IMG/VR virus record: IMGVR_UViG_3300020714_000006 | From: a virus | Taxonomy: Duplodnaviria; Heunggongvirae; Uroviricota; Caudoviricetes | Direction: 5' to 3' (one strand) | DNA length: 64,000 nt | Shown: one piece after another, positions 1 through 64,000 of the stretch | Layout: each line of letters begins with the position of its first letter | How positions within the stretch are numbered: the stretch's first letter is position 1 | Notes under the pieces: model-generated | Database searches by the model: none | Told to the model about the DNA's origin: nothing | The model's input: only the letters and a program-made list of their open reading frames with translations | Translations under genes and position numbers: made by a program

Positions 1-555
1 CATTTGTCCATTTTCAGTATTTCCTTTAAATTCAATGACTAATAAAAATACAGCTTCATACCATACTGCATAATTTTGTTTTGCAGCTGCTAATTGCAGA
101 ACTTGTATAAACATTCCCATACTATACGGTTCTATTACATTAAATTCTAATGTTGTAGGAGTAGTATTACCAGAATCCGGGGTGAACCCTGCAGATCCGT
201 CAATTGTTAATCCATCTATATAAAAATCATATTTCCCGCCATCTACTAATTGTATTCTATTAGTAGGATCGGCATTTGCTGATTTACATATTAATGGTGG
301 TAATTTTCCGATTAAATAAGATTTGGCAGGAAAATTGTAACTATCTGCATCAAGACAATATAACGATATTACATAATTATATGTTGCATAATTATGTAAT
401 GGATTTGGTAATGGCAACTTTAACTCTGATGATGTGACACCAGAACTTACAGAACCAAATAAATCATTTTTTATAAATCCAGTTATAGCAGCTACTGGGT
501 TTAAATCCATTATAGACGTTGTGCTAGAAGTTGAACTAGTAGTTGCTCCGGCCAT
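1..555 (-). CDS. Partial virion protein, probably baseplate hub-associated (runs off the window start)
   Basis: ATG at 555-553, 1 nt after the stop of 557..859; frame read by hand is open to position 1 (MAGATTSSTSST...LPNPLHNYATYNY...IEPYSMGMFIQVLQLAA). Function inferred from baseplate context only. Confidence 0.6.
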   Translation of the reverse strand, partial: MAGATTSSTSSTTSIMDLNPVAAITGFIKNDLFGSVSSGVTSSELKLPLPNPLHNYATYNYVISLYCLDADSYNFPAKSYLIGKLPPLICKSANADPTNRIQLVDGGKYDFYIDGLTIDGSAGFTPDSGNTTPTTLEFNVIEPYSMGMFIQVLQLAAAKQNYAVWYEAVFLLVIEFKGNTENGQM

Positions 556-556
556 A

Positions 557-859
557 TTATAATCCCAATACTGTTGTTAAACTGCTGTTTTTTGGCAAAT
601 AAATTTGTTTACCTGGAACAAAATCAAATATTGGATCTTGTAATACATCTAAATTTCTTTGAATAAAGACCCACCATAGATTGGATGTACCATATAAATC
701 ATATGCCAGTAAATCAGGTCTATAAGTGTATTGTGGTTCTATTGTATATAAAAAATCATCAATTGCTGAACTAACTGGTCTGATTGTTAATATATCTAAG
801 TAATTTTGTGTTACATTGGTTGTATACCAAGGACTGGTATTTGAATATTGTGCCGCCAT
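557..859 (-). CDS. Baseplate wedge protein, T4 gp53-like (LysM-like)
   Basis: YRPDLLAYDLYGTSNLWWVF and DPIFDFVPGKQIYLP motifs, typical of gp53/LysM-like baseplate proteins. Confidence 0.75.
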   Translation of the reverse strand: MAAQYSNTSPWYTTNVTQNYLDILTIRPVSSAIDDFLYTIEPQYTYRPDLLAYDLYGTSNLWWVFIQRNLDVLQDPIFDFVPGKQIYLPKNSSLTTVLGL

Positions 860-1857
860 TATATGTATCCTACTGAATTATTCATGTATCCACCAGTAAC
901 AAAACGATCAAGGCTAAATTTCTTAACATTATCTCTACTATATACTGGTTGTAATTCTATGTTAAATGAGCTTTTTGTTGGAACATGAGCAGTACCACTT
1001 ACTGTTCCACCAACTCCAAATGTGCCCAATGCACCTGCAACTTGTCCTATTCCATTAACTAATGTACTAGCCTTAGTAAATCCAGATAATCCTCCAAATA
1101 CACCACCAATTGTGTCTGCTAATCCACCAACTTGGTCTGATATAGATGCAATTTCACTAGCCATACTACCAACTACGTTACACCCAATATAATCACTAGC
1201 AGCATCTAACTCCACTGACATACTGGTAATAACAACTGGCACATTTTTAAATACATAATTACCATATCCATTAAGATATACAATAGGAGGAGGATTACCA
1301 GCTTTGGCATCACTTCCAGTAAACATTTTTGTCATTGAACGCAAATAATGCACCATTGCAATCCAATACAATGCCTGTGTTGCATCTTCAACATACATTG
1401 GAGCAGTAACATGAATATTACCAGGTTCACTATTTTGATAAGCATGGTAAGAGTAGTTTGTATGCGTTGTATCAATAGCTGAATATTTGGCATTACTTTT
1501 CATAATTATTGAAGGTGTATACGGAAATATTAAACCACCCGCTTGAACTAATGGTGTTAATACAGGACTAGTTTTAAAACTAGACCAATTAGGAATACTT
1601 AATCGTACTCTCCAATCATTCGCTGCAGCATCCCCACCAAATGAAGACACGGCACTCAATATGTCTCCAACAGCTTCCGCGCCAGCTGGTATACTACCAC
1701 TTCTTAATAAACTACCAACATCACCAGAACTAAATGCCGACGATAATGCTGATTTCAAATTAGTAGCAGTATTAACAACATTTGGTATGGTTGTAAATGC
1801 ATTTTGTGCAGCACTAATATTTGATGATAAATTTTGTCCTAAATCAAATGAACTCAT
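859..1857 (-). CDS. Baseplate/tail-tube-associated protein (tube initiator-like)
   Basis: LIFPYTPSI and GNPPPIVYLNGYGNYVFKNVPVVITS motifs of tube-fold baseplate proteins; late promoter motif upstream. Confidence 0.55.
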   Translation of the reverse strand: MSSFDLGQNLSSNISAAQNAFTTIPNVVNTATNLKSALSSAFSSGDVGSLLRSGSIPAGAEAVGDILSAVSSFGGDAAANDWRVRLSIPNWSSFKTSPVLTPLVQAGGLIFPYTPSIIMKSNAKYSAIDTTHTNYSYHAYQNSEPGNIHVTAPMYVEDATQALYWIAMVHYLRSMTKMFTGSDAKAGNPPPIVYLNGYGNYVFKNVPVVITSMSVELDAASDYIGCNVVGSMASEIASISDQVGGLADTIGGVFGGLSGFTKASTLVNGIGQVAGALGTFGVGGTVSGTAHVPTKSSFNIELQPVYSRDNVKKFSLDRFVTGGYMNNSVGYI

Positions 1858-1878
1858 TGGTTTTCCTTTATGATATTG

Positions 1879-1886
1879 TATTTATA
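1879..1886 (-). promoter_or_regulatory. T4-type late promoter TATAAATA
   Basis: Exact T4 late consensus on the minus strand, 21 nt upstream of the 859..1857 start. Confidence 0.75.
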
Positions 1887-1930
1887 GTAAATAATTAAGT
1901 CTATATATTATAAATTTTTTAAATATATAC

Positions 1931-1959
1931 TTGACATACTACTAATATTATGATATAAT
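1931..1959 (+). promoter_or_regulatory. Sigma70-type promoter for the late sigma factor gene
   Basis: TTGACA (1931-1936), 17 bp spacer, TATAAT (1954-1959), with extended -10 TG. Confidence 0.85.
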
Positions 1960-1982
1960 TAGTGAAATATAAGGATATATTA

Positions 1983-2816
1983 ATGAAAGTAACCCCTCCG
2001 AAAAATTATCTAAACAATAAGGATCTATTATTAGAAATTCATAAATCAAAATCATCATACTGCGTGTTTATTGATCCAAGTTATCATCAATATGACATAA
2101 TTTTACCTTCATTGGATAAGATAAACATTCGAACAATAGCAGAAGCTAAACGAAATAAAGCAAAAAGATTAACCGATATAGAATTCAATGCAAGAAAAGC
2201 ATCTGGTGAAAAAGTAAAAGTAGCAGAATGCGAAATAAACTATAAAAAAATTGCAAAAACTGATTTAATATTCAGAGTGATGTCATATGACCATATACCA
2301 CTGAATAATATTCGTAAGAAAAATCCAAAATCAGATGCTGATAAACGGGATAAAGTAAACTTTAAACCATTTCAACATTGGAAGTTTGATGATCAAGATA
2401 ATTTGATTTGTGTGGGGAAAAGTCATTGGAAAGGTGATTTAGAAACCGGAGTCTTTGATAAAAATGCAGGAAAAATGACAGACAGATTAGCTAGAATGAT
2501 GCTAATGATGTGTGATAGATATGCCACTAGAGGAAATGTTAGGGGATATTCGTATAATGATGAAATGAAAGGACAAGCAATACTACAACTTGTTAGTATA
2601 GGATTACAATTTGATGAATCAAAATCCGATAATCCATTTGCTTATCTTACATCATGTGTAATTAATAGTTTTGTTAGAATTATTAATATAGAAAAACGTC
2701 ATCGTGATATTAGAGATGACATATTAGAAATTAATGGGTTAAACCCATCTTTTACAAGAACCAACTCCGGTGACTATGAATCCGGTGAACGTAGACATAA
2801 CGAAGATTACGATTAA
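1983..2816 (+). CDS. gp55: Late-transcription sigma factor, T4 gp55-like
   Basis: NYLNNKDLLLEIHKSK N-terminus; RYATRGNVRGYSYNDEMKGQAILQL...FDESKSDNPFAYLT core; ATG 1983 has SD AAGGA; lies upstream of gp47/gp46 as in T4-like phages. Confidence 0.85.
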   Translation: MKVTPPKNYLNNKDLLLEIHKSKSSYCVFIDPSYHQYDIILPSLDKINIRTIAEAKRNKAKRLTDIEFNARKASGEKVKVAECEINYKKIAKTDLIFRVMSYDHIPLNNIRKKNPKSDADKRDKVNFKPFQHWKFDDQDNLICVGKSHWKGDLETGVFDKNAGKMTDRLARMMLMMCDRYATRGNVRGYSYNDEMKGQAILQLVSIGLQFDESKSDNPFAYLTSCVINSFVRIINIEKRHRDIRDDILEINGLNPSFTRTNSGDYESGERRHNEDYD

Positions 2817-2826
2817 AAGGAAATAC

Positions 2827-3840
2827 ATGAGTAATTTATTTAAAAAAGTGGCAGTTTTTACAGATCTTCATTTTGGCTTGAAAAGCAATAGCAATATTCA
2901 TAATCAAGATTGTGATGATTTTATAGATTGGTTTATTGCTAAAGCAAAAGAAGAAGGATGTGATGTCGGAATATTTATGGGTGATTGGCACCATAACAGA
3001 AATAGTCTCAATATTACTACTATGGACTACAGTTTGAGAGCATTGGAAAAGTTAGGTGCAGCATTTGATGCATTTTACTTCTTCCCAGGTAATCATGATT
3101 TGTATTATAAAGATAAACGGGATATTCATTCTGTTGAATTTGGAAAATACATTCCTGGTATTAACGTAGTTACAGAACCTACTACCATTGGCGGTGTTAC
3201 ATTGTGTCCTTGGTTGGTTGGCGATGAATGGAAATCAATAGGAAATAAAGATGCAAAATATATTTTTGGGCATTTTGAACTCCCATCATTTTTTATGAAT
3301 GCAATGGTACAAATGCCAGATCATGGTGAACTACAACTAGACAGTTTTAATTCTTATGAATTAGGGTTTAGTGGTCATTTTCATAAACGCCAATCAAGAG
3401 GAAATATGCATTATATTGGTAATGCATTTCCTCATAATTATTCCGATGCTTGGGATGATGAACGTGGAATGATGGTATTAGAATGGGGTGGACAACCAGA
3501 ATATTTTACATGGGATGCACAACCAACGTTTAGAACAGTTAAACTTAGTCAACTGCTAAACAATGCTGACACCATATTAAAACCAAAACAACATTTACGA
3601 GTATCACTAGATATTGATATTTCATTTGAAGAAGCAACTTTTATTAAAGAAAAATATATTAAAGAGTACAATATCAGAGAAATTACACTCATACCAGAAA
3701 AGAAATCTATTGAAATTAATACCCAATTAGATGTTCAAACATTCGAATCTATTGACCAAATAGTTTCTAATCAAATAATTGGGATAGATTCAGAAAAATA
3801 TAACAAAAACATTTTATTATCAATTTATAACGAATTATGA
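2827..3840 (+). CDS. gp47: Recombination endonuclease subunit, Mre11/SbcD-like (gp47)
   Basis: Metallophosphoesterase motifs DLHFG, GDWHH, GNHD, GHFH; start placed at ATG 2827. Confidence 0.92.
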   Translation: MSNLFKKVAVFTDLHFGLKSNSNIHNQDCDDFIDWFIAKAKEEGCDVGIFMGDWHHNRNSLNITTMDYSLRALEKLGAAFDAFYFFPGNHDLYYKDKRDIHSVEFGKYIPGINVVTEPTTIGGVTLCPWLVGDEWKSIGNKDAKYIFGHFELPSFFMNAMVQMPDHGELQLDSFNSYELGFSGHFHKRQSRGNMHYIGNAFPHNYSDAWDDERGMMVLEWGGQPEYFTWDAQPTFRTVKLSQLLNNADTILKPKQHLRVSLDIDISFEEATFIKEKYIKEYNIREITLIPEKKSIEINTQLDVQTFESIDQIVSNQIIGIDSEKYNKNILLSIYNEL

Positions 3841-5615
3841 GCATAGAAGTCAAACAATTAACAGTAAAAAATTTCATGAGTGTTGGCAACCAAACACAGG
3901 CTGTAACATTTAATCAAGAAAATTTAACATTAGTATTAGGTGAAAATCTAGATCAAGGTGGTGATGATTCCGGTTCAAGAAATGGCACTGGAAAAACAAC
4001 TATCGTCAATGCATTGAGTTTTGCATTATATGGAATAGCACTAACTAATATTAAAAAAGATAATCTTATAAACAAGATTAACAATAAAAATATGTTAGTT
4101 ACACTAACATTTTCAAAAGATGGAGTTGATTATAAAATTGAAAGAGGTAGAAAACCTGCTATTTTTAATTTTATAAATCTTGCAGATCCATCCAAAGTTG
4201 AAGAAAGTGATAGCCAAGGTGAATCAAAAGATACTCAAAAAGATATTGAAACATTATTTGGTATGAGTCATAATATGTTCAAACATATAGTAGCATTGAA
4301 TACTTATACTGACCCATTCTTATCAATGAGGGCGGGTGATCAGCGTGAAATAATTGAGCAATTACTTGGTATCACTTTGCTAAGTGAAAAAGCAGAAATT
4401 CTTAGTAAAGAAATTAAGCAAACAAAAGAGTTGATTTTTCAAGAAAATGCAAATATTGAAGCAATGAAAAAATCCAATGAAAAAATTAAACAAAGTATTG
4501 ATTCATTAACAATGAGTCAACGTTCTTGGAATTTGAAACATAATAATGAACTTCAAAAACTTGGTGAATCTATTGTAAATTTGGAAGGATTAGATTTGAC
4601 TGCAGAATTATTAGCGCATAATGAATTAAAATCATACTATGAACTTTCTACAAAAATTAGCAGTTTAAATAAAGAAAAAGCAACCTTAGAAGCAGCAATT
4701 GAACAAGCAAATAAAAATCATGATAATTATATTAATCATGTAGCAGTTGTAGAATCAAAAATATGCCCAGCATGTGCTCAAGAACTACAAGATCATACAC
4801 ATGAAGATATGTTAGAATCTAGTAAAAATACAGTTGAAGAATCACAACAATATCTTGATAAAGTTTCAAATGAATATGAAAGTGTTATTAGTCAATTATG
4901 GAAGTTAGGTGATTTACCTGAAAAACCATCAACGTACTATCCAACATTAGAAGAAGCATTAACACATCGTAATACATTGATTACTTTACATGCACAATTA
5001 ACTAGTAAATCTAATGAAATAAATCCATATGATGACCAAATTATTGAATTAAAAAGTGAAGCATTACAACCAATAAATTGGAGTATAATAAATGACTATA
5101 CTTCATTAAAAGATCATCAAGAATTTTTGTTAAAATTATTAACAAATAAAGATAGTTTTATACGTAAAAAAATAATTGACCAAAACCTAGCATACTTAAA
5201 TAATAGACTAACTTATTATATTGATAAAATGGGTTTACCACATACAGTTATATTTCAAAATGATTTAACTGTAGAAATTATGCAACTAGGACAAGAATTG
5301 GATTTTTTTAATCTCAGTCGCGGTGAGATGACTAGAGTTATTCTCAGTTTAAGTTTTGCATTTCGTGATGTATGGGAAAGTTTATATCAAGGTATAAATG
5401 TATTATTTATTGATGAATTAGTTGACAACGGCTTAGATGCAAGTGGTGTTGAGAATGCGTTAAGTATTATGAAAAATATTGCACGAGAACGTAATAAAAA
5501 TATCTTTTTAATTAGTCATAAAGACGAATTAGCGGGAAGAGTTAATAATATACTTAAAGTAGTTAAAGAAAATGGTTTTACTCAATATGAATATCCAGAA
5601 TATAATGAAAATTGA
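3837..5615 (+). CDS. gp46: Recombination ATPase, Rad50/SbcC-like (gp46)
   Basis: Walker A RNGTGKTT, coiled coil with CPAC zinc hook, signature LSRGE, Walker B LFIDE, H-loop ISHK. Confidence 0.93.
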   Translation: MSIEVKQLTVKNFMSVGNQTQAVTFNQENLTLVLGENLDQGGDDSGSRNGTGKTTIVNALSFALYGIALTNIKKDNLINKINNKNMLVTLTFSKDGVDYKIERGRKPAIFNFINLADPSKVEESDSQGESKDTQKDIETLFGMSHNMFKHIVALNTYTDPFLSMRAGDQREIIEQLLGITLLSEKAEILSKEIKQTKELIFQENANIEAMKKSNEKIKQSIDSLTMSQRSWNLKHNNELQKLGESIVNLEGLDLTAELLAHNELKSYYELSTKISSLNKEKATLEAAIEQANKNHDNYINHVAVVESKICPACAQELQDHTHEDMLESSKNTVEESQQYLDKVSNEYESVISQLWKLGDLPEKPSTYYPTLEEALTHRNTLITLHAQLTSKSNEINPYDDQIIELKSEALQPINWSIINDYTSLKDHQEFLLKLLTNKDSFIRKKIIDQNLAYLNNRLTYYIDKMGLPHTVIFQNDLTVEIMQLGQELDFFNLSRGEMTRVILSLSFAFRDVWESLYQGINVLFIDELVDNGLDASGVENALSIMKNIARERNKNIFLISHKDELAGRVNNILKVVKENGFTQYEYPEYNEN

Positions 5616-6318
5616 TACCTTACCATATTTGTATAAATGGACACAACTTTCTACTGGAATGTGGTACATTGGTTCTAAAACCCAAAAAGGATGGACTCCT
5701 CTGTTACATGAAAAATACATTTGTTCTAGTAAAATAGTAAAACCAATGATTGTAGAAAATAGACAAGATTGGGTGTATGATATATTAGTAATTGGATCAG
5801 CAAAATATATTAGAGAATTAGAAACATCATATCTAGTTTACCTAGATGCAAAAAATAATGTGATGAGTTATAATAGAAGCAATGCTAAATTTGATCCAGG
5901 TAATAAATTAGGTTATAAAGAATCCTTAGAAACTAGACAAAAGAAAAGTAATGCGAGAAAAGGTGATAAAAATCCAATGTTTGGAAAAACTGGATTACTA
6001 TCACCACATTATGGAAAAACACATAACGCTGAAACAATCCAAAAGCAAAAAGAAGGTGTTAAAAAATATGCAAAATCTAGACCACCAGAGCATAATAAAC
6101 GAATTAGTGAGGCACTTACAGGAAACCCAAAAGTAGGATTAAAAAAAGAAAAAAATCCTTCATTTGGAAAACCGTGGGTTGCAGATAGAATAAATCTGTT
6201 ACCACCAAAAACTTGTGAATATTGTAATAAATCAGTATCTATTGGAAATTTTGCTAGATGGCACGGTGAAAAATGTAAATTTAATAAAAAATTAGTTGAC
6301 AAATCAGAAAAGTTATAG
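5605..6318 (+). CDS. Free-standing GIY-YIG-like (Seg-like) homing endonuclease with NUMOD3-like repeats and a C-terminal Cys/His module
   Basis: YLYKW...WYIGS N-terminus, KGDKNPMFGK and HYGKTHNAET repeats, CEYC...RWHGEKC end; overlaps the gp46 stop. Confidence 0.75.
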   Translation: MKIDTLPYLYKWTQLSTGMWYIGSKTQKGWTPLLHEKYICSSKIVKPMIVENRQDWVYDILVIGSAKYIRELETSYLVYLDAKNNVMSYNRSNAKFDPGNKLGYKESLETRQKKSNARKGDKNPMFGKTGLLSPHYGKTHNAETIQKQKEGVKKYAKSRPPEHNKRISEALTGNPKVGLKKEKNPSFGKPWVADRINLLPPKTCEYCNKSVSIGNFARWHGEKCKFNKKLVDKSEKL

Positions 6319-6324
6319 TATAAT
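6296..6324 (+). promoter_or_regulatory. Sigma70-type promoter
   Basis: TTGACA (6296-6301), 17 bp spacer, TATAAT (6319-6324). Confidence 0.7.
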
Positions 6325-6678
6325 ATGCCTAAGAAAGTAGAGCCAAAACAAGATTACGCACCAAGAATTTATAGTTGGCAGTTGGATCAAATTCCAACTG
6401 ATAACGATATACATGATAAGCTAATTCATGCTTTTCAACAGTATTATAAAGCAAATTTACATTGGATTCAAGCAGGAACAAAACGTTCCGGGCAAGATGC
6501 AAGGTATTGGTTAAGTGAAATCAATAAACTTACCATTGAACAAAGAAAATTTATTTTAGAATGGATCAAAACTATTAGTGATAAAACTAATAAAGACAGA
6601 ACATTTAAATCAACAACTAAAAAACAAAGAAAACTTTTACAGATTCAGGGTACGGTCGGTTCTCATAAAGATAACTAA
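6325..6678 (+). CDS. Small basic protein, possibly histone H1-like (Hc1-type) DNA-binding protein
   Basis: Helical hairpin ...AGTKRSGQDARYWLSEINKL resembles the GNKAAGTRARKxxxEL core of Hc1-like proteins; Lys/Arg-rich tail; true start uncertain. Confidence 0.5.
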   Translation: MPKKVEPKQDYAPRIYSWQLDQIPTDNDIHDKLIHAFQQYYKANLHWIQAGTKRSGQDARYWLSEINKLTIEQRKFILEWIKTISDKTNKDRTFKSTTKKQRKLLQIQGTVGSHKDN

Positions 6679-6682
6679 CCAA

Positions 6683-7201
6683 ATGAGTAGCAAATCAAAA
6701 ACTAAAGGCAACACTTGGGAGAGAGATGTAGCAAATCATCTCTCTTCACTTTACAAAGAAAAGTTCATTCGAGTTCCATCGTCGGGTGCATACGTGGGAG
6801 GTAAAAACTCAATACGTAAAGAATTTCTACAAGATGGTCAAATAAGAATGATGAAAGGGGATATTATCCCACCAGATAAATGGAAACATTTTAATTGTGA
6901 ATGCAAATCATATGCAGATTTTCCATTTCATCAATTAGTCCAAGGTGAATGTAAACAATTAGAAACTTGGCTATCTCAATTGATTGAAGTAACCGATACC
7001 GGTGATATAAACATTTTAATGTTTAAAATAACACGAAAAGGCAAATTCATAGCAGTACCACAGGCAACTTACTGGCACAACTTACCATACTTCTCTTACC
7101 ATTCTATTAAGCATGGTACTTGGCAAATTTTTGACTACGATGCTTTCTTTGAGCATAATAATAAAAAATTCAAAACTTTGTCAATCAAAGGCACAATTTA
7201 G
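6683..7201 (+). CDS. Holliday junction resolvase-like PD-(D/E)XK nuclease (Hjc-type)
   Basis: SKTKGNTWERDVA, RVPSSGA, GDII...ECKSY catalytic pattern; ATG at 6683. Confidence 0.75.
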   Translation: MSSKSKTKGNTWERDVANHLSSLYKEKFIRVPSSGAYVGGKNSIRKEFLQDGQIRMMKGDIIPPDKWKHFNCECKSYADFPFHQLVQGECKQLETWLSQLIEVTDTGDINILMFKITRKGKFIAVPQATYWHNLPYFSYHSIKHGTWQIFDYDAFFEHNNKKFKTLSIKGTI

Positions 7202-7690
7202 GCAAATAGGCAAAACACTTCTGATATACTAGCACCGGTAGATTGATAGGTGCCGTTAGCAATGGAATGTACTTCACATTGAGCGTAACAACTGTGCAGA
7301 AGCAGTGACTTTACTGACTACCCACACCTCGTGTTGTGGATGATGATTGGATACGCCTTACGTAAAACCAATTTCGGTAACTTGAACAAATGAAAAAAGG
7401 CTAAAAGACTGGGTAATTCCCAGACGTATTAGGAATATGACTAGAGTATTTTCCTAATACCACCGTTGGACAATGAAACAAAAACGCACTTCGAGGTAAC
7501 GGCCAACCGCCTCTGTAATTAGTGTAACTCTAGGTAATGAAGTCAACTCAGATGAAATTATTTTTTTGCTCCCTTCGGGGGGCAAAATTCGTAAATCGTA
7601 ATCTAGATGAATATCTATCATATAATTACTCTTTGATAATAAGAGAAATGTGGTGAACGTAAGTGAACCACAGGAGAACTATGTTCTCCT
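7202..7690 (+). ncRNA. Candidate large structured non-coding RNA (family not recognised)
   Basis: No plausible ORF, visibly GC-richer than flanks, more than 10 hairpins, C(UUCG)G tetraloop on the + strand, several loop-distal complementarities. Confidence 0.6.
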
Positions 7691-7700
7691 TATAATAATA

Positions 7701-7708
7701 GATAAATA
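7701..7708 (+). promoter_or_regulatory. Late promoter motif GATAAATA
   Basis: One mismatch to TATAAATA, upstream of 7732. Confidence 0.6.
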
Positions 7709-7731
7709 TATTATTAAATGGATTATTTAAA

Positions 7732-8463
7732 ATGAAAGTATATGAAATTATAAGTAGAAATGAACCTGTAAATGAGAATCTTAAATCATCAATATTAGGT
7801 GGTATTAAAAAATTTATTGGAAAAAATAAAAAATCTGTAGGACTTGGTAGCAGTGCTGCTAAAATAGCTTCTCCATTACAAAACATATCACAACAATTAA
7901 CTTCTGGTATTACTATACTTAAAAATCTTGGTGTATATGGATTATTTGGATATGAGATCAACAAATACGTAGATGAAATACAACAAGGAATAGAACATGT
8001 TGAAGCAGGTGATTGGAATGATGCAACATTTCAAACATATCGTAAACAAAGATCTGCGATATTTATATCAACACTTTCTACTATGATATTAAGTTCTATG
8101 GGATCTAAGATGGTTGGCAGTGCTGCCAATATGCTTACGTTTGGGTTGTTATCAAAGTGGTTTCCATTTCTAACAAAATTATCAACAACCGCTCTTCAAT
8201 TATATTTTATGAATTATGTAGTAAACACAAAGGAAGGTGCCGACTATATAGCACGATTTCTTGCAAGCCCAGTGATAGGTGATGTATTTGGGAATGGGAG
8301 TGTAGCAGCAGTTGACTGGATATCTAAAAAAATGGATCAAACTTTGGGAATGTCAATACCAGGTGCAGCTACAAAAGATACACCTGATAATCCACAAGTT
8401 CAACAAGTACCATTTCAATCCAAACTTAAATCAGGGTCTATTAATAATATAGTTGATTGGTAA
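7732..8463 (+). CDS. Hypothetical late protein with hydrophobic segments
   Basis: 243-aa ORF behind a late promoter motif; convergent with 8464..8679. Confidence 0.65.
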   Translation: MKVYEIISRNEPVNENLKSSILGGIKKFIGKNKKSVGLGSSAAKIASPLQNISQQLTSGITILKNLGVYGLFGYEINKYVDEIQQGIEHVEAGDWNDATFQTYRKQRSAIFISTLSTMILSSMGSKMVGSAANMLTFGLLSKWFPFLTKLSTTALQLYFMNYVVNTKEGADYIARFLASPVIGDVFGNGSVAAVDWISKKMDQTLGMSIPGAATKDTPDNPQVQQVPFQSKLKSGSINNIVDW

Positions 8464-8679
8464 TTATAATATAGGCATTTGAGTTTCTTTTGTTAATTCA
8501 ATATGATCTTTGATAATATTATCAAGAATATTCATATCTTCATACGAATAAATGTGGAGTAAATCATTTACAGTTACTCCACCACGCATATGCCAGCTTG
8601 TTCTGAACAAATGATCTTTAAATTCTAATACTTCGTTATCTAGCCTAATAAGATATTTTTCTATTTCGTCATCAGACAT
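8464..8679 (-). CDS. gp51-like baseplate hub/tail assembly protein; may be made as a -1 frameshift extension of the upstream ORF
   Basis: Small ORF directly after the gp26-like gene; SWHMRGGVT motif; no SD; -1 frame open from the slippery site at 8703-8697. Confidence 0.55.
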   Translation of the reverse strand: MSDDEIEKYLIRLDNEVLEFKDHLFRTSWHMRGGVTVNDLLHIYSYEDMNILDNIIKDHIELTKETQMPIL

Positions 8680-8684
8680 ACTTA

Positions 8685-9512
8685 TTAGGCATTGGCGAAA
8701 AAAGATGCGGCATCTAAATCTAAACTTATTGGTTCATCTTGACCACAACTAGGACATTTAATAATAGATGGTGGAATCTTCCAACTATCCATGTTACCAT
8801 CCATAACTTTTCTTATTTTTCTAATTATATCTTGATCACAATTATCTAACCATTCTTTAATAAAACCATATTCTGCAACTATACTTTCTGGTGTTTCGAT
8901 GTGTGAAATACTTGCCAATAATACTTTACTTTGAAGTACCCCAAATTCCTCATAAATGTTTGACAACAAAATCTGACGTTCGTCACTATCATCCATTTCA
9001 TATATTTTTTTCAATTGTTTTTGTAATGTAAAATTTTCTAAACCTAACGACGTTGCTTGCTTATAAGTCAACGGTTTGATTTTTATTATTAAATCATTAA
9101 TCATAACTGATGTTTCAAACTTACAATTGTTGTAATGTGTTAAGAAATAACTTACATCTATTCCATATGTGTTTTCAGTTGAGCATGATTTACAGATAGA
9201 TGTAATATCCATATTACTGCCATATGTCGCAATTCTTATTGCTACTAATATGCTATCTACGTCTAAATTTGTAATTTCCCAAGCATTAGTGATATTTGGA
9301 CAACAACTTTGAATAATCTTTACTGTACTTTCACCATTTAATAATGCATCTGGTGTTTTGACAATAATTTGATCCATTCCTGTCATTCCATAAATTGGAA
9401 GTTTTTCTACATCACCTGTAATAATTGATTCATCACAAAACTTACCTAAAGTTGGGAGTTTTAAATAAATTTTTGGTTGTCTAAAATAATTTTGTAACGG
9501 ATTGTTTGACAT
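8685..9512 (-). CDS. Baseplate hub assembly protein, T4 gp26-like
   Basis: NPLQNYFRQPKIYLKLPT, DVDSILVAIRIATYG, two CxxC pairs, ends ...SFFANA. Confidence 0.7.
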   Translation of the reverse strand: MSNNPLQNYFRQPKIYLKLPTLGKFCDESIITGDVEKLPIYGMTGMDQIIVKTPDALLNGESTVKIIQSCCPNITNAWEITNLDVDSILVAIRIATYGSNMDITSICKSCSTENTYGIDVSYFLTHYNNCKFETSVMINDLIIKIKPLTYKQATSLGLENFTLQKQLKKIYEMDDSDERQILLSNIYEEFGVLQSKVLLASISHIETPESIVAEYGFIKEWLDNCDQDIIRKIRKVMDGNMDSWKIPPSIIKCPSCGQDEPISLDLDAASFFANA

Positions 9513-9521
9513 AAGATTCCT

Positions 9522-9543
9522 GATAAATATATGAATATTTATA
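9522..9543. promoter_or_regulatory. Pair of late promoter motifs serving divergent genes
   Basis: GATAAATA on + (9522-9529) and TATAAATA on - (9543-9536), between the gp26-like and tape-measure-like genes. Confidence 0.65.
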
Positions 9544-9567
9544 TATTAAATTTTTTAGGAAAATAAA

Positions 9568-11595
9568 ATGACAGAACAAGTAGATTTTAGTGATAGAAGT
9601 ATTGAAAAGTTAGTTAGAGGTATAACTGGGAATACTGGTGGAAATAGTCGCCCATCATTTAGTTCTGGGTCTGGTTCTGGTCTTGAATCAATGTTACCAA
9701 CTGGAATTTTTGGTAACGTAGCCAAAACAATGAACAGTTTTATCGATAGTACTAAATCTGGTCTTGACCAATGGCGATATGCTAATAGTAATTTTGGTAT
9801 GGCACTGAATAATGATGCTGGACAATTAAATGCATCAGTTACCCAAACTAGAATGACATTCAATGAATTTATAGATGCAGTAGACTATGGAAAAATTGGG
9901 TTTACCTCTATTGGTGGCACCATGACCGAAAGTGCTAAAGTTTTCTTAAAAGTATCTACTGAACTATCTGATATAAATGGTGATGCATTAAGACAAATGG
10001 GATTTGAACAAGGCGAATATAATAAATTATTAGCCATAACAATGTCATCATCACGCCACCTTGATTTACAAAAGAAAGAAGATCAGGCAAAAGCTAGGGA
10101 ATCAACTGTCGCATTGGCTACCGAAATGGACAAAATGGCCAAATTAACTGGTATCAGTAGAAAAGAGCAAGAAGACAATATGATTGCTGTGCAAAATGAT
10201 ATGAGGGTTCAAGCAAAATTTAGGGAAATGGAGAAGCAAGGACTTGATACAACAGCATTAAAAACCCAATATAAAAATGCAATGGCAATGGGTGAAGGCG
10301 CCAGGGATTCGATGCAACAGATAATTACTGGCGGTCAAATGACCCAAAAAGCAATTTATTATAATATGCAAACTGGTGCAGAACTTCATAGTGCACAATC
10401 AGCAGCCACTCAACAAATGATGTCTAGAAATGCCGAAGAAAGAGCAGCGGGTGAACGTAATTCATTAATTGCACAAGAAACTGCAAAAGCTAAATTGTTG
10501 TCAGATACATCACTTAATAACATTGCAATGACTCAAATAAATAACGAATTTGTAGAAAGTTTATTAGAAAATCAGAGGGGAGCACTAAAGGGTGGGGGTG
10601 GTGCAACAAATAAAACTTCCGATGAAAATAATATAAAAATCCAAGAGGGTTTGTTAAAAAGATTAGAGATCGTTGAAAAAGACCAAAGAGGACTAGATGT
10701 TGAAGGGATAAAGTCAAAAGGAACTGAAGCTACTCAATTTAATGTAAAAGTTGGCACAACACTGCTAGATTTCAGCAAAAAATCCGGTGAAATTCAAGAA
10801 TCGTTGAATAATGCGTGGGGTAGAGAAATTGAACAATTAAAATTATTAGATAATCTTACTGAACTACGTAACATAGACGGAAAGGCATTTGCTGATAATA
10901 TTGGTGGTATGGGTAGTGCTATAGATAATTTTAGTAAATCATTGAATAATGGCACTGCGACAAAAGACCTGCTAACAAATATTCAAACGCTTGCTGAAAG
11001 TAGTTTTGCAGCAATTACCAAGGGAGCAGCAAAAGGTATGGAGATTGGATTAAATCAATTTGATGCCAAAATCAAGCCAAGTCCAGAAGTTTCTGGTCCA
11101 ATTATTCAACCTCCTGGACATATTACAAAACCAGGACGAGCTGGTGGTTCTAAAGAAGCAACTGGTGAATGGTTTGAAAATTTTGGTGCTGGTACTGATA
11201 TGACATTACACGGTATGGAAGCAGTAGTTCCAAAAGATAAAATGCCGCAATTTATTGCAGAAATGCAACAACAAATGATGGGTAAAAAATCTCCAAATGA
11301 TGTTTTTACACAACTGGAAAATATATCAAAAAATAATTTAGCAAAACTTGAATCATCAGAAATGTATAAAAGAAATAATTCAGTACCACCTGCTGTTCAA
11401 CCACCGGTTCCACCTGAAAATAAACCACAGTTGCCTGAAACTGGGGCAGTAACTATAAAAGATCTTAATGATCAGCTAACAAAGTTAAATACAATAATGG
11501 TTAAGTTGGTATCGAATACTACTGAAATGATTGACGTCGAAAATAATATATATAGAGCAACTAAACGAACATCTCGTGATTTACACGCAAGATAA
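9568..11595 (+). CDS. Tape measure / baseplate hub (gp29-like) protein
   Basis: 675 aa, Ala/Gln/Met-rich and helical-looking; C-terminal GTDMTLHGMEAVVP motif seen in tape-measure-like proteins; adjacent to the gp26/gp51-like genes. Confidence 0.55.
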   Translation: MTEQVDFSDRSIEKLVRGITGNTGGNSRPSFSSGSGSGLESMLPTGIFGNVAKTMNSFIDSTKSGLDQWRYANSNFGMALNNDAGQLNASVTQTRMTFNEFIDAVDYGKIGFTSIGGTMTESAKVFLKVSTELSDINGDALRQMGFEQGEYNKLLAITMSSSRHLDLQKKEDQAKARESTVALATEMDKMAKLTGISRKEQEDNMIAVQNDMRVQAKFREMEKQGLDTTALKTQYKNAMAMGEGARDSMQQIITGGQMTQKAIYYNMQTGAELHSAQSAATQQMMSRNAEERAAGERNSLIAQETAKAKLLSDTSLNNIAMTQINNEFVESLLENQRGALKGGGGATNKTSDENNIKIQEGLLKRLEIVEKDQRGLDVEGIKSKGTEATQFNVKVGTTLLDFSKKSGEIQESLNNAWGREIEQLKLLDNLTELRNIDGKAFADNIGGMGSAIDNFSKSLNNGTATKDLLTNIQTLAESSFAAITKGAAKGMEIGLNQFDAKIKPSPEVSGPIIQPPGHITKPGRAGGSKEATGEWFENFGAGTDMTLHGMEAVVPKDKMPQFIAEMQQQMMGKKSPNDVFTQLENISKNNLAKLESSEMYKRNNSVPPAVQPPVPPENKPQLPETGAVTIKDLNDQLTKLNTIMVKLVSNTTEMIDVENNIYRATKRTSRDLHAR

Positions 11596-11607
11596 GGAAA
11601 TACATAA

Positions 11608-14600
11608 ATGGCATGGAAAAAATTCTTCACACCGGTAGAACAGGGCAATAATTTAAGTCCAGTATCCGGTAATACATCTAAGGCAGGACCAGCTAGAACT
11701 AATTATTCTAGTTACTTACCTGATGTTTATACTGGTAGTCCAAATAGAGTGGACAGATATCAACAATATGAAGTAATGGACAGTGATCCAGAAGTAAATG
11801 CTGCGCTCGATATATTAGCAGAATTCTGTACACAAAAAGAAAAAGACGGTAAAAGCCCATTTAATGTTAAATGGCGTAGTAAAGCAACCAATTCTGAAGT
11901 AAGAATATTGGGTGAATATTTACAACAATGGAATAGATTACAATTATTTGATACTAGAATATTTCGCATTGTTAGAAATGTATTTAAATATGGTGATGCA
12001 TTTTTCATCAGAGATCCTGAAACACAAAAATGGACATGGGTTGACCCAACTAAAATTGTAAAAATTATAGTCAACGAAAGTGATGGTAAAAAACCAGAAC
12101 AATATGTTATTAAAGATTTAGCTCCAAATTTTGAAAGTTTAGTAGCTACACAAATAACACCAAATGTTAATCCACGACAAAATGGAATGGGTGTAATTCC
12201 TAGTAGCGGCTATTCAGGTGCTGGACCAACCAATAGTGGTTCATCTGGAGCATCTGCATCTAGTACTGGTAATCGTTGGGGATTAGCAGAAACTGAACAT
12301 GCTATTAATTCTGAACATGTTATTCACTTATCATTATCTGAAGGATTGGATAACAATTTTCCATTTGGAAATAGTTTATTAGAAAATGTATTTAAAGTAT
12401 ACAAACAAAAAGAATTATTAGAAGATGCAATTTTAATATATCGTATTCAAAGAGCACCAGAACGCAGAGTATTTCATATTGATGTTGGAAATATGCCAAG
12501 TCATTTAGCAATGGCATTTGTTGAGCGTGTTAAAAATGAAATACATCAAAGAAGAATACCAAGTCAAACTGGTGGTGGACAAAATGTAATAGATAGCGCA
12601 TATAATCCCCTATGTCTTGATTTATCTACTAGAATACCATTATTAGACGGTAGAGTATTGACATTAAATGAATTAATAACTGAATTTGAACAAGGTAAAG
12701 AAAATTGGGCATATAGCTGTAATCCAGAAACAGGAAAAGTTGTACCTGGTGTTATTAATTGGGCTGGCGTCACTAGAAAAAATACCGAGGTTATACAATT
12801 AACTTTTGATAATGGTGAAACATTGATATGTACACCTGATCACAAAATACCAGTATTTGGTAAAGGTTTTGTAGAAGCGAAAGATTTGGCAGCCGATGAC
12901 AGTTTAATTGCTTTTAATATTAGAGACAAATCGATATCCGGTGGTAAAACTAACAAGTATCAACAAGTATGGGATCATGAAACAAAAGCATGGATTTGGA
13001 CACATAGAATGGTTGGTGAGTTTTTTAGAGAACGTGATAAACATCAAGAATTTACATATCTTGCAGAATATGTAAATTCTGCAAAATGTACTATTCATCA
13101 TAAAGACAGTAATCGATTTAATAATGATCCAAGAAATCTAACATATATGAATAAAGAAGATCATATTTTATATCATTCTGTTCAGAAACATGATTTTTGG
13201 AAAAACATGAGTGATGAATATAGAAGTCAAATGACTGATAAAATTTCAAAATCATTAAAAAAATATTGGGCTGAGATGACTCCTGTTGAACGAACATCTG
13301 CACTATGGAATATTCGTAATGCACAACAGAAAGCAGTATGGATGAGACAAAATGACAGAGAAACAATGCAAAGATATAAATCTGCTGCTAGTGCATCTAG
13401 AAAACAATATATTAAAAATAACCCAGAATTTAAAAAAATTCTTGATAACAATCTTAAATCAAGAGTAAAAATTAAAAATCAAGAATTGAGTTTGACTTTT
13501 CCGATGTTACAACGAATAGCTGACAAGGTTAACGCTGGTTATACAAATAAAAATGAAGTTATTTCATTGTGTGATGATGACAATATATTGTTAGAAATGG
13601 TTAGGAAAGAGAATTCTACCAAAATGGAATACAAAAATGCACAATGTAAAATTGATTTTTCAAAATTTGGTTATAGTAAATTAGATCGACTTATTAACAA
13701 ATTTGGTTATAAGAATTGGAAGACATTCGTTAAAAATATTGAAACTTTTAATCATAAAGTAGTGAAGATTGAAAAGATTTCAAATAGAGATACCGGTACT
13801 ATAACAATCGACGGAACTGAATGCTGGCATGATTATCATACATTTGCAATCGAAAGTGGAATTTTTGTTAAAAATTCAATAAATGAAGATTACTTCTTCC
13901 CGATGACTGCGGATGGTCGTGGTAGTAAAGTTGATGTATTACCAGGTGGTACAAACCTTGGTGAAATTGATGATTTAAAATACTTTACCAACAAATTATT
14001 CCGTGGTTTACGTATACCAAGTTCTTACTTACCAACTGGTGCAGATGATAGTCAAGCATCATTTAATGATGGACGTGTTGGAACAGCATACATTCAAGAA
14101 TTAAGATTTAACAAATACTGTGAAAGATTGCAAAATCTTATTACAGCTATATTTGATAATGAATTTAAATTGTTTATGAATTCACGTGGTGTAAATATTG
14201 ATTCTAGTTTATTTGAATTGTCATTTAATCCGCCAATGAACTTTGCAAGTTCTCGACAAGCTGCAATGGATACTGAACGTATTAATACATTTAATACTAT
14301 TCAGGGTATTCCATATATGAGTAAAAGATTTGCTATGAAACGTTTCTTGGGATTGAGTGATGATGAAATGGCAGAGAATGAACGTTTATGGGGTGAAGAA
14401 TCAGGAAAAGGTCAACCAACACATACTGATGCGGCTGGTGAAATGCGAAGTGCTGGATTATCAGCTGCTGGTATTGAAGGTGATATGGGCATGGCTGGTG
14501 ATTTAAGTGCACCAGACGGTATGGAAGGTGAAATGCCACCATCTGAAGCGGGTGCACCTGGTGTTGCGCCTGGAATGCCTGGTGGAATGCCAGGTTCTGC

Positions 14601-14613
14601 TCCACAAGTATAA
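11608..14613 (+). CDS. gp20: Portal vertex protein (gp20-like) with intein
   Basis: MDSDPEVNAALDI, LLEDAILIYRIQRAPERRVFHIDVGNMP, EDYFFP, LPGGTNLGEIDDLKYFTNKLFRGLRIPSS. Confidence 0.93.
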   Translation: MAWKKFFTPVEQGNNLSPVSGNTSKAGPARTNYSSYLPDVYTGSPNRVDRYQQYEVMDSDPEVNAALDILAEFCTQKEKDGKSPFNVKWRSKATNSEVRILGEYLQQWNRLQLFDTRIFRIVRNVFKYGDAFFIRDPETQKWTWVDPTKIVKIIVNESDGKKPEQYVIKDLAPNFESLVATQITPNVNPRQNGMGVIPSSGYSGAGPTNSGSSGASASSTGNRWGLAETEHAINSEHVIHLSLSEGLDNNFPFGNSLLENVFKVYKQKELLEDAILIYRIQRAPERRVFHIDVGNMPSHLAMAFVERVKNEIHQRRIPSQTGGGQNVIDSAYNPLCLDLSTRIPLLDGRVLTLNELITEFEQGKENWAYSCNPETGKVVPGVINWAGVTRKNTEVIQLTFDNGETLICTPDHKIPVFGKGFVEAKDLAADDSLIAFNIRDKSISGGKTNKYQQVWDHETKAWIWTHRMVGEFFRERDKHQEFTYLAEYVNSAKCTIHHKDSNRFNNDPRNLTYMNKEDHILYHSVQKHDFWKNMSDEYRSQMTDKISKSLKKYWAEMTPVERTSALWNIRNAQQKAVWMRQNDRETMQRYKSAASASRKQYIKNNPEFKKILDNNLKSRVKIKNQELSLTFPMLQRIADKVNAGYTNKNEVISLCDDDNILLEMVRKENSTKMEYKNAQCKIDFSKFGYSKLDRLINKFGYKNWKTFVKNIETFNHKVVKIEKISNRDTGTITIDGTECWHDYHTFAIESGIFVKNSINEDYFFPMTADGRGSKVDVLPGGTNLGEIDDLKYFTNKLFRGLRIPSSYLPTGADDSQASFNDGRVGTAYIQELRFNKYCERLQNLITAIFDNEFKLFMNSRGVNIDSSLFELSFNPPMNFASSRQAAMDTERINTFNTIQGIPYMSKRFAMKRFLGLSDDEMAENERLWGEESGKGQPTHTDAAGEMRSAGLSAAGIEGDMGMAGDLSAPDGMEGEMPPSEAGAPGVAPGMPGGMPGSAPQV
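12613..13875 (+). mobile_element. Intein (421 aa) with an HNH-type endonuclease domain, in the portal
   Basis: Starts CLDLSTRIPLLDG after ...AYNPL; block B ICTPDH; HHKDSNRFNNDPRNL HNH motif; ends GIFVKN followed by Ser+1; removal restores AYNPL|SINEDYFFP. Confidence 0.9.
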
Positions 14614-14616
14614 ATA
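14609..14616 (+). promoter_or_regulatory. Late promoter TATAAATA
   Basis: Exact consensus overlapping the portal stop codon, 4 nt before ATG 14621. Confidence 0.75.
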
Positions 14617-14620
14617 CATT

Positions 14621-14857
14621 ATGATTTTACGAGAATTATTTTATATAGATCCAGATACTAGACAGGTTGCTAGTGAGTTACGTTACGAACCAAAACGTGA
14701 TGAGACTACTATGCACCGTGGTGATACTAGAAAGTCACGACTAACTTTAGGTCAATTAAATGAACTTAGAAAAAGTAGTGAAGCTCATTTATTAGAGCAA
14801 GAAGCAGAATTGGATTTTATTCATGCAATGTATTCTACACCACCACCTACTGCATAA
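14621..14857 (+). CDS. Small head-module protein (hypothetical)
   Basis: MILRELFYIDP...DTRKSRLTLGQLNELRK; lies between the portal and the acidic core protein. Confidence 0.7.
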   Translation: MILRELFYIDPDTRQVASELRYEPKRDETTMHRGDTRKSRLTLGQLNELRKSSEAHLLEQEAELDFIHAMYSTPPPTA

Positions 14858-14957
14858 ATTCACAAAAATAGCCTTTTTTGACTATTATAGCTACATATTT
14901 ACTAAATAATGTAAATAAGATACAGCCTTGCATGTAATATTAACAGGAGAATTACTA

Positions 14958-15827
14958 ATGACAGATCGCGCACAATTTGAAGCTATGCTTGAAGCTTTGA
15001 TCAATGAAGATCAAGAAACAGCAAAAGAAATTTTTCACAACATTGTTGTTGGAAAATCACGTGAAATATATGAAGAATTATTAGAATCAGACTTCCCAGG
15101 TTCTGAAGAAGAAGAGGAAGAAGAAACTGATTCTGAAGAAGACGAAGAAGAATCAGATGAAGAAGATGATTCAGAAAATCCTTTTGGTGATGATGAAGAA
15201 TCAGATGATGAAGAAGATGATTCAGAAAATCCATTTGGTGACGAAGAAGATGATGAAATGGGTGAAGGTGATTTAGAAGATCGCGTAATGGACCTTGAAG
15301 ATGCATTAGAAGAATTAAAAGCTGAATTTGAAGAATTGTTAGCTGGTGAAGAAAATGAGCCAGAACATTCTGATATGTTTGGTGGTGAAGAAGAACCAGA
15401 ATTTGGTGACGAAGAAGGTGAAGAAGATGAATTTGGCGCTGAGTTAGGTGCTGATGACCAAGAAGTTAAAGAAATTACAGTTAACCATAAATTTCCAAAA
15501 GATGAAATGGAAGCATTCATGGAATATGTAAACAAAGTTGCATTACCAAAACATGGTGACAATGGTGTTCAAACTAAATCAGTTATTGACAACATGAAAA
15601 ATGACATGGGTGGTAAAGTAATTGGTCGTTCTTCAGATGAAACAAAAGGTGGATCAAATGGTGGATTGTTAAATCCAGCTACAAAACCACAAACTGGCGG
15701 TAACGTAAATGTACCTGGTGCTAAATCAGCTACAAAATTAAGTTCAGTTAGTAAAGGTCACGGTGCTGAGAAAAAAGGTACTGGTGAAAAATCAGTAAAC
15801 GACACAAGTTTATTTAGAGGTAAATAA
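14958..15827 (+). CDS. Highly acidic prohead core-like protein
   Basis: SD AGGAG before ATG 14958; E/D-rich; position between portal and protease matches T4 gp67/gp68. Confidence 0.65.
   Translation: MTDRAQFEAMLEALINEDQETAKEIFHNIVVGKSREIYEELLESDFPGSEEEEEEETDSEEDEEESDEEDDSENPFGDDEESDDEEDDSENPFGDEEDDEMGEGDLEDRVMDLEDALEELKAEFEELLAGEENEPEHSDMFGGEEEPEFGDEEGEEDEFGAELGADDQEVKEITVNHKFPKDEMEAFMEYVNKVALPKHGDNGVQTKSVIDNMKNDMGGKVIGRSSDETKGGSNGGLLNPATKPQTGGNVNVPGAKSATKLSSVSKGHGAEKKGTGEKSVNDTSLFRGK
15147..15242 (+). repeat. Tandem duplication (~50 nt unit) encoding EESD(D)EEDDSENPFGD
   Basis: Two near-identical copies of gaagaatcagatga...gattcagaaaatccwtttggtga. Confidence 0.8.
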
Positions 15828-15830
15828 AAT

Positions 15831-16457
15831 ATGTTTCATCTCCGAGAAAACCTCAGTTTCAACGAAGCTAATATGATTGTTGAATCTGATGACAGAGACG
15901 GTAAAAACTTGTATATGAGTGGAATTTGCATTCAGGGAGGCATTCGCAATGCCAACCAACGAGTTTATCCTGTTAGTGAGATTAGCAAGGCTGTTAAGAC
16001 CCTTAATGATCAGATTCAGAACGGTTATTCAGTTCTCGGAGAAGTAGATCATCCAGATGATCTAAAAATAAATTTGGACCGTGTATCCCATATGATAACT
16101 AATATGTGGATGGACGGACCAAATGGTTACGGCAAGCTTAAAATCTTGCCAACCCCTATGGGACAACTGATTAAAACAATGCTGGAAAGTGGAGTTAAAT
16201 TGGGAGTGTCTTCTAGAGGTTCTGGAAACGTCAGCGGTGACGGTTCTAATGAAGTATCAGATTTTGAGATTATCACAGTAGATATGGTGGCCCAGCCATC
16301 CGCTCCAGGTGCTTACCCAACACCAATTTATGAACATCTTATGAATACAAAAGGTGGTTATAATGCCTTTCGCATAGCGCAAGAGGTGAAAGGTGATCCA
16401 CACGCGCAAAAATATCTCAAAGAATCTTTAGTTAATATTATTAATGGATTGAAATAA
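15831..16457 (+). CDS. gp21: Prohead core protease (gp21-like)
   Basis: NANQRVYP, LGEVDHP, GVSSRGSG, DMVAQPSAPGAYP. Confidence 0.93.
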   Translation: MFHLRENLSFNEANMIVESDDRDGKNLYMSGICIQGGIRNANQRVYPVSEISKAVKTLNDQIQNGYSVLGEVDHPDDLKINLDRVSHMITNMWMDGPNGYGKLKILPTPMGQLIKTMLESGVKLGVSSRGSGNVSGDGSNEVSDFEIITVDMVAQPSAPGAYPTPIYEHLMNTKGGYNAFRIAQEVKGDPHAQKYLKESLVNIINGLK

Positions 16458-17122
16458 TGACGATTGCTTATTTGTATAAATGGACAAATAAATTATCTGG
16501 AAAATGGTACATAGGCTCTAGAACTAGAAAAGATTGTCATCCAAATGATGGCTATATTTGTTCCAGTAAACTTGTTAGACCAATGATAATTGAAGATCGG
16601 TCTAATTGGAAAAGAACCATTTTGGTTATTGGTAATCCACCATATATTAGAGAATTGGAAAGTAAATTATTAACTAGTTTAAATGCTGCGGACAGTAACA
16701 TGAGTTTTAATCAACACAATGGTGCTGGAAAATTCTCTACTACTGGAATAGCCACAAGTAATAAAGGTAAAACTGGATTACAAGTAGCATGGAATAAAGG
16801 ACTACCAAAAGAAAAACAACCATTTTTTGGAAAATCAATTAGTCATGAAGTTCGTGAAAAATTGAGTATTAGAAAACAGGGTGAAAATAACCCAATGTAC
16901 GGTAAACCAGCGTGGAACAAGGGTTTAACTGGTATAATCCATTCTGAAGAATCAAATAAAAAACGCAGTGAATCTTTGAAAGGGAAATCTCGTTCACCAG
17001 AAACGATAGCAAAAATAAAAAGAACAAAAGCAGCTAACAAAGCTGCGAAACTAAATACCGCAGTAGAAATACCAACGTATAACAAAACCGAGAACCTGTA
17101 TTATACAGGAAATCTCCACTAA
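16457..17122 (+). CDS. Free-standing GIY-YIG-like homing endonuclease between protease and scaffold
   Basis: AYLYKW...WYIGSR, paralogous to 5605..6318; AWNKG and GENNPMYGK NUMOD3-like repeats; TAATG overlap with gp21. Confidence 0.78.
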   Translation: MTIAYLYKWTNKLSGKWYIGSRTRKDCHPNDGYICSSKLVRPMIIEDRSNWKRTILVIGNPPYIRELESKLLTSLNAADSNMSFNQHNGAGKFSTTGIATSNKGKTGLQVAWNKGLPKEKQPFFGKSISHEVREKLSIRKQGENNPMYGKPAWNKGLTGIIHSEESNKKRSESLKGKSRSPETIAKIKRTKAANKAAKLNTAVEIPTYNKTENLYYTGNLH

Positions 17123-17134
17123 TAGGAGAACCAC

Positions 17135-18220
17135 ATGTTAGATGCATTAAACAAGTTATTTGAAAACAATGTGATATCTGGTGAGATTAAAGAGTCAATT
17201 GAACAAGCTTGGGATCGTAAAATAAACGAAAACCGTGAACAAGTAAGTCAACAATTACGTGAAGAATTTGCACAAAAATACGAACACGATAAATCGACAA
17301 TGGTTGAAGCAGTAGATCGCATGATTTCTGACCAACTAAAAAGTGAAATCGGTGAGTTTGCAGATGATCGTAAGCAATTAGCAGAAATGAAAGTTAAATA
17401 TGCTAGAAAAATTTCAGAAAGTGCTGGTGTTATGAAACAATTCGTAACTCGTCAGTTGGCTTCTGAAGTTAAAGAATTGCACGAAGATCAAATACAAATG
17501 GCTAGTAAATTTGGCACATTAGAAAATTTCGTAGTTGAAGCTCTAGCTCAAGAAATTACAGAGTTTTACAAAGATAAACAAGAATTAGCCGAAACGAAAG
17601 TTAAAGTACTTCGTGAAGGTCGTAAAGAAATACAAAAAGTAAAAGAACAATTTGTTCAACGTGCGGCAACAATGGTTGAAAGTGTTGTAAATAAAGGATT
17701 ACGTTCTGAAATTACATCATTAAAAGAAGACATTGAAGCAGCTCGTAGACAAGAGTTTGGTCGTAAGTTATTCGAAGCATTTGCAGCTGAATATCAGACT
17801 AGTTACTTGAGTGAAAAATCGGAAACTGCTAAATTACTCAAAGTCATAGACATGAAAGATCAAGCAATGCAAGAAGCGGCCCACGCGGTTGTGAAAGCGG
17901 AAAAGATTTTAGAAAGTAAACAAGCAGAAATCCGTGCGTTGAAAGAAGCACAAGAAAGAAAAGAAATTATGAGCGAACTTTTATCTCCATTAAATGGCGA
18001 GCAACGTTCAATTATGAATGAATTAATGGAGAGTGTAAAAACCTCAAAACTTAATGAAAGTTTCGAAAAGTATTTACCTGCTGTTGTAGCTGGAAAAGCT
18101 CCACAGAAAAGACAGGCACTAGTAGAGGCTAAAGAAATAACTGGAAATAAAATTTCCAAAACCAATCGTAGCAGCGACGACTCTAATATCATTGATATGC
18201 GTAGACTCGCTGGGCTTTAA
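17135..18220 (+). CDS. gp22: Prohead scaffolding protein (gp22-like)
   Basis: Coiled-coil, Glu/Lys-rich; FGRKLFEAFAAEY motif; immediately before the major capsid gene; SD AGGAG. Confidence 0.8.
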   Translation: MLDALNKLFENNVISGEIKESIEQAWDRKINENREQVSQQLREEFAQKYEHDKSTMVEAVDRMISDQLKSEIGEFADDRKQLAEMKVKYARKISESAGVMKQFVTRQLASEVKELHEDQIQMASKFGTLENFVVEALAQEITEFYKDKQELAETKVKVLREGRKEIQKVKEQFVQRAATMVESVVNKGLRSEITSLKEDIEAARRQEFGRKLFEAFAAEYQTSYLSEKSETAKLLKVIDMKDQAMQEAAHAVVKAEKILESKQAEIRALKEAQERKEIMSELLSPLNGEQRSIMNELMESVKTSKLNESFEKYLPAVVAGKAPQKRQALVEAKEITGNKISKTNRSSDDSNIIDMRRLAGL

Positions 18221-18237
18221 ATTTAAGGAGAAATTAA

Positions 18238-19404
18238 ATGTCAGAACTACTTAATGGCCGTTGGGCGGAAACGAAAGAAGCCCTATTAGAAGGTCTACAA
18301 GGAACAAAAAAATCAGTAATGGGTGTAACTTTAGAAAACACTCGTAAATATTTAACAGAAAGCGCAACTGCTGGTGCTACATCAGCTGGTAACGTTGCTA
18401 CTTTAAACCGTGTTATTTTACCAGTTATTCGTCGTGTAATGCCTACAGTTATTGCTAACGAATTAGTTGGTGTACAACCAATGACAGGTCCTGTTGGCCA
18501 AATTCACACTTTACGTGTTCGTTATGCTGATAGTGCAACTGGTGTTACTGCTGGTGAAGAAGCGTTAAGCCCATTTAAAATTGCAGAAGCTTATTCAGGT
18601 AATGATACATCACCTGCTGGAGCAACTTCAACTGCTAGCTTAGAAGGACAAGCTGGTAAAAGAATGAGCATCCAAATCTTGAAACAAACTGTTGAAGCGA
18701 AAACTCGTAAATTGAGTGCTCGTTGGACTTTTGAATCAGCACAAGATGCACAATCACAACAAGGTATTGATGTTGAAGCAGAAATTATGGCTGCTCTAGC
18801 TCAAGAAATTACTGCTGAAATTGACCAAGAAATCATCGGGTCTTTAATTTCATTAGCTGGTACACCAACACAAACTTATGACCAAGCAAATGTATCTGGT
18901 ACAGCTACATTCGTAGGTGATGAACATGCTGCTTTAGCTATCCAAATCAACCGTGTGAGCAACTTGATTGCACAACGTACACGTCGTGGTGCTGGTAACT
19001 ATGCTGTTGTATCTCCATTTGCATTAACAATTTTACAATCTGCTACTACTTCAGCTTTTGCTCGTACTACAGAAGGTACTTTTGAAGCTCCTACAAATAC
19101 TAAATTTGTTGGTACTTTAAACAATGCATTAAAAGTATATGTAAACAGCTACGCTAACGACGCAACTTCAATCTTGGTTGGCTATAAAGGTGCTTCTGAA
19201 TCAGACGCTCCAGCGTTTTACTGCCCATACATTCCATTGATGTCAAGTGGTGTTGTTTTAGATCCATCAACATTCGAACCAGTTGTAAGCTTTATGACAA
19301 GATATGGCTACGTGGAGCTTAGTAATACTGCATCATCTTTAGGTAATGCTGCGGATTACTTAGGTTTAGTTCAAATTAATAGTGCAAACGTTAAATTTAG
19401 CTAA
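18238..19404 (+). CDS. gp23: Major capsid protein (gp23-like)
   Basis: LPVIRRVMPTVIANELVGVQPMTGPVGQIHTLRVRY, VEAKTRKLSARWTFE, FYCPYIPL, FMTRYGY. Confidence 0.96.
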   Translation: MSELLNGRWAETKEALLEGLQGTKKSVMGVTLENTRKYLTESATAGATSAGNVATLNRVILPVIRRVMPTVIANELVGVQPMTGPVGQIHTLRVRYADSATGVTAGEEALSPFKIAEAYSGNDTSPAGATSTASLEGQAGKRMSIQILKQTVEAKTRKLSARWTFESAQDAQSQQGIDVEAEIMAALAQEITAEIDQEIIGSLISLAGTPTQTYDQANVSGTATFVGDEHAALAIQINRVSNLIAQRTRRGAGNYAVVSPFALTILQSATTSAFARTTEGTFEAPTNTKFVGTLNNALKVYVNSYANDATSILVGYKGASESDAPAFYCPYIPLMSSGVVLDPSTFEPVVSFMTRYGYVELSNTASSLGNAADYLGLVQINSANVKFS

Positions 19405-19431
19405 TACTTAGTTATTTGTAATATATCAATT

Positions 19432-19457
19432 AAAAACCACCTTCGGGTGGTTTTTTT
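19432..19457 (+). terminator. Rho-independent terminator after the major capsid gene
   Basis: AAAAACCACC-TTCG-GGTGGTTTTTTT. Confidence 0.9.
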
Positions 19458-19501
19458 GTGATATAATATTCTATATTGAACTAAGAAACATAAATAGATA
19501 T

Positions 19502-20260
19502 ATGAATAAATATAAAAAATGGTATAGCATACTAACAGAAAATGCAAAAAATAGATTATTATCAGAATATAGTGAAAACCATCATATCATTCCAAAAAGT
19601 TTAGGTGGGTTAGATACCGATGATAATATAGTAAAACTAACGGCAAGAGAACATTTTATATGTCATTGGTTATTAGTTAAAATATATTCAACTGGTGAAG
19701 AACATTGGAAAATGCTTAATGCATTGCGAATAATGCGTGCTGAAAATACTAAACAATACAGGTATACAACCGCAATCACATCAAGAGTGTATGCTAAATT
19801 AAAAGAAGAATATGCGATACTTCAAAGTAATAAGGTATCTGGTAAAAATAATCCTATGTATGGTGCCAAATTTACTAGAAGTGAAGATGGTAAGCGTAAA
19901 CAACGTGAGGCTATATTAGGTGATAAAAATGGCTCTAAAAATTTAGAAGCTAGACAAAAGATAAGCCAAAGCAAACTTGGAAGAAAACGTGAACCATTTA
20001 GTGAAGAATGGAAAGAAAAATTATCGATTGCTAAACAGGGTAGTAATAATAATATGTTTGGTAAAACTCATAGTGAAGAAACCAAGAAAAAAATGAGGGA
20101 TAAAGCAACTGGTAGAAAGTTTAGTGCAGAAGTTATAGAAAAAAGAGCATCTGCACAACGTGGGTTAGTTAGACCAAAAAAGTTATGCCCACATTGTCAA
20201 CAGCAAATACCAGTAAATACTTATCCACGATGGCACGGAGATAATTGTAAAAGTAAGTAG
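19502..20260 (+). CDS. Free-standing HNH homing endonuclease (Mob-like) with NUMOD3-like repeats
   Basis: ENHHIIPKSLGG...LTAREHFICHWLL; NNMFGKTHSEETKKKM; C-terminal CPHC...RWHGDNC; CATAAATA 5 nt upstream. Confidence 0.85.
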   Translation: MNKYKKWYSILTENAKNRLLSEYSENHHIIPKSLGGLDTDDNIVKLTAREHFICHWLLVKIYSTGEEHWKMLNALRIMRAENTKQYRYTTAITSRVYAKLKEEYAILQSNKVSGKNNPMYGAKFTRSEDGKRKQREAILGDKNGSKNLEARQKISQSKLGRKREPFSEEWKEKLSIAKQGSNNNMFGKTHSEETKKKMRDKATGRKFSAEVIEKRASAQRGLVRPKKLCPHCQQQIPVNTYPRWHGDNCKSK

Positions 20261-20264
20261 AAAT

Positions 20265-20287
20265 AACCACCTTCGGGTGGTTTTTTT
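20265..20287 (+). terminator. Rho-independent terminator, identical to the one at 19435
   Basis: AACCACC-TTCG-GGTGGTTTTTTT. Confidence 0.9.
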
Positions 20288-20301
20288 GTATAAATACATT
20301 C

Positions 20302-20850
20302 ATGAATACAGATTTTATTAGTGCCAATACTGTTCAACAAGTTAGTGATAATTTTTACTATACAATCCCATGGAATGATGTAACATCCTCAACATCTAAC
20401 GATGCATATGCAGTCTCATCTGACACATTATATACCATACCTGGCTTATGGATGGAACGATTTAGGTCTAAAACCAATCAAATATGGATGACAGACTATC
20501 AAATACCATTATTATCTGAAACAATTGTTGGTATAGAATTACGAGTAAATATAAAAAGATCTGCTAGAATTCAAGATTTAACAATTCAATTAACATTAAA
20601 CGGTAATTTAATTGGATTGAATTATGGGGTTGATATGACAACACAATATGCATACCAACATAATTTACCTGTTATTGGAGATTATAATGTATACGGTGGT
20701 CCAACTGATATGTGGGGGACTACACTAACTACAACTGATATAACAGACCCTACATTTGGTGCAGTTGTTGCATTTCAAAGTAATGAAACATTGCCACATC
20801 GTGATTTAGCATATATTAATCAATTAGCATTACGTATCCACTTTGGATAA
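20302..20850 (+). CDS. Hypothetical late/virion protein
   Basis: TATAAATA at 20289-20296; beta-rich, YGGPTDMWG motif. Confidence 0.7.
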   Translation: MNTDFISANTVQQVSDNFYYTIPWNDVTSSTSNDAYAVSSDTLYTIPGLWMERFRSKTNQIWMTDYQIPLLSETIVGIELRVNIKRSARIQDLTIQLTLNGNLIGLNYGVDMTTQYAYQHNLPVIGDYNVYGGPTDMWGTTLTTTDITDPTFGAVVAFQSNETLPHRDLAYINQLALRIHFG

Positions 20851-20857
20851 ATACATT

Positions 20858-20930
20858 GTCATAGAAGAGCCACTTCAATGTGGACTTATGTTGTACCATA
20901 CAACGTATGACCTAAAACGTCAAGGAGACA
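20858..20930 (+). promoter_or_regulatory. Structured 5' leader, candidate cis-regulatory RNA
   Basis: Follows late motif GATAAATA (20846-20853); stems GTCATA/TATGAC, CCAC/GTGG, TATGTTGTA/TACAACGTA; GTC/GAC flanks the SD. Confidence 0.45.
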
Positions 20931-20936
20931 AATAAA

Positions 20937-22157
20937 ATGGGAAGACCTTTAAATAAAAAATATTTTGGTAACCGTAATATCGGTACCTCAGCTACTACTA
21001 CTGATGATAATATCGGTGGTGAAGGAGTTCTAAGCGCAGCAGTTAGTGGACCAGCTGGTGGGTATACTACCAGACCAACTATAACTTTTACAGCACCATC
21101 TATTCCAAATGGTATAACTGCTACTGCAACAATTTTATCAAAAGCAAAGTCAGCAACTATTGGTGGTTCACAAACACGAGCATATCCAGCAGGAACTGGT
21201 TCTATTATATATGCATCATCAACTTGGACCCCAACATTAAGAACTGGAACGTTGACTACTGTAGTAAGAGCTAGTGCAACAACTATTGGATTTGATACAA
21301 CTACTACTGCAAATATTTCTGGAACTAGTGTTACTATTAGTGGTGCGTCAATTACTGGGACACTATCGATTGGTGGAGTTGCAATTGCTGCTGGACAAAC
21401 ATATTACATGGGTGCACCAACCGCAACAGCTGCTACATTATATGCAAACTATGCTGATTCTGTTAATGCAACTAATCCATTAACAATCGTTGCTGGGACT
21501 GGTGTTACTGGTGCAACATTTACTTATGGTACTACCTATAGTACTGTTAATTCTGTTGCTGTTGCAACTGTTGGATCATTTACAACATTGGCTGCTGGTG
21601 CACAATCTGCATCAACATCTGATGCAAATGTAGGTTCAGGATTGACTTTAACTATAACATATGAAGCATTAGGAACAACTATTACAAATAAAGGTTCTGG
21701 TTATACTGCATCACCAACACAAGCTGGTGGAACATTTAACGGAACATTAGGAACAGTTGTATTAACAACTGATAGTGGCGCAGTTGGTTCAGTTACTAAT
21801 CAAGAAAATGCTATTATTGCATATGCTTGGGTAAGTGGATCACGTGTGTTGGTTGATATTGTTAAACAAGAAGCAAGTCGCAGATATGCTGTAAGAACAG
21901 CAACTTTGGTTTCTGGTGAACCATGGTCAGTTCGTTCTGCAATATTAGTTGGTAAAGATTCATCTGCTGATGGCGAGATGGATATCACAGTTGTTGATAG
22001 CGCAGGTAATTCATATTGGGTTACAAAACTAACTGCTCATAAAGCATTATTAACTAGAAAACCAGGTGGTTCTGGTTATTTATATGCAACGGGTGCAGCT
22101 GCACCATGGAAATTAGATGCTGCATCTGGTATCTATGTTCAAATAGTAACTGCTTAA
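20937..22157 (+). CDS. Virion structural protein (Thr/Ala/Gly-rich; head decoration or fibre-like)
   Basis: MGRPLNKKYFG start, strong SD AAGGAG, beta-rich low-charge composition. Confidence 0.65.
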   Translation: MGRPLNKKYFGNRNIGTSATTTDDNIGGEGVLSAAVSGPAGGYTTRPTITFTAPSIPNGITATATILSKAKSATIGGSQTRAYPAGTGSIIYASSTWTPTLRTGTLTTVVRASATTIGFDTTTTANISGTSVTISGASITGTLSIGGVAIAAGQTYYMGAPTATAATLYANYADSVNATNPLTIVAGTGVTGATFTYGTTYSTVNSVAVATVGSFTTLAAGAQSASTSDANVGSGLTLTITYEALGTTITNKGSGYTASPTQAGGTFNGTLGTVVLTTDSGAVGSVTNQENAIIAYAWVSGSRVLVDIVKQEASRRYAVRTATLVSGEPWSVRSAILVGKDSSADGEMDITVVDSAGNSYWVTKLTAHKALLTRKPGGSGYLYATGAAAPWKLDAASGIYVQIVTA

Positions 22158-22175
22158 TTAAGCAACAAAAAACAC

Positions 22176-22196
22176 GGAGGGCTATAAAGGCCCTCC
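22176..22196. other. Intergenic GC-rich hairpin (possible terminator or mRNA-stability element)
   Basis: GGAGGGC-N7-GCCCTCC; no U-run directly after it on +. Confidence 0.45.
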
Positions 22197-22211
22197 AACT
22201 AAGGAGTATAA

Positions 22212-25200
22212 ATGTCAAGAGTATTAACAGTTGAACAAGGCGACTATATAGTTCAGGTAGATTCTGGAAGGACCGTTATTGATAGTGATATCTTTGTAAC
22301 AGGTACACCATATGGTACTGCGCCTGTAGTTACTAATGTCATATATGTAACAATGGATGGGTCAGATACCAATGATGGTTCAGCACAAGATCCTTCACGC
22401 GCGTGTAGAACTATTTCTGGTGCGGTAAAATCACCATTATATCAACCAGGAACATCTATCAAAGTTGCAGCAGGACGTTATTTAGAAAATAATCCAATTG
22501 TTGTAAAACCGTATACATCTATTATTGGTAGCGATTTAAGAACAACTGAAGTTGAACCTATTAACAAAACACAGGATTTATTCCATGTTAATAGTTCATC
22601 ATATCTTGCACAAATGCAATTTATAAATGGTAGAAGTGGAATTGTAAATCCAAATTTAGATCGTGGTGCATATTCAGTATCATTTCCAATTAATTATAAA
22701 TTTATTTTCAATGGTGATACTACTCTTGGTAGTAATATAATTACATCAGTGAGCGACACTGAAAATATTGTTATAGGTATGGAAATTGAAAGTCCAATAG
22801 TCTTTGGAGTTCAATTATTTCCTAATGGTACAACTGTAGTTTCAATTGATTCTAGCTCACAGATATCAATGTCTAGTGTAGCATCTGAAACATATACAAC
22901 AGCAGCATTTACTACTGGTAAAATAACAGTATATAAGTCGCCATATGTTCAAAACTGTACTAATCAGAGTGGCCCATGGTTATATGATGGTACTATGTTT
23001 ATACCAAATCAAACTGTTCAATTACCATTAGCGGTAGCTACTTGTGAAAGATTTGACGATGGTGATATAAACATTACAATTTCAGTTTCTGAAGCGTTGA
23101 GTGGTGACATTACTACTGCCGTTAAAACTGGAATGTCAATTAATACAGCACCACAAGACCAAGGATTTTTTACTGCTAGAACTTTGATTCTAGCCAATGT
23201 CCAATTTATTCAAGAACAAGTTTTAGAACATATAAGAGTTACGTATCCAATTTCTAATCCATTATGGGATCCATTTAACAGCATATATGACCCTGAAAAA
23301 TTTAGACGTGATATTCAAATAATTATTGAACATGTATTATATGATACTACATTTGGTGGTAATTCAAAATCTATTCAAACAGGTGTTGCCTATTGGGATG
23401 GTGCGGTTAGTTATATTTCTGGTCAAGAGCTACAAACTAACAATGGATTAGATTATATTAAAACATTAGTAGCAAGTATTGTTGCTGCTGCAAACGGAAC
23501 TGGTACAGTTATTGATTTATTTGATAATACTACAGTTAATGCTGGATATTTTATTACTGGTAGAACATATACAATCGTTGATGCAGCTGATACTGATTTT
23601 AGATTAATTGGTGCAGTTAATAATAACGGCGGAACTGTTTTCGTTGCTACTGGAAAAGGAGCTGGATCTGGTACTGCTAAATTTGGAATTCCAGTATATA
23701 CACCAGAATTATTAAAAAATGCAGACATCGCAGTTACCCCATTTAATACTAATATTGATATAATCAAATCAATAATTTTAGATATTGCAAACACGCCAAC
23801 AATTTATTATAGCACTGGTCCAGAATTCGGATTAGACAGTGGTGAGTTGTTATTACAAGCAAATAGAGCATATATTCAAAGCGATATTACTTCATTTATT
23901 AGTAACCAATACCCAACTTTTGTATATGATAGTGCAAAAAGTGAAAGAGATGTTGGCTATATTATAGATGCTATTTCACAAGATATATTACTAGGTGGTA
24001 ATTATAGAACATTTGATTTGGCTGTTTCATATTATGTGGATAATGTATCTGTCCTAACTAATTTAGAAACAACAGTATGCGTAGCAGCAATTAATGAAAT
24101 TTCAACTGCAATGCAAAGTATTGTTCGTAATGTTTTATACAACCCTGGATGGGCTCCATCAATACAACAAACAACTAACAGTGCATGGTCTAATGGTATA
24201 ATAACTATACCATACATTGAACGAAATATTAATATTCTTACTGATATTATACAACATGGTCCTGCGTATGGACATGCTGCATATAAAAAGCATATTGGAA
24301 CATCATTATTTTATGCAACTGGACTTAGTGCTGATAATGTTAAACAATCAACTAAGGTAACTGCGTGTAATTTTATACAAGTAGATGGAAATGGAAATGC
24401 TATATATGACATTACATTAGATAACCCAGCCGTTGGTATTGGTATTAATTCTACATTATATTTTGGTTATACTACTGTTTATCCAGTAGTAGAATCTACA
24501 ATACCAGAACGATGGAATAATAGAAAATGTGATCCATGGGGTGCAATGGGTGGAATGCTAATTGATGGTGATGTTGTTACTGATAATTCGCCAGTTAGAT
24601 CATTTGTTGCTGATGCTTTTACACAGGTAAACCAAGGTGGACGAGGTGTTCGTGTAACAAATAAAGGATATGTTCAGTTAGTATCAGTATTTACAATCTT
24701 TAGTTCTATCGCAGTTCAAGCTGACAACGGTGGTATTGCATCTATTACAAACTCTAATGCTAACTTTGGTACTTATTGTATGATTGCCAAAGGATATGGC
24801 CCTAGAGAATTCTCTGGAACAATATATAACCCATCAGGTTTTGCATATGATCCGGTATCTAATTCATTTGGTGTTAACCAATATTATCCATCAGGATTTT
24901 TCCCTTACAAACAACAGTTGTGTGTATTTGTTCCTGATACTCAATATAGACCTCATATTTCGTTAATGATGGAAGTTATTCCTGAACCAACTTATGTAAA
25001 TGCACAAAATAAACCTGGATTCTTAACAGCAACAGTTACTTTTTCTACTATTACAGAAGGCGATTTAACAATAACTGGAATTGATGTATCTGATATGTTT
25101 ATTGGACAAGCATTATATTTGCATGATCAATATGGTAGTGATAAAGATTTAGTAACAAATATTAGTTATTTACAAACAGGAACAACCATTACAGATTTAG

Positions 25201-26381
25201 GTCCACAAACAGTATACTTAAGTAAGCCTATAACACAATCTGGTGGTGATATTAATAATCCTAGCTTTTTTACTTTGTTTTCTTGTGGTAATGCATATTA
25301 TACTATTTTATCAAGTAAGATATCAAATAACCCATCATTAAAATCAGATGGTATAACACCTATTGTTTTAGGTGGGTTGATTCTACCTCAAAAACAAATT
25401 ACACCAATATCAATAGATGGGTCATCTGATAGTGCTAATCCAGAAATTCAATCATTAGAAATTTTAGCTGGACTATTACAAAGTATAGTTCAAAATGCTC
25501 CTATAACTAGTTTGCAAACTATTGTACCACAAAATTTTAATGTTGCATATGACGGACAAACTGCTATTGATCTAATTTATACAGGTGTTAGCACATCTGG
25601 TGGTGTTACAATACCTGGAACTGGATTAATTGATAACATTATTACGATATTAAAAGGAAGCGATTCAATAACATCAGATCTTACATCAACTTTACATCAG
25701 TATAGTGATGCTGAAATAGTAAGTCATATTGGAATAACATTGGTATCAAAAGGTGTTCCAACAAAAGGTGCTGGGGATGCTGCACAATTAATACTTGCTA
25801 ATCTAGAGTTCTGCGTGGAAGAAATTTATGCATATATTCAAAATCAAATATCAATTGCTTCATACGGCAGCAATTGGTACCAATTAGATTATAAAAAAAG
25901 TAAATGTAGAAGAGATGTAAAATTAATTTGTATTAATGTGGCATATGATTTAATCAGTGGTAATGGTGTTAATTATAATGCAGTATATTCTGGATTGTCG
26001 TATTATTCACGGCCAGGCACATATCATATTGTACAATTAGAAGATAATGTTACAAATTATAACTTAATTCCTGATGGTTCTATCGTTAACTTTTACCAAA
26101 GAAGTTATATGTCAGCATCTGGATACTTATTTGAATATGTTGGTGCTGGAACAAATTATAGTGCATTACCACAAGTAGGAAGACTTGACCCTAATCAGCC
26201 AAATGAGGTAAATATGTTAGATGGTGGAAAAGTATTTTTTACATCTACTGACCAAAATGGAGACTTTAGAATAGGTCCAGGGTTAGTGATCAGTCAAGCA
26301 ACGGGTGTTCTAAGCGGAAGAACATTCCAAAAAAGTTTATTTGCAGAAATGACTCCGTTTATATTAGCAATTGAAGGTTAA
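22212..26381 (+). CDS. Giant virion structural protein: beta-helix-like domain interrupted by three K-x-x-R-D helical repeats
   Basis: NVIYVTMDGSDTNDGS start, KSPYVQNCT, DAFTQVNQGGRG, FEYVGAGTNY...FTSTDQNGDFRIG; paralogous to the N-half of 29249..33190. Confidence 0.7.
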   Translation: MSRVLTVEQGDYIVQVDSGRTVIDSDIFVTGTPYGTAPVVTNVIYVTMDGSDTNDGSAQDPSRACRTISGAVKSPLYQPGTSIKVAAGRYLENNPIVVKPYTSIIGSDLRTTEVEPINKTQDLFHVNSSSYLAQMQFINGRSGIVNPNLDRGAYSVSFPINYKFIFNGDTTLGSNIITSVSDTENIVIGMEIESPIVFGVQLFPNGTTVVSIDSSSQISMSSVASETYTTAAFTTGKITVYKSPYVQNCTNQSGPWLYDGTMFIPNQTVQLPLAVATCERFDDGDINITISVSEALSGDITTAVKTGMSINTAPQDQGFFTARTLILANVQFIQEQVLEHIRVTYPISNPLWDPFNSIYDPEKFRRDIQIIIEHVLYDTTFGGNSKSIQTGVAYWDGAVSYISGQELQTNNGLDYIKTLVASIVAAANGTGTVIDLFDNTTVNAGYFITGRTYTIVDAADTDFRLIGAVNNNGGTVFVATGKGAGSGTAKFGIPVYTPELLKNADIAVTPFNTNIDIIKSIILDIANTPTIYYSTGPEFGLDSGELLLQANRAYIQSDITSFISNQYPTFVYDSAKSERDVGYIIDAISQDILLGGNYRTFDLAVSYYVDNVSVLTNLETTVCVAAINEISTAMQSIVRNVLYNPGWAPSIQQTTNSAWSNGIITIPYIERNINILTDIIQHGPAYGHAAYKKHIGTSLFYATGLSADNVKQSTKVTACNFIQVDGNGNAIYDITLDNPAVGIGINSTLYFGYTTVYPVVESTIPERWNNRKCDPWGAMGGMLIDGDVVTDNSPVRSFVADAFTQVNQGGRGVRVTNKGYVQLVSVFTIFSSIAVQADNGGIASITNSNANFGTYCMIAKGYGPREFSGTIYNPSGFAYDPVSNSFGVNQYYPSGFFPYKQQLCVFVPDTQYRPHISLMMEVIPEPTYVNAQNKPGFLTATVTFSTITEGDLTITGIDVSDMFIGQALYLHDQYGSDKDLVTNISYLQTGTTITDLGPQTVYLSKPITQSGGDINNPSFFTLFSCGNAYYTILSSKISNNPSLKSDGITPIVLGGLILPQKQITPISIDGSSDSANPEIQSLEILAGLLQSIVQNAPITSLQTIVPQNFNVAYDGQTAIDLIYTGVSTSGGVTIPGTGLIDNIITILKGSDSITSDLTSTLHQYSDAEIVSHIGITLVSKGVPTKGAGDAAQLILANLEFCVEEIYAYIQNQISIASYGSNWYQLDYKKSKCRRDVKLICINVAYDLISGNGVNYNAVYSGLSYYSRPGTYHIVQLEDNVTNYNLIPDGSIVNFYQRSYMSASGYLFEYVGAGTNYSALPQVGRLDPNQPNEVNMLDGGKVFFTSTDQNGDFRIGPGLVISQATGVLSGRTFQKSLFAEMTPFILAIEG

Positions 26382-26394
26382 GAGGATTTAACAC

Positions 26395-29256
26395 ATGGCA
26401 TTAATACCATTAAATACGTTTAAAACAAAAACGGCTGTTTTAACAACACTAAAGTATAATCAAGCAAAATGTTCCAGGGATACTGGATTAATAATTGATT
26501 CTATTGCATTTGATTTACTCTTTGGTGGTAATACACAAACAGCATTTGCCGCTGTTCAATACTGGTCACAAGGAGTCACAGAAATTCCAGGTGAAATATT
26601 TCAAACATTATCAGCATTAGAACACGCAAAAGAAGTTTCAAAAAAATTAGTAAAAAATCAAACAGTTATAAAATCTGTTGGAAATAATGTTTCACAAAAT
26701 ACAAGTTTAGCAGCAGGTTCTGATGCAGCAGTTGCTGTAATAGATTCTGAATTTGAATTAATAATGGACATTATTAAAAATGGAACTGCTGGAACAACTA
26801 ATAAAATTGTTTCAAATACTGGAATAATTACTGATACCGGATTTCAAACAACAACAGATACTGGCATAATTTATGCAGCAGCTATTCTTGAAGCAAATAA
26901 AGTATTTTTACAAACTGAAGTTGTTGCGTATGTAAACAGCATGTTCAATGCTGGATACGTATATGACCAAGTAAAATGTGCAAGAGATACTGGATTAATT
27001 GTTGATTCATTAGCATTTGATTTGTTATTTTCTGGTAGTTCACAATCTACTTTTGCTGGATTACAATATTGGCTTCAAGATGGAACTACAATCCCAAATG
27101 AAACAAGCCAAACCCAAGCAGCATTAAATCATGCAAAAGATGTGATTTCAGCAGTAGTATTGAATCAAACATATCCTGCGAGTGGTGGAAATAAAACAGC
27201 ACAAGTTATAAATCAATCATTGGTTGCCAGTCAATCTAGTCAAACAACATTACTAAAATTGATGACTAATATAACTAATATTATTTCTAGTGGCACATCT
27301 AGTGTTCTTATTGATGGAGCAACTATCCCATCAAATGTAACTAATGCAATAGTTCCAAATGGAGATATTACAACTGATGAATTAATTTTAAATGCATATA
27401 CATTACTACAGTTAAACAAAAATTTTATTCAATCAGAAATAATATCTTGGATTAATAACCAAAACGGATTAAATGCTGCTCCATTCTCAACTGCATTTAC
27501 ATATGATTCTGATAAATGCTATCGTGATATGTCATATATTATTGATTGTATTTCATTTGATTTAATTTATGGTGGAAATCGTCAATCTCTTCAAGCTGGA
27601 TCATATTATTATGGTTTTTCATCAACTACTAGTTCTATTTCAACTGGAACTATTGTTAATGATGGGTCGTTTGATATAGGGTCTGCTTATATTATTGTTG
27701 ATCCTGGTAATACTAATTTCGTAGCAATCGGTGCATCAAACAATTCAGCTGGAACATTATTTGTTGCAACTAATACTGGTAGTTTATCTGGTGGTAATGG
27801 TGGATCAGGAACGGCAGTTAAAGCAGATGAAATTTCAGAATCAATCTCGGCATATACATTTATGAAATCTTTGGTTGGTAATATAATCGAAGGTCAACCA
27901 ATTGCTGAAATATATCAAACAAATGTACCACAGGTAGTGTACACTGAATATGGAACTACAACTGAAACAGCTGCTGTTGCATATAACATTGATCTTATTA
28001 CAAATATTATACAAAATGGACCAGTTGTTGCACCTGCTCCAGAACCAATTAGTTTAACAGCATCATTGAATACTAATGTTCAGTATGCTGCTAATATATT
28101 ATTAGCTAATAAAGAGTTTATTAAAGCAGAAGTTATTGCATATCTTAATACTACAATAAAATATAATACAGTAAAAGCTGGATATTTTATAGCTGGTACT
28201 GTATACACTATTGAAACACTTGGCAATACCACAAATTTACAATGGAACTTAATTGCTGGTACAACTAATGTTACATATGCACCAGGAATGACATTTACTG
28301 CTGCAGTAGGACAACCTGGAACTGGTACTGGAACTGCAAATGTTGGATTTAGATATCCAAATAATGATGTTTATGATAATACTAATTATTGCTATAGAGA
28401 TATTGGCTTTATCGTTGACTGTATTAACTTTGATTTATTGTATTCTGATAGCACACATACATCAAATAGACAAGCAATTCAAGCAGGGGTATACTATTTT
28501 ACAAATTCAGCTACTACTTCAGTGGTTGCTGCTGAAAAAACAGATACAATAAATGCTTATAATTACATGAATATTGTTATGTCTAGTGTTATAAAAAACT
28601 TGCCATTAACACAATTATATATAAAAAATTCTCAAAATGGCAGTAATTATTTAAAAGCACCATATCAAACTGAAGTTGTTCAGGATATAAATTTATTAAC
28701 TCCAACAACTAACTTGAATACTATTGTTACTAATGTATCTGATCTTATTGGAACATTGACAACTATTATTAATAATGGTCCATCTGCTGCACCATCTAGA
28801 GTTCCAATTGATATAGGAACACTTAATACAAATATGGATTATGTAAATGCATACAATATATTAATGACAAACAAAGATTATATTGTAGCTGAAATAATTG
28901 GGTATATGAATGAATTAACATCACCTAATACTACCAAAATATATACCGCTCCTCCTGGAGTAACTGCGATTGTATTAATGGCACAAGTATCAAATGTTAC
29001 TGATAGAAATATTAATATAACATTTGCACATTACCGGAACTTGCCAGTGTTTCCAGATCCAGCTACATTAAATGGATATCAAGCACCAAATACGGTTACA
29101 GAAATAGTTAAAAATTATTCTATACCGCCGAATGATGCAGCAACATTAATTCAAGGAAAAATGATTATCGAAAGCTTCGATAGTATAGTAGCTTATGCCA
29201 GTGAATCACAAGGTTTAAAAGTTACTCTTAGCATATTAGAGACCGCAAATGCCTAG
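26395..29256 (+). CDS. Virion structural protein with four C-x-R-D helical repeats
   Basis: Repeats KCSRD, KCARD, KCYRD, YCYRD; compact termini MALIPLNTFKTKT and IYTAPPGVTAIVLMAQVSN...LSILETANA. Confidence 0.7.
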   Translation: MALIPLNTFKTKTAVLTTLKYNQAKCSRDTGLIIDSIAFDLLFGGNTQTAFAAVQYWSQGVTEIPGEIFQTLSALEHAKEVSKKLVKNQTVIKSVGNNVSQNTSLAAGSDAAVAVIDSEFELIMDIIKNGTAGTTNKIVSNTGIITDTGFQTTTDTGIIYAAAILEANKVFLQTEVVAYVNSMFNAGYVYDQVKCARDTGLIVDSLAFDLLFSGSSQSTFAGLQYWLQDGTTIPNETSQTQAALNHAKDVISAVVLNQTYPASGGNKTAQVINQSLVASQSSQTTLLKLMTNITNIISSGTSSVLIDGATIPSNVTNAIVPNGDITTDELILNAYTLLQLNKNFIQSEIISWINNQNGLNAAPFSTAFTYDSDKCYRDMSYIIDCISFDLIYGGNRQSLQAGSYYYGFSSTTSSISTGTIVNDGSFDIGSAYIIVDPGNTNFVAIGASNNSAGTLFVATNTGSLSGGNGGSGTAVKADEISESISAYTFMKSLVGNIIEGQPIAEIYQTNVPQVVYTEYGTTTETAAVAYNIDLITNIIQNGPVVAPAPEPISLTASLNTNVQYAANILLANKEFIKAEVIAYLNTTIKYNTVKAGYFIAGTVYTIETLGNTTNLQWNLIAGTTNVTYAPGMTFTAAVGQPGTGTGTANVGFRYPNNDVYDNTNYCYRDIGFIVDCINFDLLYSDSTHTSNRQAIQAGVYYFTNSATTSVVAAEKTDTINAYNYMNIVMSSVIKNLPLTQLYIKNSQNGSNYLKAPYQTEVVQDINLLTPTTNLNTIVTNVSDLIGTLTTIINNGPSAAPSRVPIDIGTLNTNMDYVNAYNILMTNKDYIVAEIIGYMNELTSPNTTKIYTAPPGVTAIVLMAQVSNVTDRNINITFAHYRNLPVFPDPATLNGYQAPNTVTEIVKNYSIPPNDAATLIQGKMIIESFDSIVAYASESQGLKVTLSILETANA

Positions 29257-32200
29257 TTTATTAAGTGGAAGACAGGCGGTAACACCGTCAACGCAATTAA
29301 CAGTAACAAGATATCAATACGTATCATTATCACAAGCTCAACCTTCATTGGGAACACCTGCTATTAATGATAGTATTTTAATAGGACACTTGGATGGAAC
29401 AACTTCATGGTTGCCACAAAGTGCTATTATATCTGCCACAGCACCAACACAAAATGTTATTTTTGTGGCAAAAAATGGTAATGATAGTAATTCTGGAACG
29501 TCTATATCTACCCCAAAACAATCAATTGCATCAGCAATAAGTGTTTCAATACCTGGTACCACAATTATGGTATTTGGTGGGGTATATTCAGAAAATAATC
29601 CATTAATGATTCCAGCAAATGTAACTATTATGGGTCAGGATAATAATGTTATAGTTATACCACAGAATGGTACCTACGGTGTATTTTATTTAAATAGTGG
29701 TTCAACTGTAGTTAGTGTGACAGTTAAGAACCATGCCGCCCCAAATTTTGCATTTAACTTAACATCAGGTGTAACTTTCAATCAACAACCATTAATTAAA
29801 AACTGCTCTAGTGTAACTGGTCCATTTTTGAATGATGGGACATTGTTTGTTCCATTAGTAACTGTACAAAATGTAGCAATAACCCCAGGATCACTTCCAT
29901 TATTAGATAGTCAAGTTTCTATAACTGGTAAACGAATAAATCCAACTGGTGCTGGTGGTGGTATTAAAATTGATGGTCTTGCATTTTCAAATTTATCATT
30001 AGTAAATTCAGTATTGGTTGAAAACTTTACTGCTATAAACCAAGGTGGTATTGGAATTTTAGCAACTAATAATGTTACTGTTCATGTTACTGCTAGTAAT
30101 ACACAGTTTTGTTCAAGAAGTTTTGATGCTGAAAATGGTGCAGTATTAGATATAAACTCTTGTACAACTGAATGCGGTGATTATGGATTAGTTAGTAATA
30201 GCTTTTATGGAGCACCATATTTATCTGGGTTGGTTGGAGAATCATTATTCAGTAGTATTTCTTCAGTGTCAGTTTCAGATCCAGGTTCTGGATATGTTTC
30301 ACCAACAGTTACATTTGGAAACATTTGGCAAGCTGGGTTAGCGGTTACATTACATTCACAATATTATTATGGTGATAATTTATATTTTGTTACAGCAATA
30401 ACAGGCAATGGAACATTTGGGGTAACACCTCCAACTCATAACACGCCTGGGGTTTCTGTTGACAATAATAATGTAACATTGTTATTTACTGGAACTGTTG
30501 CATCAGCAACCGCTGATATAGTTAATGGTGAACTTACTGGATTAACATTTTCAAGTTATGGAACTGGTTATACCGAAATCCCATCAGTAAATATCAGTGG
30601 AACTAATATAACACCAGCGTCGGCACAAGCTAGTTTAACAGGTATATCGGCATTTACTATTGGGAGTCTTATTGAGCAACCTATAAACAGTACATTAGTA
30701 AGTGTAGATGGGCATTCTGGTAAATATCTTATAACAGCTGCAACGTCATTGATTGGTACCGCATCTAATGTTAAAATAAGTCCAAATATATATTATGTTA
30801 TTTTAGATACTGCAGTAAACTTTTATTATGACAGTATAATTACTGCAAATAACCATTTATTCAAATACGTTGGTTCTGGGATCACTTATAATGCGTTATC
30901 TGCAAATGGTGGCGTGCCAAATCCAATACATGAAGTAAGTGAAACAAATTACGGAAAAGTTTATTACACTAGTATGAATGAACGTGGTGTATATAAAATT
31001 GGTGATGTATTTTCAATCGACTTAATAACCAATACTTCAACATTAAATGCAAGTGAATTTAATTTAGCTAACCTTGGTGCTATTGGCCCATTAGTTAGAG
31101 ATGGAGTACCATCCGGTGTTCAGTTAAAAGAAATAAGTAATGATACTGGATTAATTGCAAGTAATGGATTCATTGATCCATTTACTGCACCAACACAATA
31201 TGCCGTAGCTACTTATTTACAAAACAACTATTTACCATTAACTGGTGGTGGAATAGTTACTGGTACTGTTAGAATAAACGATTTAATATTTACTTCTAAT
31301 ACTATAACTAGTTACAATTTAAATGAAAATATAAAATTAGTTCCCGATGGAACTGGTTCTATTGATATTACTGACCATAAAATTATTAACTTAGCTGACC
31401 CAACTAATCCACAAGATGCTGCAACAAAAGCATATGTTGATTCACTGGCAACTGCTACAATATCGTATACAGATGCACATATTGCAGATTTTTATTTTAC
31501 TGCTAATGTTATTAATACAGCAACTAATGTTGACATAAACTTGTCAACTTCTGGTTCTGGTGTCACTAAAATAACATCAACAGTTGATAGTTCATCACCA
31601 ACTGCATTAGATCCATCTTTAACTGGTGCGTTACAGATTTCTGGTGGTGTAGGTATTGCTAAGAATGTATTTGTTGGTGAAAGTGTTCATGCTGCTGGTT
31701 CATTCTACGGTGATTTAGTTGGTACTGCTGACCATTCTTATGATGTAATAAATGCAGCACAGCCTAATATCACTAGTTTGGGAACATTAACCTCTTTACA
31801 AGTTGATCAAATACTAATTAATGGTAATACAATACGAAATACTCAATTAAATGATAATTTAAAATTAGGTGTAACTGGTACTGGAAGTATTATTCCAGAA
31901 ACTGCTAATGGTATTAGTTTTGGAACATTATCAAGTAAATGGTATGCTGGGTTTTTTACAAGTATATATGGATTAATTCAAGATGGAAATCAAACTAATA
32001 TCACAGAATTGGCATCAAATGTAAGTTTATATGATTCATCATATACATTATCACCATCATTATCTATAGGATATGCTAGTACTAATAGATTAGAAATTAG
32101 TACTTCACATAGTTCTTCAAATCTTGCTGATACAACTTTTACTACTTATTCTACGAATGGTGCAGCTGGCGCAATTAAGTTTTCACCAAATCAAAACTTA

Positions 32201-33190
32201 TCATTAACAATTGATAATGGATTAGTTACTACTGCAAATTTATATGCAAGTGGATCGTTAGAAGTTGAAAATTCAATAATCCAATTAGGACCTATTGGTA
32301 GAACAACGTCGGTTGACCATGATACTGGTGTTGAATATATTTCTAACATTGATATTTCATCATATATTACATCTATTGAATTAACAAGCGATGGAACAAC
32401 TAATGTTACGTTAGTAACTTTAAATATGGGTGTTACTGTTAATTCTCTTAACATAACAACAAACGATTATCTATTTTTAAAAGGACCAATAACACCATCA
32501 AATCTTGAAAATTATTGGAAAATTTCATCAGTAGCAACAACTACATTTACATTAGATATTGGAATTACATTAGATGCAGGTGTATATCCATTAACTCCAT
32601 CACAGGTATTATTGAGCAAACAAGGTTTCTTTGGCTATAATCAATCAATTGGTGCGTTTACTGTGTTAGAAAGTATTGCAGTTGATGGAAACAATGTTGT
32701 AACTGGAAATATTGGAACTATAAGTGCAAATTTATCTAGTGATAATGTAAATTTCAATGGTGGAACTATTAATAATACTGCTATAGGTGCAGTTACGCCA
32801 GCAACTGGGCAATTTTCAATTGTTACTTCAGATAAGTATCACACAACTGTATCTGTGGCTGTTCCTAATCTTACATCAGACCCAATAACTGGTGCAACTA
32901 TAGTAGATTCATTTTTATCAACTAGTGCAGATATTGCAAAATATATAATTAAAATCAAAGATTTAGATAATGGATACATTACTGGACAAGATTTATTGAT
33001 TGTTCAAGATGGGATTAACATTTACATAAGTGAATATGGTATTGAATATACAAGTGATTCTATACTTGGAACTTTTACTGCAGAAATAGTTAGTGGGACT
33101 GTTAATTTAATATTAACACCAGACCCTGGAAGCACTGGAAATCCTGCTAATTTAAATCTACAAGTGTCATTATTTAGGTTTTATGGATAA
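29249..33190 (+). CDS. Giant virion/fibre protein
   Basis: NVIFVAKNGNDSNSG domain, LADPTNPQDAATKAYVD fibre motif, GALQISGGVGIAKN motif, C-terminal AKYII...EYG domain. Confidence 0.7.
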   Translation: MPSLLSGRQAVTPSTQLTVTRYQYVSLSQAQPSLGTPAINDSILIGHLDGTTSWLPQSAIISATAPTQNVIFVAKNGNDSNSGTSISTPKQSIASAISVSIPGTTIMVFGGVYSENNPLMIPANVTIMGQDNNVIVIPQNGTYGVFYLNSGSTVVSVTVKNHAAPNFAFNLTSGVTFNQQPLIKNCSSVTGPFLNDGTLFVPLVTVQNVAITPGSLPLLDSQVSITGKRINPTGAGGGIKIDGLAFSNLSLVNSVLVENFTAINQGGIGILATNNVTVHVTASNTQFCSRSFDAENGAVLDINSCTTECGDYGLVSNSFYGAPYLSGLVGESLFSSISSVSVSDPGSGYVSPTVTFGNIWQAGLAVTLHSQYYYGDNLYFVTAITGNGTFGVTPPTHNTPGVSVDNNNVTLLFTGTVASATADIVNGELTGLTFSSYGTGYTEIPSVNISGTNITPASAQASLTGISAFTIGSLIEQPINSTLVSVDGHSGKYLITAATSLIGTASNVKISPNIYYVILDTAVNFYYDSIITANNHLFKYVGSGITYNALSANGGVPNPIHEVSETNYGKVYYTSMNERGVYKIGDVFSIDLITNTSTLNASEFNLANLGAIGPLVRDGVPSGVQLKEISNDTGLIASNGFIDPFTAPTQYAVATYLQNNYLPLTGGGIVTGTVRINDLIFTSNTITSYNLNENIKLVPDGTGSIDITDHKIINLADPTNPQDAATKAYVDSLATATISYTDAHIADFYFTANVINTATNVDINLSTSGSGVTKITSTVDSSSPTALDPSLTGALQISGGVGIAKNVFVGESVHAAGSFYGDLVGTADHSYDVINAAQPNITSLGTLTSLQVDQILINGNTIRNTQLNDNLKLGVTGTGSIIPETANGISFGTLSSKWYAGFFTSIYGLIQDGNQTNITELASNVSLYDSSYTLSPSLSIGYASTNRLEISTSHSSSNLADTTFTTYSTNGAAGAIKFSPNQNLSLTIDNGLVTTANLYASGSLEVENSIIQLGPIGRTTSVDHDTGVEYISNIDISSYITSIELTSDGTTNVTLVTLNMGVTVNSLNITTNDYLFLKGPITPSNLENYWKISSVATTTFTLDIGITLDAGVYPLTPSQVLLSKQGFFGYNQSIGAFTVLESIAVDGNNVVTGNIGTISANLSSDNVNFNGGTINNTAIGAVTPATGQFSIVTSDKYHTTVSVAVPNLTSDPITGATIVDSFLSTSADIAKYIIKIKDLDNGYITGQDLLIVQDGINIYISEYGIEYTSDSILGTFTAEIVSGTVNLILTPDPGSTGNPANLNLQVSLFRFYG

Positions 33191-33211
33191 ATATTACAAT
33201 AACGGAGACAA

Positions 33212-36200
33212 ATGATGTCATCAACTAATAGACAATTTCTGGTAAGAACGGGGCTAAACTTACCAGCTGGCACAGCTACACAAGCACCATTGACATTACA
33301 ATCTGGGGTTAATTTAACAACAGCAGCAACTGGTTCAGTTGAATGGGATGGATATAACCTATTTGTATCTGAAAACAGTACAAATGGTACATATTCTGGA
33401 AACCTATCAGCAGTAGCACGTAGAACAGTAGCATATACTGATTCTACCATGACACCACTAATTGGGTCATATACTGCAACAGGTTCTACTCAAAGTAATT
33501 CAACACAAATTACTACTGATTATGCATATGTTACTACATCAACAGCAACTGCAGCACCATATAATGGTGTTATATTACCTGCACCAATTGTTGGTAGATC
33601 AGTTAAAATTGTTAATAATACTGCAAATTCAATTTATGTTTGGCCACAACCAACTGTTGCACTAACTGGTGGAACATCATCTGCTACTGTTACACCAAAT
33701 ATTATAACTGTAACTTCTACTACTGGATTATATCCAGGAATGACAATTCCAACGTCAATGACATCTGGAACTGGTGTATTTCCTGCAAATACAGTTGTTG
33801 TTAGTATATTAAGTTCTACTACATTTGTTGTTAATAATGCACCGACTACTATTTTAGCAAGTGCTGCATTTACTGCTGGAACTGCAAGTGGTATTAACAC
33901 AGGAACTAATGATGCATTATACACAATTGTTCCAACTTCATCTGTTGAATTTTTAGCAACAACTTCTTCACGTTGGATGACATCATCAGCTGCATCAGCA
34001 AGTGGTATATCAAATGGTGGAAGTGGAACTGGTACATATACTGCTGGATCATTGGTATATTCAACTGATGCATTAGGAACATTTAATGGTTTGCCTGATA
34101 TCGCAACTGTTGGTATTCCATTATTATCACAAGGTTCAACAGTAGCCCCTGCATATACTGCTATAAACTTGGCAAATGCTGCTGTTGTATCTGGAACTAC
34201 TGGCCCGGTATATGGCGTATTACCAATAGCAAACGGTGGTACTGGCACGAATGGATCTGGATTAAATTCAGCTGGTGCAACATATAATTTAATAAACACA
34301 ACTGCTACAAATATTAACTTTGGTGGAGCAGGAACTGCTATTAGTATTGGTTCTAGTTCAGGAACAACAACTGTTAATAATAATTTAGTTGTTACTGGAA
34401 CTACAAGTTTAGGTACAACAACTGTTGGAAATCTAACTGTAACTGGTACACAGTTTATTTCAAATACAACTAATACATCTATCAATGATCCTATAATGGA
34501 ATTAGATAGACCATCATATGGATGGTTAACAAATGATAATGGATTTGATATTGGTTTAAAATACCACTATTATAAAACACAACCAAATGCATTATTTGTT
34601 GTAACAAGTACTACTGGTGCTTCAGGAACTGCTACATTAACCTTAAGTGATATAACAGTAGTAATACCAGTTGGTGCTATTATTTCTGTTGGATCAACAT
34701 TAGGAGCATATGCAGGAACATATATAGTTACCGCATCAGCCGCTGGATCTGTATCATATGCTAATGCAACAACTTCAACTATTACAACTATTGGAACAGT
34801 ATCAATTGTAACATTTGTTCCAATGGCTACTGGAAGTTCATCTGGAACAACAGTTACTATTACGTATGCAACGACAGGTTCACAAGTATTAATTCCAAAT
34901 GGATCTAAAATTACATTATCTGGATTTGCTGGAACCGGTGGCTCGTTATTAGCAACAAATGGTATATCTCCATATGCAGGAACTGCTACATATGATGTTC
35001 AGTCATCATCTGCTACTACAACAGTTGGCACAATAACCATAACTACTACAGGTTCTAACTTAGGAACAATAACTTCTGCAACTGGTAATATCAACGTAAG
35101 TGACTTATTTGCTTTCTCTGGATGGACAAATGATTCACAATCATTTGAATTTTATTCAGAAGGTTATGAAACTAGTACTAACGTATTTGCTGGACAATAT
35201 GGAACTGTTAAAGCTGGTGGATTTAGAATTGCAGCACCATCTAGTGTTCCTGCTACTAGTGGAAACTTAAATAGTCTTAGTTCTGGAGCAGCGTTAACTG
35301 TTGTTGGAAAAACATTTTTTGATACAACATCAACTGCTACTCAAACACAAACACAAGCGGCTGTTATGGGAGTTGCGCAACAAACAATTGCTGCATTAAA
35401 TACTACTGTAACATATACAAATGCTGCATCATTATACATTGCAAACGCACCAACTAATGGAACAAACGTTACAATAACAAATCCATATGCAATTCAAGTT
35501 GCAGCTGGTAACACATTATTAGGTGGTAATTTAGCAGTCAATGGTGGAACATTAAGTTCTACATCTACCACTTTTAACTTATTGAACACAGGTGTTACAA
35601 CTGGTAACGTGTTAGGTGCAGCTACTACTTATACTATAGGTGGTACCGCAACTACATCTGCTAATTTTTCTGGGTCTACTTCTGGTAGTACATATACATT
35701 TGGCGGTGCTGCTGCTACAGGAAACATTCTTAAACTTGCTGGAACAACTGGTGGAACAGTCAGTGTTACAACTGATGTAACAACTGGTACTGCTAACATT
35801 TTTGCATCAGTAACCGGTGCAATCAACATGGGTGGTGCATCTACTACCGTTGTTGTTGGTCAATCAGCAAACTCAACATTAACTATTGCTGGAACAAATG
35901 GTGCAGCTGGTACTGCTACTATTAATACCACAACTGGTGTTGTAACTGCTAACGTATTCAATACTGTTGCAACAGCTGGTAATTTATTTGGTGTTGCTAC
36001 TGCAGTAACTATTTCATCAGGAGCTACTGGTACATTAACTTTTGGTAATGCTGCTAGTGTTGGAACAACAAATAAAATTTCTATTAACGTAGGGGTTGGA
36101 ACCGCATCATTTGATGCAACATCTACTGCTGGAACTGCTTCATTATTCGCATCACCAACTAACGCAATACAAATTGGTTTAGCATCTACCACCATTTTAA

Positions 36201-38305
36201 TTGGTAACTCTGCTGCTAACGTAACAATTGGCAACGGTGGAAATAGTACATTAACTGTTTCAGGTGCATCAACTGGTGGTGCTACTGTTGTGGCATCTTC
36301 TGGTGTTACAACTGCTAATGTATTCAATAGTATTACAACAGTCGGTAATTTATTTGGTGCTGCTACCACATTAACAATTGCTAATGCTGCAACAGGTGCA
36401 ATTACAGGTTCAATCGGAACAAGTTCTACTTCTGGTAGTACATATACGTTTGGCGGTGCAATAACTACTGGAACAAATACTGTTAAAATTGGCTCTGGAG
36501 CTGCTGGAACTGTATCGTTTGATGCTGGAAACGCTGCTGCTACTGGTAATTTATTCTCAACTATTACTGGTACTATTAATATTGGTAACGGTGGTGCAAC
36601 AGCTGTTAATATTGGAGCAACATCTGCTAATGCTGTTGTTACTATCAATGGTTCAACTGCAACTAGTATTCAAGGTGGTGGTGCATCAACTGCTAATGTA
36701 TTTAATACAAGCACAACTACAACAGGTAACTTATTTGGATATTCTCCAACTATTGCTGTTGCTGGATCTGTAGCAACTGGAACTGCTTCAACATTGACAT
36801 TTGGTAGTGCAGTAACAGCTGGGGTAATTAATACAATAAAAATTAATGCTAATGGTGGAACAGCTGCATTTGATGCACCTAGTTCAACTGGAACTGCAAC
36901 TATATTTAATACTGTAGCTAATACTGTTAATTATTCTATAGCATCTACTGCTGTTAATATTGCATCAACTACTGGTACAACTACTATCAATTCACCAAGT
37001 GTTGTCATTGGGTCAGCTTCTGCAAATAATACATTAACTGTAAATGGGAATGGAACTACTGGAACAGCTACTGTATCATCTAACGTAACTACTGGAATTG
37101 TAAACTTATTCCCAAATACAACTGGATCTGTTGTAATTGGTGGAACTGCTGGGACTATTTCTACTGGTGCCGGTATTGTTAAATTAGGAACAACACCTTC
37201 GCAATTAGCTGTTGGTAATGAAGTTGTAACTGCAAGTTGGGTATTAAATAATATTAGCTCATTGGCATCATATTCAGTCAATACTGGAACTGCAACTTCT
37301 GTCCAAACAATTGATACTGTAACAAGTGTTGTTTCTGGATCATTTATTATTGGTGTATCATATACCATTTCTGTAATTGGTAATGGTGGAACTGGTACTA
37401 CTTCAACGTGGAATGCTGTTGCTGGAACAACTGGGGTATCATATCAAGTAGGTTCTACATTTGTAGCTGCTACAACTGGTGGAACTATTACTGGTGGGTA
37501 TGCATATACAGGACAAGGTGCTGGTAATTCAGCTGCTGCTGGACAAGCATTTACCTGGGATAAATATCGTTCTGCAAAATACCATATTCAAGCAACACAA
37601 GTTGGGGCAACTTCAACAAGAACACAATCTTCTGAAGTTTTAGTTACACATGATGCACCTGTATTATCATTCTCGGCAAGTGCTACATTAACTAATGGAA
37701 CCGCATTACTTGTAACAAGCACTGCTGGATTATACGTTGGGATGTCAGTAACAATTATTAACAATGCTGGGTCTGATACTATAAATGGTGCTTCAAATGG
37801 TGTAACAACAATTTCATCTATTAGTGGAACAACTGTAAACTTAGCAAATGCTTCAACAATTACTGGTACTACAACTATTCTAAAAGCATATCTTGCTACA
37901 TCATTTTCTGCATCTATAACAGCTTCAAACAGTACTACTAGTTTATTATATACTGGTATGACTGCAATTGTTGGTGCAGTTTATCCAGGAATGTATATAT
38001 CTGGAACTGGTGTAACTGCAGGAACATATGTTACATCTATATCAAGTGGAACCATTACATTTAACCAAGCATTGGCAACATCTGCTGGCGCTGTTATTTC
38101 TGGAACACCAAATGTATACTTAACAGAGTACGCGGTATTAGAAACAAATGGAACTATTGGTATATTTACAGCAGCTACGGCATCAGCCGCTCCTTATAAT
38201 ATAACATTGACTACAACACCATTGACAACTACAACTGGTATCTCAATGGGAACATTGTCTGAAACTGTATTTAAGTTAGAAAAAGAACAAATTGAAATTT
38301 TATAA
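33212..38305 (+). CDS. Giant Thr/Gly/Ala-rich tail-fibre-like protein (1697 aa)
   Basis: GVLPIANGGTG fibre motif; repeated TANxFNT / GNLFGxAT units; C-terminal YRSAKY...EY domain; late motif GATAAATA at 33186. Confidence 0.7.
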   Translation: MMSSTNRQFLVRTGLNLPAGTATQAPLTLQSGVNLTTAATGSVEWDGYNLFVSENSTNGTYSGNLSAVARRTVAYTDSTMTPLIGSYTATGSTQSNSTQITTDYAYVTTSTATAAPYNGVILPAPIVGRSVKIVNNTANSIYVWPQPTVALTGGTSSATVTPNIITVTSTTGLYPGMTIPTSMTSGTGVFPANTVVVSILSSTTFVVNNAPTTILASAAFTAGTASGINTGTNDALYTIVPTSSVEFLATTSSRWMTSSAASASGISNGGSGTGTYTAGSLVYSTDALGTFNGLPDIATVGIPLLSQGSTVAPAYTAINLANAAVVSGTTGPVYGVLPIANGGTGTNGSGLNSAGATYNLINTTATNINFGGAGTAISIGSSSGTTTVNNNLVVTGTTSLGTTTVGNLTVTGTQFISNTTNTSINDPIMELDRPSYGWLTNDNGFDIGLKYHYYKTQPNALFVVTSTTGASGTATLTLSDITVVIPVGAIISVGSTLGAYAGTYIVTASAAGSVSYANATTSTITTIGTVSIVTFVPMATGSSSGTTVTITYATTGSQVLIPNGSKITLSGFAGTGGSLLATNGISPYAGTATYDVQSSSATTTVGTITITTTGSNLGTITSATGNINVSDLFAFSGWTNDSQSFEFYSEGYETSTNVFAGQYGTVKAGGFRIAAPSSVPATSGNLNSLSSGAALTVVGKTFFDTTSTATQTQTQAAVMGVAQQTIAALNTTVTYTNAASLYIANAPTNGTNVTITNPYAIQVAAGNTLLGGNLAVNGGTLSSTSTTFNLLNTGVTTGNVLGAATTYTIGGTATTSANFSGSTSGSTYTFGGAAATGNILKLAGTTGGTVSVTTDVTTGTANIFASVTGAINMGGASTTVVVGQSANSTLTIAGTNGAAGTATINTTTGVVTANVFNTVATAGNLFGVATAVTISSGATGTLTFGNAASVGTTNKISINVGVGTASFDATSTAGTASLFASPTNAIQIGLASTTILIGNSAANVTIGNGGNSTLTVSGASTGGATVVASSGVTTANVFNSITTVGNLFGAATTLTIANAATGAITGSIGTSSTSGSTYTFGGAITTGTNTVKIGSGAAGTVSFDAGNAAATGNLFSTITGTINIGNGGATAVNIGATSANAVVTINGSTATSIQGGGASTANVFNTSTTTTGNLFGYSPTIAVAGSVATGTASTLTFGSAVTAGVINTIKINANGGTAAFDAPSSTGTATIFNTVANTVNYSIASTAVNIASTTGTTTINSPSVVIGSASANNTLTVNGNGTTGTATVSSNVTTGIVNLFPNTTGSVVIGGTAGTISTGAGIVKLGTTPSQLAVGNEVVTASWVLNNISSLASYSVNTGTATSVQTIDTVTSVVSGSFIIGVSYTISVIGNGGTGTTSTWNAVAGTTGVSYQVGSTFVAATTGGTITGGYAYTGQGAGNSAAAGQAFTWDKYRSAKYHIQATQVGATSTRTQSSEVLVTHDAPVLSFSASATLTNGTALLVTSTAGLYVGMSVTIINNAGSDTINGASNGVTTISSISGTTVNLANASTITGTTTILKAYLATSFSASITASNSTTSLLYTGMTAIVGAVYPGMYISGTGVTAGTYVTSISSGTITFNQALATSAGAVISGTPNVYLTEYAVLETNGTIGIFTAATASAAPYNITLTTTPLTTTTGISMGTLSETVFKLEKEQIEIL

Positions 38306-38330
38306 CTAGCTTAATTACTATATCTTAACT

Positions 38331-38369
38331 AAAGGGGTGTTACTTGTAAAGGGTAACGCCCCTTTTTTT
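38331..38369 (+). terminator. Rho-independent terminator
   Basis: AAAGGGGTGTTAC...GTAACGCCCCTTTTTTT. Confidence 0.85.
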
Positions 38370-38419
38370 AATAAATACATTATAAAAAACATAACGATGT
38401 TTATAAGTTAAGGATTCAG

Positions 38420-40441
38420 ATGTCAACAACAATTAGAGATTTTAAGGTTCCACACGGCACGATAATTGGAGCTCAACAAGATAATTACTTACATTTAATT
38501 GGAAGTAGCTCTGGCAATTCTGTAGGAATAGCAGCAGAAGGCATAGATACTAATATAGGCATTACTATTACTCCAAAAGGTAATGGCGAAGTTCATATAA
38601 ATGGTAACGTAAATATAACAGCAACATCTGGGTTATCATTTGCTGGATATACACCAAATACAGTATTATATGTTGATAGCACTAATTCAGCTGCCAGTTC
38701 AACATCATTGGTATTTGATGGTACAAATTTAACAGTAGCAGGGAAAGTAACTGCTGGTGCATTTATTCCAACTAGTGCTACTGTTCCAATAAACGGTGTA
38801 TATAGCTATGCTGTAAATTCTGTTGGTATATCAGCAAATTCTACTGGAGTTGTTTTTATAACTTCAGGAAAAGTTGGTATAGGACAAGCACCAACTACGT
38901 ATGTATTAGAAACTTCACAAGATGTTTCTATACATGGTCTTAGAGTAGGTCTTGGTAATTCTGGAGTAGCATCTAATATTGTATTAGGAACCAGTTCACT
39001 TTCAACTAATACTACTGGTAACAATAATATAGCAGTTGGAAATTGCAATTTACGTTACAATACAACTGGTACAAATAATATAAGTGTTGGGAATAGTACA
39101 TTATCAGTAAATATTTTAGGGTCTGGTAATATTGGTATTGGAAATAGTGCACTAACCAATAATACAACTAGTATATTGGCATTAGGATCAATAATTGGTG
39201 GGTCTAATTACACAAATAGTGGAACATATAATAATGTTACATTATCACGGGTGAGTGGATCTACACCAACAACTTACCCAGTTGCTGATATAGTAGTGCA
39301 AAATGGCATAGTAACTTCGGTTACGTTAGTTAGTAATGGTTCTGGATTTACTGATACTACAACTGTATTAACAGCACCAACATCTGCGATTGGTAATGTT
39401 GGAAGTGGATTTTGTGTTCCAGTTAGTAGTTTGATATCTGGTAGTGATAATATTGGAATAGGTAATTATTCATTATATTGCAATAAAACCGGATTACACA
39501 ATAGTGCAATTGGTACATCATCATTATATTCAAATACTGTTGGTAATAATAATATTAGTAATGGATTTAGCTCACTATATTCAAATACTATCGGAAATGA
39601 TAATATTTCTACAGGTAGTTATTCTTTATATAGTAATTCTAGTGGATGTTCTAATTTAGCATCAGGTAGTAATTCATTATATGCAAATATATCAGGTAAT
39701 GATAATATAGCATTAGGAGATTCATCATTATATAGCAATACAGATGGATCAAACAATATTAGTATTGGTGTAATGTCATTACAAAGTAACATCCATGGAA
39801 ATAACAATGTTGCTATTGGGTATACTGCAGGATATAATCCATCAACTGGTATTACAACGGCATGTAATAATACATTCTTAGGATATGGAACTACTGCTAC
39901 TGCAAATGGTATTAACAATTCAACTGCATTAGGTAATGGCGCTATTATTACTGCTAGTAATCAGATGGTGTATGGAAATACATCAGTTACTGTAAATTTA
40001 ATGAATGGCGCAGTTCTTATTGGAACTACCACTAATATAAACAATTCTACTTTAGTTGTTAATGGTGTAATAGAATCATTGAGTGGTGGTATTAGATTTC
40101 CAGATGGGACAACATTATCATCTGCAACATCTGGTACGCTTACTTCATTTACTACTAATTCATTACAACAAGTAACTATTGATTCATTTTCAAAAAATTC
40201 ATATAGAACAGCAAAATATTTAGTTCAAATTAGTAGTCTTGCGTCTACATATCATGTTATTGAATTATTATTAATTCAAAACGGAAACACAGCTTATTTG
40301 TCGCAATATGGTGAAATAGTTACAAATTCATCTCTTGGTATCTTTGATTCATCTATCTCAGGTGGTATAGTAAATTTATTATTTACTCCAACTACACCGA
40401 TAACTACATTAAGAATACTTCGCCAAACATTAAGCATATAA
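38420..40441 (+). CDS. Tail-fibre-like protein with 14-residue beta-roll repeats
   Basis: Repeats such as NIALGDSSLYSNTDG; C-terminal IDSFSKNSYRTAKYLVQ domain; AATAAATA at 38370. Confidence 0.7.
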   Translation: MSTTIRDFKVPHGTIIGAQQDNYLHLIGSSSGNSVGIAAEGIDTNIGITITPKGNGEVHINGNVNITATSGLSFAGYTPNTVLYVDSTNSAASSTSLVFDGTNLTVAGKVTAGAFIPTSATVPINGVYSYAVNSVGISANSTGVVFITSGKVGIGQAPTTYVLETSQDVSIHGLRVGLGNSGVASNIVLGTSSLSTNTTGNNNIAVGNCNLRYNTTGTNNISVGNSTLSVNILGSGNIGIGNSALTNNTTSILALGSIIGGSNYTNSGTYNNVTLSRVSGSTPTTYPVADIVVQNGIVTSVTLVSNGSGFTDTTTVLTAPTSAIGNVGSGFCVPVSSLISGSDNIGIGNYSLYCNKTGLHNSAIGTSSLYSNTVGNNNISNGFSSLYSNTIGNDNISTGSYSLYSNSSGCSNLASGSNSLYANISGNDNIALGDSSLYSNTDGSNNISIGVMSLQSNIHGNNNVAIGYTAGYNPSTGITTACNNTFLGYGTTATANGINNSTALGNGAIITASNQMVYGNTSVTVNLMNGAVLIGTTTNINNSTLVVNGVIESLSGGIRFPDGTTLSSATSGTLTSFTTNSLQQVTIDSFSKNSYRTAKYLVQISSLASTYHVIELLLIQNGNTAYLSQYGEIVTNSSLGIFDSSISGGIVNLLFTPTTPITTLRILRQTLSI

Positions 40442-40461
40442 TTATAAGGGGATAGTGAACC

Positions 40462-42210
40462 TTGGCTAACAATAAAACATTTTCAATAAAAAACGGATTA
40501 ACCGTCGGAACAACTACTGTCATAAACTCTAGTGGAGTTTGGATAGGGTCTCCAATTGGTTTAACTGGTGCTACTGGACCAACTGGTGCTACTGGCCCTG
40601 GGGGATTTGCTGGTGCATCTGGTGCAACAGGCCCAATTGGTGCTACTGGTATACCTGGAATAGGCTCTACTGGTGCTACTGGCCCACAAGGATACATTGG
40701 TGCTACTGGTGCTACTGGATTAACTGGCTCCACTGGAGTCGGTGCTACTGGTGCTACTGGATACCAAGGCGCAACTGGTGCAACAGGACCACAAGGTGCA
40801 ACCGGTCCCAAAGGTGCAACCGGACCACAAGGTTACCAAGGTTCTACAGGATCATTTGGTGCCACTGGTGCCACTGGTCCACAAGGTGCAACTGGTCCAC
40901 AAGGTGCAACTGGTGCAACTGGTCCACAAGGTGCAACTGGTCCACAAGGTGCAACTGGACCAACTGGTGCAACTGGTCCACAAGGTGCAACCGGAACAGC
41001 CGGTGCTACTGGACCAATTGGGGCAATTGGCGCATCCGGTGCAACAGGTCCAAAAGGTGCTACTGGCGCAACAGGACCTGCTGGTCCACGCGGTTCTACT
41101 GGTGCAACAGGTCCACAAGGCATAGATGGCGCCACTGGCGCCACTGGTCCAGTAGGTTCTACGGGTTCTACAGGTGCTACTGGCCCAAGTGGTTCTACAG
41201 GTGCTACTGGACCGCAAGGAGCCACAGGTGCTACTGGCCCAAATGGTGCTACAGGTGCTACTGGACCAATTGGGGCGACTGGCGCATCTGGATATCAAGG
41301 TGCTACTGGAACACCAGGTGCTGATGGACAAATTGGTGCAACTGGCGCAACAGGACCACAAGGACTTCAAGGATCTACTGGATTAACTGGTGCTACTGGT
41401 TCTAAAGGTGCTACTGGAGCATCTGGATTAACTGGTTCTACGGGTTTAATTGGTGCCACAGGACCACAAGGTTCTACTGGTGTGACCGGTGCAACTGGTC
41501 CAATTGGGGCATCTGGCGCAACTGGTGCAACTGGTCCACAAGGTGCAACTGGTCCACAAGGTGCAACTGGTTCAACAGGGCCATTAGGTGCAACAGGTCC
41601 AAATGGTGCAACTGGTGCAACCGGACCGATTGGTGCAACTGGTGATACTGGGCCAATAGGTGCTACTGGTGATATTGGGCCAATAGGTGCTACTGGCGCA
41701 TCTGGTGCTATTGGTCCAATAGGTGCTACTGGTGCTACTGGGCCGCAAGGAGTTGCTGGTGCAGATGGATCATTTGTATATAATTCAAATGCTCAAGTAA
41801 ATTCATTGGGGGTTGGGACTGCTGCATCTACTAATACTGGTGAAATTAGAGCAACTAGTACTATTACTTCATTCTTTTCTGATATTAGACTTAAAGATAA
41901 TATAGAAATTATTACTAACGCACTAGACGCAATTGATAAAATACGAGGTGTTAAATATACACAGAATAAATTTGCAGAACAATTTGGGTATAATAATTAT
42001 GAACAACAAGTAGGGGTTATTGCACAAGAAATGCAAAAAGTACTACCAGAAGTAGTTAAACCAGCTCCGTTTGATATAGATATACATGGAAATAGCAAAT
42101 CTGGTGAGAATTATTTAACTGTTCAATATGAAAAAATAGTCCCGCTATTAATCCAAGCTATTAAAGAACAACAATCTGCAATAGATTTATTACTACAGTA
42201 TATAAAATAA
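40462..42210 (+). CDS. Collagen-like fibre protein with C-terminal intramolecular chaperone (peptidase S74-like)
   Basis: About 400 aa of G-X-Y (GAT/GPQ/GST); SDIRLKDNI and GVIAQE...[14 protein letters not shown]; TTG start. Confidence 0.85.
40558..41772 (+). repeat. Collagen G-X-Y coding repeat (ggtgcaact/ggtccacaa units)
   Basis: 9-nt periodic, degenerate at third codon positions. Confidence 0.9.
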
Positions 42211-42211
42211 C

Positions 42212-43936
42212 ATGACTAATATTAATTTTTCTATAAAAAATGGATTAACAGTAAGTAATTATGATGTTATAGATGCTGATGGAAACTGGATTGGTGTTCC
42301 ATCTAATTACATAGGTGCATCTGGACTAACTGGTAATAGAGGGTCTACTGGTATATCTGGATTAAGTGGATCTACTGGTCCAGCTGGATTTAATGGACCA
42401 GCACAACCAGGGACTACTGGTATTCTTGGTATATCTGGAAAAGCAGGAACAGGTGGACGAAGAGGTGCTACGGGTCCAATTGGTGCAACTGGCATTACTG
42501 GTGATTTAGGTCCAAACGGTAATATAGTATATGGAAGTACTGGAAGTGTTGGTAGTACCGGTGATAATGGAATAATTGGGTTAATTGGTATTACCGATCC
42601 TGGAACAGGTGGTTCCACCGGTGCTATTGGCTCACCTGGTTTAACTGGGTCACTCGGCGATATTGGATTAGATGGAGTTATTGTCAATGGTGTAATTGGT
42701 TCTTCCGGTGATCCTGGGTTAATTGGAATAACTGGGGCAACCGGTGTTACTAATGCAGGTTCACAAGGATTTCTTGGAATTGTAGGTCCGATTGGTAATG
42801 ATGGATTAAGTATTGCTGGAGCAGTTGGAATCGACGGCACGACTGGCCCACAAGGATTCATTGGTGCTACTGGTGCTACTATATCAGGTGCTGCACCAGG
42901 AGATACTGGTATACAAGGATATGTTGGCGCCTCTGGGATAATTGGTATTATTGGGATAATCAATACTATCGCTAGTGCTGCTGGTAACATTGGAATAATT
43001 GGGGCAACTGGAGTTAAAGGAGGGATTGGGAAAATTGGATCTCCTGGTCCAGCTGGGCCATTGTTTAATGGCGGTACTGGAACCAGAGGTTCTACTGGAT
43101 TGCGTGGAGTTTTAGGGCAACAAGGTTCAACAGAAATTGGTGCATCTGGAGTAGATGGTATAACTGGATTAACTGGTGCCACTGGAACTAGTGGTGATGG
43201 TGTGCTTGGCCCAACTGGTGCTACAGGTCCAATAGGATATAATGGTTCTACTGGTATGGCTGGCTTACTTGGAAAGGTGGTTGTTGGTGCTACGGGTGCA
43301 ACTGGTCCCAACGGTGCTACAGGTGCTACGGGTGCAACTGGTCCCAACGGTGCTACAGGTGCTACAGGTGCTACAGGTGCTACTGGACCAATTGGTGCTA
43401 CTGGACCAACTGGTTTTATAGGTTTGCAAGGTGGTAATGGTAATATAGGTCCAAATGGTGCAACTGGTGCAACTGGTGCATCTGGTGTTACTAGTACAAC
43501 TGCCGATTCTCAACTTTACTCATTAGCCGTTGGTTCTACTGGCCCAACTGGTAATCTTGGGCAAATTATTGCAACAGGTATAATAACTTCTGGTTATTCT
43601 GATATAAGACTTAAAGAAAATATTATAGAAATTGAAAATGCATTAGAACTTGTGAATAAAATTGCTGGATATCGGTATACACAAAATAAGTTTGCAGAAC
43701 AATTTGGATATAATGATTATTCCATGCAAGTTGGCGTTATTGCTCAAGAAATTAAAGATATAATACCAGAAGCAGTATGTATAGCACCATTTGATGCTGA
43801 TAGAGATGGTAATAGTAAATCTGGAGAAAATTATCTCACTGTACAATACCATAAATTAATACCATTATTAATACAAGCCGTAAAGGAACGACAAGTACAG
43901 ATTAATTTTATCAGTAACAAATTACTCAATAAATAG
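42212..43936 (+). CDS. Second collagen-like fibre protein with S74-like chaperone
   Basis: Interrupted G-X-Y repeats; SDIRLKENI...GVIAQE...[14 protein letters not shown]; paralogue of 40462..42210. Confidence 0.82.
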
Positions 43937-43965
43937 TTGACAGTGTATATTATATCACATATAAT
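43937..43965 (+). promoter_or_regulatory. Sigma70-type promoter, with an adjacent late motif AATAAATA at 43928-43935
   Basis: TTGACA (43937-43942), 17 bp spacer, TATAAT (43960-43965). Confidence 0.8.
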
Positions 43966-43988
43966 ATACACATATTTATGGAGATAAA

Positions 43989-45125
43989 ATGAGATTTCAT
44001 GTATTAGGGCTTCCGCACACTATTTCAAGTAAAGAATATGTAGCATGTGCATATACGCAAAAAGTTGTTAAATTTTGCAAAATGATGACTGACCGAGGTC
44101 ATACTGTGATCCATTATGGTCACGAAGAATCTGAATTGGTATGCACAGAACACGTTACGGTTCTGCCATCTGAAGATTGGAAAGTATCGTATGGTGACCA
44201 CGATTGGCGAAAACATTTTTTTAAATATGATTTAAATGATCATGCTTATCAAACTTTCTACAAAAATGCAATTGTAGAGATTCAAAAGAGAAAACAAACT
44301 AATGATTTTATATTACCATTCTGGGGTGCCGGTGTAAGAACAATTTGTGATGCACATCAAGATTTAATTTGTGTTGAACCTGGTATTGGATATGCTGGTG
44401 GCCATTGGGCAAGATATAAAATATTTGAATCATATGCCATATATCACGCATATTATGGATTAGAAGCTGTTGGGACATGCAGACAAGATTGGTATGATAT
44501 TGTAATCCCAAATTATTTTGATCCTGATGATTTTGTGTTTTCTGACAAAAAAGAAGATTACTTTTTATTTATAGGAAGGGTTTATGAAGGAAAGGGTATT
44601 CATATTGCAATTCAAACCACTGCCGCAATTGGTGCAAAATTAATAGTTGCTGGTCAAAATTCATTAAAAGATTGTGGTTATGACACTATCCCAGAACACG
44701 TTGAAGTAATTGGATACGCTGATGTGGAAACTAGAAAAAAATTAATGGCAAATGCAAAAGGTGCATTTATTGCTAGTTTATACACAGAACCATTTGGCGG
44801 TGTACAAATAGAATGTTTGTTTTCTGGTACGCCAACAATAACTACTGATTGGGGAGCATTTGCTGAAAATAATTTACACGGGATTACTGGATACCGTTGT
44901 AGAACATTTGAACAATTTACTTGGTCCGCTAAAAATATTGAAAAAATAAATCCACAAAATTGTAGAGATTGGGCAATGAATAACTTTACAATGGAGAAGG
45001 TTTCAGAAATGTATGAAGAATATTTCCAATCAGTTCTTAATATACATACCGGTAATGGTTGGTATGAACCAAATGAAAGTAGACAAGAACTAGAATGGTT
45101 GAAAAAAACTTATCCGTCAAATTAA
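43989..45125 (+). CDS. Glycosyltransferase, GT-B fold (GT4-like)
   Basis: LFIGRVYEGKGIH; EPFGGVQIE (E-x7-E); GTPTITTDWGAFAE. Confidence 0.88.
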   Translation: MRFHVLGLPHTISSKEYVACAYTQKVVKFCKMMTDRGHTVIHYGHEESELVCTEHVTVLPSEDWKVSYGDHDWRKHFFKYDLNDHAYQTFYKNAIVEIQKRKQTNDFILPFWGAGVRTICDAHQDLICVEPGIGYAGGHWARYKIFESYAIYHAYYGLEAVGTCRQDWYDIVIPNYFDPDDFVFSDKKEDYFLFIGRVYEGKGIHIAIQTTAAIGAKLIVAGQNSLKDCGYDTIPEHVEVIGYADVETRKKLMANAKGAFIASLYTEPFGGVQIECLFSGTPTITTDWGAFAENNLHGITGYRCRTFEQFTWSAKNIEKINPQNCRDWAMNNFTMEKVSEMYEEYFQSVLNIHTGNGWYEPNESRQELEWLKKTYPSN

Positions 45126-45566
45126 TTCAATAATATCAAAAATTGTTTGTAGTTTTGTTCTAATAATTTTATTAGAAAAACTATTTTTTAATCCTTGATG
45201 CAATGGCTTGGGCGCTAAATCTATAGTTGCCCAAGCCCAACCACAATGTTCATCACTTAATGTTGGAACAAATTCTTTTTCTATAACACACATATATGTA
45301 TGAAAATTAAATATAGTGTCATTAGATACAAATGTTTCTAATGGAATAGTTTTTATAACTGTTGGATTACATCCTATTTCTTCATTAATTTCTCTTTGTA
45401 GACCTTGCCATGGGTTTTCATTTATTAGATTTGTTCCACCTACTAGACCCCATGTTCCTTGATGTTTTCCAGCATATTTTTGTAACAATAAAAATCGTTT
45501 AGTAGATTTAGCATAAAATAATGCGCCACTACATACTATTTTGTCTGTTACATTACTATTTTCCAT
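45117..45566 (-). CDS. Nudix hydrolase
   Basis: Nudix box GGTNLINENPWQGLQREINEEIG; LSDEH...W. Confidence 0.85.
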   Translation of the reverse strand: MENSNVTDKIVCSGALFYAKSTKRFLLLQKYAGKHQGTWGLVGGTNLINENPWQGLQREINEEIGCNPTVIKTIPLETFVSNDTIFNFHTYMCVIEKEFVPTLSDEHCGWAWATIDLAPKPLHQGLKNSFSNKIIRTKLQTIFDIIELI

Positions 45567-47008
45567 TCGTCTTCCCTATATTCACCGTCATAACTTTTAA
45601 CCCATGAAATACCATTCCATAGATATTGCGCTCCAGTATATATATTTGTTTGCCAAACCATTACATTTTTTTGTTGACTTGCATTAAATATAATATGCCA
45701 ATGACTTCCAGTCCATTCTATTATATCATTTGCATATGCAATTAAATCTTCACCAAATACTGATTTCCATGCATCTGCACCATCAACATTTATTATATTA
45801 CCAATGTCTTCTACTATAAGAAACCGTGTCCCTGTGTCAACAGGGCGATCTGTCATATCATTATTAGGTCTTTTTGGGTTATATGATAATGGATCTATAA
45901 TAGCATCAAATGTTCCTGTACTATTTGGTCTATGGCTACCTATGTTATTATAATCTGGATATGTATCTAAATTACCATTACTATCTATACCAGTATTTGA
46001 AACTAACGTATCAGGATTCCAAACAACATCTAACACATCAGAATCAAATTCGTTAATTGAAAATGTGCCTACTATCTTTGAACCATCTGGTTGAAATAGA
46101 TAAATCGAACTAATTCCAGCTATATATTTTTCTATATATTGATCGAATAATCCTGTCCATGTAGATGGATGATTTGCTCCACCTATGCCTATGCCTAATA
46201 AAGTTACTTGAGAACCATGTACATTTATTGTAACATCATCAAATGTTATTTCTTCTTTTGACAATATATCAGTGATTGTTATTGTCGAATTGGTGGCATC
46301 TATACCTAATCCTTCAATGTACCCATATGGACTTTCATATGCAGTTTCTTTTATATTTGTAATAATTTTAGTGATAACACCAAGTTGTTTTACTTTTGCT
46401 GGTGCACTTAGCCATATTGGTGTATCAACGGTTAATGTAGCAACATCAATGTTTAAATTTGTTCCAATAGGGATAGATGCACTAGACCACGTTATATCAT
46501 CTAAATTTAATACTGATAAACTAGTCCAATCTAAATAATTATCATTCGTTTGCAATTCTATACTTGGGTTGAAAAATATTAATATTTGTTCTAATATTTG
46601 TAACTTTTGATCAGTGCTAGAAGCCCAAATATCAACTTTCATTGATAATTTAAATGGTGTTGGCATAATTCTTTCAACTGAATATGAACGTCCTTGATTA
46701 CTATTGTATGTATTTGATAATGGATCAACATCTCTATTTCTAAAGTTTAATGTTCCAGTATAAGTAGCATCAGCCATCCTATCTCTATCTAACTTTAATT
46801 CAGTTATATATACGCTAATTCTAGGAACTGAATTTACTACGTTTTCTGAATTTTGTCGCATTATTGATGCAACTTGTCTATCAGCCCCGCCGTAAACAAC
46901 TGGGATTCTATGAAGAGTTCCATCTTCATACTTGACTACAAAATTACTAAAAAATCTAATAGTTTGTGTAAGATATCTTCTTATTTGACCATCATAAAAA
47001 TGTAACAT
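45548..47008 (-). CDS. gp15: Tail sheath stabiliser / tail completion protein (gp15-like)
   Basis: HFYDGQIRRY, IPVVYG, PRISV, QKLQILEQILIFFNPS; adjacent to the neck genes. Confidence 0.78.
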   Translation of the reverse strand: MLHFYDGQIRRYLTQTIRFFSNFVVKYEDGTLHRIPVVYGGADRQVASIMRQNSENVVNSVPRISVYITELKLDRDRMADATYTGTLNFRNRDVDPLSNTYNSNQGRSYSVERIMPTPFKLSMKVDIWASSTDQKLQILEQILIFFNPSIELQTNDNYLDWTSLSVLNLDDITWSSASIPIGTNLNIDVATLTVDTPIWLSAPAKVKQLGVITKIITNIKETAYESPYGYIEGLGIDATNSTITITDILSKEEITFDDVTINVHGSQVTLLGIGIGGANHPSTWTGLFDQYIEKYIAGISSIYLFQPDGSKIVGTFSINEFDSDVLDVVWNPDTLVSNTGIDSNGNLDTYPDYNNIGSHRPNSTGTFDAIIDPLSYNPKRPNNDMTDRPVDTGTRFLIVEDIGNIINVDGADAWKSVFGEDLIAYANDIIEWTGSHWHIIFNASQQKNVMVWQTNIYTGAQYLWNGISWVKSYDGEYREDEWKIVM

Positions 47009-48426
47009 TAAAAGTTCGCCTCTGGTCTAAGTGCTTTAGAAAGACTTTGTTTTTGTGCTTCTCTAAAGTTATATAATGAAACAGTCCACGCGCCAGTATA
47101 CGGGATTGTTTGTTGTTCTGTATTAACAACTGGTAGATTAATGGTAAGTTTTTCAACACCATTTACTAAATGAGTTGTTAATAAATCTGGATTATCTGCA
47201 ATTACATATTCTAATTTAGTTGTTTCTAATTTTAATACAACATATAATGCTGGTATAACATTAATATGTGTGTTAATTATAATATCACCAACTGCTGCAT
47301 TTACAACATCTGCACTAACTTTATCATGATAGGTAAATTCTGTATTATTAATGAAACTTGTTTTTAATGTACGTCTTGTATCAGAATTAGTCATGGACAT
47401 TCTTACCGCATCTTCAACTTTGTTCCATCTTATACCATCAAATCTAAATAATCTATTTGGAAGAAAGTCAGTTCTTAAGAAGAAATCATCGGTAACTGCA
47501 TTATCTGGAAATTGAATTCCAGTTCCAAAATAATATCCATTTACTGGGAATCCATCACCAACCAAATATCCAGTATATCCAGATCTTACAGGTCTGCCAT
47601 TATTTTCACTAGCCAAGAATGATGAATTACTAGCATCCATTATTGTGTCACTTGCTGTTTCGATAATAGGTGAACCGGTAGAATCAATTGCTAATGTATA
47701 GAATTGTCTAGTTTCATATCCACTAAATGGAGCATCGGCATCTGCTTGATTTATTACTGCATCGTTTATTTCTAACTCTCTCGCACGAGTGCTTATTAAA
47801 TCACGAATAGTAACAGATGTATTTTCACCTGCTGGTAAATCAAGTATTTCAGCAAATTGTTGACTATCTGTCATTTTAGTGGTTCTTAATCTATATAAAT
47901 GTGGATACCATGTTGCACTAAATCCTTCACTAGCACGACCTACATCTTCAATAACATAATAACGTGGCAAACTAAAATCAAAATCATTTAATGCAAAGTC
48001 ATCTTTTAAGTGTGGGAGTTCCAATACATCACCACTTATTGGTTTACGACCAACATAATTAATAAAATCATTTATATGAACAGTCATATATAATGTATCG
48101 TTATCAATAAACATCCCAAATTGACTTAAATTGAAATCAATATTTTGAACATTATAATATCCTCTGATACGATAAATCTCTGGATCATAATGTCTATCAC
48201 GATTTTCTAATAATAACATATCCTGTATATTAGTTGTGGTAACTGATGAATATATTGGTTGGTCAGGTGAACCAGAAGTTGCTATTTGTGGTCCTAAATA
48301 TTTATGAACATATATTGAAGTGCCACCAACTTGAAACATTCTACTTATTTGACGATCTATAAACTTATAATTATTGCCCTTCTCAGGCTTAAACATACTT
48401 AACTTTGGCACATTAATCTCCGGCAC
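47008..48426 (-). CDS. gp14: Neck / head-closure protein (gp14-like)
   Basis: IQDMLLLENRDRHYD, DFNLSQFGMF, GRKPISGDVLELPHL; GTG start. Confidence 0.7.
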   Translation of the reverse strand: MPEINVPKLSMFKPEKGNNYKFIDRQISRMFQVGGTSIYVHKYLGPQIATSGSPDQPIYSSVTTTNIQDMLLLENRDRHYDPEIYRIRGYYNVQNIDFNLSQFGMFIDNDTLYMTVHINDFINYVGRKPISGDVLELPHLKDDFALNDFDFSLPRYYVIEDVGRASEGFSATWYPHLYRLRTTKMTDSQQFAEILDLPAGENTSVTIRDLISTRARELEINDAVINQADADAPFSGYETRQFYTLAIDSTGSPIIETASDTIMDASNSSFLASENNGRPVRSGYTGYLVGDGFPVNGYYFGTGIQFPDNAVTDDFFLRTDFLPNRLFRFDGIRWNKVEDAVRMSMTNSDTRRTLKTSFINNTEFTYHDKVSADVVNAAVGDIIINTHINVIPALYVVLKLETTKLEYVIADNPDLLTTHLVNGVEKLTINLPVVNTEQQTIPYTGAWTVSLYNFREAQKQSLSKALRPEANF

Positions 48427-48432
48427 ATATGG

Positions 48433-48449
48433 TATTTATCTGATAAATA
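48433..48449. promoter_or_regulatory. Back-to-back palindromic late promoters
   Basis: TATTTATC-T-GATAAATA between the divergent gp14-like and gp13-like genes. Confidence 0.75.
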
Positions 48450-48465
48450 TAGTTGGAGAACCATT

Positions 48466-49251
48466 ATGACAGAACTACTTACAGATACAACCACAACTTC
48501 AACTATTGAACGAAATAAAGTTTTTGAATATGTAAAAACAATGTTGGGCAACGGTATGATTGACATTGACCTTGATCCTATTCACATGGAAACAGCACTT
48601 GATAGAGCATTAACCAGATTTAGACAACGCAGTCCAAATGCAGTAGAAGAAAGTTATAGTTTCCTAGAATTAATACAAGATCAAAATGAATATAGATTAC
48701 CAGATGAAATCATCGAAGTTCGTCAAGTATTTCGTAGAGCAGTAGGCTCTAGAACTGGTATGGGAGCTGGTGGTACATTATTTGAACCATTTAACTTAGC
48801 TTATACCAATACTTACATGATGAGTGGTAGTATGATGGGTGGATTAGCAACATATGAGATGTTTGCTGGTTATCAAAAGTTAGTTGGAAGAATGTTTGGT
48901 AGTTATATAGAATTCAAATGGAAACCAACTAGTCATCTATTAGATATATTACAAAGACCATTTGCACAAGGTGAACAGATCTTAATTCAATCGTATAACT
49001 ATCGCCCTGATTACGTTTTATTACAAGATATATATGCTAAGCAATGGCTACGCGATTACACCTTAGCTACTTGTAAAATGATTTTAGGTGAAGCAAGAAG
49101 TTTATTTGCTAGCATTGCTGGACCAACTGGCTCTATACAACTAAATGGAAACGACCTTAAAACTGCCGCTAAAGAAGAACTTGCAGCACTGGATAAAGAA
49201 TTAGAATTGCTAATATCTGGCGGGACAGGATTGTATTTTGTGTTAGGTTGA
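48466..49251 (+). CDS. gp13: Neck protein / head-tail adaptor (gp13-like)
   Basis: LGNGMIDIDL, WLRDYTLATCKMILGEARSLF...GPTGSIQLNG. Confidence 0.8.
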   Translation: MTELLTDTTTTSTIERNKVFEYVKTMLGNGMIDIDLDPIHMETALDRALTRFRQRSPNAVEESYSFLELIQDQNEYRLPDEIIEVRQVFRRAVGSRTGMGAGGTLFEPFNLAYTNTYMMSGSMMGGLATYEMFAGYQKLVGRMFGSYIEFKWKPTSHLLDILQRPFAQGEQILIQSYNYRPDYVLLQDIYAKQWLRDYTLATCKMILGEARSLFASIAGPTGSIQLNGNDLKTAAKEELAALDKELELLISGGTGLYFVLG

Positions 49252-49253
49252 TC

Positions 49254-49282
49254 TTGACAAACTTTAATATTTTTGGTATAAT
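49254..49282 (+). promoter_or_regulatory. Sigma70-type promoter for the dNMP kinase gene
   Basis: TTGACA (49254-49259), 17 bp spacer, TG-N-TATAAT (49277-49282). Confidence 0.85.
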
Positions 49283-49303
49283 ATCCTTAATTAAGGAGAT
49301 ATA

Positions 49304-49948
49304 ATGATTATAGGAATAGTTGGGTCAATCGGATCGGGTAAGGATACAGTAGCAGATTATCTATCAAACTTTCACGAATTTCGTCGTGAATCATTTGCTG
49401 CAAGTTTAAAAGATGTAATCTCAATTATATTTGGATGGGATAGAACCTTACTTGAAGGACGTACAAAACAATCACGCGCGTGGCGAGAAGAAGTGGATAC
49501 CTGGTGGGCTAATAGATTGGATATACCTCATTTAACCCCTCGATGGGTTTTACAACATTTTGCAACTGAAGTATGTCGTGAAAAATTTCATGATGATATA
49601 TGGATAGCTAGTTTAGAAAAAAAATTACTTACAAATACTGATAATTTGGTAATTACTGATTGTAGATTTCCAAATGAAATTCAATCTATACAAAATGCTG
49701 GTGGTAAGATTATTAGAATAAATCGAGGTTCGGCTCCAGAATGGGCATCATATGTACCTGATGCCTTGAAAAGTGACTTGACTTCAATAACAATATTAAC
49801 AGATAACTATGGAATACATCAAAGTGAATGGATATGGTATGGTGTAAATTTTGATTTAGTTATTGATAACAATGGAACTATTGATGAGTTACATAATCAA
49901 ATAAATGATTTTATAAATCTGGAGTCAGATCGCCCTGTCTCCAACTAA
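49304..49948 (+). CDS. gp1: Deoxynucleoside monophosphate kinase (gp1-like)
   Basis: IIGIVGSIGSGKDTVA P-loop, SFAASLKD, TPRWVLQ, VITDCRFPNE, IDNNGTIDEL. Confidence 0.9.
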   Translation: MIIGIVGSIGSGKDTVADYLSNFHEFRRESFAASLKDVISIIFGWDRTLLEGRTKQSRAWREEVDTWWANRLDIPHLTPRWVLQHFATEVCREKFHDDIWIASLEKKLLTNTDNLVITDCRFPNEIQSIQNAGGKIIRINRGSAPEWASYVPDALKSDLTSITILTDNYGIHQSEWIWYGVNFDLVIDNNGTIDELHNQINDFINLESDRPVSN

Positions 49949-50240
49949 CCCCGTCCCTATGCAAACTTCTCTGACAATTTGCACAAACAGTCTTTAAATT
50001 ACTCGGTCTACAATTATTCAAATCTCCATCCACGTGAAACACTGAAAATATTTCAATGTATGGTGATTTGAACCCGCATTTATCACAATGATTTTTTAAT
50101 CGATACCCAGCCTTATACCATCTACAAATCCTAGGCTTTCCTTTCAAGCACTGTTCACATACTTTTCTGTAATACTTCTTTCCATTTTTAATATAGTTAA
50201 TTGCAGCTGGTCTACAGCCACATACGCATAGTGGTCTCAT
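49911..50240 (-). CDS. Small zinc-binding HNH protein
   Basis: CxC/CxxC clusters; HVDGDLNNCRPSNLKTVCANC; TGTAAATA 4 nt before ATG 50240. Confidence 0.75.
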   Translation of the reverse strand: MRPLCVCGCRPAAINYIKNGKKYYRKVCEQCLKGKPRICRWYKAGYRLKNHCDKCGFKSPYIEIFSVFHVDGDLNNCRPSNLKTVCANCQRSLHRDGVSWRQGDLTPDL

Positions 50241-50349
50241 CTTGTATTTACAAAAGTTTAACCTTTTTTTCCCTTTTAAAGCACTAATATCAGCCATAAA
50301 ATTTAAAAAAAGCCTAAATATAAGATAGAAAGTTCATGGAGAATATATT

Positions 50350-53300
50350 ATGGCTCAACTACAATCACCAGGCGTAAGTGTAACAGTAATAGACGAAAGT
50401 TTTTATACACCTGCCGCACCTGGAACAGTTCCTTTAATCGTTGTTGCTTCGGAAGAAAGCAAACCAAATGGCGCAGGTACCGGTGTTGCCCCTGGTACAT
50501 TAAAAGCAAATGCTGGTCAAGTTTATTTATTGACTAGTCAAAAAGATTTATCTGATACATTTGGAACACCGATGTTTCAAACAGATGCAAATAACAATCC
50601 TATTCACGCGGGCGAATTAAATGAATATGGTTTACAAGCAGCTTACAGTTTCTTAGGTGTTAGTAATAGTGCATATGTTGTTCGTGCTGATCTAGACCTA
50701 TCACAATTGACAGAATCAACTCAAACCCCAGCTGGATTACCTGCTGATGGATCAACATGGATTGATACTGCTGATACACAATTTGGTATTTTTCAATGGA
50801 ATTCATCACCTGCTTCAACATTGGGTGGACAAACATTTACTGTTCAAAAACCAGCTGTTATTACTGAAAATACTTTATTAGATGATATGGGTGCACCTAA
50901 AACTAGTTTTGGTGCAATTGGTAGCTATGCAATTGTCGCAACTACAAGTTTAATTACCGTATGGTTTAAAAAACCTGCAACAACAGTCGCTTCACCAGTT
51001 CAATGGGTAGAAGTTGGTAGTTCAGAATGGGTTGCAAGTTGGCCAACTGCGCAAGGCAACAGCTTACAAAGTAGTATTACTTTATTATCTGGGGATGTGT
51101 TTACTATTAATACACATGATATCACAACTGTTACATCATTGACTGATATAGTAACGCAAATTAATACAGGTGGAACAAATGGTGCACCATTAGTTTCTGG
51201 AATTAGTGCAGCTATTATACAAAATAAATTACAAATTTATTCAACTGGTGTAAATGTAATTCTTGCTGGGTCAAGTATTACTAAAGTTGGTTTAACTGTT
51301 GGTACATATTTGGCACCAGCATTAAGTATAGCACCACATACACAAGTTCCAACATATAAAATTACTGATAATTCAAGTATTGCTGGCATTCCAACTGGCT
51401 CAATTTGGGTGAAAACAACAACACCTAACGCAGGTGCACATTGGATTGTTAATATATATAACTCAAAAGCTGGTTCATGGAGTTCAGTAACTGCTCCATT
51501 ATATGCAAATAATTTATCTGCATTACACTCGATGGATTCAACTGGTGGTGGAAACAACCTAGCTATTAATACATTGTATGTAAAATTTAATGATTCTGAA
51601 ACATTTGCAACAGAAAACAATATAAGCTATCCAAAATATGCTGATTTCAAATTATATCGTCGTAGTGCAGTTGGTGCAACAGCAATTACATCTGCAATTA
51701 TTACATCTGCATTGTTAAGTCCTAATACATATACATTTACAGTTCAAGAAAGTGTTATTGGAAGTGGTGCATTTAATTCTGCAATTACAATCTCATTTAC
51801 GGTAACTTTAGGTGATACTGGACCAACTGTTGCTGATGCAATTGCTAGTGCAATAAACTCAGCTGGGTTTACAAATATTGTAGCAGTAGTAAATGGTTCT
51901 AATCAAGTTGTAGTTAGTCATTTAACAGGTGGTGATTTTAAATTAGTTGATGGAACACAAACACCATTAACCTCTTTATTCTCAACTACAAGAACAGCTA
52001 ACTTCTACGCAGATCCAACAGGAAATTCAGGTGAATATGTTGCTAGTAACTGGACAGCATTAAATGATACTAAAACAGGTTCATTTGCTATACCAAGTCC
52101 AAGTGCACCAACATCATTAACTACTGATGGAACATTATGGTATAACGGTAATATTGAAGAAGTAGATATCTTAATTCATAATGGAACAACTTGGGTTGGA
52201 TATTTAGATTCAACTGCGCAAACAATTAACCAAGCAGGTATCACAGATCCATTACCAACTGACCCAATGGGACCAATTGTTAGTGCATCAGAACCTACTA
52301 CACAACAAGATGGCGTATCAGCTCTTGCAAATGGTGATTTATGGATTAGTACAGCTAATTTAGAAAAATATCCATTAATATACAGATATGATTTCATTAC
52401 TAAAAAATGGAATTTATTAGATAACAGTGATCAAACAACAGAAAATGGCATAGTATTCCATGATGCTAGATGGTCAACAGGTCCAGGGACTGGCACTGAA
52501 GGTGCTAATCCAGCCTCAATTACAACATTGTTAACAAGTAACTTTTTAGATTTTGATGCACCAGATCCAGCATTATATCCAAAAGGAATGTTGTTATGGA
52601 ATCTTCGTAGAAGTGGATTCAATGTTAAAAAGTTTGTTCAAAATTATGTTGATATATTAGATACTAATACTCGTTATAATAATAATGAACCAATGACTAA
52701 CTATTATCCACATCGTTGGGTATCTGATGCAGCTAATCAAGCTGATGGTTCAGGATCATTTGGTAGAATGGCACAAAGAACTGTTGTTTTACAAGCAATG
52801 ACTGCATTAATTAACAGCAATCAATCTATTCGTGATGAAGATAGCAAATTATTTAATTTATTAGCAGCACCTGGATATCCAGAATTAATTAAACCACTTG
52901 TTAATTTAAATTATGACCGTGGATTAACTGCGTTTATTGTTGGTGATTCACCAGCAAGATTAACACCAGATGCTACATCATTAAGTAATTGGGGTAATAA
53001 TGTTAACAATGCATTAGGTGATGGTGATGAAGGATTAGTAACAACTGATCCATACTTAGGTGTATTCTATCCTTGGGGTTATAGCACTGATAATATGGGT
53101 AATAACATTTCTGTTCCACCTAGTCACATTATGTTAAGAACTATCGCATTAAGTGATAATGTAAGTTATCCATGGTTTGCACCAGCTGGTGTTCGTCGTG
53201 GTGGAATTACTAATGCTTCAGCGGTTGGATACATTACTGCAGAAGGTGAATTTAATTCAGTAGCATTGAATATTGGACAACGTGACACGTTAGCAAACAT

Positions 53301-53709
53301 TCATGTAAATCCATTAACTTATATTTCTGGAACAGGGTTAGTTAACTACGGTCAAAAAACACGCCAATTAGTTGCTAGTTCATTAGATAGAATTAATGTT
53401 TCTAGATTAGTAGTTTATTTACGTGTTCAATTGGCAAGAATTGCAAAACCTTATATTTTTGAACCAAATGATACACAAACACGTAATGAAATTAAACAAC
53501 AAATAGAAAGTTTCTTACTAGAATTAGTGGGACAACGTGCATTATATGATTTCTTAGTAGTATGTGATACATCAAATAACACACCATCAAGAATCGATGC
53601 AAATGAACTTTATGTTGATATTGCAATAGAGCCAGTAAAAGCAGTGGAATTTATATACATTCCATTACGTTTAGAGAACACTGGTGCCATTGCTAAATTG
53701 GGTAAATAA
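50350..53709 (+). CDS. gp18: Tail sheath protein (gp18-like), enlarged
   Basis: LQSPGVSVTVIDES, YPWFAPAGVRRG, LDRINVSRL, FEPNDTQTR, IEPVKAVEFIYIPLR. Confidence 0.93.
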   Translation: MAQLQSPGVSVTVIDESFYTPAAPGTVPLIVVASEESKPNGAGTGVAPGTLKANAGQVYLLTSQKDLSDTFGTPMFQTDANNNPIHAGELNEYGLQAAYSFLGVSNSAYVVRADLDLSQLTESTQTPAGLPADGSTWIDTADTQFGIFQWNSSPASTLGGQTFTVQKPAVITENTLLDDMGAPKTSFGAIGSYAIVATTSLITVWFKKPATTVASPVQWVEVGSSEWVASWPTAQGNSLQSSITLLSGDVFTINTHDITTVTSLTDIVTQINTGGTNGAPLVSGISAAIIQNKLQIYSTGVNVILAGSSITKVGLTVGTYLAPALSIAPHTQVPTYKITDNSSIAGIPTGSIWVKTTTPNAGAHWIVNIYNSKAGSWSSVTAPLYANNLSALHSMDSTGGGNNLAINTLYVKFNDSETFATENNISYPKYADFKLYRRSAVGATAITSAIITSALLSPNTYTFTVQESVIGSGAFNSAITISFTVTLGDTGPTVADAIASAINSAGFTNIVAVVNGSNQVVVSHLTGGDFKLVDGTQTPLTSLFSTTRTANFYADPTGNSGEYVASNWTALNDTKTGSFAIPSPSAPTSLTTDGTLWYNGNIEEVDILIHNGTTWVGYLDSTAQTINQAGITDPLPTDPMGPIVSASEPTTQQDGVSALANGDLWISTANLEKYPLIYRYDFITKKWNLLDNSDQTTENGIVFHDARWSTGPGTGTEGANPASITTLLTSNFLDFDAPDPALYPKGMLLWNLRRSGFNVKKFVQNYVDILDTNTRYNNNEPMTNYYPHRWVSDAANQADGSGSFGRMAQRTVVLQAMTALINSNQSIRDEDSKLFNLLAAPGYPELIKPLVNLNYDRGLTAFIVGDSPARLTPDATSLSNWGNNVNNALGDGDEGLVTTDPYLGVFYPWGYSTDNMGNNISVPPSHIMLRTIALSDNVSYPWFAPAGVRRGGITNASAVGYITAEGEFNSVALNIGQRDTLANIHVNPLTYISGTGLVNYGQKTRQLVASSLDRINVSRLVVYLRVQLARIAKPYIFEPNDTQTRNEIKQQIESFLLELVGQRALYDFLVVCDTSNNTPSRIDANELYVDIAIEPVKAVEFIYIPLRLENTGAIAKLGK

Positions 53710-53723
53710 ATTAGGAGAATAAA

Positions 53724-54356
53724 ATGGCAATTGCAGCATTATCAAACTTTACAGTACCGCTAGCCTCTGATCAGAGTGCTAGCACCCAAGGCTTATTAAT
53801 GCCTAAACTAGCATATCGTTTCAGAGTTTCATTAGAAAACTTTGGAACATCTGGTAGCACAACTGAACTTACTAAACAGGTAGCAGAAGCAGGAAGACCG
53901 AAAGTTGAATTTGAATCACAAACAATTGATGTCTATAACAGCAAAGTTTACTATGCTGGTAAACCAAAATGGTCAACAATCACTGTAAAATTACGTGATG
54001 ACGTTACTGGTGCGGTTAGTAAATTAGTTGGTGAACAAAACCAAAAACAATTTGATTTCTTTGAACAAAGTTCAGCAGCATCAGCTGGTGATTATAAATT
54101 TACTATGAGAATAGAAATGTTAGATGGTGGAAATGGCGCCGACACTCCAAATGTTTTAGAAACATGGGAATGTTATGGATGCTTTATCCAAACTACTGAC
54201 TGGAATGCACAGGCATTATCATATAAAGAAAATGGACCAGCAATGATTTCATTAATAATTCAAATGGATAATGCAGTTCAAAAAGGTGCTTCAGCAGGAT
54301 TAGGTGTACCAGGATTGGTACAACCACGTGGAACAACAAACGCTCTAGGAGCTTAA
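53724..54356 (+). CDS. gp19: Tail tube protein (gp19-like)
   Basis: LMPKLAYRFRV, YYAGKPKWSTITVKLRDD, ETWECYGCF; follows the sheath gene. Confidence 0.85.
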   Translation: MAIAALSNFTVPLASDQSASTQGLLMPKLAYRFRVSLENFGTSGSTTELTKQVAEAGRPKVEFESQTIDVYNSKVYYAGKPKWSTITVKLRDDVTGAVSKLVGEQNQKQFDFFEQSSAASAGDYKFTMRIEMLDGGNGADTPNVLETWECYGCFIQTTDWNAQALSYKENGPAMISLIIQMDNAVQKGASAGLGVPGLVQPRGTTNALGA

Positions 54357-54364
54357 TGTAATAT

Positions 54365-54388
54365 AACCCACCGAAAGGTGGGTTTTTT
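54365..54388 (+). terminator. Rho-independent terminator
   Basis: AACCCACC-GAAA-GGTGGGTTTTTT. Confidence 0.9.
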
Positions 54389-54435
54389 ACGTCTGTTCTA
54401 TTAACTACCTAGTTAATTAATTGAATAAATACTAT

Positions 54436-55431
54436 ATGGCATTTACTCCTAATAAATTTTTACAAGATGATTCTAATATATATCTGCGTGATCAAGAACA
54501 CGCGGCACGGCTGTTTGTTGACGATCAATTTAGATTAGCACCAAAGCAAAAATTTTTATTTCATGTTGCGTTTAATATAAATCCAGCTGCTTGTAAAGAT
54601 GCAAGTTTGATACAACGTCATAAAAATGAAATTAATATGCTTGTTAAAGACATTAGTTTACCTAGTTTTACAATTAATCAAGATTTAGTTAATCAATATA
54701 ATAGAAAAAAAGCTATACAATATCAACATATTCCAGGTGAAGTTTCTATAACATTTCATGATGATAATATGGGTTTGATTAATAAAGTTTGGCAAAATTA
54801 TTATAGTTATTATTATGCAGATTCTACTACAGCAACAGTTTCTGGAACATATAATAGAACAGCAACTAAAAATTCAAATTATATTACAAGAACATATGGA
54901 TTAGATAATGGAAGTACATCCCCATTTTTTAATTATATTACAATTTATCAGATGGCTAGACATGAATATGTTAGCTATAAACTAATAAATCCAATAATAA
55001 AATCTTGGGATCATAATAAATTAGATTATGCCACAACTCAAACAAATGACTTTACTATGAAATTACAATGTGAAGCAATAACGTATGATTCTGGAATGGT
55101 CTCTGATGGAACTGTTGAAGGATTTGCAGTTGAACATTATGATAATACACCAAGTCCATTAACTGGAAGTGTAAATAATACATCAGCCAGTCCAACATTT
55201 GTAAATCAACCTACTGCCGTTACTAATAATTCGGCGTTAAATACAATATTTCAACAAATTAATACATATCAGAATACAAAGGGATTAAATAATGCTGGGA
55301 CAAAGGGAGTAATAAATAACTTAGCTAGTATTACTACACAAGGTGTAAATGGAATTCAAGGTATTGCATTTCCGACTCCAGTAACAAATAATCAACCTAC
55401 CGTAGCAAAGCTAATTAATTTAGGAAAATAA
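54436..55431 (+). CDS. Tube-fold baseplate/tail junction protein (gp54/gp48-like)
   Basis: LVKDISLPSF, NQYNRK, ITFHDDN, LINPIIKSWDH; AATAAATA 4 nt before ATG 54436. Confidence 0.65.
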   Translation: MAFTPNKFLQDDSNIYLRDQEHAARLFVDDQFRLAPKQKFLFHVAFNINPAACKDASLIQRHKNEINMLVKDISLPSFTINQDLVNQYNRKKAIQYQHIPGEVSITFHDDNMGLINKVWQNYYSYYYADSTTATVSGTYNRTATKNSNYITRTYGLDNGSTSPFFNYITIYQMARHEYVSYKLINPIIKSWDHNKLDYATTQTNDFTMKLQCEAITYDSGMVSDGTVEGFAVEHYDNTPSPLTGSVNNTSASPTFVNQPTAVTNNSALNTIFQQINTYQNTKGLNNAGTKGVINNLASITTQGVNGIQGIAFPTPVTNNQPTVAKLINLGK

Positions 55432-55800
55432 ATGTCTAGTAATTTACCAATGACACAAGTTGTAGATAGTTCTACAAATGTAAAACAATTCTTTGATAAT
55501 TTTTTCAATCATCAAGTTACATTCCCAAGTAATCAAATAGATGCAACAGTTGGATTCTTTCTTAAAAGAGATTTTGATTTAGAAAGTGCTAGATCTACTG
55601 CTATTGTTTTACTTAACCAAGCTAGAATAGATAATGTTAATGTATTTGAATTAATAGATACACTAAAATCACTTACCAATGTACAACTAAGTCAAATTGT
55701 TGCACAAGTATTAAATGCATCTCGTGAAAAAACAAGCCAATTAGGTTATAGAATCGCACCAATAGTAAATCAATATGAGGCTAGAAACATTCTAGTATAA
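55432..55800 (+). CDS. Hypothetical protein
   Basis: 122-aa ORF directly abutting its neighbours. Confidence 0.65.
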   Translation: MSSNLPMTQVVDSSTNVKQFFDNFFNHQVTFPSNQIDATVGFFLKRDFDLESARSTAIVLLNQARIDNVNVFELIDTLKSLTNVQLSQIVAQVLNASREKTSQLGYRIAPIVNQYEARNILV

Positions 55801-55801
55801 T

Positions 55802-56236
55802 ATGGCACATAACTTTGCACGTGGGACATTTGTACCTAAAAATCCACAAAAATATGTTGGAATGGGTAAAATTACATATAGGTCTAGTTGGGAATTTTCA
55901 TTTTGTAATTTCTGTGATACTAATCCAAGTATACAACGTTGGGCAAGTGAAGCAATAAAAATACCATATCGTAACCCATTAACTGGTAAACAAACTGTTT
56001 ATGTACCAGATTTCTTTATTCAATACCTAGATAAGAACAATAAAATGCAAGTTGAATTAATTGAAATAAAACCTGCCAGTCAACAACTTATCGAAAAAGT
56101 TGGTAAGAGTAAAATCAATCAAGCTATGTTTATTAAAAATCAAGCAAAATGGGCAGCTGCTAGTATATATTGTAAACAACAAGGTATAAAGTTTCGCGTG
56201 TTAAATCAATACGATCTGTTCCATAATGGAAAATGA
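55802..56236 (+). CDS. gp4: Head completion nuclease (gp4-like, TnsA-type)
   Basis: PKNPQKYVG, YRSSWE, WASE, YVPDF, IEIKP, NQAKWAAA. Confidence 0.88.
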   Translation: MAHNFARGTFVPKNPQKYVGMGKITYRSSWEFSFCNFCDTNPSIQRWASEAIKIPYRNPLTGKQTVYVPDFFIQYLDKNNKMQVELIEIKPASQQLIEKVGKSKINQAMFIKNQAKWAAASIYCKQQGIKFRVLNQYDLFHNGK

Positions 56237-56247
56237 TAAATAAAAAT

Positions 56248-56297
56248 GTAGTTCACGGAATGGGGATTCCTAACTACTTTAATGTCAGAGAGGACAT
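56248..56297 (+). promoter_or_regulatory. Two-hairpin leader of the HNH endonuclease gene
   Basis: GTAGTT/AACTAC enclosing GGAAT/ATTCC; ATGTC/GACAT around the SD-like GAGAGGA; downstream of late motif GATAAATA (56235-56242). Confidence 0.5.
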
Positions 56298-56302
56298 CAA
56301 CA

Positions 56303-57010
56303 ATGATATTTATCGAAAACAAATATACTAAATGGTATAATAATATTATTATATCATCAAAATCTAGAATATTACCAACTAATTTATATGTAGAAAAACA
56401 TCATATCATACCTAAGAGTATGGGTGGTAATGATTTTAAAGAAAATATAGCCATACTTACTGCCCGTGAACACTTTGTATGCCACTTATTATTAACAAAA
56501 ATGACAATTGGTGATGCTAAATATAAGATGATATTTGCATTTTCTTGTATGTTTATGTCAAGTAATAATCAACAACGGTATAATAGTAAGTTATTTGAGT
56601 ATTCAAAACTAAATAAGAAGCATAGTGATGAATCAAAGAAAAAGATGTCCATTGCAAAAAAAGGTACAAAACAATCAGCAGAAACAATCGCGATTCGTGT
56701 AGAAAAATTAAAAGGACGACCATCTATCACAAAGGGACAGAAAAAACATTCTGAAAAATCTAAAAAAGCTATAAGTGATCACCAAAAATCGTTATGTGCA
56801 GCAATGACACCAGATGAAATGAATATTAGAATGAAAACTTCTTGTTCATCACCTGAAAGCTGGACACAAGAAAGAAAGGATAAGATTTCAAAAGCTAATA
56901 CTGGTAAAGTTCGAACAGAAGAACAGAGAAAAAATTATGGTCATTTAAAAGGTAAACCTTGGCCAGACGCAAGAAGACTTGCATATTTAAAAAAGAAGGA
57001 TTTAGAATGA
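56303..57010 (+). CDS. Free-standing HNH homing endonuclease with NUMOD3-like repeats
   Basis: EKHHIIPKSMGG...LTAREHFVCHLLL; KKHSDESKKKMS; paralogue of 19502..20260. Confidence 0.85.
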   Translation: MIFIENKYTKWYNNIIISSKSRILPTNLYVEKHHIIPKSMGGNDFKENIAILTAREHFVCHLLLTKMTIGDAKYKMIFAFSCMFMSSNNQQRYNSKLFEYSKLNKKHSDESKKKMSIAKKGTKQSAETIAIRVEKLKGRPSITKGQKKHSEKSKKAISDHQKSLCAAMTPDEMNIRMKTSCSSPESWTQERKDKISKANTGKVRTEEQRKNYGHLKGKPWPDARRLAYLKKKDLE

Positions 57011-57486
57011 CTCGAAGGCTGGAAGAGATCCTGAACTTGCCAGATAGCAAGGAAATAATAAAAAAAGAAGAAACACCTAAACGTGTTAAACAATCACCTC
57101 CATCATTTAGAAATATGTCGGAGTTTGATAAGATATCAGCTGCATTGCCACCAGTTACTGGGTTAGGTGATTTAAGTGATACAGAATTTGATGAATTAGC
57201 TGAAAAAGCATCTAACGCATATGACGACTTAATGGACTTAGGTATGAATGTTGAAGCTAGATATTCAGCAAGATTATTTGAAGTTGCATCATCTATGCTT
57301 AAAAATGCAATAGATGCAAAGTCTGCAAAGGTTGATAAAAAACTTAAAATGATTGAACTTCAACTTAAAAAACAAAAAATAGATGCCGATACTTCAGTAG
57401 AAGATAATGGTATTAATATCCAAGGTGAAGGTTTTGTAGTAGCTGATCGTAATAGCCTTTTGGAAAAATTGAAAAACATGCGATGA
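57007..57486 (+). CDS. Probable terminase small subunit (gp16-like)
   Basis: LMDLGMNVEARYSARLFEVASSMLKNAIDAK helical core; ATGA overlap with the HNH gene; near the large terminase. Confidence 0.55.
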   Translation: MTRRLEEILNLPDSKEIIKKEETPKRVKQSPPSFRNMSEFDKISAALPPVTGLGDLSDTEFDELAEKASNAYDDLMDLGMNVEARYSARLFEVASSMLKNAIDAKSAKVDKKLKMIELQLKKQKIDADTSVEDNGINIQGEGFVVADRNSLLEKLKNMR

Positions 57487-57528
57487 TTAAATCATTTATT
57501 TTGATAAATACAAGAATGGGATTATATT

Positions 57529-58149
57529 ATGACAAAATCATTTAAAGAATATTTGCAAGAAAGCAAACAAAATTACGAATTTAAAATTAAACTGGCTGGC
57601 GAATGTACTGATGCTTCTAGTAAAATTAAAGCTGCGTTAGATAGATTTAAAGTTGAATCTATATCAGAAAAAAGAACACCAATACAAGAAACCCAAGTTG
57701 ACTTTCCTGAACACGCAAATATTGGAGTTACGGTGTTTGATATATCATTATCATATCCAGTAACAAGTAACCAAATTAGGGATTTAGTTGCAGAAGCATT
57801 AAATATCTCACATAGTTGTGTAAAAATTAGAAACTTGAAAGAGCAAGAAGAAGATGCAATTAATTCACAATATTGCCCAAATCATCCATCTGGAAAAGCA
57901 ATGTTAGGAACTGATTATGAAGCATCTAATCACCAATCATTAGTTGGTGAAGAACATAAAATGGCATTGTTAAAAGAACTTAGCAAAACCAAACATCAAG
58001 GAACACCATACACTGGTATCAATGATGAAATATTGGCTAATAAAGCTCCTACCAGCCCTAATACTGTATCTAAAAGTAAAGTTGATAAAGCTATAAGTCC
58101 AGTAGGTTCTAAACAAAATAAATTACCAGATCCATATAAAGGAAGATAA
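57529..58149 (+). CDS. Hypothetical late protein, possible internal head protein
   Basis: GATAAATA at 57503; N-terminus MTKSFKEYLQE. Confidence 0.65.
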   Translation: MTKSFKEYLQESKQNYEFKIKLAGECTDASSKIKAALDRFKVESISEKRTPIQETQVDFPEHANIGVTVFDISLSYPVTSNQIRDLVAEALNISHSCVKIRNLKEQEEDAINSQYCPNHPSGKAMLGTDYEASNHQSLVGEEHKMALLKELSKTKHQGTPYTGINDEILANKAPTSPNTVSKSKVDKAISPVGSKQNKLPDPYKGR

Positions 58150-58150
58150 T

Positions 58151-59074
58151 ATGAACTTTACAGATTTATATAAAAAAATAACAAACATTGATAACGGGCT
58201 GAATGAAAGTGAATTAGTAGAATGCCCTTGTGAAGAAGGCCCAATGGCACATCCTAAACAACAAGATTCGGTTAATATGAACGTTTCTATCAATGGCCAA
58301 GGTGCCAATGGTATTCGTGACTTAATGGATATTTTAAAAAATATTGATAAAGTAGATGGAAGTGAAAAACATGATATATTAGTAGGTGAACCTGAACAAA
58401 CTGAACCTGACCAAGATGATTCTGATGAGGTTGTATTTGACATAGAACCAACTCATGATGACGAAGAACCATTAATGACAGATGACTATGAAAATTCACC
58501 AATTGGCGCATCTGATGCAGCCGTTTATGGAATATCAGCTGTTACTGCAATGGGTGATGATTTATTCAGTAAAGGTAAAGGTGCTAAAAAAGCAAATGGT
58601 GGAGAAAATCCTTGGAATGTAGACGAATCCTTGATTAACCATTTAAACAGCCTTTATGAACAAGTAAAACAACACAAAAAAGTAAACGAAAGTTTGGGAT
58701 ATGGTCATCCAGATGATCAAGTAACCGACCAACCAGCATATAAAAAACCACGCAGAAGTGGTGGTTCATCAGATAGTTGGGGGGCTGAAGATTACGAAAA
58801 AGAAAGACATTATGCTAGACAAGATGATGCGGCAGAACATAAACGTCAACAAGCTAAGAAAACAAAATGGGTTGATGAAAAAGGTACTGCACCAAACGGC
58901 GAAAAATTTAATGCAAAATATTTCGTTATGGCAGATACAATAGAAAAAGCCAGAGAAGACATATTGAGTACAAAAGATTTTCATCGTGGTGCGAAAAATT
59001 TTGTAGATTTTGAATATAAACCATCTGGTGAAAATGTTATTGGAATCGCATATGTGTTTGATAGACACGCATAA
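58151..59074 (+). CDS. Hypothetical acidic protein
   Basis: 307-aa ORF followed by a terminator. Confidence 0.65.
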   Translation: MNFTDLYKKITNIDNGLNESELVECPCEEGPMAHPKQQDSVNMNVSINGQGANGIRDLMDILKNIDKVDGSEKHDILVGEPEQTEPDQDDSDEVVFDIEPTHDDEEPLMTDDYENSPIGASDAAVYGISAVTAMGDDLFSKGKGAKKANGGENPWNVDESLINHLNSLYEQVKQHKKVNESLGYGHPDDQVTDQPAYKKPRRSGGSSDSWGAEDYEKERHYARQDDAAEHKRQQAKKTKWVDEKGTAPNGEKFNAKYFVMADTIEKAREDILSTKDFHRGAKNFVDFEYKPSGENVIGIAYVFDRHA

Positions 59075-59092
59075 TAATTTATTATTTTAAAT

Positions 59093-59119
59093 AAAAAAAC
59101 GGGCTTCGGCCCGTTTTTT
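59093..59119 (+). terminator. Rho-independent terminator (possibly bidirectional)
   Basis: AAAAAAACGGGC-TTCG-GCCCGTTTTTT. Confidence 0.9.
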
Positions 59120-59133
59120 ATGTAAATAAGATT

Positions 59134-61707
59134 ATGGCTAAATCATTAGACGGTTCGCTTACCAAAAAAGCACACATAAAACAACAATGGACTGAATCAC
59201 ACGTTGCAGATATGCTTGCATGTATGGATCCAGAATATGGATATCTATACTTTGCAAGGAAATTCTTTTATATACAACATTCAGTAAAAGGTAAATTATT
59301 ATTTGACCCATTTAAATATCAAGAAGGGTTATTACATAGTTACCATACAAAAAGATTTAATATTAATATGCTACCACGACAAAGTGGAAAAGCATTAAGT
59401 CTAAATACACCCATTCCAACACCAAGTGGTTGGACAACTATGGGTGATATTCAAGTTGGTGATATTATATTAAGTAATATGGGAAACCCCACTACTGTTA
59501 CGTTTGCTACTGAAATTATGTATAATCATACATGTTATGAAGTAGAATTCGATAATGGAGAATCTATTATTGCGGATGCAGAACACTTATGGAAAGTTAG
59601 TACAGCAAATTGGAGTAATAAATCAAAAATTCTTACTACTGATGAAATAAAAAAATATAAGGATACGCATTCATTAGAACAAGGATTATATATAGATATT
59701 ACAGAACCTGTTCAATACGAGTATAAGTCATTGCCAATTCATCCATATATATTAGGATTGTGGCTTGGTGATGGATATTCTGGTGATGGTAGATACGTTC
59801 AATCAAATATAGATAATATAGAAATGATTCAATATATATCTGAATCTGGATATGCCGTATCTGAACCATCCGTAAATAGCAATAATAGTGAACGTAGAAA
59901 CATTATAGGACTACGGACATTATTGAACGGAAACAATCTATTAAAAAATAAACATATACCAACTGATTATATGTTCTCATCAATTGATCAAAGGCTTGAA
60001 TTACTTCGTGGATTGATGGATACTGATGGAAGCTGTACAAAAAATGGGAATTGTGAATTTTATCAAAAGAACTTTAAATTAATAGAACAAGTAAGGACAA
60101 TATTATCATCACTTGGAATTAAGACAAGATGTTCTTGTAAAATTATAAATGGTGTGAATTATTATACATTAAAATTTTCCACAAAAAAATATATAGTGTT
60201 TAAGTTGAAAAGAAAAGCTGAAAGACAGTTATTGTGCAAAGGCCATGTAAAAAACACTAGATTATACATAAACAAAATCACTAAAACATCTTCAGTTCCA
60301 GTAAGATGCATCCAAGTTGATAATGATGAGCATATGTTTTTATGTGGTAAAACAATGATACCAACACATAATACAACTTGTGCATCAGCATATCTTTTAT
60401 GGTATGCAATGTTCCACCCTGACCAAACTATATTAGTAGCAGCACATAAGTTTACAGGTGCCCAAGAAATTATGCAACGTATCCGATATGGATATGAATT
60501 ATGTCCAGATTACTTACGAGCTGGGGTAGTAAGTTACAACAAAGGAAGTATTGAATTTGAAAATGGTTCACGTATAGTAAGTCAAACAACTACTGGCACA
60601 ACTGGTCGTGGTATGTCTATTTCATTATTATACTGTGATGAGTTTGCATTCGTACAGCCAAATATAGCAAATGAGTTTTGGACATCTATATCACCTACAC
60701 TCGCAACAGGTGGACGAGCTATTATTACATCAACACCAAACTCAGATGAAGACCAATTTGCATTAATATGGAAAGAAAGCAAAGATACATTTGACGAATT
60801 TGGAAACCAACGAACTGATGGACTAGGAAGAAATGGATTCTTTGGATATAAATCTGATTGGTGGGATCATCCAGACCGTGATGAAAATTGGAAAAAAGAA
60901 GAACTTGGTCGTATAGGAGAAGAACGATTCAGACGGGAATATAATTGCGAATTCTTGGTATATGATGAAACTTTGGTTAATAGTATTAAATTATCAGAAA
61001 TGATAGGTAATGAACCAACCTTTAAGATGGGACAAGTTAGATGGTATAAAAAACCAACACCTGGTAATCTATATCTAGCAGCATTAGATCCAAGTTTAGG
61101 AACTGGTGGCGACTACAGTGGTATCCAAGTATTTGAACTTCCAAGTTTTACACAGGTTGCAGAATGGCAACATAATTTAACACCTATTCAAGGACAAATA
61201 AAAATATATAGGGATATACTTAGATATTTACAAGATGAATTAGGGCCAGATAATCCTAATTCTATTTACTGGTCAGTTGAAAATAATACAGTTGGTGATA
61301 GTGCATTAGTGGTTATTGAAAATCTCGGTGAAGAAACCTTTCCTGGATTATTCTTAAGTGAACCATTAAGAAAAGGTCATGTTAAAAAGTTTAGGAAAGG
61401 ATTTAACACAACTTTTGGAAATAAAATTTCATCTTGTGCCAGATTAAAATATTTAATTGAAGAAGATAAAATGGTTATTAATAGTAGAGCATTGATTAGC
61501 GAACTTAAATCATTTATTGCATCTGGGGTAAGTTTCAAGGCAAAACAAGGACAACACGATGATTTGGTATCATCGGTATTATTGGTAGTAAGAATGAGCA
61601 CTGTTCTTGCTGAATGGGATCCTAATGTATTTGAAACATTAAGTATAGATGGTATCAATGATGATTGGGAAGCACCACTTCCCGTGTTTGTTTCATCGTA
61701 TTTCTGA
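59134..61707 (+). CDS. gp17: Terminase large subunit (gp17-like) with intein
   Basis: Walker A LPRQSGK|TT split by the intein; Walker B LLYCDEFAF; ITSTPN; nuclease ALDPSLG...HDDLV. Confidence 0.95.
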   Translation: MAKSLDGSLTKKAHIKQQWTESHVADMLACMDPEYGYLYFARKFFYIQHSVKGKLLFDPFKYQEGLLHSYHTKRFNINMLPRQSGKALSLNTPIPTPSGWTTMGDIQVGDIILSNMGNPTTVTFATEIMYNHTCYEVEFDNGESIIADAEHLWKVSTANWSNKSKILTTDEIKKYKDTHSLEQGLYIDITEPVQYEYKSLPIHPYILGLWLGDGYSGDGRYVQSNIDNIEMIQYISESGYAVSEPSVNSNNSERRNIIGLRTLLNGNNLLKNKHIPTDYMFSSIDQRLELLRGLMDTDGSCTKNGNCEFYQKNFKLIEQVRTILSSLGIKTRCSCKIINGVNYYTLKFSTKKYIVFKLKRKAERQLLCKGHVKNTRLYINKITKTSSVPVRCIQVDNDEHMFLCGKTMIPTHNTTCASAYLLWYAMFHPDQTILVAAHKFTGAQEIMQRIRYGYELCPDYLRAGVVSYNKGSIEFENGSRIVSQTTTGTTGRGMSISLLYCDEFAFVQPNIANEFWTSISPTLATGGRAIITSTPNSDEDQFALIWKESKDTFDEFGNQRTDGLGRNGFFGYKSDWWDHPDRDENWKKEELGRIGEERFRREYNCEFLVYDETLVNSIKLSEMIGNEPTFKMGQVRWYKKPTPGNLYLAALDPSLGTGGDYSGIQVFELPSFTQVAEWQHNLTPIQGQIKIYRDILRYLQDELGPDNPNSIYWSVENNTVGDSALVVIENLGEETFPGLFLSEPLRKGHVKKFRKGFNTTFGNKISSCARLKYLIEEDKMVINSRALISELKSFIASGVSFKAKQGQHDDLVSSVLLVVRMSTVLAEWDPNVFETLSIDGINDDWEAPLPVFVSSYF
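59392..60372 (+). mobile_element. Class 3-type intein (327 aa) with LAGLIDADG endonuclease, in the terminase Walker A
   Basis: Starts with Ala (ALSLNTPIPTPSGW); block B ADAEHLW; LGLWLGDG and LRGLMDTDG; block F VRCIQVD; ends IPTHN, Thr+1. Confidence 0.9.
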
Positions 61708-61717
61708 TAAATAAGAT

Positions 61718-63913
61718 ATGGAAAATAATTTAGATAAGATTGCTAAAGACCTTTATGGCAAAATACAAGTACGATTCCCTGAAATAAAGATTGGGGATGA
61801 GAATGCAGAAGTGTTATCAAAAAAAATTGATATACCAAAAGCTAGGTTCTTTGAATTCGAATATAAAGAAGGAGATGAATCACTGGGCGTTATTACTGTT
61901 ACGCTAGACGAAGATGATGGTGTAATACTTCAAATAAGTCAAGATTTACATGAACATGACCTAACCGATGATGATGATTTCAATAAGTTTATCAGATCAT
62001 TTAGACAATTTGCTAAAAATCGTTTATTAAAGTTCGATGTACAAAACATCGGTAAAAGCAATTTAGATAAAAGAGATTATAACTTTCAAGCAAAACCAAA
62101 GGAATTACCTATTATGGAAAATAGAATGTTTGGTACTAGTCGTATCAGCTATCAAAATTTGGGCGAAGCCCGTTTAGTCGTTAAACATACTCAACCAATT
62201 AACCCAGAAGCTGCTGCTGGAAGATCAATGCATATTGAAAGCATTTATATTGAAAATGCAGATGGTGAAAGATTTAAGTACCCATATAAACATCTACATG
62301 GTGCAAGAGCACTTGCTGAACATATTAATCATGGTGGAAATCCATATGATCATATTGGTAAACATATTACTGGATTAAGTGAAGAATTAAATCAATTAAG
62401 AAAATTTAAAGGTTATGTTAATCGTCAAGAACAAATATCAGAAGCAATGGGTTCAGTAACTAACCGTGTTTTAGAAAGAATAGAAGAAGTTAAAAAAGAA
62501 GTTAGTAACTTACAAAAATCTTCTTATTATGAACAATTTGCTGAATCATTTCAATCACAAGAAGATAAAATGATACCAGAAGATATTATGAATGATTGGG
62601 TTGATAGATTAACTATTCGCACTTTTAATGAAGATTTGAAAAAAGTATTTCCATATTTGTACAATATCATGGATGAAAGTGAATTGCCAGTTCGTGAACT
62701 AACAGCTGATGACTTATTAGATGAAGCATTTGGTAAAGAAGGACTTAAAAAAAGATTAGAAAAAAGTGGATTTGGTACTAAAGAACGTGAAGCTGAAATA
62801 AAAGCTAGTGGTGAAAAAATATCAAAATTTAATTCTGATGAAGATGCTGCCGCTGAAAAACGTATGGCAGATTGGAAGAAAAAATTTGGTAAGAAATCTC
62901 CTGAAGATCAACTTGAATCATTCTTAGAAGGTATTAGCAGCGATGCATTCTTAAATGATACACCAGAATCAAGCGAATTAAATACATTGTTAGGTGCAAA
63001 ATTAACTGGTGGTGATATCGGTGTAAATTCACTTAAAGATGAAATTAAAGATCCAGAAGTTCTTAATGTTATTCGTGACATTAGTTTTGATGATAAAGAC
63101 GCCGAAGATAAAGCTATCAGAGATATTATAAAACATTATTATATTGCTAATAAACCAGAAGAATTAGATCAAATTCCAAATTTATATATAGATGCACCAG
63201 CTGATGTTGGTGGTGAAGAACCTCCTGCTGAAGAACCAGCACCAGAAGAAATGCCTCCTGCACCTGCGCCAATGCCTCCTGCACCTGCGCCTGCACCAGC
63301 ACCTGCGCTAGGTGGAATGCCTCCTGCACCTGCACCAGGTATGCCAATGGCAGAAAGTGCTGTTAAAAAAGCTAAAATAATTAAAATGAAAGAGAAGTTT
63401 AAAAATGCTCGTACAAAAGGTGCTACCATAAAAACTCCTTTCTCAGAAAGTATGACATTTGGTGATGCTATGCGTGAATGTGGAATCAATCCATCTGAAT
63501 GTGGGTATGAAGAAGAAACAACAGTTGATACTAATGAATCAGGTATTGACCAACTATTGAAAATAATTTCTGGATTCTGGAACAAAGAAGAAAAGAACTT
63601 TACTATTGGCGGTGAAAGAGCCAAAATAAAAGTAGTAAAAGCATTTAAAGATGGTGAGTGCCCAAATGCACAAAAAGAAGAAGTTCACAATGTATTAAAA
63701 TTAATTACAAAACTGGACCCTACACAGGAAGTTGAAGAACCACAAAATGATGAACAAGACCAAGTTTTACATTTAGCTGGTGTTAAAAGTATTATACCAC
63801 AAATTGCAGCAGTCGTATCATCAAGTGATGGCAAAGAAGATAAATTATTAAACAATTTAAAGTTTATGCAAGAGAGTGAATTAACTCTTATTAAAAGAAA
63901 TGCAGGATTATAA
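61718..63913 (+). CDS. Large hypothetical late protein with acidic and Pro-rich linker
   Basis: 731-aa ORF; GATAAATA 4 nt upstream; IENADGERFKYPYKHLHGARALAEH core. Confidence 0.7.
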   Translation: MENNLDKIAKDLYGKIQVRFPEIKIGDENAEVLSKKIDIPKARFFEFEYKEGDESLGVITVTLDEDDGVILQISQDLHEHDLTDDDDFNKFIRSFRQFAKNRLLKFDVQNIGKSNLDKRDYNFQAKPKELPIMENRMFGTSRISYQNLGEARLVVKHTQPINPEAAAGRSMHIESIYIENADGERFKYPYKHLHGARALAEHINHGGNPYDHIGKHITGLSEELNQLRKFKGYVNRQEQISEAMGSVTNRVLERIEEVKKEVSNLQKSSYYEQFAESFQSQEDKMIPEDIMNDWVDRLTIRTFNEDLKKVFPYLYNIMDESELPVRELTADDLLDEAFGKEGLKKRLEKSGFGTKEREAEIKASGEKISKFNSDEDAAAEKRMADWKKKFGKKSPEDQLESFLEGISSDAFLNDTPESSELNTLLGAKLTGGDIGVNSLKDEIKDPEVLNVIRDISFDDKDAEDKAIRDIIKHYYIANKPEELDQIPNLYIDAPADVGGEEPPAEEPAPEEMPPAPAPMPPAPAPAPAPALGGMPPAPAPGMPMAESAVKKAKIIKMKEKFKNARTKGATIKTPFSESMTFGDAMRECGINPSECGYEEETTVDTNESGIDQLLKIISGFWNKEEKNFTIGGERAKIKVVKAFKDGECPNAQKEEVHNVLKLITKLDPTQEVEEPQNDEQDQVLHLAGVKSIIPQIAAVVSSSDGKEDKLLNNLKFMQESELTLIKRNAGL
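63221..63350 (+). repeat. Pro/Ala coding repeat (MPPAPAP units)
   Basis: atgcctcctgcacctgc occurs three times. Confidence 0.8.
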
Positions 63914-63914
63914 A

Positions 63915-64000
63915 ATGAAAAAAATTACAGAACAAACTTTGCTAGAAATGTCTAGAAACTTGAAATCTAGATTGTATGAAGAGAACATTATGCAAACCCA
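63915..64000 (+). CDS. Start of the next gene (truncated by the window end)
   Basis: ATG 1 nt after the previous stop; MKKITEQTLLEMSRNLKSRLYEENIMQT, open to the end. Confidence 0.55.
   Translation, partial: MKKITEQTLLEMSRNLKSRLYEENIMQT

Follow-up and report, generated by a model that had tools for sequence, protein, structure and literature searches.

Results

Genomic setting of the gap

The window, by which we mean the whole 64,000-nucleotide stretch of DNA that was analysed, is part of a T4-like giant phage. Genes for a late sigma factor, the gp47/gp46 nuclease subunits, a NUMOD3 homing endonuclease, a 117-aa ORF and a PD-(D/E)XK resolvase-like protein follow one another, in window order, upstream of a gap at 7202-7731, beyond which come a 243-aa ORF, a convergent 71-aa ORF with the baseplate hub gene and, 3' of the hub, the portal, prohead protease and major head genes (Table 1). 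Among cultured phages, the resolvase is most closely related to those of PA5oct, Paride, SCTP-2 and Phosso (40-49% identity).

A preliminary description of this DNA, made from its letters alone, had singled out the gap as the only long gene-free one, richer in G+C than its surroundings and filled with complementary segments. All of this is borne out: G+C amounts to 0.41 in 7219-7590 against 0.34 in the window, all 33 strings listed as stems or complementarities are present where they were placed, and an apparent second long gap, at 41124-42211, is an artefact of ATG-only gene calling that is spanned by a TTG-started ORF of 582 aa. The sigma-70 promoter placed at 6296 likewise agrees with the consensus at every scored position (Table 1), and a promoter of the same type is legible 5' of the small ORF in two other loci, L002 and L004. 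In the window (6296-6327), the -10 box of this promoter, a perfect match, directly adjoins the ATG start codon of the 117-aa ORF; in L002 and L004, 7 nt separate the two, an arrangement resembling that of leaderless mRNAs. The 117-aa ORF itself found no match in PHROGs and none above the cut-off in Pfam, and it is missing beside the RNA in many relatives. The TAAATA motif at the 3' limit of the module is late-promoter-like, by comparison with the T4 late consensus.

An intein with an HNH domain splits the portal gene (11608-14613), and free-standing homing endonuclease genes follow gp46 (5572-6318) and the major head gene (19502-20260), the former being patchily present among relatives.

Table 1. 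Features of the RNA module and its flanks in the window
Feature	Position	Strand	Remarks
Sigma-70-type promoter	6296..6324	+	12/12 consensus match; likely drives a transcript into the RNA
Small basic ORF, 117 aa	6325..6678	+	neighbour only; without family
PD-(D/E)XK resolvase-like gene	6644..7201	+	PF24608, E 8e-27; phrog_244, E 2e-20; swappable neighbour
Structured RNA core (Polynucleobacter-1 5' domain and 3' core, four pseudoknots)	7219..7533	+	covariation; ends approximate
Pseudoknot 0, leader 7220-23 with loop 7297-7300	7220..7300	+	4/4 pairs compensatory; 86% of cells paired; mutual information z 18
Rfam RF01718 match	7227..7383	+	model 1-141 (full); 59.2 bits, gathering score 37, E 4.7e-10
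Pseudoknot 1, loop 7356-58 with 7398-7400	7356..7400	+	3/3 pairs compensatory; 85% paired
Pseudoknot 2, loop 7442-47 with 7527-32	7442..7532	+	6/6 pairs compensatory; 98.5% paired
Pseudoknot 3, 7465-69 with loop 7503-07	7465..7507	+	3/5 pairs compensatory; 98.9% paired
Word 1, AGATGAA	7550..7556	+	same as word 2 in 92/92 parsed homologues; predicted RNA copy
Conserved hairpin between the words	7564..7587	+	90% paired; 3/7 pairs compensatory
Word 2, AGATGAA	7605..7611	+	55 nt 3' of word 1; predicted DNA target, template strand
A+T-rich stretch, 80%	7614..7648	+	candidate unwinding element
G-A-mismatch hairpin and second hairpin	7649..7689	+	z -5.4 (DNA), -5.8 (RNA); candidate loading signal, displaced strand
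TAAATA, late-promoter-like	7703..7708	+	precedes the 243-aa ORF at 7732; 3' limit of the module

The gap RNA belongs to the Polynucleobacter-1 family

The preliminary description took the RNA to be new and named a match to an Rfam family as the observation that would remove its novelty. Because the gap matches RF01718, Polynucleobacter-1, which is the sole Rfam match within the 64 kb, the claim is wrong by its own criterion. No tRNA, tmRNA, RNase P, group I or II intron or known ribozyme was found by ARAGORN and Rfam, and there was no covariance-model match to ROOL, GOLLD or OLE.

When the Polynucleobacter-1 motif was first catalogued, in 2010, no function was assigned to it (Weinberg et al. 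2010, PMC2864571), and a table of that report tentatively marks it as cis-regulatory. The accompanying alignment covers about 300 nt in 16 rows, mostly environmental, 11 of which extend through the same 3' core as the window, so that most of the RNA set out in the preliminary description had in effect been described in 2010, with no function assigned (PMC2864571). Membership in the family thus follows from a score above the gathering threshold together with the 3' core motifs and the pseudoknot pairing that the window shares with the 2010 alignment. As far as the structure lines of that alignment go, the sole pseudoknot drawn (line SS_cons_1) is our pseudoknot 2; the other three are absent there, and the lines stop short of the tail considered below, with its twin word, intervening hairpin, A+T stretch and DNA-type hairpins (PMC2864571). 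The literature that we searched contains no paper other than the 2010 report that names the motif, and no description of the tail, of the islands or of an origin for this phage clade. Within that literature, neither the other three pseudoknots nor the concerted word, DNA-type tail or islands were found in print.

Fold of the RNA core

To evaluate the fold, we used an alignment of 55 non-redundant copies of the type represented by the window (type A), from which one false hit and one near-duplicate had been excluded, and a structure of 60 pairs in 14 helices. In this alignment, 94.9% of the paired cells could form a pair, compared to 80.6% in shuffles, and compensatory changes involving both sides were detected at 44 of the 60 pairs, a level reached by none of the 500 shuffles, although these statistics lean high because one alignment served both to derive the structure and to score it and because two helices are partly fixed by the search pattern (the helix 7493-96/7510-13 and part of 7503-07 lie under the pattern and therefore do not vary). 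In slid-register controls, only 37-45% of the cells were paired. G-U cells exceed A-C cells (280 vs 42), which points to the + strand as the folded one. Thus, a large, conserved, multi-pseudoknotted structured RNA occupies the gap. Comparative evidence strongly bears out the preliminary description in this respect; folding energy alone does so only modestly, single-strand folding being somewhat beyond chance (z of -2.4 for the + strand and -1.5 for the - strand).

Most of the individual pairings put forward from the single sequence could be evaluated in the same alignment. Among the local stems, P1, the stem at 7426-60, the stem 7486/7521 and the hairpin between the words are supported, as are three of the distal pairings, which correspond to pseudoknots 1 to 3. 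For the AATGT/ACATT stem, the proposed register fails and a nearby pairing, 7262-64/7277-79, takes its place; the hairpin at 7409-23 covaries in one analysis but aligns poorly. No support was obtained for CAGTG/TACTG (7303/7312), TGACTT/AAGTCA (7306/7540) or CCGTT/AACGG (7463/7498), with one pair of the last kept in 3 of the 55 copies. The proposed partnership of TCTGA at 7220 with TCAGA at 7548 is retained, depending on the pair, in 4 to 48 of the 55 copies and without compensatory change; the true partner of the leader is the loop at 7297-7300, in a pseudoknot (pseudoknot 0) that is missing both from the preliminary list and from the structure lines of 2010.

A twin word and DNA-type hairpins in the tail

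Analysis of mutual information revealed columns in the tail that covary as identities rather than as pairs, and these columns are two copies of a short word. Among 99 loci of types A and B, parsing of the words succeeded in 92, and in all 92 the two 7-mer copies are identical within the locus over eight six-letter versions, compared to a mean of 11.7 and a maximum of 24 in shuffles; in six of the seven unparsed loci, a twin word specific to the locus is visible by eye. Parsimony requires at least 29 and at least 16 changes of the word on two trees. The spacing between the copies varies from 47 to 60 nt and is unphased, and a complement of the word inside the RNA was found in 5 of the 92 loci only. 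In local folding, word 1 does not stand out as unpaired (mean 0.40).

Downstream of word 2, the sequence is A+T-rich (median 73% in 80 homologues), and a G-A-mismatch hairpin follows in 80 of 92 relatives, at a median distance of 38 nt further on. Hairpins with a cGNAg triloop occur on the RNA strand in 55 of the 92 and on the opposite strand in 23; in the window, the loop of the second 3' hairpin is TAT, not GNA. Loops of the cGNAg type are DNA-type and are present in strand-loading signals; the literature searches yielded no source for GNA hairpins in loading signals. The preliminary description had counted the hairpins at 7649-7689 as part of the RNA fold. Judged by their counterparts in relatives, they instead look like a DNA element outside that fold.

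Several copies in one genome

In three genomes with more than one module, the words could be compared between copies. G004 carries two modules and G011 two islands, with words that differ between the copies and match within each; G005 carries four dispersed RF01718 copies, in one of which the same base is changed in both words. Words that differ within one genome and yet are self-matched imply that the match acts in cis, and at the level of sequence the self-match points to pairing in cis rather than to a shared protein site, because one protein serving all copies would need no self-match in each of them.

The flanks of the words provide a less consistent picture. Mismatches there lean toward G in copy 1 versus A in copy 2, the direction tolerated by wobble, and the duplex of copy 1 on template 2 is energetically favoured in 40 of 42 type C loci (a count that leaves out 5 of 47 loci), 25 of 36 type B loci and 34 of 56 type A loci. 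The duplex energies in the window oppose this bias (-8.2 vs -9.9 kcal/mol), and the opposite direction is also seen in 20 of the 56 type A and 10 of the 36 type B loci; moreover, in types A and B, the three bases preceding the word are always mismatched, two of them in the unfavourable direction. The loci are related to one another, and A-richness around word 2 could account for at least part of the G/A bias.

The four G005 cassettes, located at 35.0, 165.3, 232.7 and 310.9 kb (L609, L610, L611 and L606), are about 80% alike and each exceed 1.2 kb; they comprise sigma-70 promoters in tandem, the RNA and, 3' of it, an extended run of short repeats. The complete genome G006 (372 kb) has one RF01718 copy with a sigma-70 promoter of its own and no adjoining nuclease. 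Tandem small ORFs with a common WRxPT motif lie beside the RNA in flanks from these two genomes (L611, L613). Across 66 loci, strong sigma-70 sites (at least 10/12) within 150 nt 5' of the RNA are rare (3 of 66), and an AGGCA repeat 5' of the RNA proved unconvincing (35 vs 20 of 66).

The upstream nuclease is swappable

The preliminary description had raised the possibility of a ribonucleoprotein formed with the adjacent PD-(D/E)XK nuclease. We examined 80 loci with flanks, of which 70 remained after one false hit and 9 short loci were dropped. The gene directly upstream of the RNA encodes a compact GIY-YIG protein in 49 of these, a PD-(D/E)XK protein in 6 and neither in 15. Stand-alone RNA copies with sigma-70 promoters of their own occur, and no nuclease is found near the RNA in G006, in three of the four G005 copies or in the islands. 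Because the upstream nuclease is swappable or absent, such a complex is unlikely, and gene order argues against any obligate partnership of the RNA with the PD-(D/E)XK nuclease. Among the replacements is a compact 147-aa protein of the GIY-YIG type in the resolvase's place in L206 (1770-2210, - strand); the PHROG that it matches best, 447, carries the label NAD synthetase, which is probably erroneous.

Distribution of the RNA

A 21-nt pattern for the core of types A and B detects an estimated 1600 or so IMG/VR stretches, and 119 of the 120 examined were real by profile; in GTDB genomes, the same pattern gave none in 120, all being chance matches. An initial search pattern was discarded as mostly chance (7 of 119 loci real). 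In other phages, the same slot is occupied by RNA types B, C, D and one more, which have a 5' or a 3' part in common with type A and follow the same tail plan, and of 18 such alternative RNAs tested, only 2 match Rfam. Type B is seen in L137, L157 and L188, type C in L132, L147, L184 and others and type D in L134 and L162, with further cases in L196 and L608; these RNAs mix 5' and 3' modules, and types B and C are without an Rfam match. A pattern for type C detects about 400 IMG/VR stretches, with 74 of the 120 examined being real.

The RNA is not universal at this position, being undetectable within 4 kb of 28 of 80 resolvase loci. Among cultured phages, blastn of four RNA versions against INPHARED gave no usable match, RF01718 has no match in PA5oct, Phosso or SCTP-2, and an Rfam search of eight loci at E <= 1 was also negative. 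Four ncRNAs of PA5oct have been reported, at sites other than the equivalent of the gap (PMC7318152).

Polynucleobacter islands

In GTDB, seven loci, six of them in Polynucleobacter, combine an RF01718 match with the whole tail. At one of these (L485, 3393-12565), the RNA lies in a 9.2-kb stretch that is flanked by att-like repeats, contains an eight-fold palindromic operator and encodes two integrases, a clamp-loader homologue (E 5e-20), a DUF6641 protein and unassigned proteins. This stretch and L614-L634 make up a family of integrated islands of about 9 kb, undescribed so far, that occurs in Polynucleobacter as well as in other betaproteobacteria. A scan of 17-18 island proteins gave no match to a primase, helicase, Rep or terminase, and no capsid gene was recognised among them. 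When an island protein was used as the marker, 21 loci were obtained, of which 12 carry the RNA, 2 carry the same 3' hairpins behind other sequence, and 7, several of them incomplete, have neither. The island copies lie 3' of a late-promoter-like TAAATA, and the first six letters of their words match in 11 of 13, one exception being G versus A. An island RNA copy had no plasmid match.

We infer that these islands are satellites of the giant phages. With phage satellites such as PICI, PLE and P4, they share a size of about 9 kb, att-like repeats, integrases and a repeated operator; they differ in that no Rep, primase, helicase, terminase or capsid was recognised among the proteins scanned. A 262-aa island protein has no viral match at E <= 0.001, and its predicted fold (pLDDT 76) has an uninformative best structural match (Z 6.2); atlas look-ups for two island proteins provided a weak regulator lead alone (PF20109, 14% of one cluster). 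One small island protein begins with an MKxxE motif, as does the family of the phage 243-aa ORF.

Discussion

By analogy with known systems, the order of promoter, folded RNA, self-matching word, A+T-rich stretch and DNA-type hairpins is that of an R-loop origin. We tentatively favour the interpretation that the module is a transcript-primed replication origin, in which the RNA would serve as an R-loop primer in the manner of ColE1 and T4. A structured origin had been the second choice of the preliminary description; it is now the preferred reading, with the difference that the RNA itself would act as the primer. A broader proposal appears more doubtful than this: PA5oct-like giant phages would have a 400-nt pseudoknotted RNA origin with a reprogrammable seven-base self-address, and Rep-less Polynucleobacter satellites would have stolen that origin for use with the helper's replisome.

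Under this model, transcription from the promoter at 6296 would run through the resolvase gene into the RNA, and, in the wake of the polymerase, word 1 of the folded RNA would base-pair to the template strand of word 2, much as the rG stretch of ColE1 RNA II pairs with a template dC stretch. The hybrid, persisting over the A+T stretch, would present the replisome with an R-loop; the primer would be made by an RNase H or a flap nuclease, and a helicase or primase would load on the hairpins of the displaced strand. The satellite-like islands would have captured the module to borrow the replisome of the helper.

In ColE1, persistence of the hybrid depends on pairing between the rG stretch of RNA II and a dC stretch of the template, and the displaced strand serves helicase loading (PMC4412123, PMC5043065). 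The module resembles this system in that a candidate folded transcript leads into a putative origin and that, at the sequence level, a word of the RNA is able to pair with the downstream template. It differs from ColE1 in lacking any sequence likeness and in having a word of mixed sequence that changes between lineages, and Rfam reports no match to RNA II or the antisense RNA I; at most, then, the module would work like ColE1 without being a member of its type. T4 has at least five origins in use; in oriF and oriG, a promoter is combined with an A+T unwinding element, and active origins lie near strand switches (PMC3016281). The window comes from a T4-like phage and likewise shows, in its sequence, a promoter followed by an A+T element near a strand switch, and there can be several copies per genome. 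However, minimal T4 origins span about 100 bp, use MotA middle promoters and need neither a special R-loop sequence nor a large folded RNA (PMC3016281), whereas the module has a large folded RNA and a specific word. The module is also like ROOL, GOLLD and OLE in being large, pseudoknotted and phage-borne. None of these is known to have a self-matching DNA word or DNA-type hairpins downstream.

In favour of an origin are the concerted twin word, self-matched in each copy, the sigma-70 promoters of stand-alone copies and the islands, where the RNA is carried by 12 of 21 and the proteins scanned include a clamp-loader homologue and no Rep. Several observations count against it: a hybrid of 7-9 bp is short, word 1 is not plainly unpaired, the wobble bias fails in the window, no RNA was detected within 4 kb of 28 of the 80 resolvase loci, RF01718 has no match in three cultured phages (PA5oct, Phosso and SCTP-2), and two unassigned island proteins could be initiators. 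GC skew in two long contigs, whether cumulative or at fourfold sites, tracks the coding strand and gives no origin signal.

The interpretation as an origin has to be weighed against several others. A free, trans-acting ornate RNA, that is, a scaffold, a decoy or an OLE/ROOL/GOLLD-like ribonucleoprotein for which the twin words are two RNA or DNA sites of one protein, would account for the size, the four pseudoknots, the RNA-type GNRA and UNCG loops and the similar UGAC-type spacer before each word, which is reminiscent of a duplicated motif, and additional copies could raise dosage. We nevertheless consider it unlikely, because differing, self-matched words in one genome or cell are not expected of a shared protein, DNA-type hairpins accompany the RNA into the islands, and there is no constant protein partner. 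Nor do we think it probable that the module marks DNA for packaging or recombination, with RNA-DNA pairing in cis opening a branched site for terminase or a junction nuclease and the islands borrowing a pac site. A nuclease gene of the branch-cutting type lies directly upstream in 55 of 70 loci, and terminase, too, is unmatched among the island proteins scanned; the TAAATA ahead of the island copies suits packaging and an origin equally well. Phage copies, however, are preceded by sigma-70-type promoters, the islands have kept a clamp-loader homologue, and four dispersed copies in one genome suit origins better than a single pac site.

The remaining possibilities fare worse. The invariant core and complex fold, the occurrence in islands and the four G005 cassettes, with their about 80% likeness, might suggest a ribozyme or a small mobile cassette for which the two words are sites of self-cutting, joining or copying, but an internal guide complementary to the words is generally lacking (5 of 92), Rfam reports no intron or ribozyme family, and many phages retain the position near gp46 and the hub gene, as would be expected of a core function, all of which makes this explanation improbable. 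Still less probable is a cis regulator, or a terminator or antisense junction between convergent operons: the tentative cis-regulatory mark in the 2010 table (PMC2864571) and the location at a strand switch, where antisense transcription would yield the complement of word 2 as well, are offset by a downstream gene that is often convergent or unrelated, by the persistence of the module without those operons and by a search for a + strand terminator that found none. We give least credence to an RNA-guided PD-(D/E)XK nuclease with the RNA as its guide or scaffold, the ribonucleoprotein of the preliminary description. Although the nuclease gene adjoins the RNA, and is probably co-transcribed with it, in the window and four close relatives, it lies directly upstream in so few loci (6 of 70), with no nuclease near the G006 copy, three of the four G005 copies or the islands, that the constant cognate nuclease of OMEGA- or TIGR-like systems has no counterpart here; furthermore, a variable guide segment is lacking, and the best labels of the protein are those of a resolvase. 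RNase P, hammerhead, C/D box, DnaA box, TIGR array and bridge RNA assignments were rejected as well, given no Rfam support, no internal guide and unphased spacing.

If the module is indeed a transcript-primed origin, an RNA family orphaned since 2010 would acquire a function, an abundant clade of uncultured freshwater giant phages would acquire a mapped origin, and a third design of RNA-primed initiation would stand beside those of ColE1 and T4, one in which specificity resides in a freely changing word. The twin word makes this orphan RNA directly testable, and cultured Polynucleobacter strains carry the module. Even if the module is not an origin, three unreported pseudoknots and a strictly concerted repeat define a structural target of 400 nt.

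The cultured relatives of the resolvase also have gaps of note. Those of PA5oct (L324, 2490-3966) and Phosso (L326, 2986-4001) show no homology to the RNA profiles of this analysis; both are gene-poor, hairpin-rich and adjoin the resolvase gene, and that of Phosso also adjoins a gene for RNase HI and contains a 7-nt repeat, the copies of which lie 52 nt apart and flank a hairpin.
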